A stretch of 64,000 bases of DNA, taken from NCBI GenBank assembly GCA_963728205.1, contig CAVSIV010000006.1:1728001-1792000 (forward strand), written 5' to 3'. Positions 1 to 64,000 of the stretch are shown here, one piece after another; position 1 is the stretch's first letter, and every line of letters begins with the position of its first letter. Below the pieces are notes generated by a model. It saw only the letters and a list, made by a program, of their open reading frames with translations. It did not search any database and had not been told where the DNA came from. The translations under genes and the position numbers were made by a program. Origin of the DNA: an uncultured Chloroflexia bacterium (GTDB lineage: Bacteria > Chloroflexota > Dehalococcoidia > UBA2979).

Positions 1-138
1 GCGATCGACGGCGAGCTGCTGTCGCTGCTCGCGCAGGGGGCGCGGGAGCAGGCGCAGGCGCTGCTGCGCGAGCGCCTGGGGATTGCCGCGCCGCTGCAGC
101 CCGCGCCGTGGTGGCGCGAGAGCGAGGTGCGTTCGTGA
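1..138 (+). CDS. 3' end of precorrin-2 dehydrogenase/sirohydrochlorin ferrochelatase (SirC/Met8/CysG-N type), partial
   Basis: Frame 1 reads AIDGELLSLLAQGAREQAQALLRERLG...VRS* (TGA 136-138); resembles the C-terminal helix of SirC-type proteins; lies directly upstream of hemA. Confidence 0.5.
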   Translation, partial: AIDGELLSLLAQGAREQAQALLRERLGIAAPLQPAPWWRESEVRS

Positions 139-186
139 CCGGAGCCGCCGGCACGCGCCGACCGACCCCGTCGGCGCCCGGAACCC

Positions 187-217
187 GGCGCACAGCGGGC
201 GTCACGCCCGCTGCTGG
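187..217 (-). repeat. REP-like hairpin, same family as the core of the 9.5-10.2 kb array
   Basis: Reverse complement ccagcagcgggcgtgacgcccgctgtgcgcc matches array motif ccagcagcgggcggcacgcccgctgtgcgcc except in the loop; stem cagcgggcg/cgcccgctg. Confidence 0.7.
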
Positions 218-233
218 CGCCGTCCCCGTAACT

Positions 234-323
234 GCCCCGGCCCGCGCCAGCCGCGGGCGCATGCCCGCGGTGCGCCGCGCCCCGGCCCGCGCCAGCCGCG
301 GGCGCATGCCCGCGGTGCGCCGC
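234..323. repeat. Tandem duplication of a 45-bp unit containing a hairpin
   Basis: gccccggcccgcgccagccgcgggcgcatgcccgcggtgcgccgc at 234-278 and 279-323; each contains stem ccgcgggc-gcat-gcccgcgg. Confidence 0.85.
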
Positions 324-388
324 GGCGCGTGCCCGAGCGTGGCGCCGGGGGGCGACCCCCGGCCCGCGACCACCCCGGCGGTAGCCTC

Positions 389-1678
389 GTGATCACCCAG
401 GCCGGCATCTCCCACCGCAGCGCACCCCTCGAGGTGCGCGAGCGCCTCACCATCCCCGCCGAGCGCGTCCCGGACGTGCTCGCCCGCGTCCGCCGCCGCT
501 TCGGCGCCGGGTCGCTGCTCTCCACCTGCAACCGCTTCGAGCTCTACCTCGCCGGCGAGTTCGAGCGCGACGACGTCGTCGGCTTCCTCGCCGACGAGTT
601 CGGGGCCGACGACGAGGACGTCGACGGCCACTTCCAGATCCGCTACGGGCCGGACGCCGTGCGCCACCTCTACGGCGTCGCCTCCGGCATCGACTCGATG
701 GTGATCGGCGAGACCGAGATCCTCGGGCAGGTGCGCGCCGCGTTCTCGGCGACCGTCGCCGCCGGTGCCGACGACGCGCTGCTGTCGCGCCTTTTCCACA
801 CCGCCATCCGCACCGGCCGCCGCGCACGCGCCGAGACCGAGATCGGGCGGCACGCGCTGTCCGTCTCGTCGATCGCCGTGCAGCAGGCGCGCGCGCTCTT
901 CCCGCGCCTCGAGGCCGCGACCGTGCTCGTGATCGGCGCCGGCGAGGCCGGGCGGCTCTCGGCGCAGTCGCTCGTCGAGCAGGGCGTGCGCGACGTCGTC
1001 GTCGTGAACCGCACCCTCGAGCGCGCGGAGTCGCTCGCCGCCGAGCTCGGCGGCGCGGCGCTGCCGTTCGAGCGGCTGGGCGACGCGCTCGCCTCCGCGC
1101 ACGTCGTGCTCGCGTCCACCGGCGCGCCCGAGACGCTCGTCGACGCCGACGCCCTGCGCGCGGCGCTCGCCCGCCGCGAGGGCGCCGTGCCGCTGCTGAT
1201 CGTCGACATCGGCGTCCCGCGCGACTTCAATCCTGCGGTGCGCGGCCTGCCCGGCGTCACCTACCAGGACCTCGACGACCTGCAGGCGATCGCCGACACC
1301 AACGCCGCGCGCCGCGAGGGCGAGGTCGGCCGCGTGCGCGAGCTGGTCGACGTCGAGACCGGCCACTTCCTCGAGTGGTGGGAGCAGCTGCAGGTGATCC
1401 CGACCATCAGCGCGCTGACCGATCGCGCCGAGGCGCTGCGCCGCGCGGAGGTCGCGAAGACGCTGCGCCGGCTGCGGGTCGAGGACGGCGACCGCGCGCA
1501 CGTCGAGGAGCTGTTCGACGCGCTGAGCAAGGCCGTCGTGAAGCAGATCCTGCACGACCCGATCACGGCGCTGCGCGAGCGCGGCGACCGCGACGTCTAC
1601 GTCGAGGCCACGCGCCGCCTCTTCGGGCTCGATGACGCCGCCACGCGTCGCGACGACCGCGACGACCCCGCGCGGTGA
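389..1678 (+). CDS. hemA: glutamyl-tRNA reductase
   Basis: GISHRSAPLEVRERL, LSTCNRFELY (catalytic Cys), SGIDSMVIGETEILGQV, IGAGEAG, DIGVPRD; start taken at GTG 389. Confidence 0.95.
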   Translation: MITQAGISHRSAPLEVRERLTIPAERVPDVLARVRRRFGAGSLLSTCNRFELYLAGEFERDDVVGFLADEFGADDEDVDGHFQIRYGPDAVRHLYGVASGIDSMVIGETEILGQVRAAFSATVAAGADDALLSRLFHTAIRTGRRARAETEIGRHALSVSSIAVQQARALFPRLEAATVLVIGAGEAGRLSAQSLVEQGVRDVVVVNRTLERAESLAAELGGAALPFERLGDALASAHVVLASTGAPETLVDADALRAALARREGAVPLLIVDIGVPRDFNPAVRGLPGVTYQDLDDLQAIADTNAARREGEVGRVRELVDVETGHFLEWWEQLQVIPTISALTDRAEALRRAEVAKTLRRLRVEDGDRAHVEELFDALSKAVVKQILHDPITALRERGDRDVYVEATRRLFGLDDAATRRDDRDDPAR

Positions 1679-2617
1679 GCGACACGCAACCCGCGCCGTC
1701 GCGCCTCCGCCTGCGGCTCGCCACGCGCGCCTCGCGACTGGCGCTCGCGCAGACGTCGATGGCCGTCGCGCGCCTGCGCGAGGCGCTGCCCGACCTCGAG
1801 ACCGAGACCGTGGAGGTCACCACCGAGGGCGACCGCGACCGGGCGACGCCGCTCACGGTGCTCGGCGGGCGCGGCGTGTTCGTCGTCGCGGTCGAGGAGG
1901 CGCTGCTCGACGGCCGCGCCGACGTCGCGGTGCACTCGCTGAAGGACGTGCCGTCGGAGCCGGTGCCGGGCCTCGAGCTGGCCGCGCTGATCGAGCGCGG
2001 CGACCCGCGCGACGTCTTCGTCGGCTCCGGCGGCCGGCGGCTCGCGGAGCTGCCGGCCGGCGCGCGCGTCGGCACCAGCTCGCGGCGGCGCGCGGGGCTG
2101 CTGCGCGCGATGCGTCCCGATCTCCGAGATCGTCGACATCCGCGGCAACGTCGACACGCGCCTGCGCAAGGTCGCCGACGGCGAGTACGACGGCACGATC
2201 CTCGCCGCCGCCGGGCTCGTGCGGCTCGGTCGCATGGACGACGCGACGGAGATCTTCGACGCGCTGGAGTTCCTCCCCGCGCCCGGCCAGGGCGTGATCG
2301 CGCTGGAGTGCCGCGCCGACGACGACGCCACGCGCGCCGCGCTCGCCGCCGTCGACCACGCGCCGACGCGCGCCGCCGTCACCGCCGAGCGCGCGTTCCT
2401 TGCCGCGCTCGGCTCGGGGTGCGACCTGCCGGTCGGCGCGTACGGGCGCGTCGAGGGCGACCGCGTCCTGCTGCGCGCGATGCTCGGCGGGGAGGAGCCA
2501 TCGGAAGCGCCGCTCTTCGGCGACGCGTCGGGGCCGCTCCGCGACGCCGCGACGCTCGGCCGCGAGCTGGGCGAGCGGCTGCTCGCCCGGCGCGAGCGCG
2601 GAGGGCCGGCGACGTGA
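1675..2617 (+). CDS. hemC: hydroxymethylbilane synthase (porphobilinogen deaminase), one frameshift near 2120
   Basis: LATRASRLALAQT, AVHSLKDVP, GTSSRRR in one frame; IRGNVDTRLRK, PAPGQG, LGSGCDLPVG in the next. Confidence 0.92.
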
Positions 2618-4194
2618 GCGAGGCGCCACTCGGCCACGTGTGGCTCGTCGGCGCCGGCCCCGGCGACCCGGGGCTGATCACCGCGACCGGGCTCGCCGCG
2701 CTGCGGCAGGCCGAGGTCGTGCTGTTCGACCGCCTCGCCCCGCACGCGCTGCTCGACGAGGTGCCGGCCGGCGCGGAGCGGATCGACGTCGGCAAGGCGG
2801 CGGGCGATCACACGATGACGCAGGACGAGATCAACGCCGCGCTCGTGGAGCACGGCCGCGCGGGCAGGCGCGTCGTGCGGCTGAAGGGCGGCGACCCGTA
2901 CGTCTTCGGCCGCGGCGGCGAGGAGGCGATGGCGCTCGCCGACGCGGGCGTGCCGTGCACGGTCGTGCCCGGCGTGACCTCCGCCATCGGCGGGCTCGCG
3001 CTCGGCGGCATCCCCGTCACGCACCGCGGCGTCGCGACGTCGTTCGCCGTCGTCACCGGCCACGAGGACCCGACGAAGCCCGCGGCGCAGGTGCACTGGG
3101 AGCGGCTCGCCACCGCCGCCGACACGCTCGTGATCCTGATGGGCGTCGGCCGGCTCGACGGCATCGCGTCGGCGCTCGTCGCCGGCGGGCGGCCCGCCGA
3201 CACGCCCGCCGCGCTCGTGCAGGAGGCGTCGACGCCGGCGCAGCGCGTGCTGACGTCGACGCTCGCGCGCATCGCCGACGACGCCCGCGCCGCCGGCATC
3301 GGCGCGCCGGCGCTGTTCGTCGTCGGCGACGTCGCGGGACTGCAGGCGCAGCTCGCGCCGGCGCGGCTGGCCCCGCTCGCCGGCAAGCGCGTGCTCGTCA
3401 CGCGCACGCGCGCGCAGGCCTCCGCGCTCGCCGACCTGCTGCGCCTCGAGGGCGCGCACCCCGTGCTGCTCCCCGCGCTCGAGCTCGAGCGCCGCGTCGA
3501 CGCCGACGGGCTCGGCCGCGCGATGTCGCGGCTCGAGCTGCGGCAGTACCGCTGGACGGTCTTCACGTCGGCGAACGCCGTCGACGTCTTCCTCGACGAG
3601 CTGTGGTCGCGCGGCGCCGATGCGCGCTCACTCGCCAGCGCCGAGGTCTGCGCGATCGGCCGCGGCACCGCCGACGCGCTCGCGCGGCGCGGCATCCGCG
3701 CCGACCTCGTGCCGGAGGAGGCCGTCGGCGAGGCGGTGGTCGACGCGATGCGCCGCCACGGCCACGGCGGCCACGCCGGCGACCGCGGCCGCGTCGCCGG
3801 CACGACGCTCGCCGGCGCGAACGTCCTGCTCCCCCGCGCCGAGGGCGGCCGCGACGTGCTGCCCGACGGCCTGCGCGCCGCCGGCGCGAGGGTCGACGAG
3901 CTGACGCTCTACCTCGCCGCGCCGCCCGCCGCCGCGCCGGCGGAGGTGCTGGAGCAGGTGCGGCGCGGCGAGATCGACGTCGTCACGTTCACGTCGTCGT
4001 CGACCGTGAAGAACCTCGCGACGCTGCTCGACGGCGACCTCTCCCCGCTGCGCGGGGCCGTCGTCGCGTGCATCGGGCCGGTGGTGGCGGAGACGGCCGC
4101 GGCGCTGGGGCTGCCGCCGCAGGTGGTCGCGGAGGAGCACAGCATCCCCGGGCTGGTGGCGGCGCTGCGCGGGTACCTACACTCGCGGAGATAA
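2614..4194 (+). CDS. cobA: uroporphyrinogen-III C-methyltransferase / uroporphyrinogen-III synthase fusion (CobA-HemD)
   Basis: VWLVGAGPGDPGLIT, RLKGGDPYVFGRGGEE, then HemD domain VLVTRTRAQA, VFTSANAV, VTFTSSSTV, CIGPV; GTG 2614 overlaps hemC stop. Confidence 0.93.
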   Translation: MSEAPLGHVWLVGAGPGDPGLITATGLAALRQAEVVLFDRLAPHALLDEVPAGAERIDVGKAAGDHTMTQDEINAALVEHGRAGRRVVRLKGGDPYVFGRGGEEAMALADAGVPCTVVPGVTSAIGGLALGGIPVTHRGVATSFAVVTGHEDPTKPAAQVHWERLATAADTLVILMGVGRLDGIASALVAGGRPADTPAALVQEASTPAQRVLTSTLARIADDARAAGIGAPALFVVGDVAGLQAQLAPARLAPLAGKRVLVTRTRAQASALADLLRLEGAHPVLLPALELERRVDADGLGRAMSRLELRQYRWTVFTSANAVDVFLDELWSRGADARSLASAEVCAIGRGTADALARRGIRADLVPEEAVGEAVVDAMRRHGHGGHAGDRGRVAGTTLAGANVLLPRAEGGRDVLPDGLRAAGARVDELTLYLAAPPAAAPAEVLEQVRRGEIDVVTFTSSSTVKNLATLLDGDLSPLRGAVVACIGPVVAETAAALGLPPQVVAEEHSIPGLVAALRGYLHSRR

Positions 4195-4206
4195 CCGGCC
4201 CGCGGC

Positions 4207-4263
4207 CGCGGCAGGCTTCAAGCCTGCCGCGCCCACAGCGGCGGCAGATATGCCGCCGACAGG
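4207..4263. repeat. two adjacent REP-like hairpins (class gcaggct-tca-agcctgc, plus a single copy of the cggcggca-gata-tgccgccg REP)
   Basis: Stem cgcggcaggct/agcctgccgcg 4207-4231; agcggcggcagatatgccgccgacagg 4237-4263 matches the arm of the elements at 5302, 6279 and 7811. Confidence 0.75.
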
Positions 4264-4308
4264 TGGCGGCCGGCAGGCCGCCCACGGTCAGCAGCCAGGA
4301 GCACACCC

Positions 4309-5298
4309 ATGGTGATCACCACCCGCCGCACCTCGTTCACCCGCACCCGCCGCACGCGCCGCACCGAGGCGCTGCGCGGGCTCGTCCGCGAGACGCGGCT
4401 CGACCCCGCGCAGTTCATCTACCCGCTCTTCGTCACGCACGGCACGGACGTCCGCGACCCGATCGCGTCGATGCCCGGCCAGTCGCACCTCTCGGTCGAC
4501 CAGCTCGCGCGCGAGGCCGGCGAGCTGCGCGCGCTCGGCGTGCGCGCGGTGCTGCTGTTCGGCCTGCCCGCGGCGAAGGACGCGACCGGCAGCGAGGCCT
4601 ACGCCGCCGACGGCATCGTCCAGCAGGCGGCGCGCGCGCTGAAGGACGCCGACCCCGACCTCGCCGTCGTCGCCGACGTCTGCCTCTGCGAGTACACCGA
4701 CCACGGCCACTGCGGCGTGCTCACCGCGACCGGCGACGTCGACAACGACCCGTCGCTCGAGCTGCTCGCGCGCATGTCGGTCTCGCTCGCCGAGGCCGGC
4801 GCCGACGTCATCGCGCCCAGCGACATGATGGACGGCCGCGTCCGCGCCATCCGCGACGCGCTCGACGACGCCGGCCTCGTGTCGACCCCGATCATGGCCT
4901 ACAGCGCGAAGTACGCCTCCGCCTACTACGGCCCGTTCCGCGAGGCCGCCGACTCCGCGCCGCAGTTCGGCGACCGGCGCGGCTACCAGATGGACCCGCC
5001 CAACGTGCGCGAGGCGCTGCGCGAGGTGCAGGCCGACATCGAGGAGCAGGCCGACATCGTGATGGTGAAGCCCGCGCTCGCCTACCTCGACGTGATCCGC
5101 GCCGTGCGGGAGCGCACCGACATGCCGCTGTGCGCCTACAACGTCTCGGGCGAGTACGCGATGGTGAAGGCTGCGGTCGAGCGCGGCTGGCTCGACGAGC
5201 AGCGCGTCGTGCTGGAGACGCTCACGAGCATCGCGCGCGCCGGCGCCGACATGACCATCACCTACCACGCGAAGGACGCGGCGCAGTGGCTGGCCTGA
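4309..5298 (+). CDS. hemB: porphobilinogen synthase (ALA dehydratase), Zn-binding type
   Basis: [61 protein letters not shown]. Confidence 0.97.
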
Positions 5299-5301
5299 AA
5301 G

Positions 5302-5395
5302 CCAAAGCGGCGGCAGACATGCCGCCGACAGGACGCGGACGCAGTCCGCGGCTGGCGCCGCGCTTCTGTCGGCGGCATGTCTGCCGCCGCTTTGG
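5302..5395. repeat. REPIN-like palindromic element, copy 1
   Basis: 30-bp perfect inverted arms ccaaagcggcggcagacatgccgccgacag / ctgtcggcggcatgtctgccgccgctttgg around a ~34-bp core. Confidence 0.9.
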
Positions 5396-5461
5396 GATGT
5401 CGGCGCGCCGGGACGGCGCGCGCGAGCGCCGGCGTGAGCCGGCGGGAACACGACCCGCCGC

Positions 5462-6262
5462 GTGACCACTCCGGCCCCCTTCGACCCGTCGCCGATCCGC
5501 GCCGTGGCCTTCGACGGCTACGGCACCGTCATCGACTTCCACAACGTCGAGTTCCGCCTCGCCGTCGACGAGCTGCTCGCGGACCAGGGCATCGAGCTGG
5601 ACAACGACGCCTTCTTCAAGGCGTGGGTCGGCTCGTACGGCAAGGCGAGCCCGTGGGCGGCGACGGCGCGCGAGGGCGACGAGGGCAACCGCGAGCGCAT
5701 GCTCGACGGGCCGCTGCCGGAGTGGGTGTCGACGCACGCCATCTGGAGGCGGCAGTTCGACCTCGCGTACACGCAGTTCGGCGTGCGCGGCGACAGCGAG
5801 ACGTCGGCCGACCGGCTGCGCGACCTGCTCTCGCACGCGAAGCCGTACGCCGACGCGCGCGCCACGCTCGAGGCGATCGACGCGGCCGGCCTGCGGCTCG
5901 GCCTGCTGTCGAACGCCGATGAGGACTTCCTGCAGAGCGCACTGTCGCTCGGGCGGCTGCGGTTCTCGGCGATCCAGTCGTCGGAGTCGCTGCGCGCGTA
6001 CAAGCCGCACCGAGCGGTGTTCGTCGCGATCTGCGCGCGGCTCGGGTGCGAGCCGGACGAGGTGCTGTACGTCGGCGACTCGCCCTACTCCGACGTGAAC
6101 GGCGCGCACCACGCCGGCCTGCGCACCGCGTGGGTGCGACGCGGCGAGACGGACGCGTACCCGGAGCAGGTCGCGCGGCCGGACGTGACGGTGGCGCAGC
6201 TGGCGGAGCTGGTCGACGTGCTGGGCGCGCGGGAGCGGGTTCCCGGCGAGCGGCAGGCGTGA
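5462..6262 (+). CDS. HAD-superfamily hydrolase (haloacid dehalogenase type II-like)
   Basis: Motif I AFDGYGTVID, motif II LLSNAD, YKPH, motif IV YVGDSPYSDVNGA. Confidence 0.85.
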   Translation: MTTPAPFDPSPIRAVAFDGYGTVIDFHNVEFRLAVDELLADQGIELDNDAFFKAWVGSYGKASPWAATAREGDEGNRERMLDGPLPEWVSTHAIWRRQFDLAYTQFGVRGDSETSADRLRDLLSHAKPYADARATLEAIDAAGLRLGLLSNADEDFLQSALSLGRLRFSAIQSSESLRAYKPHRAVFVAICARLGCEPDEVLYVGDSPYSDVNGAHHAGLRTAWVRRGETDAYPEQVARPDVTVAQLAELVDVLGARERVPGERQA

Positions 6263-6278
6263 GTCCTCGTCGGAACGT

Positions 6279-6370
6279 CAAAGCGGCGGCAGATATGCCG
6301 CCGACAGGACGCGGACGCAGTCCGCGGCTGGCGCCGCGCTTCTGTCGGCGGCATATCTGCCGCCGCTTTG
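6279..6370. repeat. REPIN-like palindromic element, copy 2
   Basis: caaagcggcggcagatatgccgccgacag...ctgtcggcggcatatctgccgccgctttg with the same core as copy 1. Confidence 0.9.
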
Positions 6371-6473
6371 GGTGACGTTCATGCGCGCACGGCGCCCCGC
6401 CGCGGCATGTCGACGGCCGCGCGTCGAGCGCGTGCGGAAGCGCGCGGTTTACTCCAGCTAGAAAGGTCCCCCC

Positions 6474-7763
6474 ATGCCTCTCTCCCACGACCGCTCGCGC
6501 GAGGTGATGGCGCGCTCGGCGCGCGTGCTGCCGGGCGGCGTCGACTCGCCGGTGCGCGCGTACCGCAGCGTCGGCGGGGCGCCGGTGGTGATCGCGAGCG
6601 GGCAGGGGGCGACCGTCACCGACGTCGACGGCAACGAGTACGTCGACTACGTCTGCTCGTACGGGCCGCTGATCCTCGGGCACGCGCACCCGGCCGTGGT
6701 CGAGGCGATTCGCGACGCCGCCGGCCGCGGGACGTCGTTCGGCGCGCCGACCGAGGCTGAGGCCGACCTCGCGGAGCGGGTCGTCGACGCCGTGCCGTCG
6801 ATCGAGATGGTGCGCTTCGTCTCGTCGGGCACCGAGGCGACGATGACCGCGATCCGGCTCGCGCGCGCCGCCACCGGGCGCGACCGCGTGCTGAAGTTCG
6901 AGGGCTGCTACCACGGCCACGCCGACGGCCTGCTCGTCGCCGCCGGCTCCGGCGTCGCCACGCTCGCGCTGCCCGACTCGCCCGGCGTGCCGGCCGCGTA
7001 CGCCGAGCAGACGCTGCTCGCGCCGTACAACGACCTCGCCGCCGTCGAGGCCGTGTTCGCCGCGCGGCCGGGCGAGATCGCGTGCGTCATCGTCGAGCCG
7101 ATCGCCGGCAACATGGGGGTGGTCGCGCCCGCGCCCGGGTTCCTCGAGGGGCTGCGCCGCGTATGCGACGCCGACGGCGCGCTGCTGCTGTTCGACGAGG
7201 TGATCTCGGGCTTCCGCGCCGCGTACGGCGGGGCGCAGGAGCGGCTCGGCGTGCTGCCCGACCTCACCGCGCTCGGCAAGGTGATCGGCGGCGGGCTGCC
7301 CGTCGGCGCGTACGGCGGGTCGCGCGCGCTGATGGAGCGCATGGCGCCGGTCGGCGACGTCTACCAGGCCGGCACGCTCTCCGGGAACCCGCTCGCGATG
7401 GCCGCCGGCCGCGCCACGCTCGACGCGCTGCGCGCGCACGAGGGCGCCTACGCGCGGCTCGAGGAGCTGGGCGCGCGGCTCGAGGCCGGGCTCGTCGAGG
7501 CGGCGAAGGATGCGGGCGTGGAGGTGTCGGTGTCGCGCGCGGGGTCGGTGCTCACGCCGTTCTTCCGCTCGGCGCTGCCGTCGAACTACGACGAGGCGCG
7601 CGAGGCGGACACGAAGCGGTTCGCGCGCTTCCACGCCGCGATGCTCGACGGCGGCGTGCACCTGCCGCCGAGCCAGTACGAGGGGTGGTTCGTCTCGCTC
7701 GCGCACGACGAGGCGGCGGTGGACCGGACGGTGGAGGCGGCGGCGAAGGCGTTTCGCGCGTAG
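6474..7763 (+). CDS. hemL: glutamate-1-semialdehyde 2,1-aminomutase
   Basis: LPGGVDSPVRA, SSGTEATM, KFEGCYHGH, FDEVISGFR, LGKVIGGGLPVGAYGG, YQAGTLSGNPLAMAAG. Confidence 0.97.
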   Translation: MPLSHDRSREVMARSARVLPGGVDSPVRAYRSVGGAPVVIASGQGATVTDVDGNEYVDYVCSYGPLILGHAHPAVVEAIRDAAGRGTSFGAPTEAEADLAERVVDAVPSIEMVRFVSSGTEATMTAIRLARAATGRDRVLKFEGCYHGHADGLLVAAGSGVATLALPDSPGVPAAYAEQTLLAPYNDLAAVEAVFAARPGEIACVIVEPIAGNMGVVAPAPGFLEGLRRVCDADGALLLFDEVISGFRAAYGGAQERLGVLPDLTALGKVIGGGLPVGAYGGSRALMERMAPVGDVYQAGTLSGNPLAMAAGRATLDALRAHEGAYARLEELGARLEAGLVEAAKDAGVEVSVSRAGSVLTPFFRSALPSNYDEAREADTKRFARFHAAMLDGGVHLPPSQYEGWFVSLAHDEAAVDRTVEAAAKAFRA

Positions 7764-7810
7764 GTGGGAGGAGGGCACGGCGGGCGGCAGACTTGGTGGC
7801 TCGTCGGAGT

Positions 7811-7902
7811 CAAAGCGGCGGCAGATATGCCGCCGACAGAAGCGCGGCGTCAGCCGCGGACTGCGTCCGCGTCCTGTCGGCGGCATATCTGCCGCCGCTT
7901 TG
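7811..7902. repeat. REPIN-like palindromic element, copy 3 (core inverted)
   Basis: Same arms as copy 2; core gaagcgcggcgtcagccgcggactgcgtccgcgtcct is the reverse complement of the copy 1/2 core (one mismatch). Confidence 0.9.
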
Positions 7903-8103
7903 GGTGACGTTCATCGGCCCCCCGGGCATGCTGACTGCCGTGGATCGTGAGTCCTCCACCGGGCAGAGGTGGCCACCTCACGGTGCCATAGGTGGCCACT
8001 GCACACGGCAGGCCTGAAGCCTGCCGCGCGCCGGAGCGGGCGCGAGTCCGCGCTGCGCAGTTACAATCCCCGCGTCCCGCAGACGGAACCGAAGGGGTGT
8101 GCC

Positions 8104-8151
8104 GTGACGGCAACCACGACCCTCGCTTCCGCCTCCGCCGCTCGCGCGTAG
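8104..8151 (+). promoter_or_regulatory. candidate leader peptide (MTATTTLASASAARA) of an attenuator upstream of the MFS exporter
   Basis: TACAAT at 8062-8067, purine-rich gaagggg before GTG 8104, 15-codon ORF ending TAG 8151, then GC-rich stems up to the MFS start. Confidence 0.35.
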
Positions 8152-8247
8152 CGGAACCCGTCCCGCGCGCGACGCCGTGAGGCCACACCGGCCCGCCGGT
8201 GGCGTCGGCGTGCGCGCGCGACGCCCGGCCCGTCGCAAGGGACACCC

Positions 8248-9528
8248 GTGTCACACTCGCCCTGGTTCCACCGGCAGCCCACGCTGCTGCCCGGCCGCGC
8301 GCTGCGGCCCGACCTGCTCTATCGCTTCCGCGCCATCGCGAACGGCTACTGCATGTGGACGGCGTTCGCGCTCTACGCGCTTTACGTCGTGCGCGACGCG
8401 CACCTGACGCCCACCGAGGCGATCGTCGTCGGCGCCGTGCTCGAGGGCACCGTCGTCGCGTTCGAGATCCCGACCGGCGTCCTCGCCGACGCGGTGAGCC
8501 GCCGCCTCTCCGTCGTCGCCGGCACCGCCGTCGCCGGCGCTGGGTGGGCGGTGATGGGGCTGTTCCCGTCGTTCGAGGGCGTGCTCGCCGGCCAGTTCAT
8601 CTGGGGCTTCGGCTTCACGTTCACGAGCGGCGCCGTCGACGCCTGGCTCGCCGACGAGATCGGCGAGGAGACGGCAGCCCGCACCTACGCGCCGGCCGCG
8701 CAGTGGCGGCAGGCCGCGGTCGTGGCCGGGGTGCTCACCGGCGCCGCGCTCGGGCTCGTCGACGGGCGCGTGCCGTTCGTCGCCGGCGGCGCGGGGAGCG
8801 TCGCGCTCGCGGTGTTCCTCGCGTGCACGATGACCGAGGCCGGCTGGCGGCCGTCGCACGCCGACTCGGCCGCCTCGCGGTTCGGCGCGCTGCGGCGCGT
8901 CGCCACCGCCGGGCTCGGCGAGGCGCGCCGCCGCCCGATGGTGCGCGCCGCGATGGCGATCGCGCTGCTGTTCGGCGCGTCGTCCGAGGTCTTCGACCGC
9001 CTCTGGGGCTTCCACCTCGTCGACGGCGTCGGCGTGCCGCATGGCGTGAACGAGACGCTGCTGTTCGGCGCGATCGCCGTCGCCAGCCAGCTCGCCGCGT
9101 TCGGCGTGATCGCCGCCGGGCGCCGCGCCGCGGGCGACGGGACGCGCGCCTCCGCCGCGCGCGTGCTCGCGTCGATCTACGTCGCCGCCTGCCTCGCGCC
9201 GCTCGCGTTCGCGTTCTCGCCCGTCGCCGGCGTCGCCGTCGCGCTGATCGCCGTCAGCCAGTCGACGATGGCCGCGCAGTACCCCTTCTTCGCGATGTGG
9301 GTGAACCGCGGGCTCGACCCGCGCACGCGCGCGACGGTGCTATCGAGCGTGAACCAGGCGAACTCGGTGGGGCAGACGGTGATCGGGGTGGTATTTGCGG
9401 GGGTGGTAGGGGTCGTCGGCGTGCCCGCCGCGCTCGCGATCGGGGCGCTGATCGTGCTGCCGGCGGTGGGGCTGGTGCGGACGCGGCCGCGGGCGGATCT
9501 GACGCCGGTGCCGGAGCCGGGCGGCTGA
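8248..9528 (+). CDS. MFS efflux transporter, TetA(P)-like (DHA3-type)
   Basis: Multiple TM segments; LEGTVVAFEIPTGVLADAVSRRLSV and QFIWGFGFTFTSGAVDAWLADE resemble the TetA(P)-family N-terminal half; substrate not established. Confidence 0.8.
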   Translation: MSHSPWFHRQPTLLPGRALRPDLLYRFRAIANGYCMWTAFALYALYVVRDAHLTPTEAIVVGAVLEGTVVAFEIPTGVLADAVSRRLSVVAGTAVAGAGWAVMGLFPSFEGVLAGQFIWGFGFTFTSGAVDAWLADEIGEETAARTYAPAAQWRQAAVVAGVLTGAALGLVDGRVPFVAGGAGSVALAVFLACTMTEAGWRPSHADSAASRFGALRRVATAGLGEARRRPMVRAAMAIALLFGASSEVFDRLWGFHLVDGVGVPHGVNETLLFGAIAVASQLAAFGVIAAGRRAAGDGTRASAARVLASIYVAACLAPLAFAFSPVAGVAVALIAVSQSTMAAQYPFFAMWVNRGLDPRTRATVLSSVNQANSVGQTVIGVVFAGVVGVVGVPAALAIGALIVLPAVGLVRTRPRADLTPVPEPGG

Positions 9529-9534
9529 CGGCCC

Positions 9535-10153
9535 CGCCGGCGCACCGCCGGCGCCACCGGCGGCTGGCGCGGGCACCGTGGCCAACGCCCGGGGGGCGCG
9601 CCTGGCGTGGCCGCCACGCCCGCCACCCAGCAGCGGGCGGCACGCCCGCTGTGCGCCGCCGCGGGCCGGGCAGCGCCAACACCGGCCGCTGCGCGCCGCC
9701 GCGGGGCGGGCTGTGCCAACACCGGCCGCTGCGCGCCGCTGGCGGGCCGTGCAGCGCCAACACCGCCCGCTGTGCGCCGCCGGCGGGCCGTGCAGGGCCA
9801 ACACCGCCCGCTGTGCGCGCCGGCGCACCGCCGGTGTGCCACCGGCGGCTGGCGCTGGCCCGGTGGCCACCGCCCGGGGCGGCCCGCCTGGCGTGGCCAC
9901 CACGCCTGCCGACCCAGCAGCGGGCGGCACGCCCGCTGTGCGCCGCCGGTGGCCGGGTCGCGCCAACACCGCCCGCTGTGTGCCGCCGGCGGGCCGTGCA
10001 GCGCCAACACCGCCCGCTGTGCCCGCCGGCGCACCGCCGGTGTGCCACCGGCGGCTGGCGCGGGCGTGGTGGCCACCGCCCGGGGCGGCCCGCCTGGCGC
10101 GGCCACCACGCCTGCCGACCCAGCAGCGGGCGGCACGCCCGCTGTGCGCCGCC
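9535..10153. repeat. mosaic repeat array A-B4-A-B2-A (BIME-like)
   Basis: ~125-bp unit A at ~9535, ~9818, ~10024; ~41-bp unit B (contains gccaacacc) four times between A1 and A2 and twice between A2 and A3. Confidence 0.85.
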
Positions 10154-10286
10154 GCGGGCTAGGCGCACGCACCCGTAGTTCCACGGGCCTTGCGCGCATT
10201 GCCCGGAGCGGCTACCGGAACGTATACTGACGCCGCGTTAATTGCGTAGTTACTTGAGCGGTTGATCAGCGGGAGCCGGCCTCGCC

Positions 10287-11423
10287 ATGCGCCTTACCTG
10301 TGCCCAGGCGGATCTCCACCGCGGCCTCCAGGCCGTGGCGCGTGCCATCCCCGCCCGTTCCACCCTCCCCATCACCCAGCACGTCCTGCTCGAGGCCACC
10401 GGCGAGCACATCACGCTCTCCGCCACCGACGCCGAGACCATCGCCATCACCTATCGCATCCCCGCCTCCATCGAGGAGCCCGGCGCCATCACCATGCCCT
10501 CGCGCCTGCTGTCCGACTTCGTCGCGACCCTGCCGCGCGAGCAGATTGAGATGAAGCTCGCCGAGCGCTCGCGCCAGGTGAACCTCACCTGCGCGCGCAA
10601 CACCGCGTCGGTCGGCGGCATGGACCCCGACGACTTCCCGCCGATCCCGCCGGTCGCCGAGGACCGCACGGTGCGCATGGAGGCCGACCGCCTGCGCACC
10701 GCCATCAACCAGACCGTGTTCTCCGCCGCCACCGACGACTCGCGCCCGGTGCTCACCGGCGTGCACTTCGCGATGAAGGGCAAGGAGCTGCGGCTCGCCG
10801 CCGCCGACGGCTTCCGGCTCTCGGTGCACACGATGGTGCTCGACGACGAGGCCGAGGAGCGCGCGGTGATCGTGCCGGCGCGGGCGCTCGGCGAGCTCGG
10901 GCGGCTGCTGCAGGAGGCGAGCGAGGGCGTCGTCGCGATGACGTTCAACGCGGCCGCGACGCAGGTGCAGTTCGACCTCGGCCACGCGAAGCTCGTCGCG
11001 CAGCTGATCCAGGGCACGTTCCCGAACTACGAGCAGCTGATCCCGGCGTCGACCGCGACGCACACCGAGGTCTCGGTCTCCGAGTTCCTGCGGGAGACGC
11101 GCATCGCCTCGATCTTCGCGCGCGACGGCTCCGGCATCGTGCGCCTGATCGCGACGCCCGGCCGCGGCGGCGACCCCGGCCGGCTGCTGATCATCGCCCG
11201 CGCCGACGAGGTCGGCGACAACGAGGGCGAGATTGACGCGGTGGTGACGGGCGAGGAGGCGAAGATCGCCTTCAACGGCCGCTACCTGACCGAGGTGCTC
11301 AACGTCGTCGGCGTCGACCGCGTCGCCATCGAGACGACGTCCCCGAGCAGCCCCGGCGTGATCCGCCCCATCGGCGACGACCGCTTCGTGCACGTCGTGA
11401 TGCCGATGTTCGTGCAGTGGTAG
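10287..11423 (+). CDS. dnaN: DNA polymerase III beta sliding clamp
   Basis: LSATDAE, DDFPPIP, DDSRPVLTGV, AADGFRLS, LIQGTFPNYEQLIP, IAFNGRYL, VVMPMFVQW; this C-terminus resembles Dehalococcoidia-like Chloroflexota DnaN. Confidence 0.96.
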   Translation: MRLTCAQADLHRGLQAVARAIPARSTLPITQHVLLEATGEHITLSATDAETIAITYRIPASIEEPGAITMPSRLLSDFVATLPREQIEMKLAERSRQVNLTCARNTASVGGMDPDDFPPIPPVAEDRTVRMEADRLRTAINQTVFSAATDDSRPVLTGVHFAMKGKELRLAAADGFRLSVHTMVLDDEAEERAVIVPARALGELGRLLQEASEGVVAMTFNAAATQVQFDLGHAKLVAQLIQGTFPNYEQLIPASTATHTEVSVSEFLRETRIASIFARDGSGIVRLIATPGRGGDPGRLLIIARADEVGDNEGEIDAVVTGEEAKIAFNGRYLTEVLNVVGVDRVAIETTSPSSPGVIRPIGDDRFVHVVMPMFVQW

Positions 11424-12372
11424 CGAAACACTCATCCGACTGATCAGTGAGCGGGACCGTCCCGCGGATCTCCGCGCGCTCCGCTGACGCCGCGATCCGG
11501 GCGTCCGCGGAGCGCCGCAGCAGCGCGAAGCTGCTCTCGTCAGCGGATTCGATGAAGCCTCGGATACGCTCCAGCGACACCGCCAGATGCTCGCGAATGC
11601 GCTCGAATTCGCTCTCATCGATCGGGGCAGGAGGCGTCAGCTCGCGCCGGCGTGCCTCCAGCACCCACCTGCGGTCGGCAAGCTCGCGCGACTCAGCCTG
11701 AGCACGCGCCTCGTCCATCCACCGCTCGGCTTCGGGGTCCCCGACAAGGGCGAGCAGCCAGCCCAGCAGCGCGATGCCGTCTCCCCGCTCGAGTCCGTAG
11801 CGCTCGGCGTAGGGAGCGAGCGTGTCGGCGAAGGTGCCCGGGGAGTCGTACGCCTCGCGGATCGCATCGGCCACGACGATGGCGACGGCCTCCGGGTCTT
11901 CCCGGTCGGCAAGCAGGTCGGGCGCGATGCAGGATGGTCGGGTTGTGGGCAGACCCCGGAGCGTGATCCAACGGAGCGACTCGAGCGGTCGCCGGTGCAG
12001 GCGCACATCTGGCCGACGTGACTGGCGCCGCACCGGCAGCGTGAATTCGTGACGATCCGCAGGCAGGTGTCCGATTCCATAGAGCGCGGTCGCGGAGCGA
12101 TGCGACACGATGCCCTGCTCCGGGGTGCGTCTCCACGCGGGTGTTTCCGGTGCGAGTTGGAGCCACGCGGCGCGTAGGTCTAGGTGATCGGGGACGGGAG
12201 CGCCGGCCAGGTGATAGATGCCGTGGGCAACCCGTTCGATGACTGTGGCAGACGCGAGCCGCTGGAGCGTCGCCGGGGAGACACCGGACAGCTCGGCCTG
12301 GCGGCGCGTGACGAGCCCCCACTGGTCTTCCGCGAGCGCCGACAGACGTCCGAGCGTTCTGTAGCTAGCCAT
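11299..12372 (-). CDS. type IV toxin-antitoxin AbiEi-family antitoxin / transcriptional regulator (true 3' end probably near 11,440)
   Basis: LAEDQWGLVTRRQA, IERVAHGIY (wHTH), IVSHRSATALYGIG, VRLHR; ATG at 12372; ORF as read runs 125 bp into convergent dnaN. Confidence 0.8.
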   Translation of the reverse strand: MASYRTLGRLSALAEDQWGLVTRRQAELSGVSPATLQRLASATVIERVAHGIYHLAGAPVPDHLDLRAAWLQLAPETPAWRRTPEQGIVSHRSATALYGIGHLPADRHEFTLPVRRQSRRPDVRLHRRPLESLRWITLRGLPTTRPSCIAPDLLADREDPEAVAIVVADAIREAYDSPGTFADTLAPYAERYGLERGDGIALLGWLLALVGDPEAERWMDEARAQAESRELADRRWVLEARRRELTPPAPIDESEFERIREHLAVSLERIRGFIESADESSFALLRRSADARIAASAERAEIRGTVPLTDQSDECFATTARTSASRRARSGRRRWGGSRRGCSGTSSRWRRGRRRRR

Positions 12373-12373
12373 G

Positions 12374-12409
12374 ACTGCATTATACGTCAATATTGATATA
12401 TAATGCAGT
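12374..12409. promoter_or_regulatory. palindromic divergent promoter/operator
   Basis: actgcattata...tataatgcagt 11-bp perfect inverted repeat enclosing palindrome tcaatattga; gives TATAAT on both strands; the minus-strand one is 6 nt before the abiEi ATG. Confidence 0.7.
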
Positions 12410-12529
12410 AATAGCCACGGATGTCGCCTGCGATGTCTGCAATACCGCTCAGTTCCGATAGAGAACGCAGCTCTGTGACGGAGTCGTGAGAACGAGTCAC
12501 GTCCGGCGGCACAGAGCAGTGAGGTCCGG

Positions 12530-12808
12530 ATGCAAGCCGAGCGTTCTCAGCGTCGGGACCGTATCGAGCTGCGCACGACGCCGGAAGAGAAGCAGTTGCT
12601 TGCGCGGGCTGCTGCCTACGAACGCCTCGACGTGACTGCCTTCATCATGAGGGCGGCGCTCCCGGCGGCGCGCGGGGTCGTGGAACAGGCGGAGCGGATC
12701 GTTCTGACCGAACGAGACACCGCTCGGGTGCTCGAACTCCTGGAGAACCCGCCGGAGCCTCCCGCGGCGCTCGTGGAGGCTGCGCGGCGCCGCCACTCGC
12801 GCGCCTGA
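12530..12808 (+). CDS. DUF1778 ribbon-helix-helix antitoxin (TacA/AtaR family)
   Basis: RIELRTTPEEKQLLARAA...VTAFIMRAA...IVLTERD...LELLENPPEP; directly upstream of a GNAT. Confidence 0.9.
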   Translation: MQAERSQRRDRIELRTTPEEKQLLARAAAYERLDVTAFIMRAALPAARGVVEQAERIVLTERDTARVLELLENPPEPPAALVEAARRRHSRA

Positions 12809-12814
12809 ACATCC

Positions 12815-13348
12815 TTGGACTGGCGCGAAGAGTCCCTCGGCCGGCATCACCACCGCGCGGCCTTCGACTGTGGCTCGCCGGAGCTCAACGAGTACCTGCA
12901 GCGCTACGCGCGACGGAACCACGAGCGCGGGGGCGCGAAGACCTTCGTGGCCGTGTCGCCGGACGACCCCGACCGCAACCTCGGCTACTACTCGATTGCC
13001 CCGGGGGTCATCGAGTCGGAGCAGGCGCCGGAGGACATCAGACGGCGCCTCGGTCGCTATCCGATTCCCGTGTTTCGACTCGCGCGGCTGGCCGTCGACC
13101 ATTCTGCGCAGCGACAGGGACTCGGCGGAGCGTTGCTGTTCGCCGCGGCCGAGCGAGCGCTGGCGGTAGCCGAGGAGGTCGGGGGCGTCGCGCTCGCAAT
13201 CGACGCGAAGGACGAGGATGCGGCGAAGTGGTACGAGCGGTTTGGCGCCCTGAGACTCCGTGACGAACCGCTCCAGCTGCTGTTACCGCTCGCGACCGTA
13301 CGGATGGCGATCGAGCGAATCGCGCGCGAGCGGGAGGGCGGAGCGTAG
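12815..13348 (+). CDS. GNAT-family acetyltransferase toxin (TacT/AtaT family)
   Basis: HHRAAFDCGSPELNEYL, LGYYS, YPIPVFRLARLAVD, QRQGLG, IDAKDEDAAKWYERFG. Confidence 0.9.
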   Translation: MDWREESLGRHHHRAAFDCGSPELNEYLQRYARRNHERGGAKTFVAVSPDDPDRNLGYYSIAPGVIESEQAPEDIRRRLGRYPIPVFRLARLAVDHSAQRQGLGGALLFAAAERALAVAEEVGGVALAIDAKDEDAAKWYERFGALRLRDEPLQLLLPLATVRMAIERIAREREGGA

Positions 13349-13505
13349 TCGGCGGCATCCAGGTCTGGCGGACCTGTCCTGGCGCGTCCCTCCGCGGCAG
13401 ACGCCGCGGTCCGCCCGGACTCCTCCACCGAATACGCTGACAGCTGCACAGCCGTGCGGCCCCGTCGCGGGCGCCGGGCTCCGTCGCTGGAGAATGGGTG
13501 AAGAG

Positions 13506-14231
13506 ATGACATCCGGTCTGTCGCAGCCGGTCGCGGAAGAGGGCCATCCCGGCGCGCGGATGGGCTGGCTGCGCGCCGCCGTCCTGGGCGCCGACGACGG
13601 AATCGTGACCGTCTCCGCGATCGCGCTGGGTGTGTCGGCCGCCGCCGCCGGCCAGGGCGGGGTCGTGACCGCCGCGGTCGCCGCGCTGGTCGCCGGCGCG
13701 CTCTCCATGGCCGCGGGCGAGTACGTGTCGGTGAGCTCGCAGCGCGACTCGGAGCGGGCCAGCATGGCGCGCGAGCAGCAGGAGCTCGTCGACGACCCGG
13801 CGGGCGAGCATTCGGAGCTGGCGGCGATCTACGAGGCCCGCGGGTTGCCGCCCGACCTCGCCCGCACCGTCGCCGAGCAGCTGATGCAGCACGACGCGCT
13901 CGGGGCTCACGTCCGCGATGAGCTGGGGTTCTCGGAGGAGCTGGCGGCGCGACCCCTCCAGGCGGCGCTGGTGTCGGCGCTCAGCTTCTTCCTTGGCGCC
14001 CTCATTCCGCTGCTGGCGATCGTCGTGGCACCCGTGCTGGCGCCGAGGCGCGCCACGGATCCGATCGTGGTGGCGGTCAGCCTGGTCAGCCTGGCGGCGC
14101 TCGGTGGTGCCGGGGCGCGAGCCGGTGGCGCGCCGCCGATGCGGGCGGCGCTGCGCGTCATCGTCGGCGGCGGGATCGCCATGGCAGTGACCATCGCCAT
14201 TGGCCGGGTGCTGGGGGCCAGCGGCGTGTAG
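13506..14231 (+). CDS. VIT1/CCC1 family iron/manganese transporter
   Basis: WLRAAVLGADDGIV, AGALSMAAGEYVSVSSQRDSE, ELAAIYEARGL, HVRDELG. Confidence 0.92.
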   Translation: MTSGLSQPVAEEGHPGARMGWLRAAVLGADDGIVTVSAIALGVSAAAAGQGGVVTAAVAALVAGALSMAAGEYVSVSSQRDSERASMAREQQELVDDPAGEHSELAAIYEARGLPPDLARTVAEQLMQHDALGAHVRDELGFSEELAARPLQAALVSALSFFLGALIPLLAIVVAPVLAPRRATDPIVVAVSLVSLAALGGAGARAGGAPPMRAALRVIVGGGIAMAVTIAIGRVLGASGV

Positions 14232-14402
14232 CGATCCGGGGTCCCGCCATCCTGCCGTCGCCACGACGGTGGACGCCGCGAGCGTGATCGCGTTACGTCA
14301 CAGTGACGGGTTCCTCCCGCCCGGGTGAACCCATCCGAGCGCCCCGCCCGGCTCGCGGAGCCGCCGCGTCCAGATCCGATGGCGCATCCGAAGGAACACG
14401 AC

Positions 14403-15379
14403 ATGGGGAACACGCGCACGCGCGCCTACCGCGGCGGGGTCCTCGACGCCGAGGGATTCCCCCTCAGCGACGTCTCCGGCCGGCTCGCCCTCCCCGACAC
14501 CTTCGTCTGGGTGGACTTCGTCGACCCGCCCCTGGCGCAGCTCGACGAGCTCGCCGCCGAGCTCGGGTTGCACGAACTGGCGGTGGAGGACGCGCTCGGC
14601 CCCCACCAGCGCCCCAAGCTCGATCACTACGCCACGCACCGGTTTCTCTCGTCCCAGGCCGTGCGGGTGATCCGAGACGAGGGCGAGCTCGCGGAGACCG
14701 AGGTGGACGCCTTCATCAACGACCGCTGGCTGGTCACCGTGCGGAAGGACGAGGGGTTCTCCATGGACGCCGTCGTGGCCCGCTGGGATCGCTCCCCCAT
14801 CTCAGCGCCCACGGGGTGAGCTTCTTCCTGTACGGCCTGCTCGACGTCATCGTCGACGGCTACTTCGAGGCCGTGCAGGTGTTCGACGAGTACTACGACG
14901 ATGTGAGTGAGGGCATCTTCTCCGAGCATCCGCTCGAGCCCTCGCAGCAACGGCACTGGTTCAAGATGCGGCAGGCGCTCGTCCGCTTCCACCGGATCGT
15001 CGTGCCGATGCGGGAGACGGTCAGTTCGCTCATGCGTCGCGAGCACTCCACCGTGGCCGAGGACCTCTATCCCTACTACCAGGATGTGTACGACCACGTC
15101 CTGCGGGTCAGCGAATCCTCGGAGGCCCTGCGCGACCTCGTGAGCACCATCGTGGAGACGAACCTCAGCCTGCGCGATTACCGGCAGAACCAGATCATGA
15201 AGAAGGTGACGAGCTGGGCGGCGATCATTGCCGTCCCCACGCTGATCACCGGCTACTACGGCATGAACGTGCCGTACCCGGGGTTCGGCGCCATGTCGGG
15301 AGCGATCGTGTCCGGCGTGCTGACCGTCGGGTTGTCCGGGGCGCTGTTCCTGCTCTTCCGCGCCAGGGACTGGCTGTAG
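14403..15379 (+). CDS. corA: CorA-family Mg/Co transporter, frameshift near 14,810
   Basis: LGLHELAVEDAL...QRPKLDHY, then LLDVIVDGYF, YYQDVYDH, NQIMKKVT, GYYGMNV (GMN motif). Confidence 0.88.
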
Positions 15380-15499
15380 GGGCGAGCTGGTGCCATCCCG
15401 ACCGCGCGTCACGCTGCGCGCTTCGCCTGCGATCGGTGTCGGTCCACACGTCGGCCGCGGTGGGGGACTGCCGTAGAATCGCTGACGAGGAGGCGTGAC

Positions 15500-16200
15500 G
15501 TGGCAGCCATTCCGCAGAGCTCGAGCGACCACGCTACGCGTACGCCGAATCCGATCGGATCGCGGGGGTGAGCCGCGGCACCTCCAGGCGATGGCTCAAG
15601 GGCTATCAGTACGTCGGGGTGGACGGGCGAATCGTGCACCGTCCACCGGTCGCGACGGGTGAGGCACCGGTGGAGCCGGGGGTTTCGTTCCTGGAGCTGA
15701 TCGAGGTGGCCGCAATCGGGCGCCTGAGGGACACCGGCTTCTCGCTCCACCAGATCCGCGTGATCGTCGACCGCTGTGAGGAGATCTTCCACGCTCCGCG
15801 CCCGCTCGTGACGCTGCGCTTCCGGGTGGATGGGAAGGCCGCGTTCGTCGAGGCGGACGACTCGCTGGTCGACCTGGGGCTGACGCGTGGGAGGCGGCAG
15901 CGCGCCTGGGAGGAAGTCCTCAGCCCGTTCCTCGTCACCGTCGAGTACGAAGGCGGCATCGCGCGGCGCTGGTGGCCGCGCGGCCAGGATCACCATGTGC
16001 TTGTCGATCCCGAGATGGGGTTCGGCTTCCCGGTGGTCGAAGGCAGCGGCGTTCGAACCGAGATCATCCTCGAGCAGTTTCACGCCGGACGAGACCCGGA
16101 GGAGATCGCGGCCGACTTCAACCTGACGCAGCGCCAGGTCCTCGACGCCATCCGCTTTGAGACGCAGCTCGACGGAACGGCTGTCCTCCAGACCGCATGA
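15500..16200 (+). CDS. DUF433-domain antitoxin with N-terminal HTH (VapB45-like); indel near 5' end
   Basis: RBS gaggagg before GTG 15500; SFLELIEV, VDPEMGFGFPVVEGSGVRTE, EEIAADFNLTQRQVLDAIRFE. Confidence 0.85.
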
Positions 16201-16577
16201 TCTTCGTCGACCGCTCGATTCCGAAGAGCGTGGCGACCGCCCTCAACGCCACGCGAGGTGACGTCGAGTGGCTGGAACCACGCTTCCGACCGGACGCTCC
16301 TGACCCGGAGTGGTTGCGGGCGGCCGGCGAAGGAGGATGGGTCGTGCTGTCGCGCGACAAGAAGCTTCGTACAAGACCCGCCGAACGACGCGCGATCGCC
16401 GCGTATGGCGTGGGCTGCTTCATCCTGACGCAGCGCGCGCCGCTCAGCCCGTGGGGGTACCTCAAGTTGCTCGTCCCCATCCTCGATGACCTCGTCGTCG
16501 GGTTCGAGCAGACCCCGCGACCGTTCATCTACACGGTGAGCCGCGATGGCGTGCTCAGGCGGGCGGACTCTGCCTGA
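16197..16577 (+). CDS. PIN-like toxin (VapC45-like)
   Basis: IFVDRSI, PDPEWL, GWVVLSRDKKLR...ERRAI; ATGA overlap with the DUF433 gene. Confidence 0.85.
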   Translation: MIFVDRSIPKSVATALNATRGDVEWLEPRFRPDAPDPEWLRAAGEGGWVVLSRDKKLRTRPAERRAIAAYGVGCFILTQRAPLSPWGYLKLLVPILDDLVVGFEQTPRPFIYTVSRDGVLRRADSA

Positions 16578-16612
16578 CGTTGGCCGGTGAGCTGTAGACT
16601 CCCGCACGAACC

Positions 16613-17568
16613 ATGAGCAACGCGCTTCCGGCCGTCGTCGCGAACACCGACCATGTGTGGTTTCGGCACTTTCGCCCCGTCGACGAATTGCGCGTCGTTG
16701 ATGAGGTGAACTTCTGGCGCCCGGCGGCGCAGAGCGAGTTTCGAGCGCTCAGCCCCGGCGAACCGTTCTTCTTTCGCCTCAAGAGCCCGGACAACGCCAT
16801 CGCCGGCTTCGGCTTCTTCGCCGTCTCGGCACGCATGTCGGTTCCCGTGGCCTGGGAGATCTTCGGCGAGAAGAACGGGGATCCCACGCGCGCCCGGTTC
16901 GAGGAGCGGATTGCCGGCTATCGGCGACGCTTCAATCGGGCGGCGCAGGATCAGCTGAGCTGCCTCGTGCTGCGTGACGCGGTGTTCCTGCCGCGGAATC
17001 GGTGGCTGCCGTGGAGCGCGAACGAGGAGTGGCAGCGAAACATCGTGAGCTACAAGGGCTACGACCTCGCCAGCCGGCGCCGGTCGCGCGCTCGATGCGA
17101 CTCCTGAGCGGGTCTCACCCCGATCCGGTGCTGGATCTCGTGCCCGAGTTCAGGCTCATGGAGCTCGATGCGCGGCGGTTCCGCGAATCCCGGGTCGTCG
17201 AGCGAGAGGGCCAGGGGACCTTCCGGCTCCGGCTCCTGCGGGCCTACGGCGGCCAGTGCGCCGTGACCGGGGAGCACGCCGTCCCGGTGCTGGAGGCCGC
17301 CCACATCCAGCCGTACATGGGACCCGCGTCCAATCACCTGCAGAACGGACTGGTGCTGCGCTCGGATCTGCATCGCCTCTACGACGCGGGCTATGTGACC
17401 GTAACCCCCGACCTGCGGCTCGAGGTGAGCGGACGCCTGCGCGAGGAGTTCGAGAACGGCAAGGCGTACTACGAGATGGCGGGGCGGCCGGTTCGTCCGC
17501 CCGGCGACCGGCGGGCCGTTCCCAGCAGCGACGCGCTGCTCTGGCACGCGGAGCACGTCTTCCGCTGA
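16613..17568 (+). CDS. HNH endonuclease with N-terminal PUA/EVE-like domain (putative restriction endonuclease), frameshift near 17,080
   Basis: N-term TDHVWF, DEVNFWRP, PGEPFFFRLK; C-term REGQGTFR, YGGQCAVTG, LEAAHIQPY, NGLVLRSDLHRLYDAG. Confidence 0.85.
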
Positions 17569-17803
17569 ACTAAGCCAGCCCCCGTCAATTAGGCTGACGA
17601 GTAGATGGGACGCCTGATTGAGCCGTCAGCATGTCGTGCGAGGTCCAGGCCATCACTGGCTCGCTGCCTGCGGGTCATCCGACAGGTGAGTGTTGGCAAT
17701 GGAGGACGCTGGGGGGTGCTGGTTACCTGCTTCGCTATGCAGGCCCCTGTGCATCTCTGCCGATCACTAGTACGGTTCGCGGGCTGTGGGGCGGGTGGTA
17801 CCA

Positions 17804-20800
17804 GTGAGCGTTGATGACCGGGTCGCGGACGTAATCGCAGGGTGGCAGGAGAAGCTTCTCCAGCTCGACCGGCGGAACAACGTCCTGTACTTCAGGCCAG
17901 GTCGCCGCGCGGTCCCACTGCTCGAAGTCTCCCCCGACGAAATCGTTGAACGGCTCGCCGCATCCCGAGCCGGACTCTCGTTCCCTACGCCGAGCGTGTG
18001 CGATCCGCGGACGAGCCGAGGAGGACGAGTCCCCTCCGGCTCGCAGCGAGCCCGGGTGACCCCGGGCGATCTCTCCGCGGACGTGGACCCGGTCGAGCTC
18101 CAGACACGGCTCGCGCGGTTGCAGCGGTACGACCGCGAATGGGAGGAGGAGCAGGGCCTCAACGTGTTGTTCCTCGCCGTGGGCTTCATGAACTGGATCG
18201 ACGGTGACGGCGTGTCGGCGCGGTCGCCGCTTGTCCTGCTTCCATGCGATCTGCAGCGCGCGTCTCCGCGCGACGCGTTCTACCTCCTTCGGGAGGACGA
18301 TGACGTCGTTGTCAACCGATGCTCGCTCTCAAGCTGAAGGAACTGGGCATCGAGCTTCCGTAAACTGGAGACGAGGCGCTCTCCCACTACCCCGCGTCGG
18401 TTCGCCGCCTGGTTCGCAGCAGAGAAGGTTGGTCGGAACCAGACGACATCCTGCTCAGCCCCTCCGCGTATTCGAAGCTCGCCATGTACGAGGACTCGGA
18501 AGGGGTGCGGAGTGGGGTGGATCAGAGCGATCATCCAGTCCGCCGGCGTCCTCCCTCCGGAGTCCGCGCGGACCGAGGCGCGATTGCGGCGCCCGATCCG
18601 ATCCCCTCCGGATCGCGAGCCGCTCGGTGGGAAGCTCGACCATCCGCTCGATGTCCGGATCAATTCATGGCGCTTGACGCGGACTTCAGCCAGCTCCGCG
18701 CGGTCGAGACGGCCCGACGGGGATTGCACCTCGTCACCACGGGCCCCCTGGAACCGGCAAAAGCCAGACGATCGCGAATCTCATCGCGACGCTGCTCGCT
18801 CACCAAGAAGGTCCTGTTCGTCAGCGAGAAGACGGCAGCGCTCGATGTCGTGAAGCGCCGACTGGAGGACTGCGGCTGGGCGTCTTCTGCTGAGATGGAC
18901 AGCGAGCGCGGGAAGAAGAACTCGGTCGACGACGAGCTGGCCGCCTTGCTGAGCGACCCGCGGCCACTCGATGGCACTGTCTTCCCCGACGAGACGCTGA
19001 CCGAGCGGCGCTCGCACCTCAACCGGGTTGTCAGGTGCTCCACACCATCGGGCAGCCGCGAGGGCAGACGCCGTATCAAGTCCAGGGGCGCGAGGCGAGG
19101 TGCAGCGGGTGCCACGCGTCGACTTCGAGGTCGGCGACGTTGGAGCCCTCGACGAAGCGTGAGTCGTGCGCGTGCATGCGATCACGCGGCGCATCGAGGT
19201 GCGCGCGAGCGAGTTCGAAGCACATGCGACCAGTCGGTGGCGGCCGCTGAAAGTCACCCGGGTCTCCGTGCAGCTCCCGGACCGACTGCGCGACCAGATG
19301 CAAGCCGTCACCGGCGCGGTCGCCGCGCTGCTCGGGCCGGTCACGTCCGAGGCGGAGTGGGCCGGCGTGCGAGTGCCCGAGACCGCCGCTTCATGCACGG
19401 AACTGGCGATGCTGTTCGATCACCTGGCGGCCGGCGAAGGGGTCCCGAGCCGCTGGTTGAACGGCGAAACCGTCGCGAGCCTCCAGCGGATCGCTCGGAC
19501 GCAGGAAGACCAGCAGAGCAGGCGCAGGGCGTTGGAAGCGCAAACGGGGGCGTCCTTCGGCGAGGAACGGCCCCGTGCCGACTACCGCCGAGTCGCGTTG
19601 GCGATCGAGCGCGTGCGTGCGGAGCGACGTTCGTTCGAGGGGCTGATGGGGGGCAGATTGGCGGTCACGCCTGCTGCCCGATCCCGGCCAGGGCCTTGCG
19701 CAGGTGCGAGTAATCCAGGAGGCCGCTAACGCGGTCGCGCGGGCATCGTCTCAACTATCGGAGGCGCTGAGCGGCGGCCGTGAGCCGCAGTCCTCAGCCG
19801 GCGGGGGCAGACGGGAAGCGTGTTGCCGGTGGATTCGTCCTGGGCACAGCGCAGGGGCTGACGAGCGCGCTCGAGATCGCGCGCCAGCTCATGGATTTCT
19901 CTTCCCGGTTCCGGAATCATGGCTGGACCCGGCCGAGGCGGACGCGCTCCGGCGGGACATCGCGCAGACGCGCGACCAACTCGACGCGCTCACGAACGCC
20001 GAAGCACTGCTGGAAACCGACTTCGCCGACAGCCTGGTCGACCTCGTCGACCAGGAGATGCTCATCCGCTATCGGACGGACTACCAGAGCGTGTGGCACC
20101 GGCTCGGCGGCGCGTACCGCCGGGACCAGCGTGCACTCCGCGGCCAGCTCAAGGCACCCCTCGCAAACTGAGCGCCGCCGACGCGCTCAACGGCATCGAG
20201 CGTGGCCTCGACGTGAAGCGACGCCGCGAGGAGTGGCGTGAACGGGCTCCGGCCCTCCACGCCCGGTTCGGTGGCCGCTTCCGGGAGCGGGAGACGGACT
20301 GGGAGCGGCTCGTTGCCGATCTCGAAGGGACGATTGCGCACCGCCGTTCCTGGAAGGGCGGCACGGATTGGTTGCTGCCCTCCTTGCGGAACCTGACGCC
20401 AATCAGGAGCTTCGCTTCGCAGTCTCGGCCGTGGAGGAGTCACACGAGCAACTCACGGGGGCCCTGTTTGCGATTCCACGGGCGCGAGTTGTTCGAGGGC
20501 GCAGCGGAGCTGGATCACCTCTTTGATTCCTCGCGGCTCGTACAGACCCGCCGCTGCAGGAGCTGTTGGATGCGATGCGCGAGCTCGTCGGCCATTTCCG
20601 GGAGCCGCCGGCCGACCTGTCTGCACTGGCGGACCTCGTGGGAGGCGGTGCTTCGCCTCGAGGCGATTCCAATGGGTGAGGATGCCTATTTCGGGGCCGA
20701 AGCTCGCCGCGGACTTCGGTGGCCGGTACCAGGGAGACGCCACCGACTGGCCCACTAATTTCCAGCGCGCTGGACTGGACGGACGAGTTCCTGCGTCTCG

Positions 20801-23563
20801 TCTCGTATCCGCTGACGGACCGGGCGCGCGCTCACGCGACCGCGCCACAGGACTCCGCCGAGTACGCGCGCCACGCGACCGAGGTTCGCGCGGCGGCCGA
20901 GCGGTTCGTACGTGACATCGCCCCGCTTGACGAGGACTTCGACGTCGCCAGGACGACGTGGGGAGCGTGGGACGAGGCCCCATTGGCCGGCCTGCAGGAA
21001 TGGGCTGAAGATTTTTCCGAGCACGCGACGTCCGCTGCGGACTGGGTCGAGCACCGCTCAGCGGTGGCCGACCTCGAGCAGGAGTTCGGGCCGGGTGTGG
21101 TCGATTGCATCCGGACAGCAACCGCGGACTCGGCGCAGGTTCCAGGGATTGTCGAGCGGCGGCTGTTCGCAGCATGGCTCGATCACGCTCGCCACGAGGG
21201 CGAGCCGATCCTCGGCGACTTCACCGCCAGGGATCAGGAGGACGTCCGGCGCGCCTTCCGGGCGCTCGACCAGGTATTCGTTCGAGGCCGCGCGCTGGCG
21301 AGTGCGCGAGCGATGCTTCGTCGCCTACCCGGACCGCTACTCGACGAGCACAGGAGCGGGACAACTCGGGACGCTGCGCTCCGAACTCCCAAGCGGCGCC
21401 GGCGAATGCCGGTCAGGAGGCTGTTCCGGCGGGTACCGGGGCTCATGCAGGCACTCAAGCCATGCTTCCTCATGAGCCCGCTTGCGGTGAGCCAGTACCT
21501 CCCGCACGGCCAGCTGGCGACCGAGACCATGGAGTTCGGCGTCGTCATCTTCGACGAGGCCTCGCAGGTCTTACTCGAGGACGCCGTCCCCGCGCTCGCG
21601 CGAGCGAAGTACGCCATCGTTGCCGGCGACACGAAACAGTTGCCGCCGACGAACTTCTTCCGTCGCACACAGGCCGACGACGACGGTCCGGTCGACGACG
21701 ACGAGGACGAAGACGAGGACGGCTTCACGGGTCGCGAAAGCATCCTCGACGTGATGGTCGGCATGGCCGGTCGGAACGTCGCCGAGCAGTACCTGACCGT
21801 CCACTACCGGAGCAAGCACGAGAGCCTCATCCGGTACTCAAACCACTACTTCTACGAGGATCGCCTGCTCGATGTTCCTGGCGCCCGTGCGCGACGGCAG
21901 CGACAGCCACGTCGGGATCAAGGACGTCGATCCGCCAGATGCGCGGTACGACGCCGGTGCGTCCAAGACGAACAGGGGCGAAGCCGAGGAAGTCGTTGAG
22001 CGCGTATTCGCCCTCATGCGCTCTCGCCCGGAGGGCGAGAGCGTCGGAGTCGTCGCGCTATCCGGGCGCAGGCGGACTACATCGAACGCATGGTCGAGGA
22101 ACGCCGTCTCGAGGAACTGGATCTCGACGAGCGTTTCGCCGAGGACCGGCACGAACGGTTCTTCGTGAAGAACCTCGAGAACGTCCAGGGCGACGAGCGC
22201 GACCACATCATCCTGAGTTGTTGGGGTACGGGCCCTACCGTGGGGTCGGGGGCCGTGCCCAATCCGCTCGGTCCCATCAATTCTGCCGGGCGGACTAGCG
22301 CCGGCTCAACGTCGCTGTGAGCCGCGCCCGCTTGAAGCATGACCGTCGTGCACTCGCCCGCGTCGGAGGACATCGTGGCTCAGAGCGAGGGAGTCAAGGG
22401 TTGCTCCGCCGGTACCTGGAGTACGTGCGCAACCCGGCCCCGGCGCGTCTTCGAGGCGGAGGTCACCGTCGACCGCGCGGCGGAGCCCGAGTCGCCCTTC
22501 GAGGAAGAAGTGCGCCGCGCGCGCTCGAGGGACGCGGCTATCGCGTCGATTCCGCAGGTGGGGGTTTCCGGGTACCGGATTGACCTTGGCATCGCGTCCG
22601 AGGAGCGGGACACGGTACGACCTCGGCATCGAGTGCGACGGCGCGACGTATCACCGCGCACCGGCCGCGCGAGACCGGGACCGCCAGCGGCAGCAGGTGC
22701 TGGAGGGGCTGGGCTGGCGGATCGACCGCGTCTGGTCAACCGCCTGGGCGCGCAATGCAGACGGCGAGATTGCGGCGCTCGAGCGCGCCATCGCCGATGC
22801 GCGAGCCGGTACGCCCAACGAACCGGTCCCCCCGGGGGGCGGTGGCGGGAAGGGGCCGAACCTTCAAGTGGTTCCGATAAGCCCCGATGACCGGGAGGCG
22901 CGCTTTACCGTCGTGCCGCCACCCGACTCGTCTGCGGAGGAGCCGGCTCCATTGTTCGACGAATACGACGAGGCGTCGCTGTCCGACATCCGGGTCGGGC
23001 CGGAGCTCCGCTACGAAGTCGAGCCGACGATGACCGCGCTCATCCGGCGAGTGGTCGAGGTGGAGCAACCGGTGCACGTGGACCTCGTTGTTGAGCGCAT
23101 TTGCGACCGGTATCGGCTACACCGTGCCGGCTCTGCGATACGCGAGCGCGTCGAACGCGGCGTCCGGGAAGCAGTCAAGGCCGGCGTCGTAGCGCGCGAT
23201 GGGGCCGGACCGCAGAGCGCGTTCCTCCGTCTCCCGGCGGCCGACGGGGCGCCACCGCGTCGGCCCTCGAAACGGACCACCCGGACGATTGACCACATCG
23301 CAAACAGTGAGTTGGACACGGCCCTGTTGCTGGTGGCGTCGGAGGTGTTCGGCGCGGAGAAGGGCGAACTCATCGTCGAGACGGCACGTGAGTTGGGGTT
23401 CGACCGGACAGGTGCGCGGATTGAGCATCGGCTGAGGCAGGCGATCGACAGGCTGGTGAAGCAAGGCCGCTTGCGCCAGCAGTTCGACACCCTGGTAGCC
23501 GTTGCAGCTTCTTCGCAGGTGCGACCTGACGGGGAATCGTACGAAGAGGGCGTTGTTGGCTAG
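17804..23563 (+). CDS. DUF4011 - SF1 helicase - Vsr-like nuclease - DUF3320 protein (Hhe-like anti-phage protein); many frameshifts
   Basis: WQEKLLQLDRRN, EEQGLNVLFLAVG, DADFSQ, KKVLFVSEKTAALDVV, KPCFLMSPLAVSQYL, IFDEASQV, GDTKQLPPT, HYRSKHESLI, KNLENVQGDERD, ESPFEEEV, IECDGATYH, RDRDRQRQ..LEGLGW, VEVEQPVH, TARELGFDRTG in shifting frames. Confidence 0.85.
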
Positions 23564-23806
23564 GGGCCGTCCGCTTCCGGAAGGGCCAGGGTGGCGATCG
23601 TCGATTTGCACGGCGCTTCCGAGAGCTGCAGCAGGGTGTTGCGCGGGAAGGCCATGGGACGTTCCGTCTCCGACTCCTCCGCGCCTACGGCGGGAAGTGT
23701 GCCGCGGCCGGGGCGGACGCGGAGCACGTGCAGGGGCGCGTTCGGTATCGCGCCGGCTGCCCAGGTGGATAGGGGGCGACGGTGCGCGGAGCGGTCGAAC
23801 AGGAGC

Positions 23807-25193
23807 ATGCGTTCGATTTGAATGTCGAAAGGTCCTCGAGCATTGGCCCGTCCCGTTCGCAATACGCGAGGTGATCGCCAACGCGCTGGACGAGCGGCGC
23901 TGACCGGCACCGCCGACCCGAACATCCCGTGCGACAAGATGGCCGGTGGCACATCCGCGACTACGGCCGGGGGCTGCGTTACAAGCACCTGTCGCAGAAG
24001 GAGAACTCGGAGAAGCGCGGCCTCCCGGCGCGGTCGGCCAGTTCGGCATGGGTTTGAAGGACGCTCTGGCCGTGTTCGACCGCCGCGGCGGGGGGTCATC
24101 CGCTCGGCGCACGGCGACATCCTCATCGCGAAGCGCCAGAAGGCGGGGTTTCCCGACGTGCGTACTGCACGCCCTCGTCGGGCCGCCGGCCGATCCCCAC
24201 TCGTTGGCACGGACGTGGCGCTGACCGGAGTAGACGAGAAGCAGGTGGCGGACGCCAAGGGGTTCTTCCTGCGTTTCTCCGACGAGCCGTGAACTGGAGT
24301 CGACGCCCGACGGGCAAGTGCTGAAGCGAGCGAAAGGTGCTGCGACCAGCCGGATCTACGTGAAGGGGCTGCGCATCGCAGAGGAGCCCAACTTCCTGTT
24401 CAGTTACAACATCACCGACATCAACGCGCCGCTGCGGCGTGCATTGAACCGTGAGCGATCAAGTGGGCGCACTGCGTATACGGACCGGTGAAGGAGTGCT
24501 CATCGAGTGCGCCTGCCTGACGGTCGCGAGGCCCGTTGGCCGAACGATCTCGGCGGCCTTCTCTGCAGGCACCCAGCACGACGAGCTCCTATCATGGACC
24601 GAGGTCGCGCTGCATGCCTGTAGAGTTCTTCAGTCACACGAGAAGGTGGTCTTCGTGACTGCGGGCAGCTGGTCAAGCAGGCAGTCCACAACTGACGTAC
24701 GCTCGGGACGACGGCTACCGGCTTGTGACAATCCCCGACGACATCGCGGCTCGGCTCGGAAAGATGACAGATCTTGGGGGCCGGCCGTTGATGGACCTTG
24801 GTGCCTACAGGACATCATGGAATGAGAGCTTCTCCTACACCTTCGTGGAGCCGGACGATTTTTCCCCGCGGGAACGTGCGTCCTACGAACGAACGACGGC
24901 CATTCTTTGCGCTGATCCGACAGCGCATGGGCACTGGCCGTATCAAGCGTGTTCAGATCTCCAGACAATGCGCCTCATGGAGTCGGGCGATCAGGTTCGG
25001 GGACTCTGGGATCCAGACGAGGGACGAATCATCATTCGGCGCGATCAAGCTGGGCAATCTCGCTGCGTACGCGGGGACGCTTCTGCACGAGCTTGGCCAC
25101 GCCACCAGTGGCACGGTGGACCAGTCCATGGAATTTGAAGAGGTTCTCTCAGTCATGCTCGGTCGGGTTGCCGCGACTGCCCTCGCTTCCTGA
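23807..25193 (+). CDS. GHKL-type ATPase with C-terminal HExxH zincin-like domain; many frameshifts
   Basis: RBS aggag, ATG 23807; VLEHWPVPFAIREVIANALDE (N box), IRDYGRG (G1), GQFGMGLKDAL (G2), RIYVKGL, C-term AGTLLHELGHATSG. Confidence 0.7.
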
Positions 25194-25295
25194 GCCGGTG
25201 GCGCAGCGAGGCGCGCGTTCACAGGTCTCGCGAGCAGGTGGCGAGAGTCATGAGTGCTTCACCGGGCGCGGGGCGCCTGTTCAAGAGGGAGTCGA

Positions 25296-27274
25296 ATGGA
25301 CGCGAGCGAACTAGGCTGGATCACCAACTACATCTGGGGCATCGCTGACGATGTCCTTCGCGACCTCTACGTCCGCGGCAAGTATCGCGACGTGATCCTG
25401 CCCATGACCGTGCTCGCCGGCTCGACGCCGTCCTCGAACCGACGAAGGGTGCCGTGCTGAGCATGAAACGGTCGCTGGACGCGCGGCATCACGAACCAGG
25501 ACGGGCCCTGCGTCAGGCAGCTGGCCAGGCGTTCTACAACACCTCTCCGTTCACCCTCCGAGACCTCCGCTCCCGCGCCAGCCAGCAGCAGCTGCGTGCG
25601 GACTTCGAGGCGTACCTCGACGGGTACTCCTCGAACGTGCAGGACATCCTCGAGAACTTCGAGTTCCGCAACCGGATCCCTCGCCTCTCGATGGGGCGGA
25701 CGCGCTCGGGACGCTGATCGAGAAGCTGCTGTCACCTGGCATCAACCTGAGTCCGAATCCGGTCCTGAACGGCGATGGCTCCGCGAAGCACCCTGGCCTC
25801 GACAACCATGCGATGGGGACGATTTTCGAAGAGCTGTTGCGTCGCTTCAACGAGGAGAACAACGAGGAGGCCGGCGAGCACTGGACGCCGCGCGATGCGG
25901 TGAAGTTGATGGCGAACCTGATCTTCCTCCCGGTCGCCGACGCGATCGAGTCCGGCACGTACCTCCTCTACGACGGGGCCTGCGGCACGGGTGGCATGCT
26001 GACCGTTGCCGAGGAGACGCTGCAGGAGCTGGCGGGACAGCACGGCAAGGAGGTCTTCCACCCACCTCTACGGGCAAGAGATCAACGCGGAAACCTACGC
26101 GATCTGCAAAGCGGACCTGCTCCTGAAGGGAGAGGGCGACGCCGCCGACAACATCGTCGGGGGCCAGAGCATTCGACGCTTTCCAACGACGCCTTCCCGT
26201 CACGTGAGTTCGACTTCATGCTCAGCAACCCGCCCTACGGAAAGAGCTGGAAGAGCGACCAGGAGCGCATGGGCGGCAAGTCCGGGATGCGCGACCTGCG
26301 CTTCGTCATCGAGCATGCCGGCGATCCCGAGTACTCGCTCGTCACCCGCTCGAGCGACGGGCAGATGCTGTTCCTCGCCAACATGCTGAGCAAGATGAAG
26401 CACGGCACACCGATGGAGTCGCATCGCCGAGGTCCACAACGGGAGCTCGCTCTTCACCGGCGACGCCGGGCAGGGCGAGAGCAACATCCGCCGCTGGATC
26501 ATCGAGAACGACTGGCTCGAGGCGATCCTCGCGCTGCCGTTGAACATGTTCTACAACACCGGCATCGCCACCTACGTCTGGGTGCTCAGCAACCGCAAGC
26601 CGGCCGACCGCGCCGGCCGCGTGCAGCTCATCGACGCGACCCAGTGGTACACGCCACTGCGAAAGAACCTGGGCAAGAAGAACTGCGAGCTGTCCGAGGC
26701 GGACATCCGGCGCGTCTGCGAGACGTTCCTGGCCTTCGAGGAGACCGAGCAGTCGAAGATCTTCCCCAACGCCGCCTTCGGCTACGAGAAGGTGACAGTG
26801 GAGCGCCCGCTGCGACTGCGCGGCGTCGAGGGCGGGCGTGTCTATTCCGCGAAGGAACTAAAGGTGCTCAAGGAGTCGGCGGGGCGCGACGACGACGCCC
26901 CCCGCTGATCAAGAAGGTGCACAAGCGTGTCGCGGCGCAAGACCCGATCCGAGGGCTGTTCGAGGCGACGGTCGATGGCAAGCCCGCCGTCGTGGAGTAC
27001 GAGCCGGACACTGACCTGCGCGACACCGAACAGGTGCCGCTGCTGGAGGAGGGTGGCATCGAGGCGTTTCTCCGCCGCGAGGTGCTGCCGTACGCCCCCG
27101 ACGCCTGGATGGGACGGCAGCGTGAAGATCGGCTACGAGGTCAGCTTCACGCGGTACTTCTACAAGCCGCCGCCGCTGCGCTCGCTGGAGGCAATCCGCG
27201 CCGACATCGTCGCGCTTGAGAGCGAGACTGAAGGGTTGCTGAAGGAGACTGATCGAAGCGGAGCTGCGCGATGA
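25296..27274 (+). CDS. hsdM: type I R-M N6-adenine methyltransferase subunit; several frameshifts
   Basis: ITNYIWGIADDVLRD, GKYRDVILPMTVL, EAGEHWTPRDAV, YDGACGTGGML (motif I), MLSNPPYG (motif IV), FYNTGIATY, KIGYEVSFTRYFY. Confidence 0.93.
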
Positions 27275-29090
27275 AAGCGATCCACGGGAAGGCGAAGAGC
27301 GTTCGGCAGCTTCTTCAGGGCGTGAAGTACTCCATCGACTACTACCAGCGCGAGTACCGGTGGAGGCCAAGCAGGTTCGCGAGCTCGTCAACGACCTCAG
27401 CGGCACGTTCCTCGAGGAGTACCAGCCCGGACTCAGCCGGACCAAGGTCGCCGATTTCCCCACTACTTTCTCGGCTCGATCATCATTAGCCAGAAGGGCA
27501 GCGAGATTTTCGTCGTGGACGGCCAGCAGCGACTCACGAGCCTGACCTTGATGCTGATCTCCTGCGTAACCTCCAGGGGGATCGTCCCGAGCGGTGAACA
27601 TCGACGAACTCATCTTCTCGGAGCGATACGGGCAGAAGACGTTCAACCTCGCGGTCGATGAACCGCCCTGTGTATGGAAGCCCTGTTCGACAGCGACGCG
27701 TTCGATCCATCCGACCAGACCGAATCGGTGCAGAACCTATACGCGGACCAGGATCTGACTCGAGAAGCTCCCGAGGAACTTCGAGAAGCTGCCCTCCCTT
27801 ACTTCGTGGACTGGGTCATCGACAACGTCCACCTCGTCGAGATCACGGCGTACTCGGACGACGACGCCTACAAGATCTTCGAGACTATGAACGACCGAGG
27901 TCTGTCACTCAGCCCAACCGACATGCTGAAGGGCTACCTGCTCGCCAACATGGAATCGCAGCGACGCGTCCCCGCGAACGAGCTATGGCGCGGGCGCCTG
28001 CTCCAGACTCAATGAGTGGGGCGATGACTCCGATGCCGACTTCTTCAAGGCGTGGCTTCGGAGTCAGTACGCGACGCGATCCGAGAGCGCAAGCGCGGCG
28101 CGGTCCCTGAGGATTTCGACCGTATTGGCACGGAATTCCATCGCTGGCTCCGGGAGGCGAGCCTTCGATCGGCCTCAATCAGCCGGACGACTTCTTCCGC
28201 TTCCTCCAGCGTGACTTCGACTTCTACAGCAAGCAGTACCTGCGCATCGCGGAGGCCGAGATGGAGCCCGTGGAGGGGCTTGAGCACCTGATGTACGTGT
28301 TCGACCACGGCTTCACGCTGCACTACATGCTGCTGCTCGCTCCGCTACGCCCCGAGGACTCCGAGGATGTCGTCACGGTGAAGCTCGGGCTCGTCGGACG
28401 TTTCACCGATACACTTCTGGCATGGCGAATCTGGAACTGGCGATCGATCGCGTACTCGACCATGCAGTACGCGATGTTCCTTGTGATGCGCGAGATTCGA
28501 GGGTTAGAGCCGGTGGCGCTGGCTCAGAAGCTCCACGGCCTCCTGAGCGTGAGCCCGAGACGTTCGCGACCAACAACCGGCTGCGGATGCACCAGCAGAA
28601 TCGCTACGCCCTTCACCGCCTATTGGCGCGAATGACCGACTACGTCGAGACGCAGTCAGGGCAGGCCTCGCGCTACCCGGAATACGTGGCGTCTGGGAAG
28701 GATCGCTACGAGGTGGAGCACATCTGGGCCGACCACTTCGATCAGCACCGCGATGAGTTTTCGCATGAAGCGGACTTTGCGGAGCATCGGAACCGCATCG
28801 GTGGGCTGCTGCTGCTGCCGAAGTCGTTCAACGCGTCATACGGGGACTTGCGATACGAGAAGAAGCTCCCACATTACAATACGCAGAACCTGCTCGCGCG
28901 GTCGCTGCATCCACAGGCATACGATCACAACCCAGGTTTCCTGCAGTTCATCAAGGCCAGTGGTCTCCCCTTCCACCCCTACGAGCACTTCAAGCAGGCG
29001 GACATCGAAGAGCGCGCCGAGCTCTATCGGCGGCTCGCCGAGCGCATCTGGAACCCCGACGACCTGTTGCGGGAGGTCGAGGCGCTCTGA
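27271..29090 (+). CDS. GmrSD-family (DUF262 + DUF1524) modification-dependent restriction nuclease; several frameshifts
   Basis: YSIDYYQREYRW, VVDGQQRLTSL, IFETMNDRGLSL (DUF262); YEVEHIW, NRIGGLLLLPKSFNASYG (DUF1524 HNH). Confidence 0.88.
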
Positions 29091-29161
29091 TGCTTACCCA
29101 CCTCCCTCCCTACGCCGCCTACCGCGACACCGGGCTGAGCTCGGCCGGGGAGGCACTCTGA
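29090..29161 (+). pseudogene. 23-codon remnant/duplicate of the hsdS 5' end (MLTHLPPYAAYRDTGLSSAGEAL)
   Basis: First ~45 nt nearly identical to 30876-30920 (MLTHLSPYRAYRDSG); coupled by TGATG overlaps to the genes on both sides. Confidence 0.75.
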
Positions 29162-30199
29162 TGCCGACTCGTCAGGAACTCCTCGCCTCTATTCCCACTA
29201 CGACTGCCGACTACCGCGCGGGTGAACTCCCCGCGCCGACGCCCGGAGCACGTAGATCGCTGGGTCGGGCAGTTTCCGACTGACGTGCAGGAGGCGATGC
29301 TCGGCGAGATCGATCACGTCCTCAAGAGCACATACTTCAGCCGTGCTCGCGCCCAGCAGTATCTGACGAGCCTCATCTCTACCGAGGGGATCGCTGGTCT
29401 CGATCCTGCGGCGTTCTGGGTCAACGTGACTTGTCTCGATGGTCAGGCTCACGGATCTTCGCAGCGTGAACTCGTCGCGACGTTCACCAAGCTGCTTCGG
29501 GACGCCTTCGGGATCGAGATCACCGATCCTGTCATCAACCCACGGGTGTTCTTGTATCTCGATGACGCAATCTTTAGCGGCGACACCCTTCGCCGCGACC
29601 TGCGGTCGTGGATTGAGAACGATGCACCCGCGATGGCAAGCGTTCACGTTGTGGTGTTCACCCTCCACACCGGATTCTGGTACGCCAGGAAGCGGATCGG
29701 GGATGCGATACAGGCGTCCGGGAAGCAGATCACAGTCACCTACTGGCGCGCACAGGAGGTGAAGAACAAACGGGATGAGCGACGTGACGCAGGCGTTCTG
29801 TGGCCTTGGGAGATACCCGATGAGGAGGTCGTTCAGAACTACGTTGGAGGTCTTCAGCACGCGGTGACACTCAGGCCGCTAGGTGGCGATCTCGGCCCCT
29901 TCTCTTCGGAGGGCGGTCGCCAGCTACTGGAGAGGGAGTTCACGATCGCTGGTGCACGGATCCGCTCGGCCTATCAAGACCCCAGCGACATCCTCCGTCC
30001 GCTCGGATACAGCCGCTTTGGACTTGGCTTCGGCTCGATGACGGTGACCTATCGCAACTGTCCGAACAACGCCCCACTTGCACTCTGGTGGGGCAACGCG
30101 GGTGGAGTCGGACCCGCCCACTTCAACAACTGGTACCCGCTCGTCCCCAGAAAGGTGCATCAGCAGAATCCGGGAGGCCTTTATGCCTTCTCCGTCTGA
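29161..30199 (+). CDS. phosphoribosyltransferase-like protein (conflict-system PRTase type); one indel near 29,243
   Basis: PRPP-binding-loop pattern FLYLDDAIFSGDTL; N-term TTADYRAGE..PEHVDRWVGQF; C-term PLGY...GFG...YRNCPNNAPLALWWG...WYPLVPRK. Confidence 0.75.
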
Positions 30200-32312
30200 C
30201 CAGACCCAGCTCCGCACCTACGACCGTGCCGCCAGCGTTGTCTTCCGCAAGACGAACGAGGAGTTCGGCGGGCTGTCCAACATGGCAGCGGGGTTCCCGC
30301 TGGAGGTAAACGGGCTCGCGATCCGCACGGCCGAGGCGCTGTACCAGGCGTGCCGGTTCCCCCACCGATCTGAGCTCCAACGCCACATCGTCGACCAGCG
30401 CAGCCCGATGACGGCGAAGATGGTCGGGAAGCCGCACCGTCACGACTCCCGCCGCGACTGGGATCGCGTGCGAGTGGCCGTCATGCGCTGGACGCTGCGC
30501 GTGAAGCTCGCACAGAACTGGAGCGCGTTCGGTGAGTTGCTGCTCGCCAGCGGCGAACGACCGATCGTCGAGGACTCCCGGCGCGACGACTTCTGGGGAG
30601 CAAAGCAGGTCGATAGCCAGACCCTTACTGGCATGAACGTGCTTGGGCGACTGCTGATGGAGCTCCGCGAGGACCTCCGCGATCGCGGCACGGCGCTGCT
30701 CACCGTCGAACCACCGGCCATCGGAGATTTCCTGCTCGATGGACAGCCGATCGAGGCCATCCGTGGCGCCGAGGCGCGTCTACGGCCCGGCCTCGAAGAC
30801 CACCGCGTGGACGAAGTGCGCCAGCCCTCGCTGTTTCACGACCAGCCCCTCGCTGAACCAGAGGAGCTCAGCCGGATGCTTACCCACCTCTCTCCCTACC
30901 GCGCCTACCGCGACTCGGGCGTCCCTTGGCTGGACGATGTCCCCGAGCACTGGGAGGTACTGCCGGCGCTGGCGGCGTACCAGCCGAAACTCGTCCGCAA
31001 TGTCGGAATCATGGAGAGTAGGGTGCTCTCGCTGAGTTACGGACGGATCGTCGTGCGCCCGCTGGAGAAGCTCCGAGGGCTCGTGCCAGAGTCGTTCGAG
31101 ACGTATCAGATGGTCGATCCCGGGAACATCATCGTCCGGACAACTGACCTACAGAACGATCAGACGAGCCTGCGGGTCGGGATCGCACGGGACCGAGGAA
31201 TCATCACTTCGGCTTACCTCTGTCTCACCACAACCGGCCGCATGTCGCCTGAGTTCGGCTACCAGTTCCTGAACGCGTATGACCTCCTCAAGATCATCTA
31301 CGGCTACGGGTCTGGACTCAGACAGAACCTCAGCTTCATAGAAATCAAGCGGATGCCAGTTCTCGTTCCACCCCCGGAGGAACAAGCCGCCATCGTGCGC
31401 TTCCTTGACTACGCCGACCGGCGCATCCGGCGGTACGTGCTCGCGAAGCGGCGGCTGATCGCGCTCCTCGAGGAGCAGAAGCAGGCGATCATCCATCGCG
31501 CCGTCACGCGCGGCCTCGACCCGGACGTGCGGCTGAAGCCGTCCGGCGTGGAGTGGCTGGGGGACATCCCGGAGCGCTGGGAGGCTGTCCCGTTCAAGAG
31601 CAGGATCGCGTTCCAAGAGGGTCCGGGGATCATGGCCTCGGAGTTCCGCGACGACGGAGTGCCGCTGCTTCGCATCTCGTGTCTTCGAGGTGACAGTGCG
31701 ACGCTCGACGGCTGCAACTACCTGGATCCTGAGTCCGTGAGTCGGCGTTGGAGTCACTTTGCGGTAAAGCCTGACGACTACCTTCTAACTTCGAGCGGCA
31801 GCCTTGGATCTGTTTCGCAAGCTAACGAGGAAGTCGCCGGTGCGATCCCGTACACAGGGATCATCCGACTGTGGCCGAAGTTGCCTGCAGGCGTTCACAT
31901 GGATTTCGTGCGCTACTTCCTGGTCTCTGAACTCTTCGCTGCGCAGATCCGTTTCATGAAGACAGGTGTCGGGATCGAGCATTTCGGCCCCACTCATCTG
32001 AGCCGAATGCTGATCCTGTGCCCACCGCCGGATGAACAGCTGGCGATAACCCGATGGATCGAGGAAGGCAGCGCCCCGCTCGACAACTCGATTCGAAATG
32101 CGAGGGCTGCTATGGGCTTCGCTGCCGAATACCGCACTCGCCTGATCGCCGATGTCGTCACCGGGAAGCTCGACGTGCGCGAGGCAGCCGCGCGGCTGCC
32201 GGAGGAGACGGACGAGCCGGAGCCGCTCGATGACCTTGACCTACCGGACGAAGAGCTGGATGCCCTCGACGCCGACGAGGTGGAGGCTGAACTGGCGGAG
32301 GCGATGACGTGA
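30183..32312 (+). CDS. hsdS: NADAR (YbiA-like) domain read in frame into type I specificity subunit HsdS (HsdS portion starts at ATG 30876)
   Basis: NADAR: FGGLSNM, EALYQACRF, SPMTAK, DWDRVRVAVMR, KLAQN, IVEDSRRDDFWG, GMNVLGRLLMELR. HsdS: YRDSGVPWLDDVPEHW, PPPEEQAAIVRFLD, LKPSGVEWLGDIPERW, PPPDEQLAI, EYRTRLIADVVTGKLDVR. Confidence 0.9.
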   Translation: MPSPSDQTQLRTYDRAASVVFRKTNEEFGGLSNMAAGFPLEVNGLAIRTAEALYQACRFPHRSELQRHIVDQRSPMTAKMVGKPHRHDSRRDWDRVRVAVMRWTLRVKLAQNWSAFGELLLASGERPIVEDSRRDDFWGAKQVDSQTLTGMNVLGRLLMELREDLRDRGTALLTVEPPAIGDFLLDGQPIEAIRGAEARLRPGLEDHRVDEVRQPSLFHDQPLAEPEELSRMLTHLSPYRAYRDSGVPWLDDVPEHWEVLPALAAYQPKLVRNVGIMESRVLSLSYGRIVVRPLEKLRGLVPESFETYQMVDPGNIIVRTTDLQNDQTSLRVGIARDRGIITSAYLCLTTTGRMSPEFGYQFLNAYDLLKIIYGYGSGLRQNLSFIEIKRMPVLVPPPEEQAAIVRFLDYADRRIRRYVLAKRRLIALLEEQKQAIIHRAVTRGLDPDVRLKPSGVEWLGDIPERWEAVPFKSRIAFQEGPGIMASEFRDDGVPLLRISCLRGDSATLDGCNYLDPESVSRRWSHFAVKPDDYLLTSSGSLGSVSQANEEVAGAIPYTGIIRLWPKLPAGVHMDFVRYFLVSELFAAQIRFMKTGVGIEHFGPTHLSRMLILCPPPDEQLAITRWIEEGSAPLDNSIRNARAAMGFAAEYRTRLIADVVTGKLDVREAAARLPEETDEPEPLDDLDLPDEELDALDADEVEAELAEAMT

Positions 32313-35268
32313 CCTCGGATACCAGCGAGCGCGGGCTGGAGGCGCTCATCGTCGCCTCGATGACCGCCGCCGGGCAGTCGGGCGGCGGCTGGGTCGCCGG
32401 TGAACCCCACGACTACGACCGCGAATACAGCGTCGACCTCGTGCAACTCGCCGCCTTTCTCGAGGCCACGCAGCCGGAGGTCGCCGAATCGCTCGCGCTC
32501 GCAGAAGACGGCCCCACGCGTCGCGCCTTCCTCGCGCGGCTGCAGGGCGAGATCACGAAGCGCGGCACCATCGACGTGCTGCGCCACGGCATCAAGCACG
32601 GTCCGCACCAGGTCGACCTCTTCTACGGGACGCCCTCGGAGGGCAACGTGCGCGCGCAGGAGCGCTACACCGCCAACCGTTTCTCCGTCACTCGCCAGTT
32701 CCGCTACAGCCGGGACGAGACGCAGCGCTCGCTCGATCTCGGGCTCTTCATCAACGGGCTCCCCATCGCCACCTTCGAGCTGAAGAACAGCCTCACGAAG
32801 CAGACCGTCGAGGACGCGATCGAGCAGTACAAGCGCGACCGCGATCCCCGGGAGAGGCTGTTTGAGTTCGGGCGCTGCGTCGTGCACCTTGCCGTGGACG
32901 ACAAGGAGGTCTGGTTCTGCACTCACCTCCGCGGGAAGGCGTCGTGGTTCCTTCCCTTTAACCAGGGCTGGAACGACGGCGCCGGCAATCCGCCGAACCC
33001 GTACGGCCTCATGACCGACTACCTGTGGCGGCGCATTCTCACGCCGCGCAGCCTCACTGACATTCTCGAGAACTACGCGCAGGTCGTGGAAACGAAAGAC
33101 GACAAGACCGGCCGCAAGCGCTCCACACAGATCTGGCCTCGCTACCAGCAGCTAGACGTGGTGCGGAAGCTGCTCGCGGACGCGAGCTCGCGCGGCGCTG
33201 GACACCGCTACCTGATCCAGCACTCCGCAGGGAGCGGGAAGTCGAATTCGATCGCGTGGCTCGCCCATCAGTTGATCGGGCTGAAGCAGGGCAACGCCGA
33301 TCTCTTCGATTCGATCATCGTGGTGACCGACCGTCGCATCCTCGACCAGCAGATCCGCGACACCATCAAGCAGTACGCGCAGGTGCGCTCGACCGTCGGG
33401 CACGCCGAACGCTCGGGCGACCTCCGCGGGTTCATCGCCGAGGGCAAGAAGATCATCATCACCACGGTGCAGAAGTTCCCGGTGCTTCTCGATGATATCG
33501 GGAGCGAGCACCGCGGCCGGCGCTTCGCCCTGATCATCGACGAGGCGCACTCGAGCCAAGGCGGGCAGACCTCGGCGGCCGTCTCGCGCGTGCTCTCGGC
33601 GGTCGAGGCGGATGACGATGACGAGACGGTCGAGGACGAGATCAACCGCCTCATGGAAGCGAAGAAGCTCCTGCCCAACGCGAGCTACTTCGCCTTCACG
33701 GCGACCCCGAAGAACAAGACCCTCGAGATCTTTGGCAGCCCCGAGCCCCAGCCAGACGGCTCAGTGCGCCATCGCCCGTTCCACAGCTACACCATGAAGC
33801 AGGCCATCGACGAGGGCTTCATCCTCGACGTCCTGAAGTACTACACCCCGGTCGACAGCTACTACCGGCTCGTGAAGACGATTGACACCGACCCCGAGTT
33901 CGACACGAGGCGCGCCACCCGCAAGCTGCGGCGCTATGTCGAAAGCCACGACGTGGCGATCCGGCTCAAGGCCGAGATCATGGTCGACCACTTCCACGAC
34001 CGGGTGATCGGCCTTCGCAAGATCGACGGCCAGGCGCGCGCCATGGTCGTCGCCAGCGGCATCGAGCGCGCGATTCAGTACTACCGAGCGATCAGCGCAT
34101 ACCTGGCAGAGCGAAAGAGCCCGTACCGGGCGATCGTCGCCTTTTCGGGCGAGCACGAGTTTGCCGGAGAGAGGGTGACCGAGGCGAAGCTGAATGGATT
34201 TCCATCCAACAAGATCGCCGACAAGATCGAGGAAGACCCGTACCGGTTCCTCGTGTGCGCCGACAAGTTCCAGACCGGGTATGACGAGCCGCTCCTCCAC
34301 ACGATGTACGTGGACAAGATGCTCTCCGGCGTGAAGGCTGTGCAGACGCTGTCTCGCCTGAACCGCGCTCATCCCAAGAAGCACGACGTGTTCGTGCTCG
34401 ACTTCATGAACGATGTCGATACCATCCAGAAGTCGTTCGAACCGTACTATCGGACGACCATCCTGTCCGCCGAAACCGATCCGAACAAGCTCCACGACCT
34501 CAAGGCCGATCTCGACGGCTTCGAGGTCTACTCAGAAGCCGACGTCGAGGCGTTCGTCCACAGCTACCTCAGCGGCGCGGATCGAGACCAGCTCGATCCC
34601 GTCCTCGACGCGTGCCGCGGCCGCTATATCGAAGATCTGACGAAGACGGCCAGGTGCAGTTCAAGGGAAGCGCGAAAACGTTCCTGCGGACGTACGGGTT
34701 CCTCTCATCAATTCTTCCCTACATGAACGCCCAGTGGGAGCAGCTTTCTATCTTCCTGAACTTCCTCGTGCCGAAGCTGCCGGCGCCGGTCGAGGAGGAC
34801 TTCTCGAAGGGCATTCTCGACACGATTGACATGGACAGCTATCGGGTCGAGAAGCAGGCCGCGCGCGCCATCCGACTACGGGATGAAGATGCCGAGATCA
34901 ACCCGGTGCCCGCAGGACACGTTGGGGCCCACCCCGAGCCAGAGCTCGACCACCTCTCGAATATCCTTCAGAGCTTCAACGAGCACTTCGGGAACATCGA
35001 GTGGGCCGATTCCGACCGGATCGAACAACTGATCACCGTGGACATCCCTCAGCGCGTGGAAGCTGACGTTGCCTACCGCAACGCGCAGGAGCACTCCGAC
35101 GAGCAGAACGCTCGCATCGAGCATGACAAGGCGCTCATGAGAGTGATGACCGCAGTCATGCAAGACGACACGGAGCTCTTCAAGCAGTTTGCAGACAACG
35201 AGTCGTTCCGCCGATGGATGACGGACACGGTGTTCCGTCTGACCTACGATGGACCGCCGGCGGCATAG
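32309..35268 (+). CDS. hsdR: type I R-M restriction subunit, frameshift near 34,640
   Basis: DLGLFINGLPIATFELKN (nuclease), QHSAGSGKSNSI (Walker A), IIDEAHSSQ, FTATPKNKT, KFQTGYDEP, VQTLSRLNR. Confidence 0.95.
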
Positions 35269-35459
35269 GCATACTGTGGCAGTGGCCGTGTGCTGTTCAG
35301 TGAGACCGCCTCGGCTGAGGGCTCCTGCTTACAGCGTGCGCCGGTCCTGTCCGCGCTTTCCGGTCCCCGAACGAGCCTGGTTGGTGCGAGCTCCTCCGGA
35401 GCCTCGAGGCAGAGAATCACCATCTCGTGTGCTGGCACAGCCGGGAGCTGACGGCACCC

Positions 35460-37645
35460 TCAACCAGCATTCGCAGTCGCTCCGGGAGTCGCTTCTTCGT
35501 CCAGGAGTGCTCCCTCATCGACCCGTGCGCGCGTGTCTGCGACTGCAGACTCGAGCTCGATGGTCGCAGGCTGGAACAAATCGCCCGTGCGCAGGAAGAG
35601 CAGCTCGTCGTCGGGGGGGCTTCCCGTCGCCTGTCGCAGCGCGCCCGCGTATAGGGCGAGCTGCGGCAGGTACGGAGCCGCCACCTCGGCGAGCGACCGC
35701 CCGGCGACGTCGTCCGTCTTGAAGTCGATGATGTGCCACCGGCCGCCTCGCTCGTAGGCGAGGTCGATCGTGCCGTGGACGGGCACGCCGTCCCAGTGCC
35801 ACGAGAACGGCCACTCGAAGTGCGCGCGCGTCTCCGGGTCGCGCAGCGTCGCCGCGAGCGGGCTCGCTTCGAATCGAATCGAGCATCTCGCCGACCTCGG
35901 CGGCGATGCGCTCGATCGCGGCGTCCGCGATCTGCGGGTCGAGCGAGCGTGCCAGCGCGGCGAGAATCCGGGCGCGTGCCGGTCGTGAACCGCAGCTCGA
36001 TGGCGCGGTGCGCGAGGCTGCCGCGGAGCAGGGCGAGGCCGTCGCCGTGGCCGCCGAACCATCGCGACTCCTCGGGGGCGCGGAGGGCGGTCACCGGCGT
36101 GCTCGATCGCAGCGGGATCACGGGCGGCCGCGCGACCAGCGGGGGCACGAACTCCTGCTCCTCGGCCGCCGGCGGCGGCGCGACCGGGCGCGGAGCGGGG
36201 CGTCGCGCGATCGCGTCGAGGTCCACGGGCAGCGCGGGGCGAACGTCGATGCCGGCCGTCGCGCTCGCGGCGAGCGCGTCGAGCGCGAGCGCGAGCCAGC
36301 CGTGCTCGCCGCGTCCCGACTCGTCGCCGCTCAGGTAGAGCGCGTCGGCCGCCCGCGTCGCCGCGACGTAGAAGAGGCGCCGGTGCTCGGCGACCTCCTC
36401 GACGTGATCGCGCGCGAGCAGGTGCGCGTAGAAGCCGGGGCGGCGACGGCCCGTCTCCTCCGCGTCCTGCTCGGCGGTCAGCGTGAGCGAGATGCCGTCC
36501 TCGGTGCGCCAGCGCACCGCCTCGTAGCTGTCGCGCGGCGGCAGGTGGGCTTCCGGCACGAACACGACCGGGAACTCGAGCCCCTTCGCGCCGTGGATGC
36601 GTGAGGAGGCGGACCGCGTCGGAGTCGTCGAGGACCGCCTGTCCCTCGCGCGCCTCGAGCTCGTCGCGGCGGCGGCGCACGTAGGCGACGACCTCGTCGA
36701 GCGAGCGCCCCGCGAGCGTGCGGGCGATCGCCACGAACTTGCGGATGTTCGCGAGCGCCTGGTCGCCACCCGGGAGCGGCGCCCAGGCCGCCTCGAACGC
36801 GGTCAGGCCGAGCGCGCGTTCGAGCAGCGCGTCGGCGGGGACGGTCGCGGCGTCCTCGCGCAGCGCGTCGAGCACGACGGCGGCGTGGCGGCACCGTGCT
36901 CGCACGTCGTCGGGCAGCGCCGGCGGCGGCTCGCGGAGTGCCGGCAGCCAGCCGCGCGGCTCGTCGCGGAGGGCGAGCAGCGTCGCGTCGTCGAGCATGA
37001 AGAGCGGCGAGCGGAGCGCGCCCACCAGCGCGATGGCGTCGTCGGGCTCCGCGAGCCAGCCGAGGAGGTTCGCCAGGTCCAGCACCTCCTGGCGCGTGAA
37101 GAAGCCGGCGCCGGCGGGCGTCCGGTAGGCGACGCCGCGCGCCTCGAGGGCCTGCTCGAAGAGGTGCACGTTCGAGAGCCGGCGCAGCAGGATCGCGACG
37201 TCGCGCGGCCGCGCCGGGCGGTAGGTGGCGGCGTCGCGGTCCCAGACGGGCTGGCCCGCGTCGAGCAGCGCGGCGATCTCCGCCGCGACGGCGTCGGCCT
37301 CGACGCGCCGCCGGTCGTGGTCGGTCGTGGTGTCGCCCGCCGGCGTCCTCGTCTCCGATCGGCTGGATCGTGAGGTGCGGCGCGGGGGGTGAGGCGGCGC
37401 CGCGGCCGGTCATCGGCTGCATGGGCGCCTCGAACTCCTCGTGCGCCGTCGCCGAGCACCGCCGTGAAGAGGTCGTTCAGGATCGCGACCAGCGGGTCGT
37501 GCGCGCGGAACGAGCGGCTGAGCGGGTGACGCCGCCGCCCGTGCCGCCTCGATCTCGAGGTGGAGGCGGCGGAAGTGGCGCACGTCGCTGCCGCGGAAGC
37601 GGTAGATCGCCTGCTTCGCGTCGCCGGCGAGGAAGAGGTGCGGTC
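35460..37645 (-). CDS. addA: AddA/UvrD-like ATP-dependent helicase with C-terminal PD-(D/E)xK nuclease; 5' half missing; frameshifts
   Basis: LFLAGDAKQAIYRFRGSDV (III), HGAKGLEFPVVFV (V), EHRRLFYVAATRAAD (VI), VHGTIDL...IIDFKTD...QLALYA (RecB-like nuclease); motifs I and II absent. Confidence 0.8.
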
Positions 37646-37649
37646 GCGG

Positions 37650-37784
37650 TTGCTTCGCGCGGGGGTCCTCGGTGGCGGCGTCCCCGGTCGAGGGCTCCTC
37701 GAGGTCGGGGGCGACGTCGACCTCCGGGGACTGCTCCTCGGTGGCGCCCACGGAGTCGTGCCGCTTCTTCTTGAAGATGCTCAC
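37650..37784 (-). CDS. N-terminal fragment of an actinobacterial DUF3710-like protein, cut at the junction
   Basis: MSIFKKKRHD followed by an acidic low-complexity tract, directly downstream of dut, where DUF3710 usually lies in Actinomycetota. Confidence 0.5.
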
Positions 37785-37888
37785 TGCGCTGTCGTCCTCG
37801 GGTGTCGGTCGCGGGTGGGGGGTTCACCACGCTCTGCGGTTCGGGTCGGCCGGGCTTGCTGGCGGCCGTGGATCGTGCCGGTGCTGTA

Positions 37889-38372
37889 CTACTGCGGGCC
37901 CGAGGCGCCGAAGCCGCCGGTGGACCCGTGCCCAGTGTCCCCCCGGGTGCTGCCCGGAAGCGAATCCGCCTCCGCGAAGTCGCCGTGCAGGTAGGACTGG
38001 ACCACCAGCTGCGCGATCCGATCCCCCACGTGCACCGTGAAGGACTGGCTCGGGTCGAGGTTGACGAGGTTGACGAGCACCTCACCGCGGTAGCCGGAGT
38101 CGACCGTGCCGGGGGCGTTGACCACGGTCACTCCGTGCCTCGCCGCGAGACCGGACCGTGGATGGACCAGCCCCACCGTTCCGGGTGGGAGCGCGAGCGC
38201 AAGCCCCGTGGGCACCAGGGCCCGCTCCCCCGGTTCGAGCGTCAGCTCGACCACGCTCGTCAGGTCGGCGCCGGCGTCGCCGTGGGTGCTGTACGCGGGC
38301 AGGCGCGGCGTCCGGGTGTACTCGTCGGACGCTCACCGGGACCCGAGTGGGTGCGTCGTCCACGCGAGTCAC
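37889..38372 (-). CDS. dut: dUTP diphosphatase, indel near 5' end
   Basis: GDAGADL, PTGLALALP, PRSGLAARHG, NAPGTVDSGYRGE, GDRIAQL, RGDTGHGSTG. Confidence 0.95.
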
Positions 38373-38382
38373 CGCCCGGCGC

Positions 38383-38682
38383 TCAGGCCGCGCACTCCTT
38401 GCACACCAGGACACCGGACTTCTCGGTGGCGAGCTGGCTGCGGTGGTGCACGAGGAAGCATCGCGAGCAGGTGAACTCGTCGTCCTGGCGCGGGAGCACC
38501 CGCACCGAGAGCTCCTCGCCGGAGAGGTCCGCGCCGGGCAGCTCGAAGCCTTCGGCCTGTTCGGTCTCGTCGACGTCCACGCTCGAGGCGCGCTTGTCGA
38601 CGCGGCGGTTCTTCAACTCCTCGATGGAGTCCTCCGACATCTCGTCGTCGGTCTTGCGCGGTGCGTCGTAGTCGGTCGCCAT
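38383..38682 (-). CDS. DUF4193 family protein
   Basis: MATDYDAPRK, FELPGADLSGEEL, DEFTCSRCFLVHHRSQL. Confidence 0.9.
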   Translation of the reverse strand: MATDYDAPRKTDDEMSEDSIEELKNRRVDKRASSVDVDETEQAEGFELPGADLSGEELSVRVLPRQDDEFTCSRCFLVHHRSQLATEKSGVLVCKECAA

Positions 38683-38881
38683 GTGCTGATGTCCACCCTT
38701 CGTCGTGTCAACCCGGCCGTCACAACGCACGACGTGCCTCGTTTGTGCCCGCCCTGATGCCGTGCGCCGCGATTGTGCACCATCCGAGCCCCTGTCGTCA
38801 CACCGGGTCCACGGGACGGCCGCCCGAGACTCGCGACTCGCGGGCCCGCGGCGGGTGAGGTGCCGCCCGGTCCGCCGTCGG

Positions 38882-39757
38882 TCAGTGGTCCCGCGTCACG
38901 TGCTCACGGGTCAGGGTGCGCACGAGCTCGACGAAGGGACGCGCGAGGCCGGGCGCGACCGCCACGGTGAGGTCCCGTCCCGCATGCGGTCCACCGAGGC
39001 CGACGACCACGGCACCGGCCTCACGTGCGACGAGCTCGCCCGCGGCCCGGTCCCAGGCGTTGAGCCCGCTCTCGTAGTAGCCGTCGAGCCGTCCGCAGGC
39101 CACGGCGCACAGGTCGAGCGCGGCACTGCCGGCGCGACGGATGTCACGGACCTGAGGGAGCACCTCGAGGAGGATCCGTGCCTGCCGCGAGCGCACCTGG
39201 GCGTCGTAGCCGAAACCGGTTCCCACGAGGGCCAGTCCGAGGTCGCTCGCCCCGGTCGCCGCCAGGGCCACCGTGCCGGACGCAGTCGTCAGGCGGGCGC
39301 CACCTCCGACGTGGGCGTGGAAGAACTCACCGCTGGCCGGGTTCAGGACCGCCCCCGCGATGCTGCGCCACCCGCCCTCGACGCCCTGGTCACCCACGAC
39401 GGCGGCGACCGACACCGCGTACGCGGGAATGTCGTAGAGGTAGTTGACGGTGCCGTCGATGGGGTCCAGGACCCAGGTGACGCCGGAGGTGCCGACCGCT
39501 GCCCCCTCCTCCTCCCCGACGACCGCATCCTGCGGACGCCGTTCCCCGAGCAGGGTGATGAGCAGCTCCTGGCTCGCCTGGTCCATCTCCGTGACGACGT
39601 CGGTGCGGGTCGACTTGGCCGAGACCCCAAGGTCGCGAGGGCGCTCCTCGGTGACGAGGCGCCCGGCGGCCCGCGCCACGTCGCACGCGATCCGCTCGAG
39701 CTCGGCGGGGTCCACGCCCGTGGGGACCTCGGGTCGCGCGGGGGCCGGCTCGCCCAT
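38882..39757 (-). CDS. inositol monophosphatase family protein
   Basis: DVVTEMD, GEEEG, WVLDPIDGTVNY, RRAGSAALDL, WDRAAG. Confidence 0.93.
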   Translation of the reverse strand: MGEPAPARPEVPTGVDPAELERIACDVARAAGRLVTEERPRDLGVSAKSTRTDVVTEMDQASQELLITLLGERRPQDAVVGEEEGAAVGTSGVTWVLDPIDGTVNYLYDIPAYAVSVAAVVGDQGVEGGWRSIAGAVLNPASGEFFHAHVGGGARLTTASGTVALAATGASDLGLALVGTGFGYDAQVRSRQARILLEVLPQVRDIRRAGSAALDLCAVACGRLDGYYESGLNAWDRAAGELVAREAGAVVVGLGGPHAGRDLTVAVAPGLARPFVELVRTLTREHVTRDH

Positions 39758-40860
39758 CAGTCACTCCCGCACAGGGCCGGCCTGGCCGTCCGCAGGTTGG
39801 GGCAGCATCCGGGTGCGCACACCGACGGGCGGACGTCACCCGGCAGCCAGGTCTCGGGGACGACGACCTCGCCGCGGGCCTGGGCTGCCCGCTCGAGGAG
39901 GAGGTCGACCAGGCCGGAGACGAACTCCTCGTCGGTGTCGGGCGTGGCGGGTCGCAGGAACGGCAGGCCCACCCGCTGGGCCGTCGCGGCGGCCTCGGTG
40001 TCGAGGTCCTGGATGACCTCCATGTGGTCGGAGACGAAGCCGATGGGGATGACCACCACGGCACCGTCACCCTCCGTCGCGAGCTCCTCGATGCGGTCGT
40101 TGACGTCGGGCTCGAGCCACGGCTGGGAGGGAGGGCCGGACCGTGAGCAGAACACGAGCTCACCCGTCAGCCGGGTGCCCAGCTCGGCATTGACCTCGTC
40201 GGTGATCCGCCGGAGCAGGCGAAGGTGCTGGTCGACGTAGAGGTTTCCCTCACCGTCAGCCGGGCCGGAGGTGTCGTCCATGGCCAGCGGCACCGAGTGG
40301 GTGACGTAGAGCAGCCGGGCCGTCGACGGCTCGGCGAGGGTGCGGAGGGACTCGAGCACGGCACGGGTCCAGGTCCGCCCCACCGAGGGGTGCACGGCGT
40401 AAGGCCGCACCTTGTCGACGACGAGGCCGTCGGCGGCCGGTCCGACGTCGGCCACGGCGGCCGCGAGGTCCTCGCGGTACTGACGGCACGAGGAGTAGCA
40501 GGAGTAGGCGCTCGTGAGCAACGTCACGACGTTCCGGGCGCCGAGGTCGAGGGCTTCGTGCAGCGCGTCGGCGAAGAAGGGCTCGGAGTTGCGGTTGCCC
40601 CAGACCACCGGCACCTCGATGCCGCGGCGGTCCAGCTCGGCACGCAGGCGCCCGATGAGGTCACGGTTGAGGTCGTTGATGGGGCTTCGTCCCCCGCGGT
40701 CGAAGTAGTGCTCGCCGACGGCGACGAGGCGCTCCTCCGGGATGTCGCGCCCCGCCGTGACGCGGCGCAGGAAGGGCACGACCTCCTCCGGCGACTCGGG
40801 CCCTCCGAAGGAACCCAGCAGGACGACGTCGTAGGGCGCCAGGTCGGGGGTATGGGTCAT
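39757..40860 (-). CDS. hemH: ferrochelatase (actinobacterial coproporphyrin ferrochelatase type)
   Basis: SFGGPE, GGRSPIN, WGNRN, SYSSCRQY-like, THSVP, SRSGPPSQPWLEPD, PIGFVSDHMEV. Confidence 0.92.
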   Translation of the reverse strand: MTHTPDLAPYDVVLLGSFGGPESPEEVVPFLRRVTAGRDIPEERLVAVGEHYFDRGGRSPINDLNRDLIGRLRAELDRRGIEVPVVWGNRNSEPFFADALHEALDLGARNVVTLLTSAYSCYSSCRQYREDLAAAVADVGPAADGLVVDKVRPYAVHPSVGRTWTRAVLESLRTLAEPSTARLLYVTHSVPLAMDDTSGPADGEGNLYVDQHLRLLRRITDEVNAELGTRLTGELVFCSRSGPPSQPWLEPDVNDRIEELATEGDGAVVVIPIGFVSDHMEVIQDLDTEAAATAQRVGLPFLRPATPDTDEEFVSGLVDLLLERAAQARGEVVVPETWLPGDVRPSVCAPGCCPNLRTARPALCGSD

Positions 40861-40970
40861 GGTGCAACGGTAGCCGGGGGTTTCTCGGCGCCTCGGCGTG
40901 GGATCCCCGATGCGGGGGGTTCGGCGTGGCATCGTCGGGTCCTGACGACGAGCGACATCGGGAGCCCGAC

Positions 40971-42147
40971 ATGCAGGACCTTCGCCTCATCGGCGTCCAC
41001 GAGGACGGCCAACACCTCCTGCTCACGGATGCGCAGGGCGCTCGCTTCCGGGTGTCCCTCGATGACGCCCTCCGGGCAGCGGCCAGGCGTGACCGGCCAC
41101 GCCTCGGGCAGCTCCAGATCGAGATCGACGGCGGCCTTCGGCCTCGAGAGGTCCAGGCGCTCATCCGGCGGGGCCTCTCGACCGAGGAGGTGGCCGACCG
41201 GGCCGGATGGACGGTGGAGAAGGTCCGCCGGTTCGAGGGGCCGGTGCTCGCCGAGCGCGAGCACGTGGCTCGCAAGGCCCGCGAGTGCGCCGTCGGGAGC
41301 CGGGGCTCCGGTCCGGTGACGCTCGCCGAGCGCGTCACCGAGCGGCTGCGGGACCGCGGGGTCGATCGCGACGCGGCGGAGTGGGACTCCGCGCGCGACG
41401 AGGACGGGGTGTGGTCGCTGAGCATGACCTTCCCCGCGGGAGGTCGCCAGCGCACGGCCACGTGGCACTACGAGCCACTCGGGGGGTCCGTGAGCGCGAC
41501 CAACGACGAGGCTCGCTGGCTGAGCGAGGAGGCCGCGCCGACCCGGGCGATCCCTGCCCCGCACCGGGCCGAGTCCTCCGACGAGCTCGACGTCTACGAC
41601 CTCGCCGCGGACGGTGGCCTGGACCGCACGAACAGGGACCGGGCCCCGCACGAGCCCATCGACCTGATGGCCGCGATGCGCGAGCACAGCGCCCGCGGAC
41701 GTCGCGGCCGTCGGCGTGCCTCACCAGCCCACACCCCCGGTGAGGACCGCCCTCGCCACGACGCCCTGCCACTCGAGGACCTCACCGCCCCCACGACCGA
41801 GGCCGGGCCTCCGCCGGCGGCGCGTGGCCGCAACACCGTCTCCCACCATCTCGAGCTGTCCCACGACCCCGAGGACTCCCACGAGGCGGTGGGCGGCTGG
41901 CCGGAGGACGACGCCGCGGGCCTGCTCGAGGTCCGTGACGCCGCCGAGAACGGGCCCGCCGAGGCGTCGTGCCCGGTCAGCCCGGTGGGACGGGTCGAGC
42001 ACCGGGACGGCACCCTGGCGCCGGCTGGCCACGCCGACGAGAACGGCGGGCCCCCGAAGCAGTCGACCGGCGCGCGCAAGGGGCGGCCCAGCGTGCCCAG
42101 CTGGGACGACATCGTGCTTCGGCACCCGTGGGAGCGGGCCGGTCTGA
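40971..42147 (+). CDS. sepH: septation protein SepH (DUF3071), indel near 3' end
   Basis: MQDLRLIGVHEDG, LRPREVQALIRRG, VRRFEGPVLAERE, WDSARDEDGVW; C-terminal RPSVPSWDDI(V)FG. Confidence 0.85.
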
Positions 42148-42208
42148 CACGGACGGGTCCGTCGCGGGAGGTCGACGCCGGGCGGTCGGTCGTCGGTCGC
42201 GCGAGACG

Positions 42209-42886
42209 TCAGCGTGGGGGTGGCACCGGGCAGACGTCGAGGTCGAAGGGCAGGGTGTCCGGTGACAGCGCCGCGGCGCGGGCCGCGTGGGAGTTCATCC
42301 GTCGCATGTAGTGCCGTCGGCACAGCACCTCGTACTCGACGAGACCCTGCGTCGTGGCGGCGGTGTCCCCCACCACCACCTGCTCCCCCTCGACGACCAT
42401 GACGCCGCCGACGATGCGAGCGTTGTGGGTGGCCTTCCGGCCGCACCAGCACAGTGCCTCGACCTGGAGCAGCTGGACCCGGTCGGAGAGCTCGATGAGG
42501 CGTCTGGAGCCGGGAAAGAGCTCGGTCCGGAAGTCCGCCGTGATCCCGAAGGCGTGCACGTCGATGCCCATCTCGTCGACGACGCGGGCGAGCTGCTCGA
42601 CCTGGTTCGGGGTGTAGAACTGCGCCTCGTCGCAGATCAGGTAGTCCACGCGCCCCCCGGACGTGAGCCGCTCCACCACGACGTCCCAGAAGTCGAGGGT
42701 GTCGTCGACCTCGATGGCCGAGGTCGACAGACCGAGCCTCGAGGAGAGCACCGAGTCACCCATCCGGTCGAGCTTGGTGAAGATCAGCCCCTGTCGCCCA
42801 CGGACACTGTTGTTGTGGTCCATCTGGAGGGCAAGGGTGGACTTGCCGCAGTCCATCGTGCCCGAGAAGAAGACCAGTTCCGCCAC
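42209..42886 (-). CDS. tdk: thymidine kinase
   Basis: FSGTMDCGKST, ICDEAQF, GITADFRTELFPGS, CWCG, YEVLCRRHY. Confidence 0.93.
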   Translation of the reverse strand: MAELVFFSGTMDCGKSTLALQMDHNNSVRGRQGLIFTKLDRMGDSVLSSRLGLSTSAIEVDDTLDFWDVVVERLTSGGRVDYLICDEAQFYTPNQVEQLARVVDEMGIDVHAFGITADFRTELFPGSRRLIELSDRVQLLQVEALCWCGRKATHNARIVGGVMVVEGEQVVVGDTAATTQGLVEYEVLCRRHYMRRMNSHAARAAALSPDTLPFDLDVCPVPPPR

Positions 42887-42897
42887 GAGGGGACACC

Positions 42898-44097
42898 CTA
42901 GGCGACGGACGCGGCGGGCACGTGCACCAACGGGACCGACACCTCGTCGTCGCTCAGCGAGCCGTGCAGGCCGATGAGCGCGAGGAGCTCCGGGCGCGCG
43001 CGCCGCGAGTCGACGACCGCGTGCCGGCCCTGCATCGCGACCACGACGTCGCCGATCCGGGCCAGGTTGCCGGGAAGCACCGGACCGAACCACCCGGCGG
43101 CGACGGCTTCCGAGCGGGAGCGCACCAGCGCCGTGTCGCCGAGCACCTCGCGCCACGTGGCGAGGACGTCGGTCAGCGCACCCTGCTCGACGTAGAGCTG
43201 GGGCGCCCTCGCCTCCGCGGTCACGTGCCGGACCCCGGCCGCGAGCCGCGGGTCCTGGGCGACGTCGAGGCGCACGGCGTGCGGCACGTCGACCATGCCG
43301 TGGTCCGCCGTCACGCTGAGGGCACAGTCCGCTGGCAGTGCGGCCGCCAGACGGGCCAGCTCGCGGTCCACGGACTCCAGCTCCTCCCCCCACTGCCAGG
43401 AGTCACAGCCGTGGACGTGGCCCACCTTGTCCAGGTCGCCCCAGTACAGGTGCACGAGGGAACGAGGAGCCGCGCGGACCGCGCGGACCGTCGCGTCGAC
43501 CCGGTCGGCCAGCGTTGAGGCGGCCAGGAACCGTCCACCCCGCAGGGCGGCGTTGGTCAGCCCGGACCCGTCGAAGTAGCCGGGGCCGACCCGGGTGACC
43601 TCCACCCCGGCACGGGCCACGACCTCGAAGACGGTGTCGTGGGGCTGCCAGGTCCGCGGGTCCGGCCCGTCCTCCCAGGAGAGCTCGTTGAGCAGCCGGT
43701 CCGCGCCGGGCACGAGCACCTCGTAGCCGAGCAGGCCGTGCGCGCCGGCGGCCAGACCCGTGCCGAAGGTGCCCATGGACGTCGCCGTCGTCGACGGGAA
43801 CCCGCTGGAGAGCCGCACGGTCGTCCCGAGGTGCCGGCGCAGCCACGGAGCGTGGCCGGCGCGGCGCACGAGGAGGTCGTGGCCCAGTCCGTCGACGAGC
43901 ACCACCACCGCCCGCCGGGTCGGAGGCAGGTCGAACCCGTGGTGTGCGTGTGCTCGTCCCTGCTCCGACGACTCCGGGGGGAGCCAGGGCACGCCGAGGC
44001 TCACGGCGACGCTGGGCAGGACGTCGGCGAGGGCGGGCCCGGCCCCGACCGGCGGCCGGGCGGAGGGGTCGCCCGTGGAGGGCATCGGGTGGCTCAA
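42898..44097 (-). CDS. alkaline phosphatase / nucleotide pyrophosphatase superfamily protein
   Basis: VLVDGLG, FPSTTATS, DLDKVGHVHG, TADHGM, GLHGSLS. Confidence 0.88.
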   Translation of the reverse strand: MSHPMPSTGDPSARPPVGAGPALADVLPSVAVSLGVPWLPPESSEQGRAHAHHGFDLPPTRRAVVVLVDGLGHDLLVRRAGHAPWLRRHLGTTVRLSSGFPSTTATSMGTFGTGLAAGAHGLLGYEVLVPGADRLLNELSWEDGPDPRTWQPHDTVFEVVARAGVEVTRVGPGYFDGSGLTNAALRGGRFLAASTLADRVDATVRAVRAAPRSLVHLYWGDLDKVGHVHGCDSWQWGEELESVDRELARLAAALPADCALSVTADHGMVDVPHAVRLDVAQDPRLAAGVRHVTAEARAPQLYVEQGALTDVLATWREVLGDTALVRSRSEAVAAGWFGPVLPGNLARIGDVVVAMQGRHAVVDSRRARPELLALIGLHGSLSDDEVSVPLVHVPAASVA

Positions 44098-44705
44098 CCC
44101 TGCCCGATGGCAGCGGAGAGGTCCCTCGCGAACGTGAGCGCGTGGGAGAGCGCGTCTGAGCCGTCGGCCGTGGCCGAGATGCGCAGCGCGATGTCGTCAC
44201 CGGTGATCGTGCCCTCGTAGCCGTGGTCACCCTCGCACTCCGGGTCCGAGCAGGACGCCGGCACGAGGTCGAGTCGCGCGACCGTCCCCCACCCGAGGGT
44301 GAGCGTGATCTCGCGTCCGAGGCTGCCGGGGACGTAGTCCTGGGGGTTCTCGACGACGTGGGTGAGCATGACCCCCCGCACGGCCGAGAGCGGGATCGAC
44401 TCGGTCGTGGCCGTCGCGACGTCCTGTGGCGCGGGCGGGTCGTCGGCGTGGTCGTCGGCGTGGCCGATGAGCAGCCTGCTCCGGGTGAGCACGAGCACGG
44501 TGATGTGCCGGCGCACCACGTCACGGTCGAACGTCGTCTCCAGGTGCACGAGGTGGTTCTCGATCGGCTCCCCGACGAGGGCGGCGGCGACGACGTCGGC
44601 CACCAACGCCGGGTAGTAGCCGGCCCGGTCGATCGCGGACATCAGGCCAGCGGGGAGGACGGGGGCGCTGCTGTGCGCCCCGCTGCTCGGAGATCCAGTG
44701 GTCAT
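44094..44705 (-). CDS. DUF5998 family protein
   Basis: IDRAGYYPALV, HLETTFDRDVVRRHITVL, CSDPECEGDHGYEG; usual actinobacterial neighbour of the phosphatase. Confidence 0.8.
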   Translation of the reverse strand: MTTGSPSSGAHSSAPVLPAGLMSAIDRAGYYPALVADVVAAALVGEPIENHLVHLETTFDRDVVRRHITVLVLTRSRLLIGHADDHADDPPAPQDVATATTESIPLSAVRGVMLTHVVENPQDYVPGSLGREITLTLGWGTVARLDLVPASCSDPECEGDHGYEGTITGDDIALRISATADGSDALSHALTFARDLSAAIGQG

Positions 44706-44750
44706 GCGCCCATTGTGCCCGCCCTCGCGGACGGCACGACCCGGCCCGGC

Positions 44751-47465
44751 TCAGGTCAGGGAGCGCCGACCGGGATCCGTCCGTCTCGGGGCCGGGGCGA
44801 CGACGATCTCGGCGTCGAGCACGTCGACTCCGCCCGCCCACGCGTTGACGGGGTTGAGGTGGACGCGCTCCACCTCGGGCAGGTGGTCGGCGAGGGAGGA
44901 GAGGCGGGCGACGAGGTCGGCGAGGGCCGCGCGGTGCACCGGGACGGCCCCCCGGTGGCCGTTCAGCAGCGGGGCCGCCCGCACCGACGAGATGAGGTCG
45001 GCGACGTCGACGTCGGTGAGCGGCGGGATGCGATGGGCGATGTCACCGAGCAGGTCGGTGGGCGGCCCGGCCAGCGAGAAGCTGACGACCGGGCCGAAGA
45101 GCGGGTCCTCCTGGGTGGTGAGGACGCAGATGACGCCGGGCAGGGCCATCGCCTGCACGAGGAGGTCGCCGCTGGCGAGGGCCCCGAGCCGCAGGCGCAG
45201 CGACTCGACGGCGGCCCGCACGGCCTCGGGCCCCTCGAGGTCGACCGCACCCCGGTCGCGTTGGGCTGGTGACGCAGCACCGGCGAGAGGGTCTTGACGA
45301 TGACGGGATAGCCGAGCTCGTCGGCGGCGGCGACCGCCTCGTCGGCCGTCGTGGCCCGTCTCGATGCCCAGAGCTTGATGCCGTACGCGTCGAGCAGCGC
45401 GGTGGCCTCCTCGCGGGTCAGCGCCCGCCCGTCAGGGGCCTCGGCGAGGACCTCGGCGACGACCCGCTGCGCGCGGTCGGGGTCGGTGCCGGCCGGCTCG
45501 ACGACATGCCCGCGGTCGCGGCTGCGCCACTGGGCGTACCGGGTGGCCGCCGCGAGGGCGCGGATGGCGTCCTCGGGCATGCCGTAGGCCGGGACGACCC
45601 TGCGGCGGTTGGTGTCGGCGCCGGCCCGGCCGTCACCTCGGTCGCCGTCCGGTCCGCTTGCCGGCGCGTCGTGGGGCGCGCTGTGCGTCGCCTCGAGCTT
45701 CTCGCTCACCCCGCTCATGCCGAGGAAGGTGGCCAGACAGGGCTTGTCGGACCCGGCGGCGGCGTCACGCACGGCGGCGATGACCTCGTCGTCGACGGTC
45801 TCGAGCGGCGGGATGAAGCAGGTGAGGACGCTGTCGACCTCGGGGTCGGCGAAGGCCGCACCGAGCGCGGCGGCGAACTCCTCCGCGCGGGCCGCGGCCG
45901 GGAGCGACACCGGGCCGTGGGTGACCTCGAGTCCCCAGCTGAGGGCCGACTGGGCCGAGAGCGAGCCGAGGGCGTCCGAGTTGCCGACGATGCCGACCCG
46001 CTGGCCCCGAGGCAGCGGCTGGTGCAGGAGGAGCTGGGCGACGTCGAAGAGCTGGTGGACGTTCTCGGTGCGGATGACTCCCGCCTGCCGGAGCATGGCG
46101 TCGAAGGCCTCGGGCGGCACCTTGGTGGCCCGGGTGCGGTGGCCCGGCGGGGCGCTGAAGGCCGAGACGCCCGACGAGACGACGATGACCGGCTTGGCCA
46201 GGGCCAGCTTGCGGGCGATGCGGGAGAACTTGCGCGGGTTGCCCATCGACTCGAGGTAGAGGCCGACCACGTCGGTGTCGGCGTCGTCGATCCAGTACTG
46301 CATGAGGTCGTTGCCCGAGACGTCGACGCGGTTGCCGGCCGAGGCGAAGACCGAGACACCGAGGCCGCGGCGGGCGGCGGACCCGAGGACGGCGATCCCG
46401 AGGGCGCCGCACTGGGCGAACAGCCCGAACGTGCCGCGACGAGGGACCTCGGTCGCGAGTGACGCGTTGAGGCGCACGTCGGGGTGGGTGTTGATGACGC
46501 CGAAGGAGTTCGGCCCGACGACCCGCAGCCCGCTGGCACGGGCACGGCGCCGCAGCGCCTCCTGCCGGACCACCCCCTCCTCGCCGCTCTCGGCGAAGCC
46601 TGCGGCCGCCACGAGGAGGGTGCGCACGCCCTTGCGGGCGCAGTCGTCGACGACGTCGAGGACCTTGTCGGCCGGGACGACGACCACGGCGAGGTCGACC
46701 GGGCCCGGCACGTCGGCGACCGTGGGGTAGGCCTTGACAGCGAGGACTCGTCGCCTCGGGTGGACGGCGTAGACGGGCCGGTGAAGCCGCCGTCGACGAT
46801 TCGGCGAGGAAGCGGTGGCCGAACGCGGCCTACGTCGGCTGGCGCCGATGACGGCGATCGAGCGGGGGAGGAGAGGGAGTGCACGCTCAGGGACTCGGCC
46901 CGGTGCTCGCGGGAATCGCACGAGGGTGAGCTGGTCGGTGGGGCGGATGTCGAAGGAGAGCTCGATGACCCCGTCCTCGACGTGCGTCACGTCGTAGCCC
47001 GCGTCCGAGAAGACGGCGAGCATCTTGCGGTTCTGCGGGAGCACCTCGGCGATGAACCGGGCGATGCCGAACTCCTGGGCGATGGCGGCCAGGTGCTCCA
47101 GGAGGACCGAGCCGATGCCCTTGCCCTGGTAGTGGTCACTGATGTTGAACGCGACCTCGGCGGAGCGAGCGTCGATGCGGTCGAAGCGCCCGATCCCGAT
47201 GAGCTCCTCCCGCATCGTGACCACGAGGGCGACCCGGTCGACGTGGTCGACGTTCGTGAAGCGGAAGACGTCGGAGTCGCTGAGCATCCGCAGGGGCGCG
47301 AAGAAGCGGAGGTAGATCGACTCGTCGGACTGCGCCGCGTGAAAACGTCGGAGGGCCTCGTCGTCGTCGGGGCGGATCGGGCGCAGGTGGGCCACGTGCC
47401 GTCGCGCAGCACGACGTCAGCCTCCCACTCGGCGGGGTAGCCTCGGCGGGCGCCGCGTCGTCCAT
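44751..47465 (-). CDS. GNAT N-acetyltransferase / NDP-forming acyl-CoA ligase-like protein (Pat-type), frameshifts
   Basis: YPAEWEADVVLRDG, LRPIRPDD, AEVAFNISDHYQGKGIGS; CoA-binding AVIGAS, GPNSFG, SAGNRVDVSGND, LYLESMGNPRKF; ATP-grasp-like C-terminus DPLFGPVV. Confidence 0.88.
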
Positions 47466-47517
47466 GGACCCATCGTGCCACCCCGGGCACCGGCCGTCGT
47501 GGGGCAGACTGCGGCCC

Positions 47518-48156
47518 ATGGAGTTCCGCGAGGTGGTCCGACGTCGACGCATGGTCCGCCGATTCGACCCGGACCCCCGGTCGAGCCCGCGGTCCTCCGG
47601 GACCTGGTCTCGCTCGCCGTCCGCGCTCCCAGCGCCGGGTTCAGCCAGGGCTGGGACTTCGTCGCTGCTCGGAGGACCCCGCCGGACCGTGCCGCCTTCT
47701 GGGGCGCCACCCGCGGACCGGGGCGGCCTGGGCTCCGGACGACTGGTGGACCGGCGTGTCGGCGGCCCCGGTGCTGCATCGTGTGCCTGTCCGACCCCGG
47801 GGCCTACCTCGACCGCTACGCCGAGCCGGACAAGGGGTGGCAGGACCGCAGCGTCGAGCGCTGGCCCGTGCCGTACTGGGACACGGACACCGCCATGGCG
47901 GCCATGATCATGCTCCTCGGCGCGCAGGACCAGGGTCTGGGGGCACTGTTCTTCGGCGTGCCGGCCGAGCGCCACGACGACGTCCGGAGGCCCTCGGCAT
48001 CCCGGCGGGCGCCGGATCGTCGGCGTCGTGGCGCTCGGCCACGAGGCCGAACGCGTGTCCGGCTCCGCCCGGACCCGGCGCCGCCGCGGCGCTCGACGAC
48101 GTGCTGCACGTCGGGAGGTTCGGCGCGTCGGATCGGCGCACCGCGGCCGGTGCATG
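47518..48156 (+). CDS. nitroreductase family protein, frameshifts
   Basis: MEFREVVRRRRMVRRF, RAPSAGFSQGWDF, YLDRYAEPDKG, WPVPYWDTDTAMAAM. Confidence 0.85.
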
Positions 48157-48223
48157 AGGATGGGAGCAACCCCTGCCGCCGCACCGCGGCGCTGAGACCG
48201 ATCCGGAGCCGAGCCCCACCCCC

Positions 48224-50671
48224 ATGGCCAAGCGCACGAGCACCCCGCCACCCGAGGACACCGACGAGCGCATCGTCGACATCGACGTCGAGGAGGAGAT
48301 GCGCAGCGCCTTCCTCGAGTACTCCTACAGCGTCATCTACTCCCGCGCACTGCCCGACGCCCGGGACGGCCTGAAGCCGGTACAGCGACGGATCCTCTAC
48401 GGCATGAGCGAGCTCGGGCTACGGCCCGACCGGCCCCACGTCAAGTCCAGCCGCGTCGTGGGCGAGGTCATGGGCAAGTACCACCCGCACGGCGACCAGG
48501 CGATCTACGACACCCTCGTGCGGATGGCCCAGTCGTTCACGATGCGGCTCCCGCTCGTGGACGGCCACGGCAACTTCGGCTCCCTGGACGACGGCCCCGC
48601 GGCCTCGCGCTACACCGAGGCCCGGATGGCGCCCGCCGCGCTGCTCATGGTCGCCGGGCTCGACGAGGACACCGTCGACTTCGTCCCCAACTACGACGAC
48701 TCCCTCACCCAACCCGGTGTGCTGCCGGCGGCCTATCCCCAACCTCCTGGTCAACGGCGCGAGCGGGATCGCCGTGGGGATGGCCACGAACATGGCGCCG
48801 CACAACCTCGTCGAGGTGATCGGCGCCGCGCGCCACCTCATCGACCACCCGGACTGCTCGCTGGACGACCTCATGCGCTTCGTGCCCGGGGCCGGACCTG
48901 CCCGGCGGCGGCCGGATCGTCGGGCTCGACGGCGTCCGGGACGCCTACCTCACCGGTCGCGGCACGTTCCGGACGCGGGCGAGCGCACGGGTCGAGAAGC
49001 TCACCCCGCGCCGGATGGGCATCGTCATCACCGAGATGCCCTACCTCATCGGCCCCGAGAAGGTCATCGAGCGCGTGAAGACCCTCGTCCAGGGCAAGAA
49101 GCTGCAGGGCATCAGCGACGTCAAGGACCTCACCGACCGCAAGCACGGCATGCGGCTGGTGTTCGAGATCAAGAACGGCTTCAACCCCGACGCCGTCCTC
49201 GAGCAGCTCTACAAGCTGACCCCCCTCGAGGACTCGTTCGGCATCAACAACGTCGCCCTCGTCGACGGCCAGCCACGCACCCTGGGCCTGAAGGAGCTGC
49301 TGCGCACCTACGTCGACTTCCGCATCGACGTCGTCCGCCGCCGCACGGAGTTCCGCCTGGCCAGGCGGCGCGACCGGCTGCACCTCGTCGAGGGCCTCCT
49401 CATCGCGATCCTCGACATCGACGAGGTCATCCAGCTGATCCGGTCCTCCGACGACACGGCCGAGGCCAGGGCACGCCTCATCTCGGTGTTCGACCTGTCC
49501 ACGCTCCAGGCCGACTACATCCTCGAGCTGCAGCTGCGCCGCCTCACCAGGTTCTCCCGCATCGAGCTCGAGTCCGAGCGCGAGGAGCTCCAGCGCCAGA
49601 TCGAGCAGCTGCGAGGCCATCCTCGGCGACGAGCGGCTCCTGCGCCGCACCGTGTCCGACGAGCTCGCCGACGTCGCGAAGGCCCACGGGACCCCGCGCC
49701 GCACGGTCCTGCTGGAGTCGGCCGGCGCGGCGGCCACCTCGGCCACGCCCCTGGAGGTGAGTGACGACCCGTGCTGGGTGCTGCTCTCCTCGACCGGCCT
49801 GCTGGCCCGCACGTCCAGTGGCGACCCCGTGCCGAGCGAGGGCGAACCGCGCTCGCCACGACGCCATCGTCGGTGCCGTGCGCACCACGGCGCGAGGCGA
49901 GTTCGGGCTGCTGACCTCTCGCGGTCGGATGATCCGGATGTCGGCCCTCGAGCTCCCGGCGCTTCCGCCGCTGGGAGGCGCGCCCAGCCTGTCCGGCGGG
50001 GCGCCCCTGGCCGTCTACGTCGACCTCCCGGCCGGTGAGGAGCCCGTGACGATCGCCCCGCTCGATCCCGACGGGGCGGGCCTCGCCCTGGGCACCGCGC
50101 ACGGTGTCGTCAAGCGGGTCGTCCCCGACCACCCCGCGCGCTCGGACTGGGAGGTCGTCGTCGCTCAAGGACGGCGACCGCGTCGTCGGCGCCGCGAGCC
50201 TGCGCGACGGCTCGGAAGACCTCGTGTTCGTGACCTCGGACGCCCAGCTGCTCCGGTTCCCGGCCTCCGCCGTGCGGCCGCAGGGTCGCGCGGCCGGCGG
50301 CATGGCCGGCATCCGGCTCTCCCCCGGCGCCACCGCCATGTTCTTCGGCGCCCTCGAACCCGGCGACGACGCCCTGGTGGTCACCTCCAGCGGGTCCTCC
50401 GCCGCGCTGCCCGGGACCGAGCCGGGCTCGCTCAAGGTCACGCCGTTCGCCGACTACCCCGCCAAGGGCCGTGGCACCGGCGGGGTTCGCGCCCACCGAT
50501 TCCTGCGGGGCGAGGACGCCCTCGTGCTGGCCTGGGTCGGGCGGGCACCGGTGCGCGCCTCCGGCCCCGGTGGGGTCGCGGTGGAGCTTCCCGGAGGCGA
50601 CCGGCAAGCGCGACGGCTCGGGAACGGCGTACCCGGTGGTCATCACCGGCCTGTCCTCGCCCGTGTCCTGA
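48224..50671 (+). CDS. parC: type IIA topoisomerase subunit A (actinobacterial Topo IV ParC / GyrA paralog), frameshifts
   Basis: [44 protein letters not shown] (catalytic Tyr), [16 protein letters not shown]; short degenerate C-terminal repeats. Confidence 0.88.
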
Positions 50672-50747
50672 GGACGCCCGACAGCGCTGGAGCCAGGCGT
50701 GTTACTCAATCGTTACGGCCAACCTTCGCCATGTCGTTGCGCCGATG

Positions 50748-50763
50748 CGTAAACGCTTTTACG
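50748..50763. promoter_or_regulatory. candidate LacI-family operator
   Basis: Imperfect palindrome cgtaaa-cgct-tttacg upstream of the sugar ABC operon, which ends in a LacI gene. Confidence 0.55.
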
Positions 50764-50833
50764 TTTGGACACGGTTCCCTCATCGCCGAGGCCACATCCC
50801 GTCTCGGCGCGACCAGTGAAATGGAGGCGGGCA

Positions 50834-52216
50834 ATGGCCCTCAACTCAAGGCGCCGCTACGCGGCGTTGACCGGAGTCGTCGCGGTGGCCCTCACCGTCG
50901 GCGCCTGCGGCAGCAGCGACGACGACAGCGGCGGCGACAGCGGCGGCGACACAGCCGCATCAAGCACCATCGACTGCACGCCCTACGAGCAGTTCGGCGA
51001 CCTCTCGGGCACCGAGGTGAGCACGTACTCGAGCGTGGTCGCCCCCGAGGCCGACGCCTACGAAGCAGCGTGGAAGCCGTTCGAGGACTGCACGGGCGTG
51101 GACGTGAAGGGCGAGTGGTCCAAGGAGTTCGAAGCCCAGATCGTCGTGCGCGTCCAGTCCGGCAACCCGCCGGACATCGCGCTGTTCCCCCAGCCCGGCC
51201 TGCTCCAGACGGTCGTCAACGACACCGGCGCGGTGCTCCCGGTCTTCCCGGAGACCGAGGCCGTCGTCGACGAGAACTTCTCCGAGGACTGGAAGGCCTA
51301 CGGCACGGTCGACGGGACCTACTACGGGTTCCCGAACTCCTCGAACTCCAAGTCGTTCGTCTGGTACTCCCCCGGCGCCTTCGCCGACGCGGGCTACGAG
51401 ATCCCGACGACGTGGGAGGAGATGATCGCGCTCTCCGACCAGATCGTCGCGGACAACCCCGACGGCAGCGTCAAGCCGTGGTGCGCCGGCATCTCCTCCG
51501 GTGACGCGACCGGCTGGCCGGTCACGGACTGGATCGAGGACCAGATGCTCCGCGACCAGGGCGCGGACTACTACGACCAGTGGGTCAACCACGACGTCCC
51601 CTTCAACGCCGCTGAGTCCAAGGAGGTCTGGGACAAGGTCGGCACCGTCCTGCGCAACGAGGACTACGTGAACGGTGGCTTCGGCAACGTCCAGACCATC
51701 GCATCGACGACCTTCCAGGACGGCGGCCTGCCGATCCTCGACGGGTCCTGCTACATGTACAAGATGGCCTCGTTCTACGCGGCCAACTGGCCCGAGGGCA
51801 CCGACGTCTCCGAGAACGGTGAGGTCTTCGCCTTCTACTACCCGACGAACGAGGGCTCGACCGAGAAGCCGGTCCTCGTCGGCAGCGAGTTCATCGCCGC
51901 GTTCGACGAGCGCCCGGAGGTCAAGGCGTTCACGACGTTCATGGCCTCGGCCGACTACGCGAACGAGCGGGCCAAGCAGGGCTACGGGTTCGTCAGCGCG
52001 AACCTCAACCTCGACGTCAACAACGTCGACTCGCCGATCAGCAAGCTGGCGGCCGAGCAGTTCCAGGACCCGGGAGCGCTCATCCGCTTCGATGGTGCCG
52101 ACCTCATGCCCGGCGCCGTCGGTTCGGGTTCGTTCTGGAAAGAGGCGACCGCGTGGATCGCCGAGGGCAAGGACACCCAGGCGGTCCTCGACTCGGTCGA
52201 GCAGTCCTGGCCGTGA
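50834..52216 (+). CDS. sugar ABC transporter substrate-binding lipoprotein (AglE alpha-glucoside-like)
   Basis: Lipobox LTVGAC; GNPPDIALFPQPGL, KSFVWY, WCAGISSGDATGWPVTDWIED, RFDGADLMPGAVG. Confidence 0.9.
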   Translation: MALNSRRRYAALTGVVAVALTVGACGSSDDDSGGDSGGDTAASSTIDCTPYEQFGDLSGTEVSTYSSVVAPEADAYEAAWKPFEDCTGVDVKGEWSKEFEAQIVVRVQSGNPPDIALFPQPGLLQTVVNDTGAVLPVFPETEAVVDENFSEDWKAYGTVDGTYYGFPNSSNSKSFVWYSPGAFADAGYEIPTTWEEMIALSDQIVADNPDGSVKPWCAGISSGDATGWPVTDWIEDQMLRDQGADYYDQWVNHDVPFNAAESKEVWDKVGTVLRNEDYVNGGFGNVQTIASTTFQDGGLPILDGSCYMYKMASFYAANWPEGTDVSENGEVFAFYYPTNEGSTEKPVLVGSEFIAAFDERPEVKAFTTFMASADYANERAKQGYGFVSANLNLDVNNVDSPISKLAAEQFQDPGALIRFDGADLMPGAVGSGSFWKEATAWIAEGKDTQAVLDSVEQSWP

Positions 52217-52258
52217 TCCGGCCGCGTGACGCACGTCACACGATGAAGTAACGTCGTT

Positions 52259-52289
52259 GCTGGGACCCTCGCTCCGCGAGGGTCCCAGC
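52259..52289 (+). terminator. stem-loop after the binding-protein gene (partial terminator or mRNA stabiliser)
   Basis: gctgggaccctcgc-tcc-gcgagggtcccagc, 14-bp perfect stem, no U tract. Confidence 0.6.
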
Positions 52290-52320
52290 GGCGAGTCCTA
52301 CTCGGCACTACTTCACAGAG

Positions 52321-53514
52321 GTGAGTCCCCTGTCTGACATCAAGACCCCAGACAAGGCTGACGCGTCGCGAAAAGACGCCGCAGCCAACCCGCGCAAAGC
52401 CCCGATCAGCATCAGCGCCATGGCTGTGGGCATCTTCATGATCCTCGTGTTCGTCGGGGTCGTGGGGCTCATCGCAGCGAGCTTCTTCAACGCCGTCCCG
52501 GAGATCACCTGGCCCTCCTTCCTCGTCGACGCCAACAACGCCGCCGAGAAGCTCGGCCTCATGGTGTTCGTCGTCGCGCTGTTCGTCGCCGTGATGGCGC
52601 TCCTGCTGTTCATGGTGGACAGCCGCAAGCGGGTCCCCAACTGGACCGTGGCGATGGCCTTCGTCGGGCCGGCGCTCGCCGCCCTGCTGCTGGGCCTCAT
52701 CTGGCCGGGCACCAGCACGCTCATCCAGTCGTTCTTCGGGCGCTCCCCGTGGTACGACACCGAACGCAGCGAGTTCGTCGGGTTCGACAACTTCGCGACG
52801 CTGTTCACCACCTCCGAGTTCCAGGTCGTCCTGCGGAACACGATGATCTGGGTCATCCTCGTCCCGATCGTCGCGGTCGCGCTCGGGCTCATCTACGCCG
52901 TCCTCATCGACCGGACGCGCGGCGAGGCACTCTCCAAGGGCCTGATCTTCCTCCCGATGGCGATCTCCCTCGTGGGCGCGTCGATCATCTGGAAGTTCGT
53001 CTACGAGTACCGCTCCCCCGCCCGGCCGCAGATCGGGTTGGCCAACCAGATCCTCGTGTGGATCGGGCTGGAGCCGTATCAGTTCCTCATCAACCTGCCA
53101 TGGAACACGATCTTCCTCATCGTCGTCATGGTCTGGATCCAGACCGGTTTCGCGATGACGATACTCTCAGCCGCCATCAAGGCGATCCCCGACGACATCG
53201 TCGAGGCAGCCCGCCTCGACGGTGTGTCCGGCGCCCGGATGTTCCGCTACGTCACCATCCCGAGCATCCGTCCCGCGTTGCTCGTGGTCTGGGTGACGAT
53301 CACGATGACGACCCTCAAGGTCTTCGACATCGTCCGGACGATGACCGGCGGCAACTTCCAGACCAGCGTGGTGGCGAACGAGTTCTACACGCAGAGTTTC
53401 CGGCAGTTCAACTTCGGCCTCGGCGCCGCGCTGGCCGTGCTGCTCTTCGTGATCGTCATCCCGGTGGTCGTCTACCAGGTGCGACAGCTTCGACTCTCGG
53501 AGGACATTCGATGA
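52321..53514 (+). CDS. carbohydrate ABC transporter permease (AglF-like)
   Basis: FVGFDNF, LIFLPMAISLVGASIIWKFVY, EAA loop IPDDIVEAARLDG. Confidence 0.9.
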   Translation: MSPLSDIKTPDKADASRKDAAANPRKAPISISAMAVGIFMILVFVGVVGLIAASFFNAVPEITWPSFLVDANNAAEKLGLMVFVVALFVAVMALLLFMVDSRKRVPNWTVAMAFVGPALAALLLGLIWPGTSTLIQSFFGRSPWYDTERSEFVGFDNFATLFTTSEFQVVLRNTMIWVILVPIVAVALGLIYAVLIDRTRGEALSKGLIFLPMAISLVGASIIWKFVYEYRSPARPQIGLANQILVWIGLEPYQFLINLPWNTIFLIVVMVWIQTGFAMTILSAAIKAIPDDIVEAARLDGVSGARMFRYVTIPSIRPALLVVWVTITMTTLKVFDIVRTMTGGNFQTSVVANEFYTQSFRQFNFGLGAALAVLLFVIVIPVVVYQVRQLRLSEDIR

Positions 53515-54452
53515 CAACCTCGAACCCGGGTATGCCCGTCACCACCACGGAGAAGAAGCCGCCGGCCGGCCCACGCAAGCTGACCAAGGCCGAGATACGG
53601 GCGACGGAGACCAAGACCAAGCTCACCTCGCCCTGGGCCACGGGCATCGCGATCGTCATGGCGATCCTGTGGACGATCCCGACCCTGGGGCTGGCGATCA
53701 CCTCGATCCGCCCGCAGGCATCCATCCAGAGCAGCGGGTGGTGGACCTGGTTCACCAACCCCGAGTTCACCCTGGCCAACTACGACCAGGTGCTCACCGG
53801 GAGCAGCACCGCGTTCGCGACGTACTTCGTCAACACGCTCGTCATCACGGTCCCGGCCGTGGTCATCCCGATCACGATCGCGCTGCTGGCCGCGTACGGC
53901 TTCGCCTGGATCGAGTTCAGGGGTCGCGACCTGCTGTTCGTCGCCGTCTTCGCGCTCCAGATCGTCCCCCTGCAGGTCACGCTGATCCCGCTGCTGTCGA
54001 TCTACGTCGACATCGGGCTCGCCGGTTCGTTCTGGACGGTGTGGCTCTCGCACTCGATCTTCGCCCTGCCGCTGGCGATCTTCATGTTCCACAACTTCAT
54101 GAAGGACATCCCGCGATCGCTGGTCGAGGCGGCTCGGGTCGACGGTGCCGGTCACGTGCGGATCTTCTTCCGGGTCCTGCTGCCGCTGCTCGTCCCGGCC
54201 GTCGCCGCGTTCACGGTCTTCCAGTTCCTGTGGGTGTGGAACGACCTGCTCGTCGCGCTGACCTTCGCGGGCGGCTCGCCCAACGTCGCGCCGCTCACGG
54301 TCCGGCTGGCCGAGCTGTCCGGTTCACGCGGCCAAGACTGGCACCTGCTCTCGGCAGGCGCCTTCGTGGCACTCGTCGTGCCGGTGGCCATCTTCCTCTT
54401 CGGCCAGCGGTACTTCGTGCGGGGCCTGCTGGCGGGCGGTGTGAAGGGCTGA
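53511..54452 (+). CDS. carbohydrate ABC transporter permease (AglG-like)
   Basis: FTLANY, IVPLQVTLIPL, IPRSLVEAARVDGA, FLWVWNDLL, QRYFVRGLLAGGVKG. Confidence 0.9.
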   Translation: MTTSNPGMPVTTTEKKPPAGPRKLTKAEIRATETKTKLTSPWATGIAIVMAILWTIPTLGLAITSIRPQASIQSSGWWTWFTNPEFTLANYDQVLTGSSTAFATYFVNTLVITVPAVVIPITIALLAAYGFAWIEFRGRDLLFVAVFALQIVPLQVTLIPLLSIYVDIGLAGSFWTVWLSHSIFALPLAIFMFHNFMKDIPRSLVEAARVDGAGHVRIFFRVLLPLLVPAVAAFTVFQFLWVWNDLLVALTFAGGSPNVAPLTVRLAELSGSRGQDWHLLSAGAFVALVVPVAIFLFGQRYFVRGLLAGGVKG

Positions 54453-54497
54453 CCCGGGCCTCCTCCGGGACGGTCTGCCACCACGAGGAAGGGCGGC

Positions 54498-55528
54498 TTG
54501 GATCAGCACCATCACTGATGTGGCGCGGGTGGCCGGGGTATCGGTTGCCACGGTCTCCCGCGCCCTCAGGGGACTCGACCGGGTCTCCCCGGAGACGCGC
54601 GAGCGGGTCCTGCGGGTCGCGGAGGACCTGCACTACGTCGCCTCACCCACGGCCACGTCCCTCGCCTCGGGACGCACGCGGGTGGTCGCGGTCGTGGCGC
54701 CGTTCCTCACGCGGTGGTTCTTCGCGACCCTCGTCAGCGCCATCCAGAAGACCCTGCGCGCTCACGGACACCACGTCATGCTCTTCGACCTCGAGGACGA
54801 CGACTTCGACCAGCGACTCCCCCTGTCCCAGAACATGCTCTGGAAACGGGTCGACGGCGTCATCACCCTCAACATCCCGATGACTCCCGACGAGGTCGCC
54901 CTGGTGGAGCGTCTCGACCTGCCCCTGGTCGCGATCGGCACACCGGTCCAGGGTCGCGCCTGCGTGCGGATCGACGACGGGCAGGCAACGCGCACCGCCA
55001 TGGACCACCTCATCGGGCTGGGACACGAACGGATCGGCTACGTCGGCGCGGTTCCGGCGAACGCCGCGCACATCCGGACCCCACAGAGCCGGCTCGCCGC
55101 ATTCCGGTCGTCGCTGCGCGATGCAGGGCTGCCGTACCGCGACGACTGGGTGATCGCGTCGGACTGGACGGCGGATTCCGCGGCTCGCGACAGCAGGGCG
55201 CTGCTCGGCCTCGACAACGGTCCGACCGCAGTCCTGGCCGCCTCCGACGAGATGGCCATCGGGGTCCGCGAGTCGCGCCCGGAGCATGGGGATCGACGTG
55301 CCCGGCGACCTCTCGGTGATCGGCATCGACGACTACGTGCTCTCCGCCGTCCTCGGGCTGACCACGGTGAGGCAGGACGTGGCCGGTCAGGGGCACCTGG
55401 CGGCCGAGCTGCTGCTGCGCGCCCTCGTCGACGGCGAGCAGTGCTCGGACCAGGTGATCGTCCCGACCGAGCTGGTGGTCCGGGAGTCGACCGGTCCCGC
55501 GCCGGCGCTGGCCGCGTTGACGCAGTGA
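54498..55528 (+). CDS. LacI-family transcriptional regulator; indels near the start and near 55,275
   Basis: TITDVARVAGVSVATVSRAL, LGHERIGY, PTAVLAASDEMAIG, VPGDLSVIGIDD, LTTVRQD, TELVVREST. Confidence 0.9.
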
Positions 55529-55540
55529 GCCGGGCAGGGC

Positions 55541-57669
55541 TCAGGCGTCGATCCGCTCCCGGTCCAGCGCGTTCGCCGAGGAGATGATGAAGTCCTTGCG
55601 GGGACCGACGTCGCCTCCCATGAGCAGCTCGAACACGGTCGCGGCCGAGTCGAGGTCGGCAGCGGTGACCTTGCGCAGCGTGCGGTGTCGCGGATCCATC
55701 GTCGTCTCGGCCAGCTGGTCGGCATCCATCTCCCCGAGGCCCTTGTAGCGCTGCAGGGGCTTGGTCTTGCGGCCCCGCTTGGCCAGCGCGGCCATCGTGC
55801 GACGCATCTCGGTCTCGGAGTAGGTGTAGAGGACCTCGTTCGGCCTTGCTCCCGGCATTGACCACCTCGATCCGGTGCAGCGGCGGCACGGCGGCGTAGA
55901 CCCGCCCGGCCTCGACGAGCGGTCGCATGTAGCGGAAGAACAGGGTCAGCAGCAGGGTGCGGATGTGGGCTCCGTCGACATCGGCGTCGGTCATGATGAT
56001 GACCTTGCCGTAGCGCGCCGCATCGAGGTCGAAGCTGCGCCCCGACCCCGCGCCGATGACCTGGATGATCGCGGCGCACTCGGCGTTGCCGAGCATGTCG
56101 GTCACCGACGCCTTCTGCACGTTGAGGATCTTGCCGCGGATCGGCAGGAGTGCCTGGTGGTCGCTGCTGCGCGCCAGCTTGGCGGTGCCCAGGGCGCTGT
56201 CGCCCTCGACGATGAACAGTTCGGTGCGCTCGACGTCGTTGCTGCGGCAGTCGGCCAGCTTGGCCGGGAGCGAGGAGGACTCCAGCGCGGTCTTGCGGCG
56301 CTGCGTCTCCTTGTGCATCCGCGCGCTGATCCGCGACTTCATCTCCGCGGTGACCTTCTCGAGCAGCACCGCCGCCTGCTGCTTCTCCCCGCGCCTGGTC
56401 GAGGAGAGCCGCGCCGTGAGCTCCTTCTCCACCACCCGGGCCACGATCGCGCGGACGGCCGAGGTGCCGAGCACCTCCTTGGTCTGCCCCTCGAACTGCG
56501 GCTCCGCCAGGCGAACGGTGACGACGGCCGTGAGGCCGGCCATCGCGTCGTCCTTCTCCAACTTGTCGTTGCCGACCTTGAGGCGACGTGCGTTGGCCTC
56601 GAGCTGCTTCCTCAGCACCTTGAGCAGGGCCTGGTCGAAGCCGGCCAGGTGGGTGCCGCCCTTGGGGGTGGCGATGATGTTGACGAACGAGGACACCGTG
56701 GTGTCGTAGCCGGTGCCCCACCGCACCGCGACGTCGACACCGCACTCACGCTCGACCTCGGTGGGGGTCATGTGCCCGCGGCTGTCGAGGACGGGGACCG
56801 TCTCGGTGAAGGTGCCCGAGCCCTGGAGCCGCCACACGTCGGTCACGGGGGGGTCGGGCGCCAGGAACTCACAGAACTCCGAGATGCCGCCGTCGTGGAG
56901 GAAGGTCTCCTCCACCGGGTCGGGCGCCCCGCTCGTCGCGGATGACGATGGTCAGTCCGGGGACGAGGAACGAGGTCTGCCGGGCCCGGCCGAGCAGACC
57001 CTCGAGGTCGAAACCGGCGTCCTTGAGGAAGATCTGCCGGTCGGCCCAGTAGCGCACCCGGGTGCCTGTGACGCCACGGCGGGTCTTCCCCACGACGACG
57101 AGCTCGCTGTTGTCGGTGTAGGCCGTGAACTCGTGCTCCGGGTCCTTCCTCCCCTGCGCGCCCGCGACGTCGGAGAACACGCCCGGCTCGCCGCGCCGGA
57201 AGCTCATCGCCCAGGTCTTGCCACCCCGGTCGACCTCGACGTCGAGGCGGGAGGACAGCGCGTTGACCACGGAGGCGCCGACGCCGTGCAGGCCGCCGGA
57301 TGCCGTGTAGGACCCGCCCCCGAACTTCCCGCCCGCGTGCAGCCGGGTGTAGACGAGCTCGACCCCCGTGAGGCCGGTGCGCGGCTCGATGTCGACCGGA
57401 ACCCCGCGCCCGTTGTCGCGGACCTCGACCGAGCCGTCATCCTGGAGGATGACCTCGATGTGGTCGCAGTGACCCCCCAGGGCCTCGTCGACGGAGTTGT
57501 CGATGATCTCCCACAGGCAGTGCATGACACCCCGGGAGTCCGTGGACCCGATGTACATGCCCGGCCGCTTGCGGACCGCCTCGAGCCCCTCGAGGACCTG
57601 GAGGTGGTGCGCGGTGTAGTCGGTCGCGGACTTGCTGGTCGCGGTCTTCCGGGCGGTGGGACTGGGCAC
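55541..57669 (-). CDS. parE: type IIA topoisomerase subunit B (actinobacterial Topo IV ParE / GyrB paralog), frameshifts
   Basis: LEGLEAVRKRPGMYIGST, EIIDNSVDE, LHAGGKF, GLHGVGASVVNALS, FIVEGDSA, PIRGKILN, MTDADVDGAHI, QRYKGLGEM. Confidence 0.92.
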
Positions 57670-57906
57670 ATCCGGCAGCGTATCCGGCGGCTGCGACGGC
57701 TCCGCGCAGGCGCACCGCACGCGCTCACGCCACCAGGTGGTCCCGACCCGGCCCAGGTCACGATCCGGACATGACCGGGACCACAAGGGTGAACAGTGCA
57801 CGGCGGGAAGCATCTGCCGTGATTGACTGTTGCTATCAACCGCTGCCCGATCCGGGCCGCACCCCGTATGACGTGCTTGAACCTTGAGCGAGCCGAGGAG
57901 GCCGAC

Positions 57907-58122
57907 GTGAACGCCGCACTGGCACCCGCCCTGACCGCCACGGACCGATGCGACCGATGCAGCGCGCAGGCCTACGTCCGCGCGACGCTGCACGCCGGTG
58001 GCGAGCTGTTCTTCTGTGCCCACCACGGGCGGGAGCACACCCCCGCACTGGTCGGCCTGGCCGAGATCCACGACGAGAGCGAGCGACTCATGGAGTCGAC
58101 GTCGGCCGGAGACCACGGCTGA
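57907..58122 (+). CDS. small Cys/His zinc-ribbon-like conserved actinobacterial protein
   Basis: LTATDRCDRCSAQAYVR...LFFCAHH...IHDE; commonly divergent from parE. Confidence 0.8.
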   Translation: MNAALAPALTATDRCDRCSAQAYVRATLHAGGELFFCAHHGREHTPALVGLAEIHDESERLMESTSAGDHG

Positions 58123-58123
58123 G

Positions 58124-58618
58124 GTGGATGCCCTCGCCGACGACGTCGGCGTGATCGTTCCGACCCTGCTCGTCCTCGTCGGGCTCATCGGCATCGTCGT
58201 GCCGGTGCTCCCGGGTCTCCTGCTCGTCCTGGGCGGGGTCCTGCTCTGGGCGGGAATGGATGGGTCCGCCACGGCGTGGACCATCTTCGCGATCAGCGTG
58301 CTCCTCGCTGCGGCCGGTTTCGCGCTGCAGTACCTCGTCCCCGGCAGGCGGATGCGTCAGGCAGGGGTCTCCAACTCCACCCTCGTCCTCGCGGTGGTCA
58401 TCGCGATCATCGGCTTCTTCGTCATCCCCGTGGTCGGGGCGATCATCGGGTTCGTCCTGGGGATCTACGTCGTGGAGCTCGGCCGGAGCAAGGACCGGTC
58501 CCATGCCTGGGTGCGCACCAAGCACGCCCTGATCGCGGTCCTGCAGAGCGTCGGGATCGAGCTGCTCGCCGGGCTCGGGATCGCCGGCGTCTACGTCGTC
58601 GGGCTCACCGTCACCTGA
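58124..58618 (+). CDS. DUF456 family membrane protein
   Basis: GLIGIVVPVLPG, IGFFVIPVVGAIIGFVLGIY. Confidence 0.85.
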   Translation: MDALADDVGVIVPTLLVLVGLIGIVVPVLPGLLLVLGGVLLWAGMDGSATAWTIFAISVLLAAAGFALQYLVPGRRMRQAGVSNSTLVLAVVIAIIGFFVIPVVGAIIGFVLGIYVVELGRSKDRSHAWVRTKHALIAVLQSVGIELLAGLGIAGVYVVGLTVT

Positions 58619-58727
58619 GCGGCACCTGCCGGGCGAGGACGGCGAACTCCCCCGCCCCGTGCGGCGGTCGGCGAACGGGCCGGTCGATTCTCGCCTGTCT
58701 AACCTCGGTGTCCACCTCGTGGGACGG

Positions 58728-59115
58728 TCACATGTTCTGGCGGCGGTCCCAGCGCTCGTCGAGGCGCTCCATGAAGGAGGGCTTGCCCCGCTTCTTGCCC
58801 CCCTTGGCCCCCTGGCGCGGGAGCGCCGTCGGACCCGACCGCCGCGAGGTGGCCCTTGCGCGGTGGGGTCACCGCGAACACTGCAGCCGCCACCATGACG
58901 GCGAAGCCGACGGCCCCGACCCACATCGTCGTGTTGACCCCGACGAGCACGAGGCCCAGCCCGGCGAGCACCCCGACGGCGCCCACGACCCAGCGTCGTC
59001 GCTGCAGCGAAGCCAGCGTGCTGCCCTGCATCTGCGAGGCGAACTTCGGGTCTTCGGCAGCGAGCGCCTGCTCCATCTGCTCGAGCATCTTCTGCTCATG
59101 GTCTGAGAGGGGCAC
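58728..59115 (-). CDS. DUF3040 family membrane protein, indel in the C-terminal part
   Basis: (M)PLSDHEQKMLEQMEQALAAEDPKFAS, two TM segments; other frame ends SFMERLDERWDRRQNM*. Confidence 0.85.
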
Positions 59116-59170
59116 GGATCCTCCCGTGGTCGGCCCGGCGCCGGATGGACGCCATGTTGTCCCTGAGCCT

Positions 59171-60428
59171 TCAGGATATGTCGCGATCGGGTCGGGCGGT
59201 AGTCGATGTGTCACGTGAGATGAGACTCGCCGGTCGAACCGACCCCGACCCGAACCGTGCCCTGGCCCTGTCGACCGCCTTGTCGGCGTCGCGCCACCCG
59301 TGTTCCGGCTCCCCGATGACTCCCTGGATCGGGGCGACGCGTGCCTCGACGAGCTTGTCGAGGCGCACCCCGACGAGGCGGATCCGGGCGCGCTGGAGCC
59401 CCAGCGCGTCGAAGAGCCCCACCGCCGCCTCGTGGATGGCGCGGCCGCTGTCGGTCGGCTCCCTCAGGGTCCGTGACCGCGTGATCGTCGTGAAGTCGCT
59501 GAACCGCACCCGCAGCGTCACCGTGCGACCCGTGAGCCCGGCGGCGCGCATCCTCGCGGCGGTGCGTTCACTCAGGGCCAGGAGGCGCCGGTGGATCTCC
59601 TGCGGCGTCGTCGATGTCGAACTCGAACGTCTCGTCGCTCCCGATGCTCTTCTCGCGGTGCTCACGCTCGACCGGTCGCGGGTCGCGGCCCCAGGACAGG
59701 TCGTGCAGATGAGTTCCGGTGGCATCTCCGAGAGCTCGGACCAGCGTCGTGACGGGAGTGTGGGCGATGTCGGCGACGGTGCGCAGCCCGAGCCGGACCA
59801 GCGCCTCCTCGGTGCGCTCCCCCACTCCCCAGAGGGCACCGACCGGCAGCTGCTGCACGAAGGGGACGACCTCGTCGCGGGGGACGACGACCATCCCGTC
59901 GGGCTTGGCGAGGCCGGAGGCCAGCTTGGCGACGAACTTCGTCGAGGCCACCCCGACCGAGCAGGTGATGCCCTGCTCGTCGTGGACGGTGTCCCGGATC
60001 TGTTGCCCGATGACCGCGGGAGGGCCGAGCCGACGGACGGCGCCGGAGACGTCGAGGAAGGCCTCGTCGAGCGAGAGCGGCTCGATGACCGGCGTCACGG
60101 CACGGAAGGTCTCCATGACGGCGGCGGAGATCGCGGCATACAGCCGGTGCTCGGGAGGCAGCACCGTCGCCTGAGGACACAGCCGGCGTGCCCGTGCCAT
60201 CGGCATGGCAGAGGTCACCCCGAAGCGCCGGGCCTCGTAGGTCGCCGAGAGCACGACTCCCCGGTTGCCGCCCCCGATGATGACCGGCGTGCCGACGAGG
60301 TCAGGGTGCGAGAGCAGCGTGGCGTTGGCGTAGAAGGCGTCCATGTCGACGTGCAGCACCGTGCAGCCGGTGTCGTCCGGAGGGTCGGTGGCGGCCCTCT
60401 CCGGGAGGGCGAACTGACGGCGACTCAT
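59171..60428 (-). CDS. dinB: DNA polymerase IV (Y family), frameshift near 59,600
   Basis: LHVDMDAFYA, ATYEARRFGVTSAMP, SLDEAFLD, KFVAKLAS..AKPDG, LWGVG, KSIGSDETF, VRFSDFTTITRSRT, IRLVGV. Confidence 0.95.
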
Positions 60429-60443
60429 CGTCGGGGCGGAGGG

Positions 60444-61226
60444 TCAGCCCCGGGTCGCGAGGACGTGGCGCACACTGCCCAGCGCTCCGAGGAGCGGGTG
60501 ATCGGGGTGCCGGCTCGCGAGGTCCTCGAGCTCGAGGAGGGCGACCCGGTCGGCCTCGGAGTCGACGAGCGCGGAGGGCACGAGGTCGCTGAAGATCCGC
60601 GCTCCGTGGCTGTCGAACGGCTGGAGTCCGTGGGCCGCGAGCAGGTCGAGGATGGTCGCCTCGTCGAACCGCCGCGGCGCGGGGTCGTCCTCGCCCCACC
60701 GGCCGTCGGGCCGGGTGAGGACGGCGCTGGCCCGCTCGAACTGGCCGGCCAGCGCACGGGCCAGGGCGGCGTGCAGCCGCTGTGCGACGACGAGGGAGAG
60801 GGTTCCCCCCGGTGCCAGGACGTCGGCCACCCCCGCCAGCGCGGCATCGGGGTCGTCGACGACCTCCAACGTGCCGTGCAGGCAGACGATGTCGTATGCC
60901 GGTGGGCTGTCGCCGCCGAGGTCGCGCACCGAGTCGGTGTCGCCCTGGACGGCATGGACCCGGTCCTCGACGCCTCGCTCGGCGGCCCGCCGGCGAAGGG
61001 AGGCGAGGGCGTCCGGGCTCGGGTCGACGACGGTGACGTCGTGTCCGGCCTCGGCGAGCGGGACGGCGATGCCTCCGGTGCCACCCCCGAGGTCGAGGAC
61101 GAGCAGCGCCCGCCCCAACCGGGTGCTCCGGTCCAGGGCGAGCTCCTCGAGAGCCGCCCACACCGCGGCGGTGCGCAACCCGGCAGGGGGTCCCGGCGTG
61201 CGGGTGCGACCTCGCTCGTCGGCCAC
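60444..61226 (-). CDS. class I SAM-dependent methyltransferase
   Basis: VLDLGGGTGG, VVDPSPDAL, VQGD, LEVVDDP. Confidence 0.88.
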   Translation of the reverse strand: MADERGRTRTPGPPAGLRTAAVWAALEELALDRSTRLGRALLVLDLGGGTGGIAVPLAEAGHDVTVVDPSPDALASLRRRAAERGVEDRVHAVQGDTDSVRDLGGDSPPAYDIVCLHGTLEVVDDPDAALAGVADVLAPGGTLSLVVAQRLHAALARALAGQFERASAVLTRPDGRWGEDDPAPRRFDEATILDLLAAHGLQPFDSHGARIFSDLVPSALVDSEADRVALLELEDLASRHPDHPLLGALGSVRHVLATRG

Positions 61227-61268
61227 GGCTGCTCCTGGGAAGGTCGGGAAGGTGCTGTCAGAGCCACC

Positions 61269-64000
61269 CTAGTGTCCTGAGCTGCCCGGGCTGGCGTGCC
61301 ACAGCTTGCGTGACGGCATGGCGGGGGCGGAGGTGCTCGCCGCCCCGTCGAGACCCGGTGCACCCCTGCCGGAGCGGGGATCGGCGCCCGGTGGCCGGGT
61401 GTCGGCATAGGGGGACTGTCGAAAGCCCGAGGCGTGCACGAGCACCCGGCGGCCGGTGCGCTGGTCCCGCTCTCGCGCCGCCTCCGCGGTGGCCTCCGCG
61501 CGGGCCCGGGCGTCCTCCTCCCCGGCCTCGACCGCCGCCCACACCCCGGCCGCGCCCCCGGTCTGCCACGCGTCCCAGAGCGAGGCGAGCTCCCAGGCGC
61601 CGGTTGCCCGGATCGACACCCCGCGGTCACCGGTGCGGCGCACGACACCACGGACGAGGAGGAGCCAGGAGTGGAACACCACCCCGGCGTAGGGCCCCTG
61701 GACGTCTTCGAAGAAGGTGCAGTCCGAGGGTCCGGTGCCGTCGTCGAGGGTGAGGAAGACGACCCGTCGGCCCGAGCGCACCGGCGGGGTCTGGGTGGCC
61801 ACCTTGACCCCCGCGACCCACACCTCGCTGCGGCTGCGGGATGTGAGCAGGTCACGGCTGCGGGTCACCCCCAGGGCACGCAGCATCGGCTCGTAGAACT
61901 CCACGACGTGTGCGGAGACGTCGAGCCCGAGCACGTCGAGCTCGGCACGCACCCGCTCCGGGCCGGTCATCTCCGGCAGGCCGGTGCCGGAGGTGAGCCG
62001 TGGCCGGTCGCCGAGGTCGAGGGTGAGCTGCACCTGCTGGTCGCGGGCGGGGACGACCTCGCGGGCCGCCTGCGACTGGGCCGCGGCCCGCTCGCGGACG
62101 TCGACCGGCGAGCTCCCGACCTCGCGCTGCGGGGAGATGCTCGGGACGGCGAGGCGCCGGCTGCTGCGCGCCGGGCCTGCTCCCCCACGCTCCCAGCGCT
62201 CGAGCTCGGCGACGTGCAGCAGGAGGTCGCGGCGGGTGACCCGGCCCCGGCGCCCCAGCCCGGAGGACCCGCCCATCGCGTGCAGCGCGTCGAACGCACC
62301 GGCGAGGACGAGCCGCTCGGTCACCGGTCGGCTCACCCGGGCCCGGGTCCAGAAGTCACCGAGGTCGGCGTAGGGCTGGCCCGCGACGATGCGCGCGACC
62401 TCGGCGGCACTGATCCCCTTGACGTCGGCGAGGGACAGCCGGATGCCGTAGGGCTGGTGGGGGCGCCGCCATCCCGGCACCTCACCCGTCGAGTGAACAG
62501 AACACGCCGCCTCGAGCGGCCCGGACGCGGCGTGTTCTGTTCTCTCGACGGGGTCGGCGGGGTCAGCGGGGTCAGCAGGACCGTCGACGGGCTCGACACG
62601 GTAGGTGTCACCGGAGGCGTTGACGTCCAGGCCCAGGACGGGGATCCCGAAGGACCGGACGTCGTCGAGGATGAGCCGCTTGGGGTACATCCCCGGGTCG
62701 TGGGTGAGGACGCCGGCGAGAAAGGCCGCGGGGTGGTGGGTCTTGAGCCATGCCGAGTGGAACGTCGGGAGGGCGAACGCCGCGGCGTGGGCCTTGCAGA
62801 AGCCGAACGACGCGAAGGAGCGCAGGACCTCCCAGATCGCGTCGCGGTCCCCGGCGGAGTAGCCACGCGCCTTCGCGGCCGGTCGCCACCACGCCTCGAC
62901 CTGCTCCTGCCCCGCGGGGGTGCCCATGGTGCGGCGCACCTCGTCGGCCTGGGCCAGGCTCACCCCGGTCGTCTCGGCGACGATGAGGAGGACCTGCTCG
63001 TGGAAGACGACGACGCCCTCGGTCTCCTCCAGCGCCGGGACCAGGCTCGGGTGCAGGAAGCGCCGCTCGCTCCACCCGTGGCGGCTGTTGAGGAACGGGG
63101 TGATCATGTCGGACTTCACGGGCCCGGGCCGGAAGAGCGAGATGTCGACGATGAGGTCGTCGAACGCGGCGGGGCCGAGCTTGCCCACGAGCTCGCGCTG
63201 ACCGGGGCTCTCGATCTGGAACATCCCCAGGGTGCGGGTCGTGCGAATCAGCTCGTAGGTCGCGGCGTCGTCCCGGGGCACCTGGGCCTCGTCGTCGAGG
63301 TCGACCCGCTCCCCGGTCACCCGCTCGACCTCGGCGACGGCATGGGCCATCGCCGACTGCATCCGGATGCCGAGGACGTCGAGCTTGAGGAAGCCGAGGG
63401 TCTCGACGTCGTCCTTGTCGAACTGGCTCATCGGGAACCCCATCCAGCTCGCCTCCACGGGGGTGCGGTCGAGCAGGCCGGAGTTGGACAGCACGATCCC
63501 GCAGGGGTGCAGGGCGATGTGCCGGGGCAGCCCGTCGAGGGCCTCGACGAGGTCGAAGAAGGCCGCGAGCCGGGGGCTGTCGAGGCCACGGCTGCGCAGC
63601 TCGGGAAGGTCGGCGATGGCGTGCCGGGCGTCCTTGGCCCGGATGTGCGGGAACGCCTTGGCGATCTCGTCGATCTCCACCGGTGGCAGTCCCAGCGCGG
63701 CACCGACGTCGCGGACGGCGTGCCGCACCTTGTAGGTGTCCATCATCGACACGCAGGTGACCCGGTCGCCGCCGAAGCGCTCGAGCACCGCCTCGTAGAT
63801 CTCGGTGCGGCGGGCGGACTCGACGTCGACGTCGATGTCGGGGAGCTCGGCCCGCAGCGGGGAGCAGAACCGCTCCATGAGCAGCCGGTGCCGGATCGGG
63901 TCCACCCCGCTGATGCCCAGGAGGTGGTTGACCAGGCTGCCGGCCCCCGATCCGCGGGCCGCGACCCGCACTCCGCGGGCCCGGATCAGGTCGGTGACCT
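61269..64000 (-). CDS. dnaE: DNA polymerase III alpha subunit, DnaE2-like; 5' part beyond the window
   Basis: RGSGAGSLV, PDIDVDVE, PRHIALHPCG, LKLDVLG, FQIESPGQ, FGFCKAHAAAFA, OB-fold VFLTLDDGTG. Confidence 0.92.
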   Translation of the reverse strand, partial: VTDLIRARGVRVAARGSGAGSLVNHLLGISGVDPIRHRLLMERFCSPLRAELPDIDVDVESARRTEIYEAVLERFGGDRVTCVSMMDTYKVRHAVRDVGAALGLPPVEIDEIAKAFPHIRAKDARHAIADLPELRSRGLDSPRLAAFFDLVEALDGLPRHIALHPCGIVLSNSGLLDRTPVEASWMGFPMSQFDKDDVETLGFLKLDVLGIRMQSAMAHAVAEVERVTGERVDLDDEAQVPRDDAATYELIRTTRTLGMFQIESPGQRELVGKLGPAAFDDLIVDISLFRPGPVKSDMITPFLNSRHGWSERRFLHPSLVPALEETEGVVVFHEQVLLIVAETTGVSLAQADEVRRTMGTPAGQEQVEAWWRPAAKARGYSAGDRDAIWEVLRSFASFGFCKAHAAAFALPTFHSAWLKTHHPAAFLAGVLTHDPGMYPKRLILDDVRSFGIPVLGLDVNASGDTYRVEPVDGPADPADPADPVERTEHAASGPLEAACSVHSTGEVPGWRRPHQPYGIRLSLADVKGISAAEVARIVAGQPYADLGDFWTRARVSRPVTERLVLAGAFDALHAMGGSSGLGRRGRVTRRDLLLHVAELERWERGGAGPARSSRRLAVPSISPQREVGSSPVDVRERAAAQSQAAREVVPARDQQVQLTLDLGDRPRLTSGTGLPEMTGPERVRAELDVLGLDVSAHVVEFYEPMLRALGVTRSRDLLTSRSRSEVWVAGVKVATQTPPVRSGRRVVFLTLDDGTGPSDCTFFEDVQGPYAGVVFHSWLLLVRGVVRRTGDRGVSIRATGAWELASLWDAWQTGGAAGVWAAVEAGEEDARARAEATAEAARERDQRTGRRVLVHASGFRQSPYADTRPPGADPRSGRGAPGLDGAASTSAPAMPSRKLWHASPGSSGH
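62485..62552. repeat. 68-bp palindromic element inside the dnaE coding sequence
   Basis: cccgtcgagtgaacagaacacgccgc ... gcggcgtgttctgttctctcgacggg: 26-bp arms with one mismatch, 16-nt loop. Confidence 0.85.

Follow-up and report, generated by a model that had tools for sequence, protein, structure and literature searches.

A DS-32-type PRTase and NADAR pair embedded in a type I restriction operon, with NADAR fused to HsdS

Positions 29161-32312 of the window (the whole 64,000-nucleotide stretch of DNA analysed) coded for a retron-type PRTase, followed by a YbiA-like NADAR that was continuous with a complete HsdS. The operon had the order hsdM-GmrSD-stub-PRTase-NADAR::hsdS-hsdR, with every part on the plus strand (Table 1). 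The pair of PRTase and NADAR is already known, as DS-32; what appears to be new is the fusion of NADAR to HsdS or, elsewhere, to HmaB, and the embedding of the pair in a restriction operon. The recurrence of the fused arrangement at more than 100 loci in other bacteria suggests that two immune layers have been wired together. The locus carries DS-32 in a restriction-integrated form. The reading preferred here, held tentatively at a probability of about 0.45, is that the PRTase would be the effector, with NADAR acting as antidote or partner, and that the pair would be gated by the state of the restriction core.

Table 1. Features of the operon, with their positions in the window and the basis of each assignment
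Feature	Position	Strand	Basis
hsdM, type I methylase subunit	25296-27274	+	Pfam N6_Mtase; at least 5-7 alternating frames
GmrSD-type (DUF262/DUF1524) type IV restriction enzyme	27271-29090	+	Pfam GmrSD_C, GmrSD_N; at least 4 frame changes
hsdS-like stub, 23 codons	29090-29161	+	local alignment to HsdS start
DS-32A-type PRTase (Pfam PRTase-CE)	29161-30199	+	NCBIfam NF053875, Pfam PF24390; one frameshift
NADAR::HsdS fusion, 709 aa counted from ATG	30183-32312	+	Pfam and PADLOC, single frame
DS-32B-type NADAR domain, fusion residues ~6-195	30183-30770	+	NCBIfam NF053876
Disordered linker, residues 201-226	30783-30860	+	pLDDT <50; Q-x-S-L-F at residues 214-218
HsdS moiety: two TRDs, two long conserved helices, acidic tail	30861-32312	+	PADLOC Specificity_I, AF2 model
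hsdR, type I restriction/translocase subunit	32309-35268	+	Pfam HSDR_N, ResIII, SWI2_SNF2, T1R_D3-like; one frame change

The gene order, single strand and overlapping starts and stops claimed in the first-pass annotation were borne out by the gene map. The GmrSD stop codon (TGA, 29088-90) overlaps the ATG of the stub (29090), and the stub's own TGA (29159-61) overlaps the ATG of the PRTase (29161); the PRTase stop (TGA, 30197-99) lies 17 nt into the NADAR frame, which begins with the ATG at 30183, while the TGA of the fusion (32310-12) overlaps the GTG start of hsdR (32309). Stop and start codons in homologous operons overlapped by 1, 4 or 17 nt. A PRTase start at GTG 29222 was rejected, the true start being the ATG at 29161, in a different frame.

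Both proteins exceeded the cut-offs of the equivalog models for DS-32, which upheld the proposal that they act as a functional pair in phage defence. The HMM and structure searches suggested by the first-pass annotation led to NF053875 (DS-32A) for the PRTase, with 331.1 bits, above the cut-off of 250 (330.8 in the genome search), to NF053876 (DS-32B) for NADAR, with 263.6 bits over model positions 1-181 of 181, above the cut-off of 240, and to E. coli YbiA (2b3w, E 8.4e-18) as the closest solved structure of NADAR. The PRTase also matched Pfam PF24390 (PRTase-CE) at 1e-44. When the PRTase model was compared with the PDB using Foldseek, it matched a generic type I PRTase core only (XGPRT, E 9e-4, TM 0.46 on target); as a clue to substrate, the predicted structure would therefore indicate nothing past 'purine-PRTase-like'. 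PADLOC had no model for the PRTase-NADAR module; there were weak matches to PRTase_III-A, and PDC-M42C, the nearest model, matched weakly at 32 bits.

The PRPP loop noted at first pass was present, its Asp-Asp and Gly being invariant in 60 homologues, as was the retron-type G-x14-PNNxP motif in the same number of sequences. The NADAR positions that correspond to E43, K50, W89, E125 and W133 in the solved structure were invariant, and those matching the whole catalytic and ADP-ribose-binding set were invariant or nearly so. Because the PRPP loop, the G-x14-PNNxP motif and the catalytic and ligand residues of NADAR are conserved, both proteins look catalytically active, judging by sequence. The Glu at the E125 position places NADAR in the YbiA small-molecule subtype, and the domain also scored just above the cut-off of the riboflavin-intermediate N-glycosidase model (74.6 bits versus 73.7), an enzyme whose substrates are N-ribosyl-5-phosphates.

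DS-32 has been described as an anti-phage system of two genes, with validation in E. coli, and is viewed by the DefensePredictor authors as toxin-antitoxin-like, by analogy with DarT1-NADAR (DeWeirdt et al., bioRxiv 10.1101/2025.01.08.631726; Science 2026, PMC13092281). The earlier description of the system as undescribed did not, therefore, hold for the pair, which was validated in E. coli as free-standing genes; neither the fusion nor the embedding was found in print. A literature search returned no NADAR-HsdS or NADAR-HmaB fusion, nor any PRTase with NADAR within a restriction-modification (R-M) system, although the supplementary tables of DefensePredictor and of Payne et al. might list such cases. 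The terms 'type I restriction' and 'HsdS' do not occur in the text of the DefensePredictor preprint (10.1101/2025.01.08.631726).

It had also been noted that NADAR runs without a stop into a full HsdS with two TRDs, and this was confirmed: NADAR (Pfam, 4.8e-26) and Specificity_I (PADLOC, 6.7e-88) occupied one frame, the latter covering model positions 3-444 of 448 and residues 271-705 of a 744-aa ORF. The AF2 model placed the HsdS helices at 398-443 and 616-659; among homologues (sets of 21 and 69) the TRDs were variable and the helices conserved. Of the features of type I R-M, the two TRDs and the conserved helices of HsdS were present, as were HsdM and HsdR in the same operon. The NADAR domain of the fusion was predicted with pLDDT above 90 and the linker with pLDDT below 50, lying between two confident domains; its length and sequence differed among homologues. 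The motif Q-x-S-L-F occurred in 78 of the 101 linkers joined to HsdS, compared with 3% of tails when shuffled, and is the likeliest candidate for a docking peptide. A predicted complex of the PRTase with NADAR residues 1-195, a model that left out the C-terminal tail with this motif, scored 0.00 against a mark of 0.32, a result that counts neither for nor against an interaction.

NADAR was found in 101 of the top 120 database clusters, and 99 of these 101 were 625-745 aa in length. An internal Met at the HsdS start was seen in only 2 of 21 aligned fusions; in most of them, therefore, the fusion is the sole source of HsdS. Chance read-through or an assembly indel was rejected as the origin of the fusion, since homologues have the same architecture. 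The NADAR-HsdS fusion is real and appears to have been selected.

Surveys of other loci, which the first-pass annotation had proposed, showed that both the fusion and its surroundings recur widely. In the genome census (the best 80 of 545 matches), a single NADAR-HsdS frame of 660-765 aa was found in 74 of 80 loci, from many phyla; of the other six, three ended at contig edges and three were shorter. Within the same 80 loci, the PRTase was directly upstream in 76 of 77, and hsdM and hsdR were present in 69 of 69 and 52 of 54, respectively. A lack of recurrent linkage to hsd genes had been named at the outset as grounds for giving up the proposal, and this objection fails because the linkage was found to recur. 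In the metagenome census (the best 80 of 532 matches), all 24 loci with HsdS beside NADAR were continuous, as were all 31 in which the fusion partner of NADAR was HmaB, the DNA methylase (DUF1156) of Hma systems; where NADAR-HmaB loci had enough flank, the PRTase was upstream in 27 of 27. All 55 metagenome fusions among the matches listed were in frame. These loci were found by an alignment-based scan; a scan with a single NADAR-methylase protein gave no confirmed locus.

Other arrangements were also observed. Single-chain PRTase::NADAR polypeptides occurred (P0211 and P0236), as did stand-alone PRTase-NADAR pairs without nearby hsd genes (L032, L033, a Methylobacterium plasmid and a Klebsiella record). 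Two random samples, each of about 400 genomes, gave five other DS-32B matches above the cut-off, all of them unfused or cut short; fused DS-32B is therefore a minority form. In the NADAR tree (FastTree, from a short domain), HsdS and HmaB labels were clustered without forming single clades, and well-supported branches forced at least seven changes for HsdS and at least three for HmaB. This pattern fits a portable cassette, in which tight packing of the genes might have produced the fusions as a side effect. Elsewhere, the same operon backbone held unfused defence genes, including DarT with a Macro protein, McrBC, AAA_21 ATPases, a NACHT-like protein, a Schlafen-like protein and GmrSD; among the embedded genes examined, fusion was seen for NADAR only.

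In PrrC-EcoprrI, an anticodon nuclease encoded within a type I R-M operon is kept latent by the restriction complex until an anti-restriction factor of the phage sets it free. The present locus resembles it in having an effector gene nested among hsd genes, a likeness in layout only. The effector here is a PRTase-CE protein rather than an anticodon nuclease and does not belong to PrrC; a second enzyme, NADAR, is present; and the coupling is covalent, through the HsdS fusion, whereas that of PrrC is non-covalent. Payne et al. (bioRxiv 10.1101/2024.01.29.577857) describe PrrC as nearly always lying within type I R-M, and the genes they report inside Hma, BREX, DISARM and type I R-M systems follow the same genomic logic; an identical PRTase-NADAR module was found here inside Hma operons too. 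According to a figure legend, one of their multi-gene candidates includes NADAR; the text of that preprint contains neither 'PRTase' nor 'phosphoribosyl', and both of its uses of 'fused' concern other proteins (10.1101/2024.01.29.577857).

Compared with DS-32 as described, the locus has the PRTase followed by NADAR, adjacent, co-oriented and tightly coupled, and both proteins pass the equivalog models; but the described genes are free-standing, whereas here NADAR makes up the N-terminal domain of HsdS and an hsd operon encloses the pair. Instead of a free-standing protein of about 180-250 aa, as in DS-32, NADAR is part of a 709-aa protein with HsdS. DarTG1 likewise combines a NADAR N-glycosidase with a transferase that forms an N-glycosidic bond, and takes part in phage defence (Schuller et al. 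2023, PMC11543638), but its partner is an NAD-dependent ART rather than a PRPP-dependent PRTase, and DarT1-associated NADARs are described there as Asp type, in contrast to the YbiA (Glu) subtype found here. The same source describes most NADARs as free-standing. Beside NADAR a PRTase was found instead of DarT, which appeared only as a separate insert in L112. With Retron type III-A (Retron-Eco11, PMC12746101) the PRTase shares the PRTase-CE family, the PRPP loop and G-x14-PNNxP, though not the reverse transcriptase: at ORF level none adjoined the PRTase, whose neighbours were GmrSD with the stub and NADAR-HsdS, all operon ORFs being assigned. Its partner here is the NADAR fused to HsdS.

Phage DNA-mimic anti-restriction proteins block the methylase core (M2S1) of type I systems. 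In the preferred, gated reading, NADAR would be a covalent part of this core, the DNA reader; given that position, the state of the core, whether blocked or engaged on unmodified DNA, may gate the PRTase. The PRTase would be a growth-arresting effector that consumes PRPP, either by depleting it or by phosphoribosylating a purine-like acceptor, and NADAR would hydrolyse the N-ribosyl-phosphate product, hold the PRTase in check, or both. The outcome would be an abortive second line of defence once restriction fails. The PRTase of Retron-Eco11, of the same Pfam family, is described as lowering PRPP upon activation (PMC12746101). Gating is favoured by the fusion of NADAR, behind a PRTase, in two different restriction systems (HsdS and HmaB), but stand-alone DS-32 protects E. 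coli without a stated R-M partner and, since hsd-free pairs exist as well, coupling to R-M is unnecessary for DS-32 function.

These last observations also fit an independent DS-32, fused to HsdS just for co-transcription, fixed stoichiometry and co-inheritance, with its own trigger and a restriction complex that has no control role. This account is possible, if rather doubtful. It would explain why the same backbone hosts many other, unfused, defence genes and why NADAR changed context several times on the tree, and embedding within type I R-M has been recognised before (bioRxiv 10.1101/2024.01.29.577857). Against it, NADAR alone is fused among the embedded genes examined, and it is fused to the DNA-reading or methylating subunit of two unrelated systems, always in frame in the 55 metagenome cases among the matches listed; furthermore, a linker of 45-80 aa is kept rather than a minimal one.

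Crosstalk between restriction and an abortive or metabolic back-up defence is known in very few cases, of which PrrC is the classic one. At more than 100 loci across many phyla, a validated defence pair is here joined through a covalent bond to the subunit that reads DNA in two unrelated restriction systems, and this offers a genetic handle both on the trigger of DS-32 and retron-type PRTase effectors, and on restriction complexes as infection sensors or guarded targets. Genes for HsdS (about 700 aa) and HmaB (about 1250 aa) that are now labelled 'S subunit' or 'NADAR domain protein' are flagged as composite defence proteins.

The window copy contained at least 13 frame changes within about 10 kb of operon, of which 11 fell in hsdM and GmrSD. 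Intact HsdM proteins of L035 and L040 matched hsdM in pieces at 74-86% identity (tblastn), with frame switches at about 25415, 25687, 26417, 26899 and 27119; GmrSD showed 46-74% identity to intact GmrSD of L049 and L112, spread over four frames (tblastn). In the PRTase there was one shift near 29245, an extra G within a G run, with the N-terminus in another frame and in agreement with the intact L040 and L154 proteins. Two frames of hsdR, with the shift near 34630, matched the intact HsdR of L040 (1011 aa) at 75% identity. These changes are probably assembly indels, because rpoB (at least three frames and two in-frame TGA codons) and secA (a shift at the C-terminus) were likewise broken in the same assembly. 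The number of changes would also suit a dead remnant, with genuine frameshifts and an operon that has ceased to function in this genome, whatever the family does elsewhere; but this is improbable, given that essential genes are affected in a genome that is 89% complete in only six contigs, that the matching pieces lack in-frame stops and keep 74-86% identity to intact homologues, and that the PRTase shift is a single G inside a G run.

PRTase and NADAR might be co-effectors with no antidote, the PRTase joining phosphoribose to an acceptor and NADAR freeing ribose-5-phosphate and regenerating the acceptor, with net hydrolysis of PRPP and a core that only switches the pair on. Depletion of PRPP by the related retron PRTase (PMC12746101), the conservation of both active sites and the existence of PRTase::NADAR single chains, which would suit two sequential enzymes, are consistent with this; but the DefensePredictor authors favour the toxin-antitoxin-like reading by analogy with DarT1-NADAR, and NADAR is a proven antitoxin in DarTG1 (PMC11543638), so that co-effectors seem unlikely.

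A writer and eraser, the second model of the first-pass annotation, in which the PRTase phosphoribosylates DNA bases and HsdS or HmaB brings NADAR to recognition sites to strip the mark from host or phage DNA, would accord with fusion partners that are both DNA-recognising or modifying subunits, with the removal of ADP-ribose from guanine in DNA by NADARs (PMC11543638) and with a PRTase core closest to purine PRTases, but is very improbable, since no type I PRTase acting on DNA was found in the literature search, the related retron effector works on the PRPP pool (PMC12746101), NADAR is of the small-molecule subtype and stand-alone DS-32 has no DNA-targeting part. If true, it would be the first nucleic-acid phosphoribosylation system, and a second, non-methyl mark of self and non-self layered on restriction-modification.

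The hsdS-like stub was rejected as a conserved feature; none of 74 other loci used for comparison had it, the same alignment scoring 32 at most there, and it was missing in the nearest relative, L154. Its first 46 nt are a duplicate of the start of the HsdS moiety: local alignment of 29089-29135 with 30875-30920 gave 42 identical positions of 46 and a score of 67, whereas 100 shuffles reached 27 at most. The stub is flanked by a 14-nt repeat that includes the overlapping stop and start codons.

The genes formed a single co-oriented string between 25.3 and 35.3 kb of the window, with overlapping stops and starts at all junctions, and the first-pass annotation was correct in giving the order hsdM, GmrSD, stub, PRTase, NADAR-HsdS and hsdR on the + strand. 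The PRTase stop overlapped the NADAR start by 17 nt, the corresponding value being 1, 4 or 17 nt in homologous loci. Since the G+C content of the gene block was 60–65%, against 70–77% in the flanks, and a tRNA-Ser lay approximately 1.5 kb beyond its end, the block fits an acquired island. Adjoining this low-GC island was an ORF in which REase_MTES_1575 and DUF3320 domains were recognized; it is probably the terminal part of a large helicase-type gene, and numerous + strand frame changes occurred upstream of it, to about position 12800.

Coordinates of features, in window numbering unless a locus (L) or contig C6 of the source genome (G000) is named
Feature	Position	Strand	Remark
ORF with REase_MTES_1575 and DUF3320	22580-23560		
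hsdM	25296-27274	+	
GmrSD-type gene	27271-29090	+	
Stub	29090-29161	+	23 codons
Stub region	29079-29163		
PRTase	29161-30199	+	
NADAR-HsdS frame	30183-32312	+	709 aa
Q-x-S-L-F motif	about 30822-30836		fusion residues 214-218
HsdS sequence copied in stub	30875-30920		
hsdR	32309-35268	+	
tRNA-Ser	36763-36839		
rpoB	G000:C6:1072371-1075962		
secA	G000:C6:978630-980898		
Hma-type locus, example	L145:3563-15540		
GmrSD-type gene, Hma locus	L148:3762-5453		
GmrSD-type gene, stand-alone locus	L032:6408-8219	opposite	
NADAR with ~1200-aa partner	L166:8001-12110		
Fusion-hsdR slot genes	L112:11362-13115, L089:10271-13958, L114:12414-13739, L039:10694-13582, L098:10310-15001, L043:10247-11728		DarT with Macro protein; IrrE/HTH with Macro; McrBC; AAA_21 ATPases; NACHT-like (1564 aa); Schlafen-like

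The PRTase matched Pfam PRTase-CE (1e-44) and scored 331.1 bits against NCBIfam DS32_1_antiphage (cut-off 250), while the first 225 residues of the fusion frame matched Pfam NADAR and scored 263.6 bits against DS32_2_antiphage (cut-off 240), covering the entire 181-position model. In the available text of the DefensePredictor study (bioRxiv 10.1101/2025.01.08.631726, PMC13092281), DS-32 is among the validated anti-phage systems, and consists of a PRTase (DS-32A) and a NADAR protein (DS-32B). The pair itself is therefore already known, and its initial description as a candidate undescribed system does not hold. The authors of that study considered DS-32 to be possibly a toxin-antitoxin pair, with the partner swapped relative to DarT-NADAR (PMC13092281). 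The PRPP loop, correctly recognized in the first-pass annotation, was invariant in 60 PRTase homologues, as was a G-x14-PNNxP motif; according to the sections available of the Retron-Eco11 paper (PMC12746101), this motif is typical of retron PRTase effectors, and PRPP falls by about half when the Retron-Eco11 effector is activated. A PDB structure search with the AF2 model of the PRTase (pLDDT 91) matched the type I PRTase core only, with XGPRT as the best match. The nearest solved structure to the NADAR domain was E. coli YbiA (E = 8.4e-18); residues aligned with E43, K50 (Arg here), W89, R93, E125, D130 and W133 of solved NADAR were retained, and these seven positions were invariant or nearly so among 69 fusions.

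The fusion of NADAR to HsdS was real and widespread. The frame was free of stops, as originally read, and free of shifts, and when used as the query in a protein search, 101 of the best 120 clusters carried a NADAR domain (the remaining 19 were plain HsdS), 99 of these 101 being 625–745 aa in length and 38–75% identical. When genomes were scanned, with each species represented once, 545 matches were confirmed, of which the best 80 were used for locus counts; judged by their record titles, these came from Alpha-, Beta- and Gammaproteobacteria, Planctomycetota, Verrucomicrobia, Acidobacteria, Chloroflexi, Desulfobacterota, Myxococcota, Latescibacterota, Spirochaetia, Deinococcales and others, cultured isolates included. 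Among these 80, a survey of the kind first suggested recovered both the single polypeptide and its operon: 74 had one NADAR-HsdS frame of 660–765 aa (three others lay at contig ends, while L053, L094 and L113 were shorter), a PRTase ended within 200 nt upstream in 76 of the 77 loci with enough flank (the exception being L051), hsdM was upstream in 69/69 and hsdR downstream in 52/54 (exceptions L082 and L113). The simplest arrangement comprised four coupled genes, hsdM-PRTase-NADAR::hsdS-hsdR, for example in L040.

The TRDs were variable among homologues, while NADAR and the HsdS helices were conserved. Only 2 of 21 aligned fusions had a methionine at the HsdS start point, and most cells can therefore make HsdS solely as the fusion. 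The AF2 model of the window fusion had two confident parts joined by residues 201–226, where pLDDT was below 50, and which are modelled as a flexible tether. Within this otherwise variable, disordered linker, a Q-x-S-L-F motif was seen in the linkers of the genome loci (L035-L114); of 101 HsdS-fused proteins 78 carried it, compared with four of the 11 tails of stand-alone type and only two of the 30 fusions to HmaB, and its frequency in shuffled tails was 3%. It may be a docking peptide.

The best 150 cluster representatives from a NADAR-domain search were sorted by length: 64 were under 310 aa, 53 were 310–599 aa, 30 were 600–899 aa and three exceeded 1000 aa. By Pfam, all three of the longest joined NADAR to a DUF1156 DNA methylase, while P0211 and P0236, of about 540 aa each, were PRTase-CE::NADAR single chains. 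Metagenomes were scanned with the long NADAR-methylase proteins, and the best 80 of 532 loci were sorted by type. There were 31 NADAR::DUF1156-methylase loci, continuous in 31/31 and with a PRTase directly upstream in 27/27; the corresponding values for 24 NADAR::HsdS loci were 24/24 and 23/23. A PRTase was also directly upstream in 8/8 cases among nine stand-alone NADAR loci and 13/13 among 15 loci too short to classify; one locus had no NADAR match. PADLOC identified the methylase operon as Hma (HmaA helicase, 2.4e-167; HmaB DUF1156 methylase, 4.2e-97; HmaC DUF499 ATPase, 4.5e-93), in the order HmaA-PRTase-NADAR::HmaB-(352 aa)-HmaC. Hma-type loci, with NADAR on the N-terminus of HmaB, were found among L117-L148, and the PRTase/NADAR pair was again DS-32 by NCBIfam (418.8 and 274.3 bits). 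The same cassette is joined, via the NADAR C-terminus, to a DNA-reading or methylating subunit in two unrelated restriction systems. Elsewhere, P0226 combined DUF488 with NADAR, and a locus in L166 joined NADAR to a partner without a Pfam match.

No description was found in the literature of PRTase and NADAR within R-M or Hma operons, or of NADAR fused to HsdS or HmaB; the supplementary tables of the DefensePredictor and guilt-by-embedding papers could list loci of either kind. The majority of NADARs are free-standing according to the available text of Schuller et al. (PMC11543638), and a figure legend of the guilt-by-embedding preprint (bioRxiv 10.1101/2024.01.29.577857) places NADAR in one multi-gene candidate; PADLOC model PDC-M42C, from that preprint, matched the window module weakly. 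The fused form is a minority within a rare system, since only three of 400 other genomes sampled from the window's phylum had DS-32B over cut-off (frames of 179–273 aa, one at a contig end), two of 400 from the phylum of L104 (Amaricoccus) had it, neither fused, and a Methylobacterium plasmid and a Klebsiella record also carried stand-alone DS-32 pairs without hsd genes. On a FastTree phylogeny of 163 NADAR domains, a short domain with local branch support and not bootstrap, HsdS and HmaB labels were clustered (0/500 shuffles had as few changes) and neither was a single clade, strongly supported branches forcing at least seven and at least three changes respectively; this is only a sign that the cassette has switched context more than once.

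The identities of the parts, the covalent NADAR-HsdS link, the fixed operon, the conserved active sites, the modelled flexible linker and the second fusion to HmaB are established. DNA mimics of the Ocr and ArdA types bind the methylase core, which also tells modified from unmodified DNA. The PRTase would be a harmful effector, acting through PRPP use; NADAR would hydrolyse its N-ribosyl-phosphate product or hold the PRTase in check; and the methylase core would gate the pair. Taken together, effector, antidote or restraint, and gating form the leading but tentative reading, with a probability of 0.45. Such gating would work like that of PrrC with EcoprrI, but the window system lies outside the PrrC family. 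The main rival is that fusion ensures co-expression and co-inheritance only, which is a serious option because stand-alone DS-32 works, if on balance an unlikely one. That the two enzymes form a PRPP-hydrolysing cycle, without any antidote, is improbable, and a DNA-addressed writer and eraser is more improbable still.

Frame changes in the window copy were mapped by aligning intact homologues and by three-frame reading. Alignment placed five in hsdM (three-frame reading suggested two more), at least four in the GmrSD gene, one in hsdR and one in the PRTase, where a run of G near 29245 contains one G too many; the actual PRTase start is the ATG at 29161, and the same N-terminus is intact in the nearest relative, L154. 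The source assembly has six contigs and 89% completeness. Because essential genes were also broken in it, rpoB being spread over three or more frames and containing two in-frame TGA codons, and secA being shifted close to its end, the window frameshifts were read as assembly indels rather than decay; uvrA was intact. The assembly seems rich in indel errors, and frameshifts anywhere in the window should therefore not be taken as pseudogenes. That they are real and this copy decayed is doubtful, and would be compatible with the other readings. The stub was a copy of the 46 nt with which the HsdS moiety begins (42/46 identical) and was flanked on both sides by a 14-nt repeat carrying the overlapping stop and start. 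It was confined to the window, being absent from 74 other loci compared and from L154, and looks like the scar of a recombination event in which the GmrSD slot was swapped with that kind of operon that has the order hsdM-GmrSD-hsdS.

Among the best 80 of 545 loci, the hsdM-PRTase slot was below 100 nt in 47/72, and in about 24 it was occupied by a gene encoding about 600 aa. In all four cases checked this gene was of GmrSD type, as shown by homology (L049 and L112) or by Pfam (L054 and L154). In the window and in these four loci, as well as in one Hma locus and one stand-alone locus, the DS-32 PRTase was directly adjoined by a GmrSD-type gene, and these genes belonged to several lineages. The fusion-hsdR slot was at most 110 nt in 37/71 of the best 80 loci, and in the others contained unfused defence-type genes.
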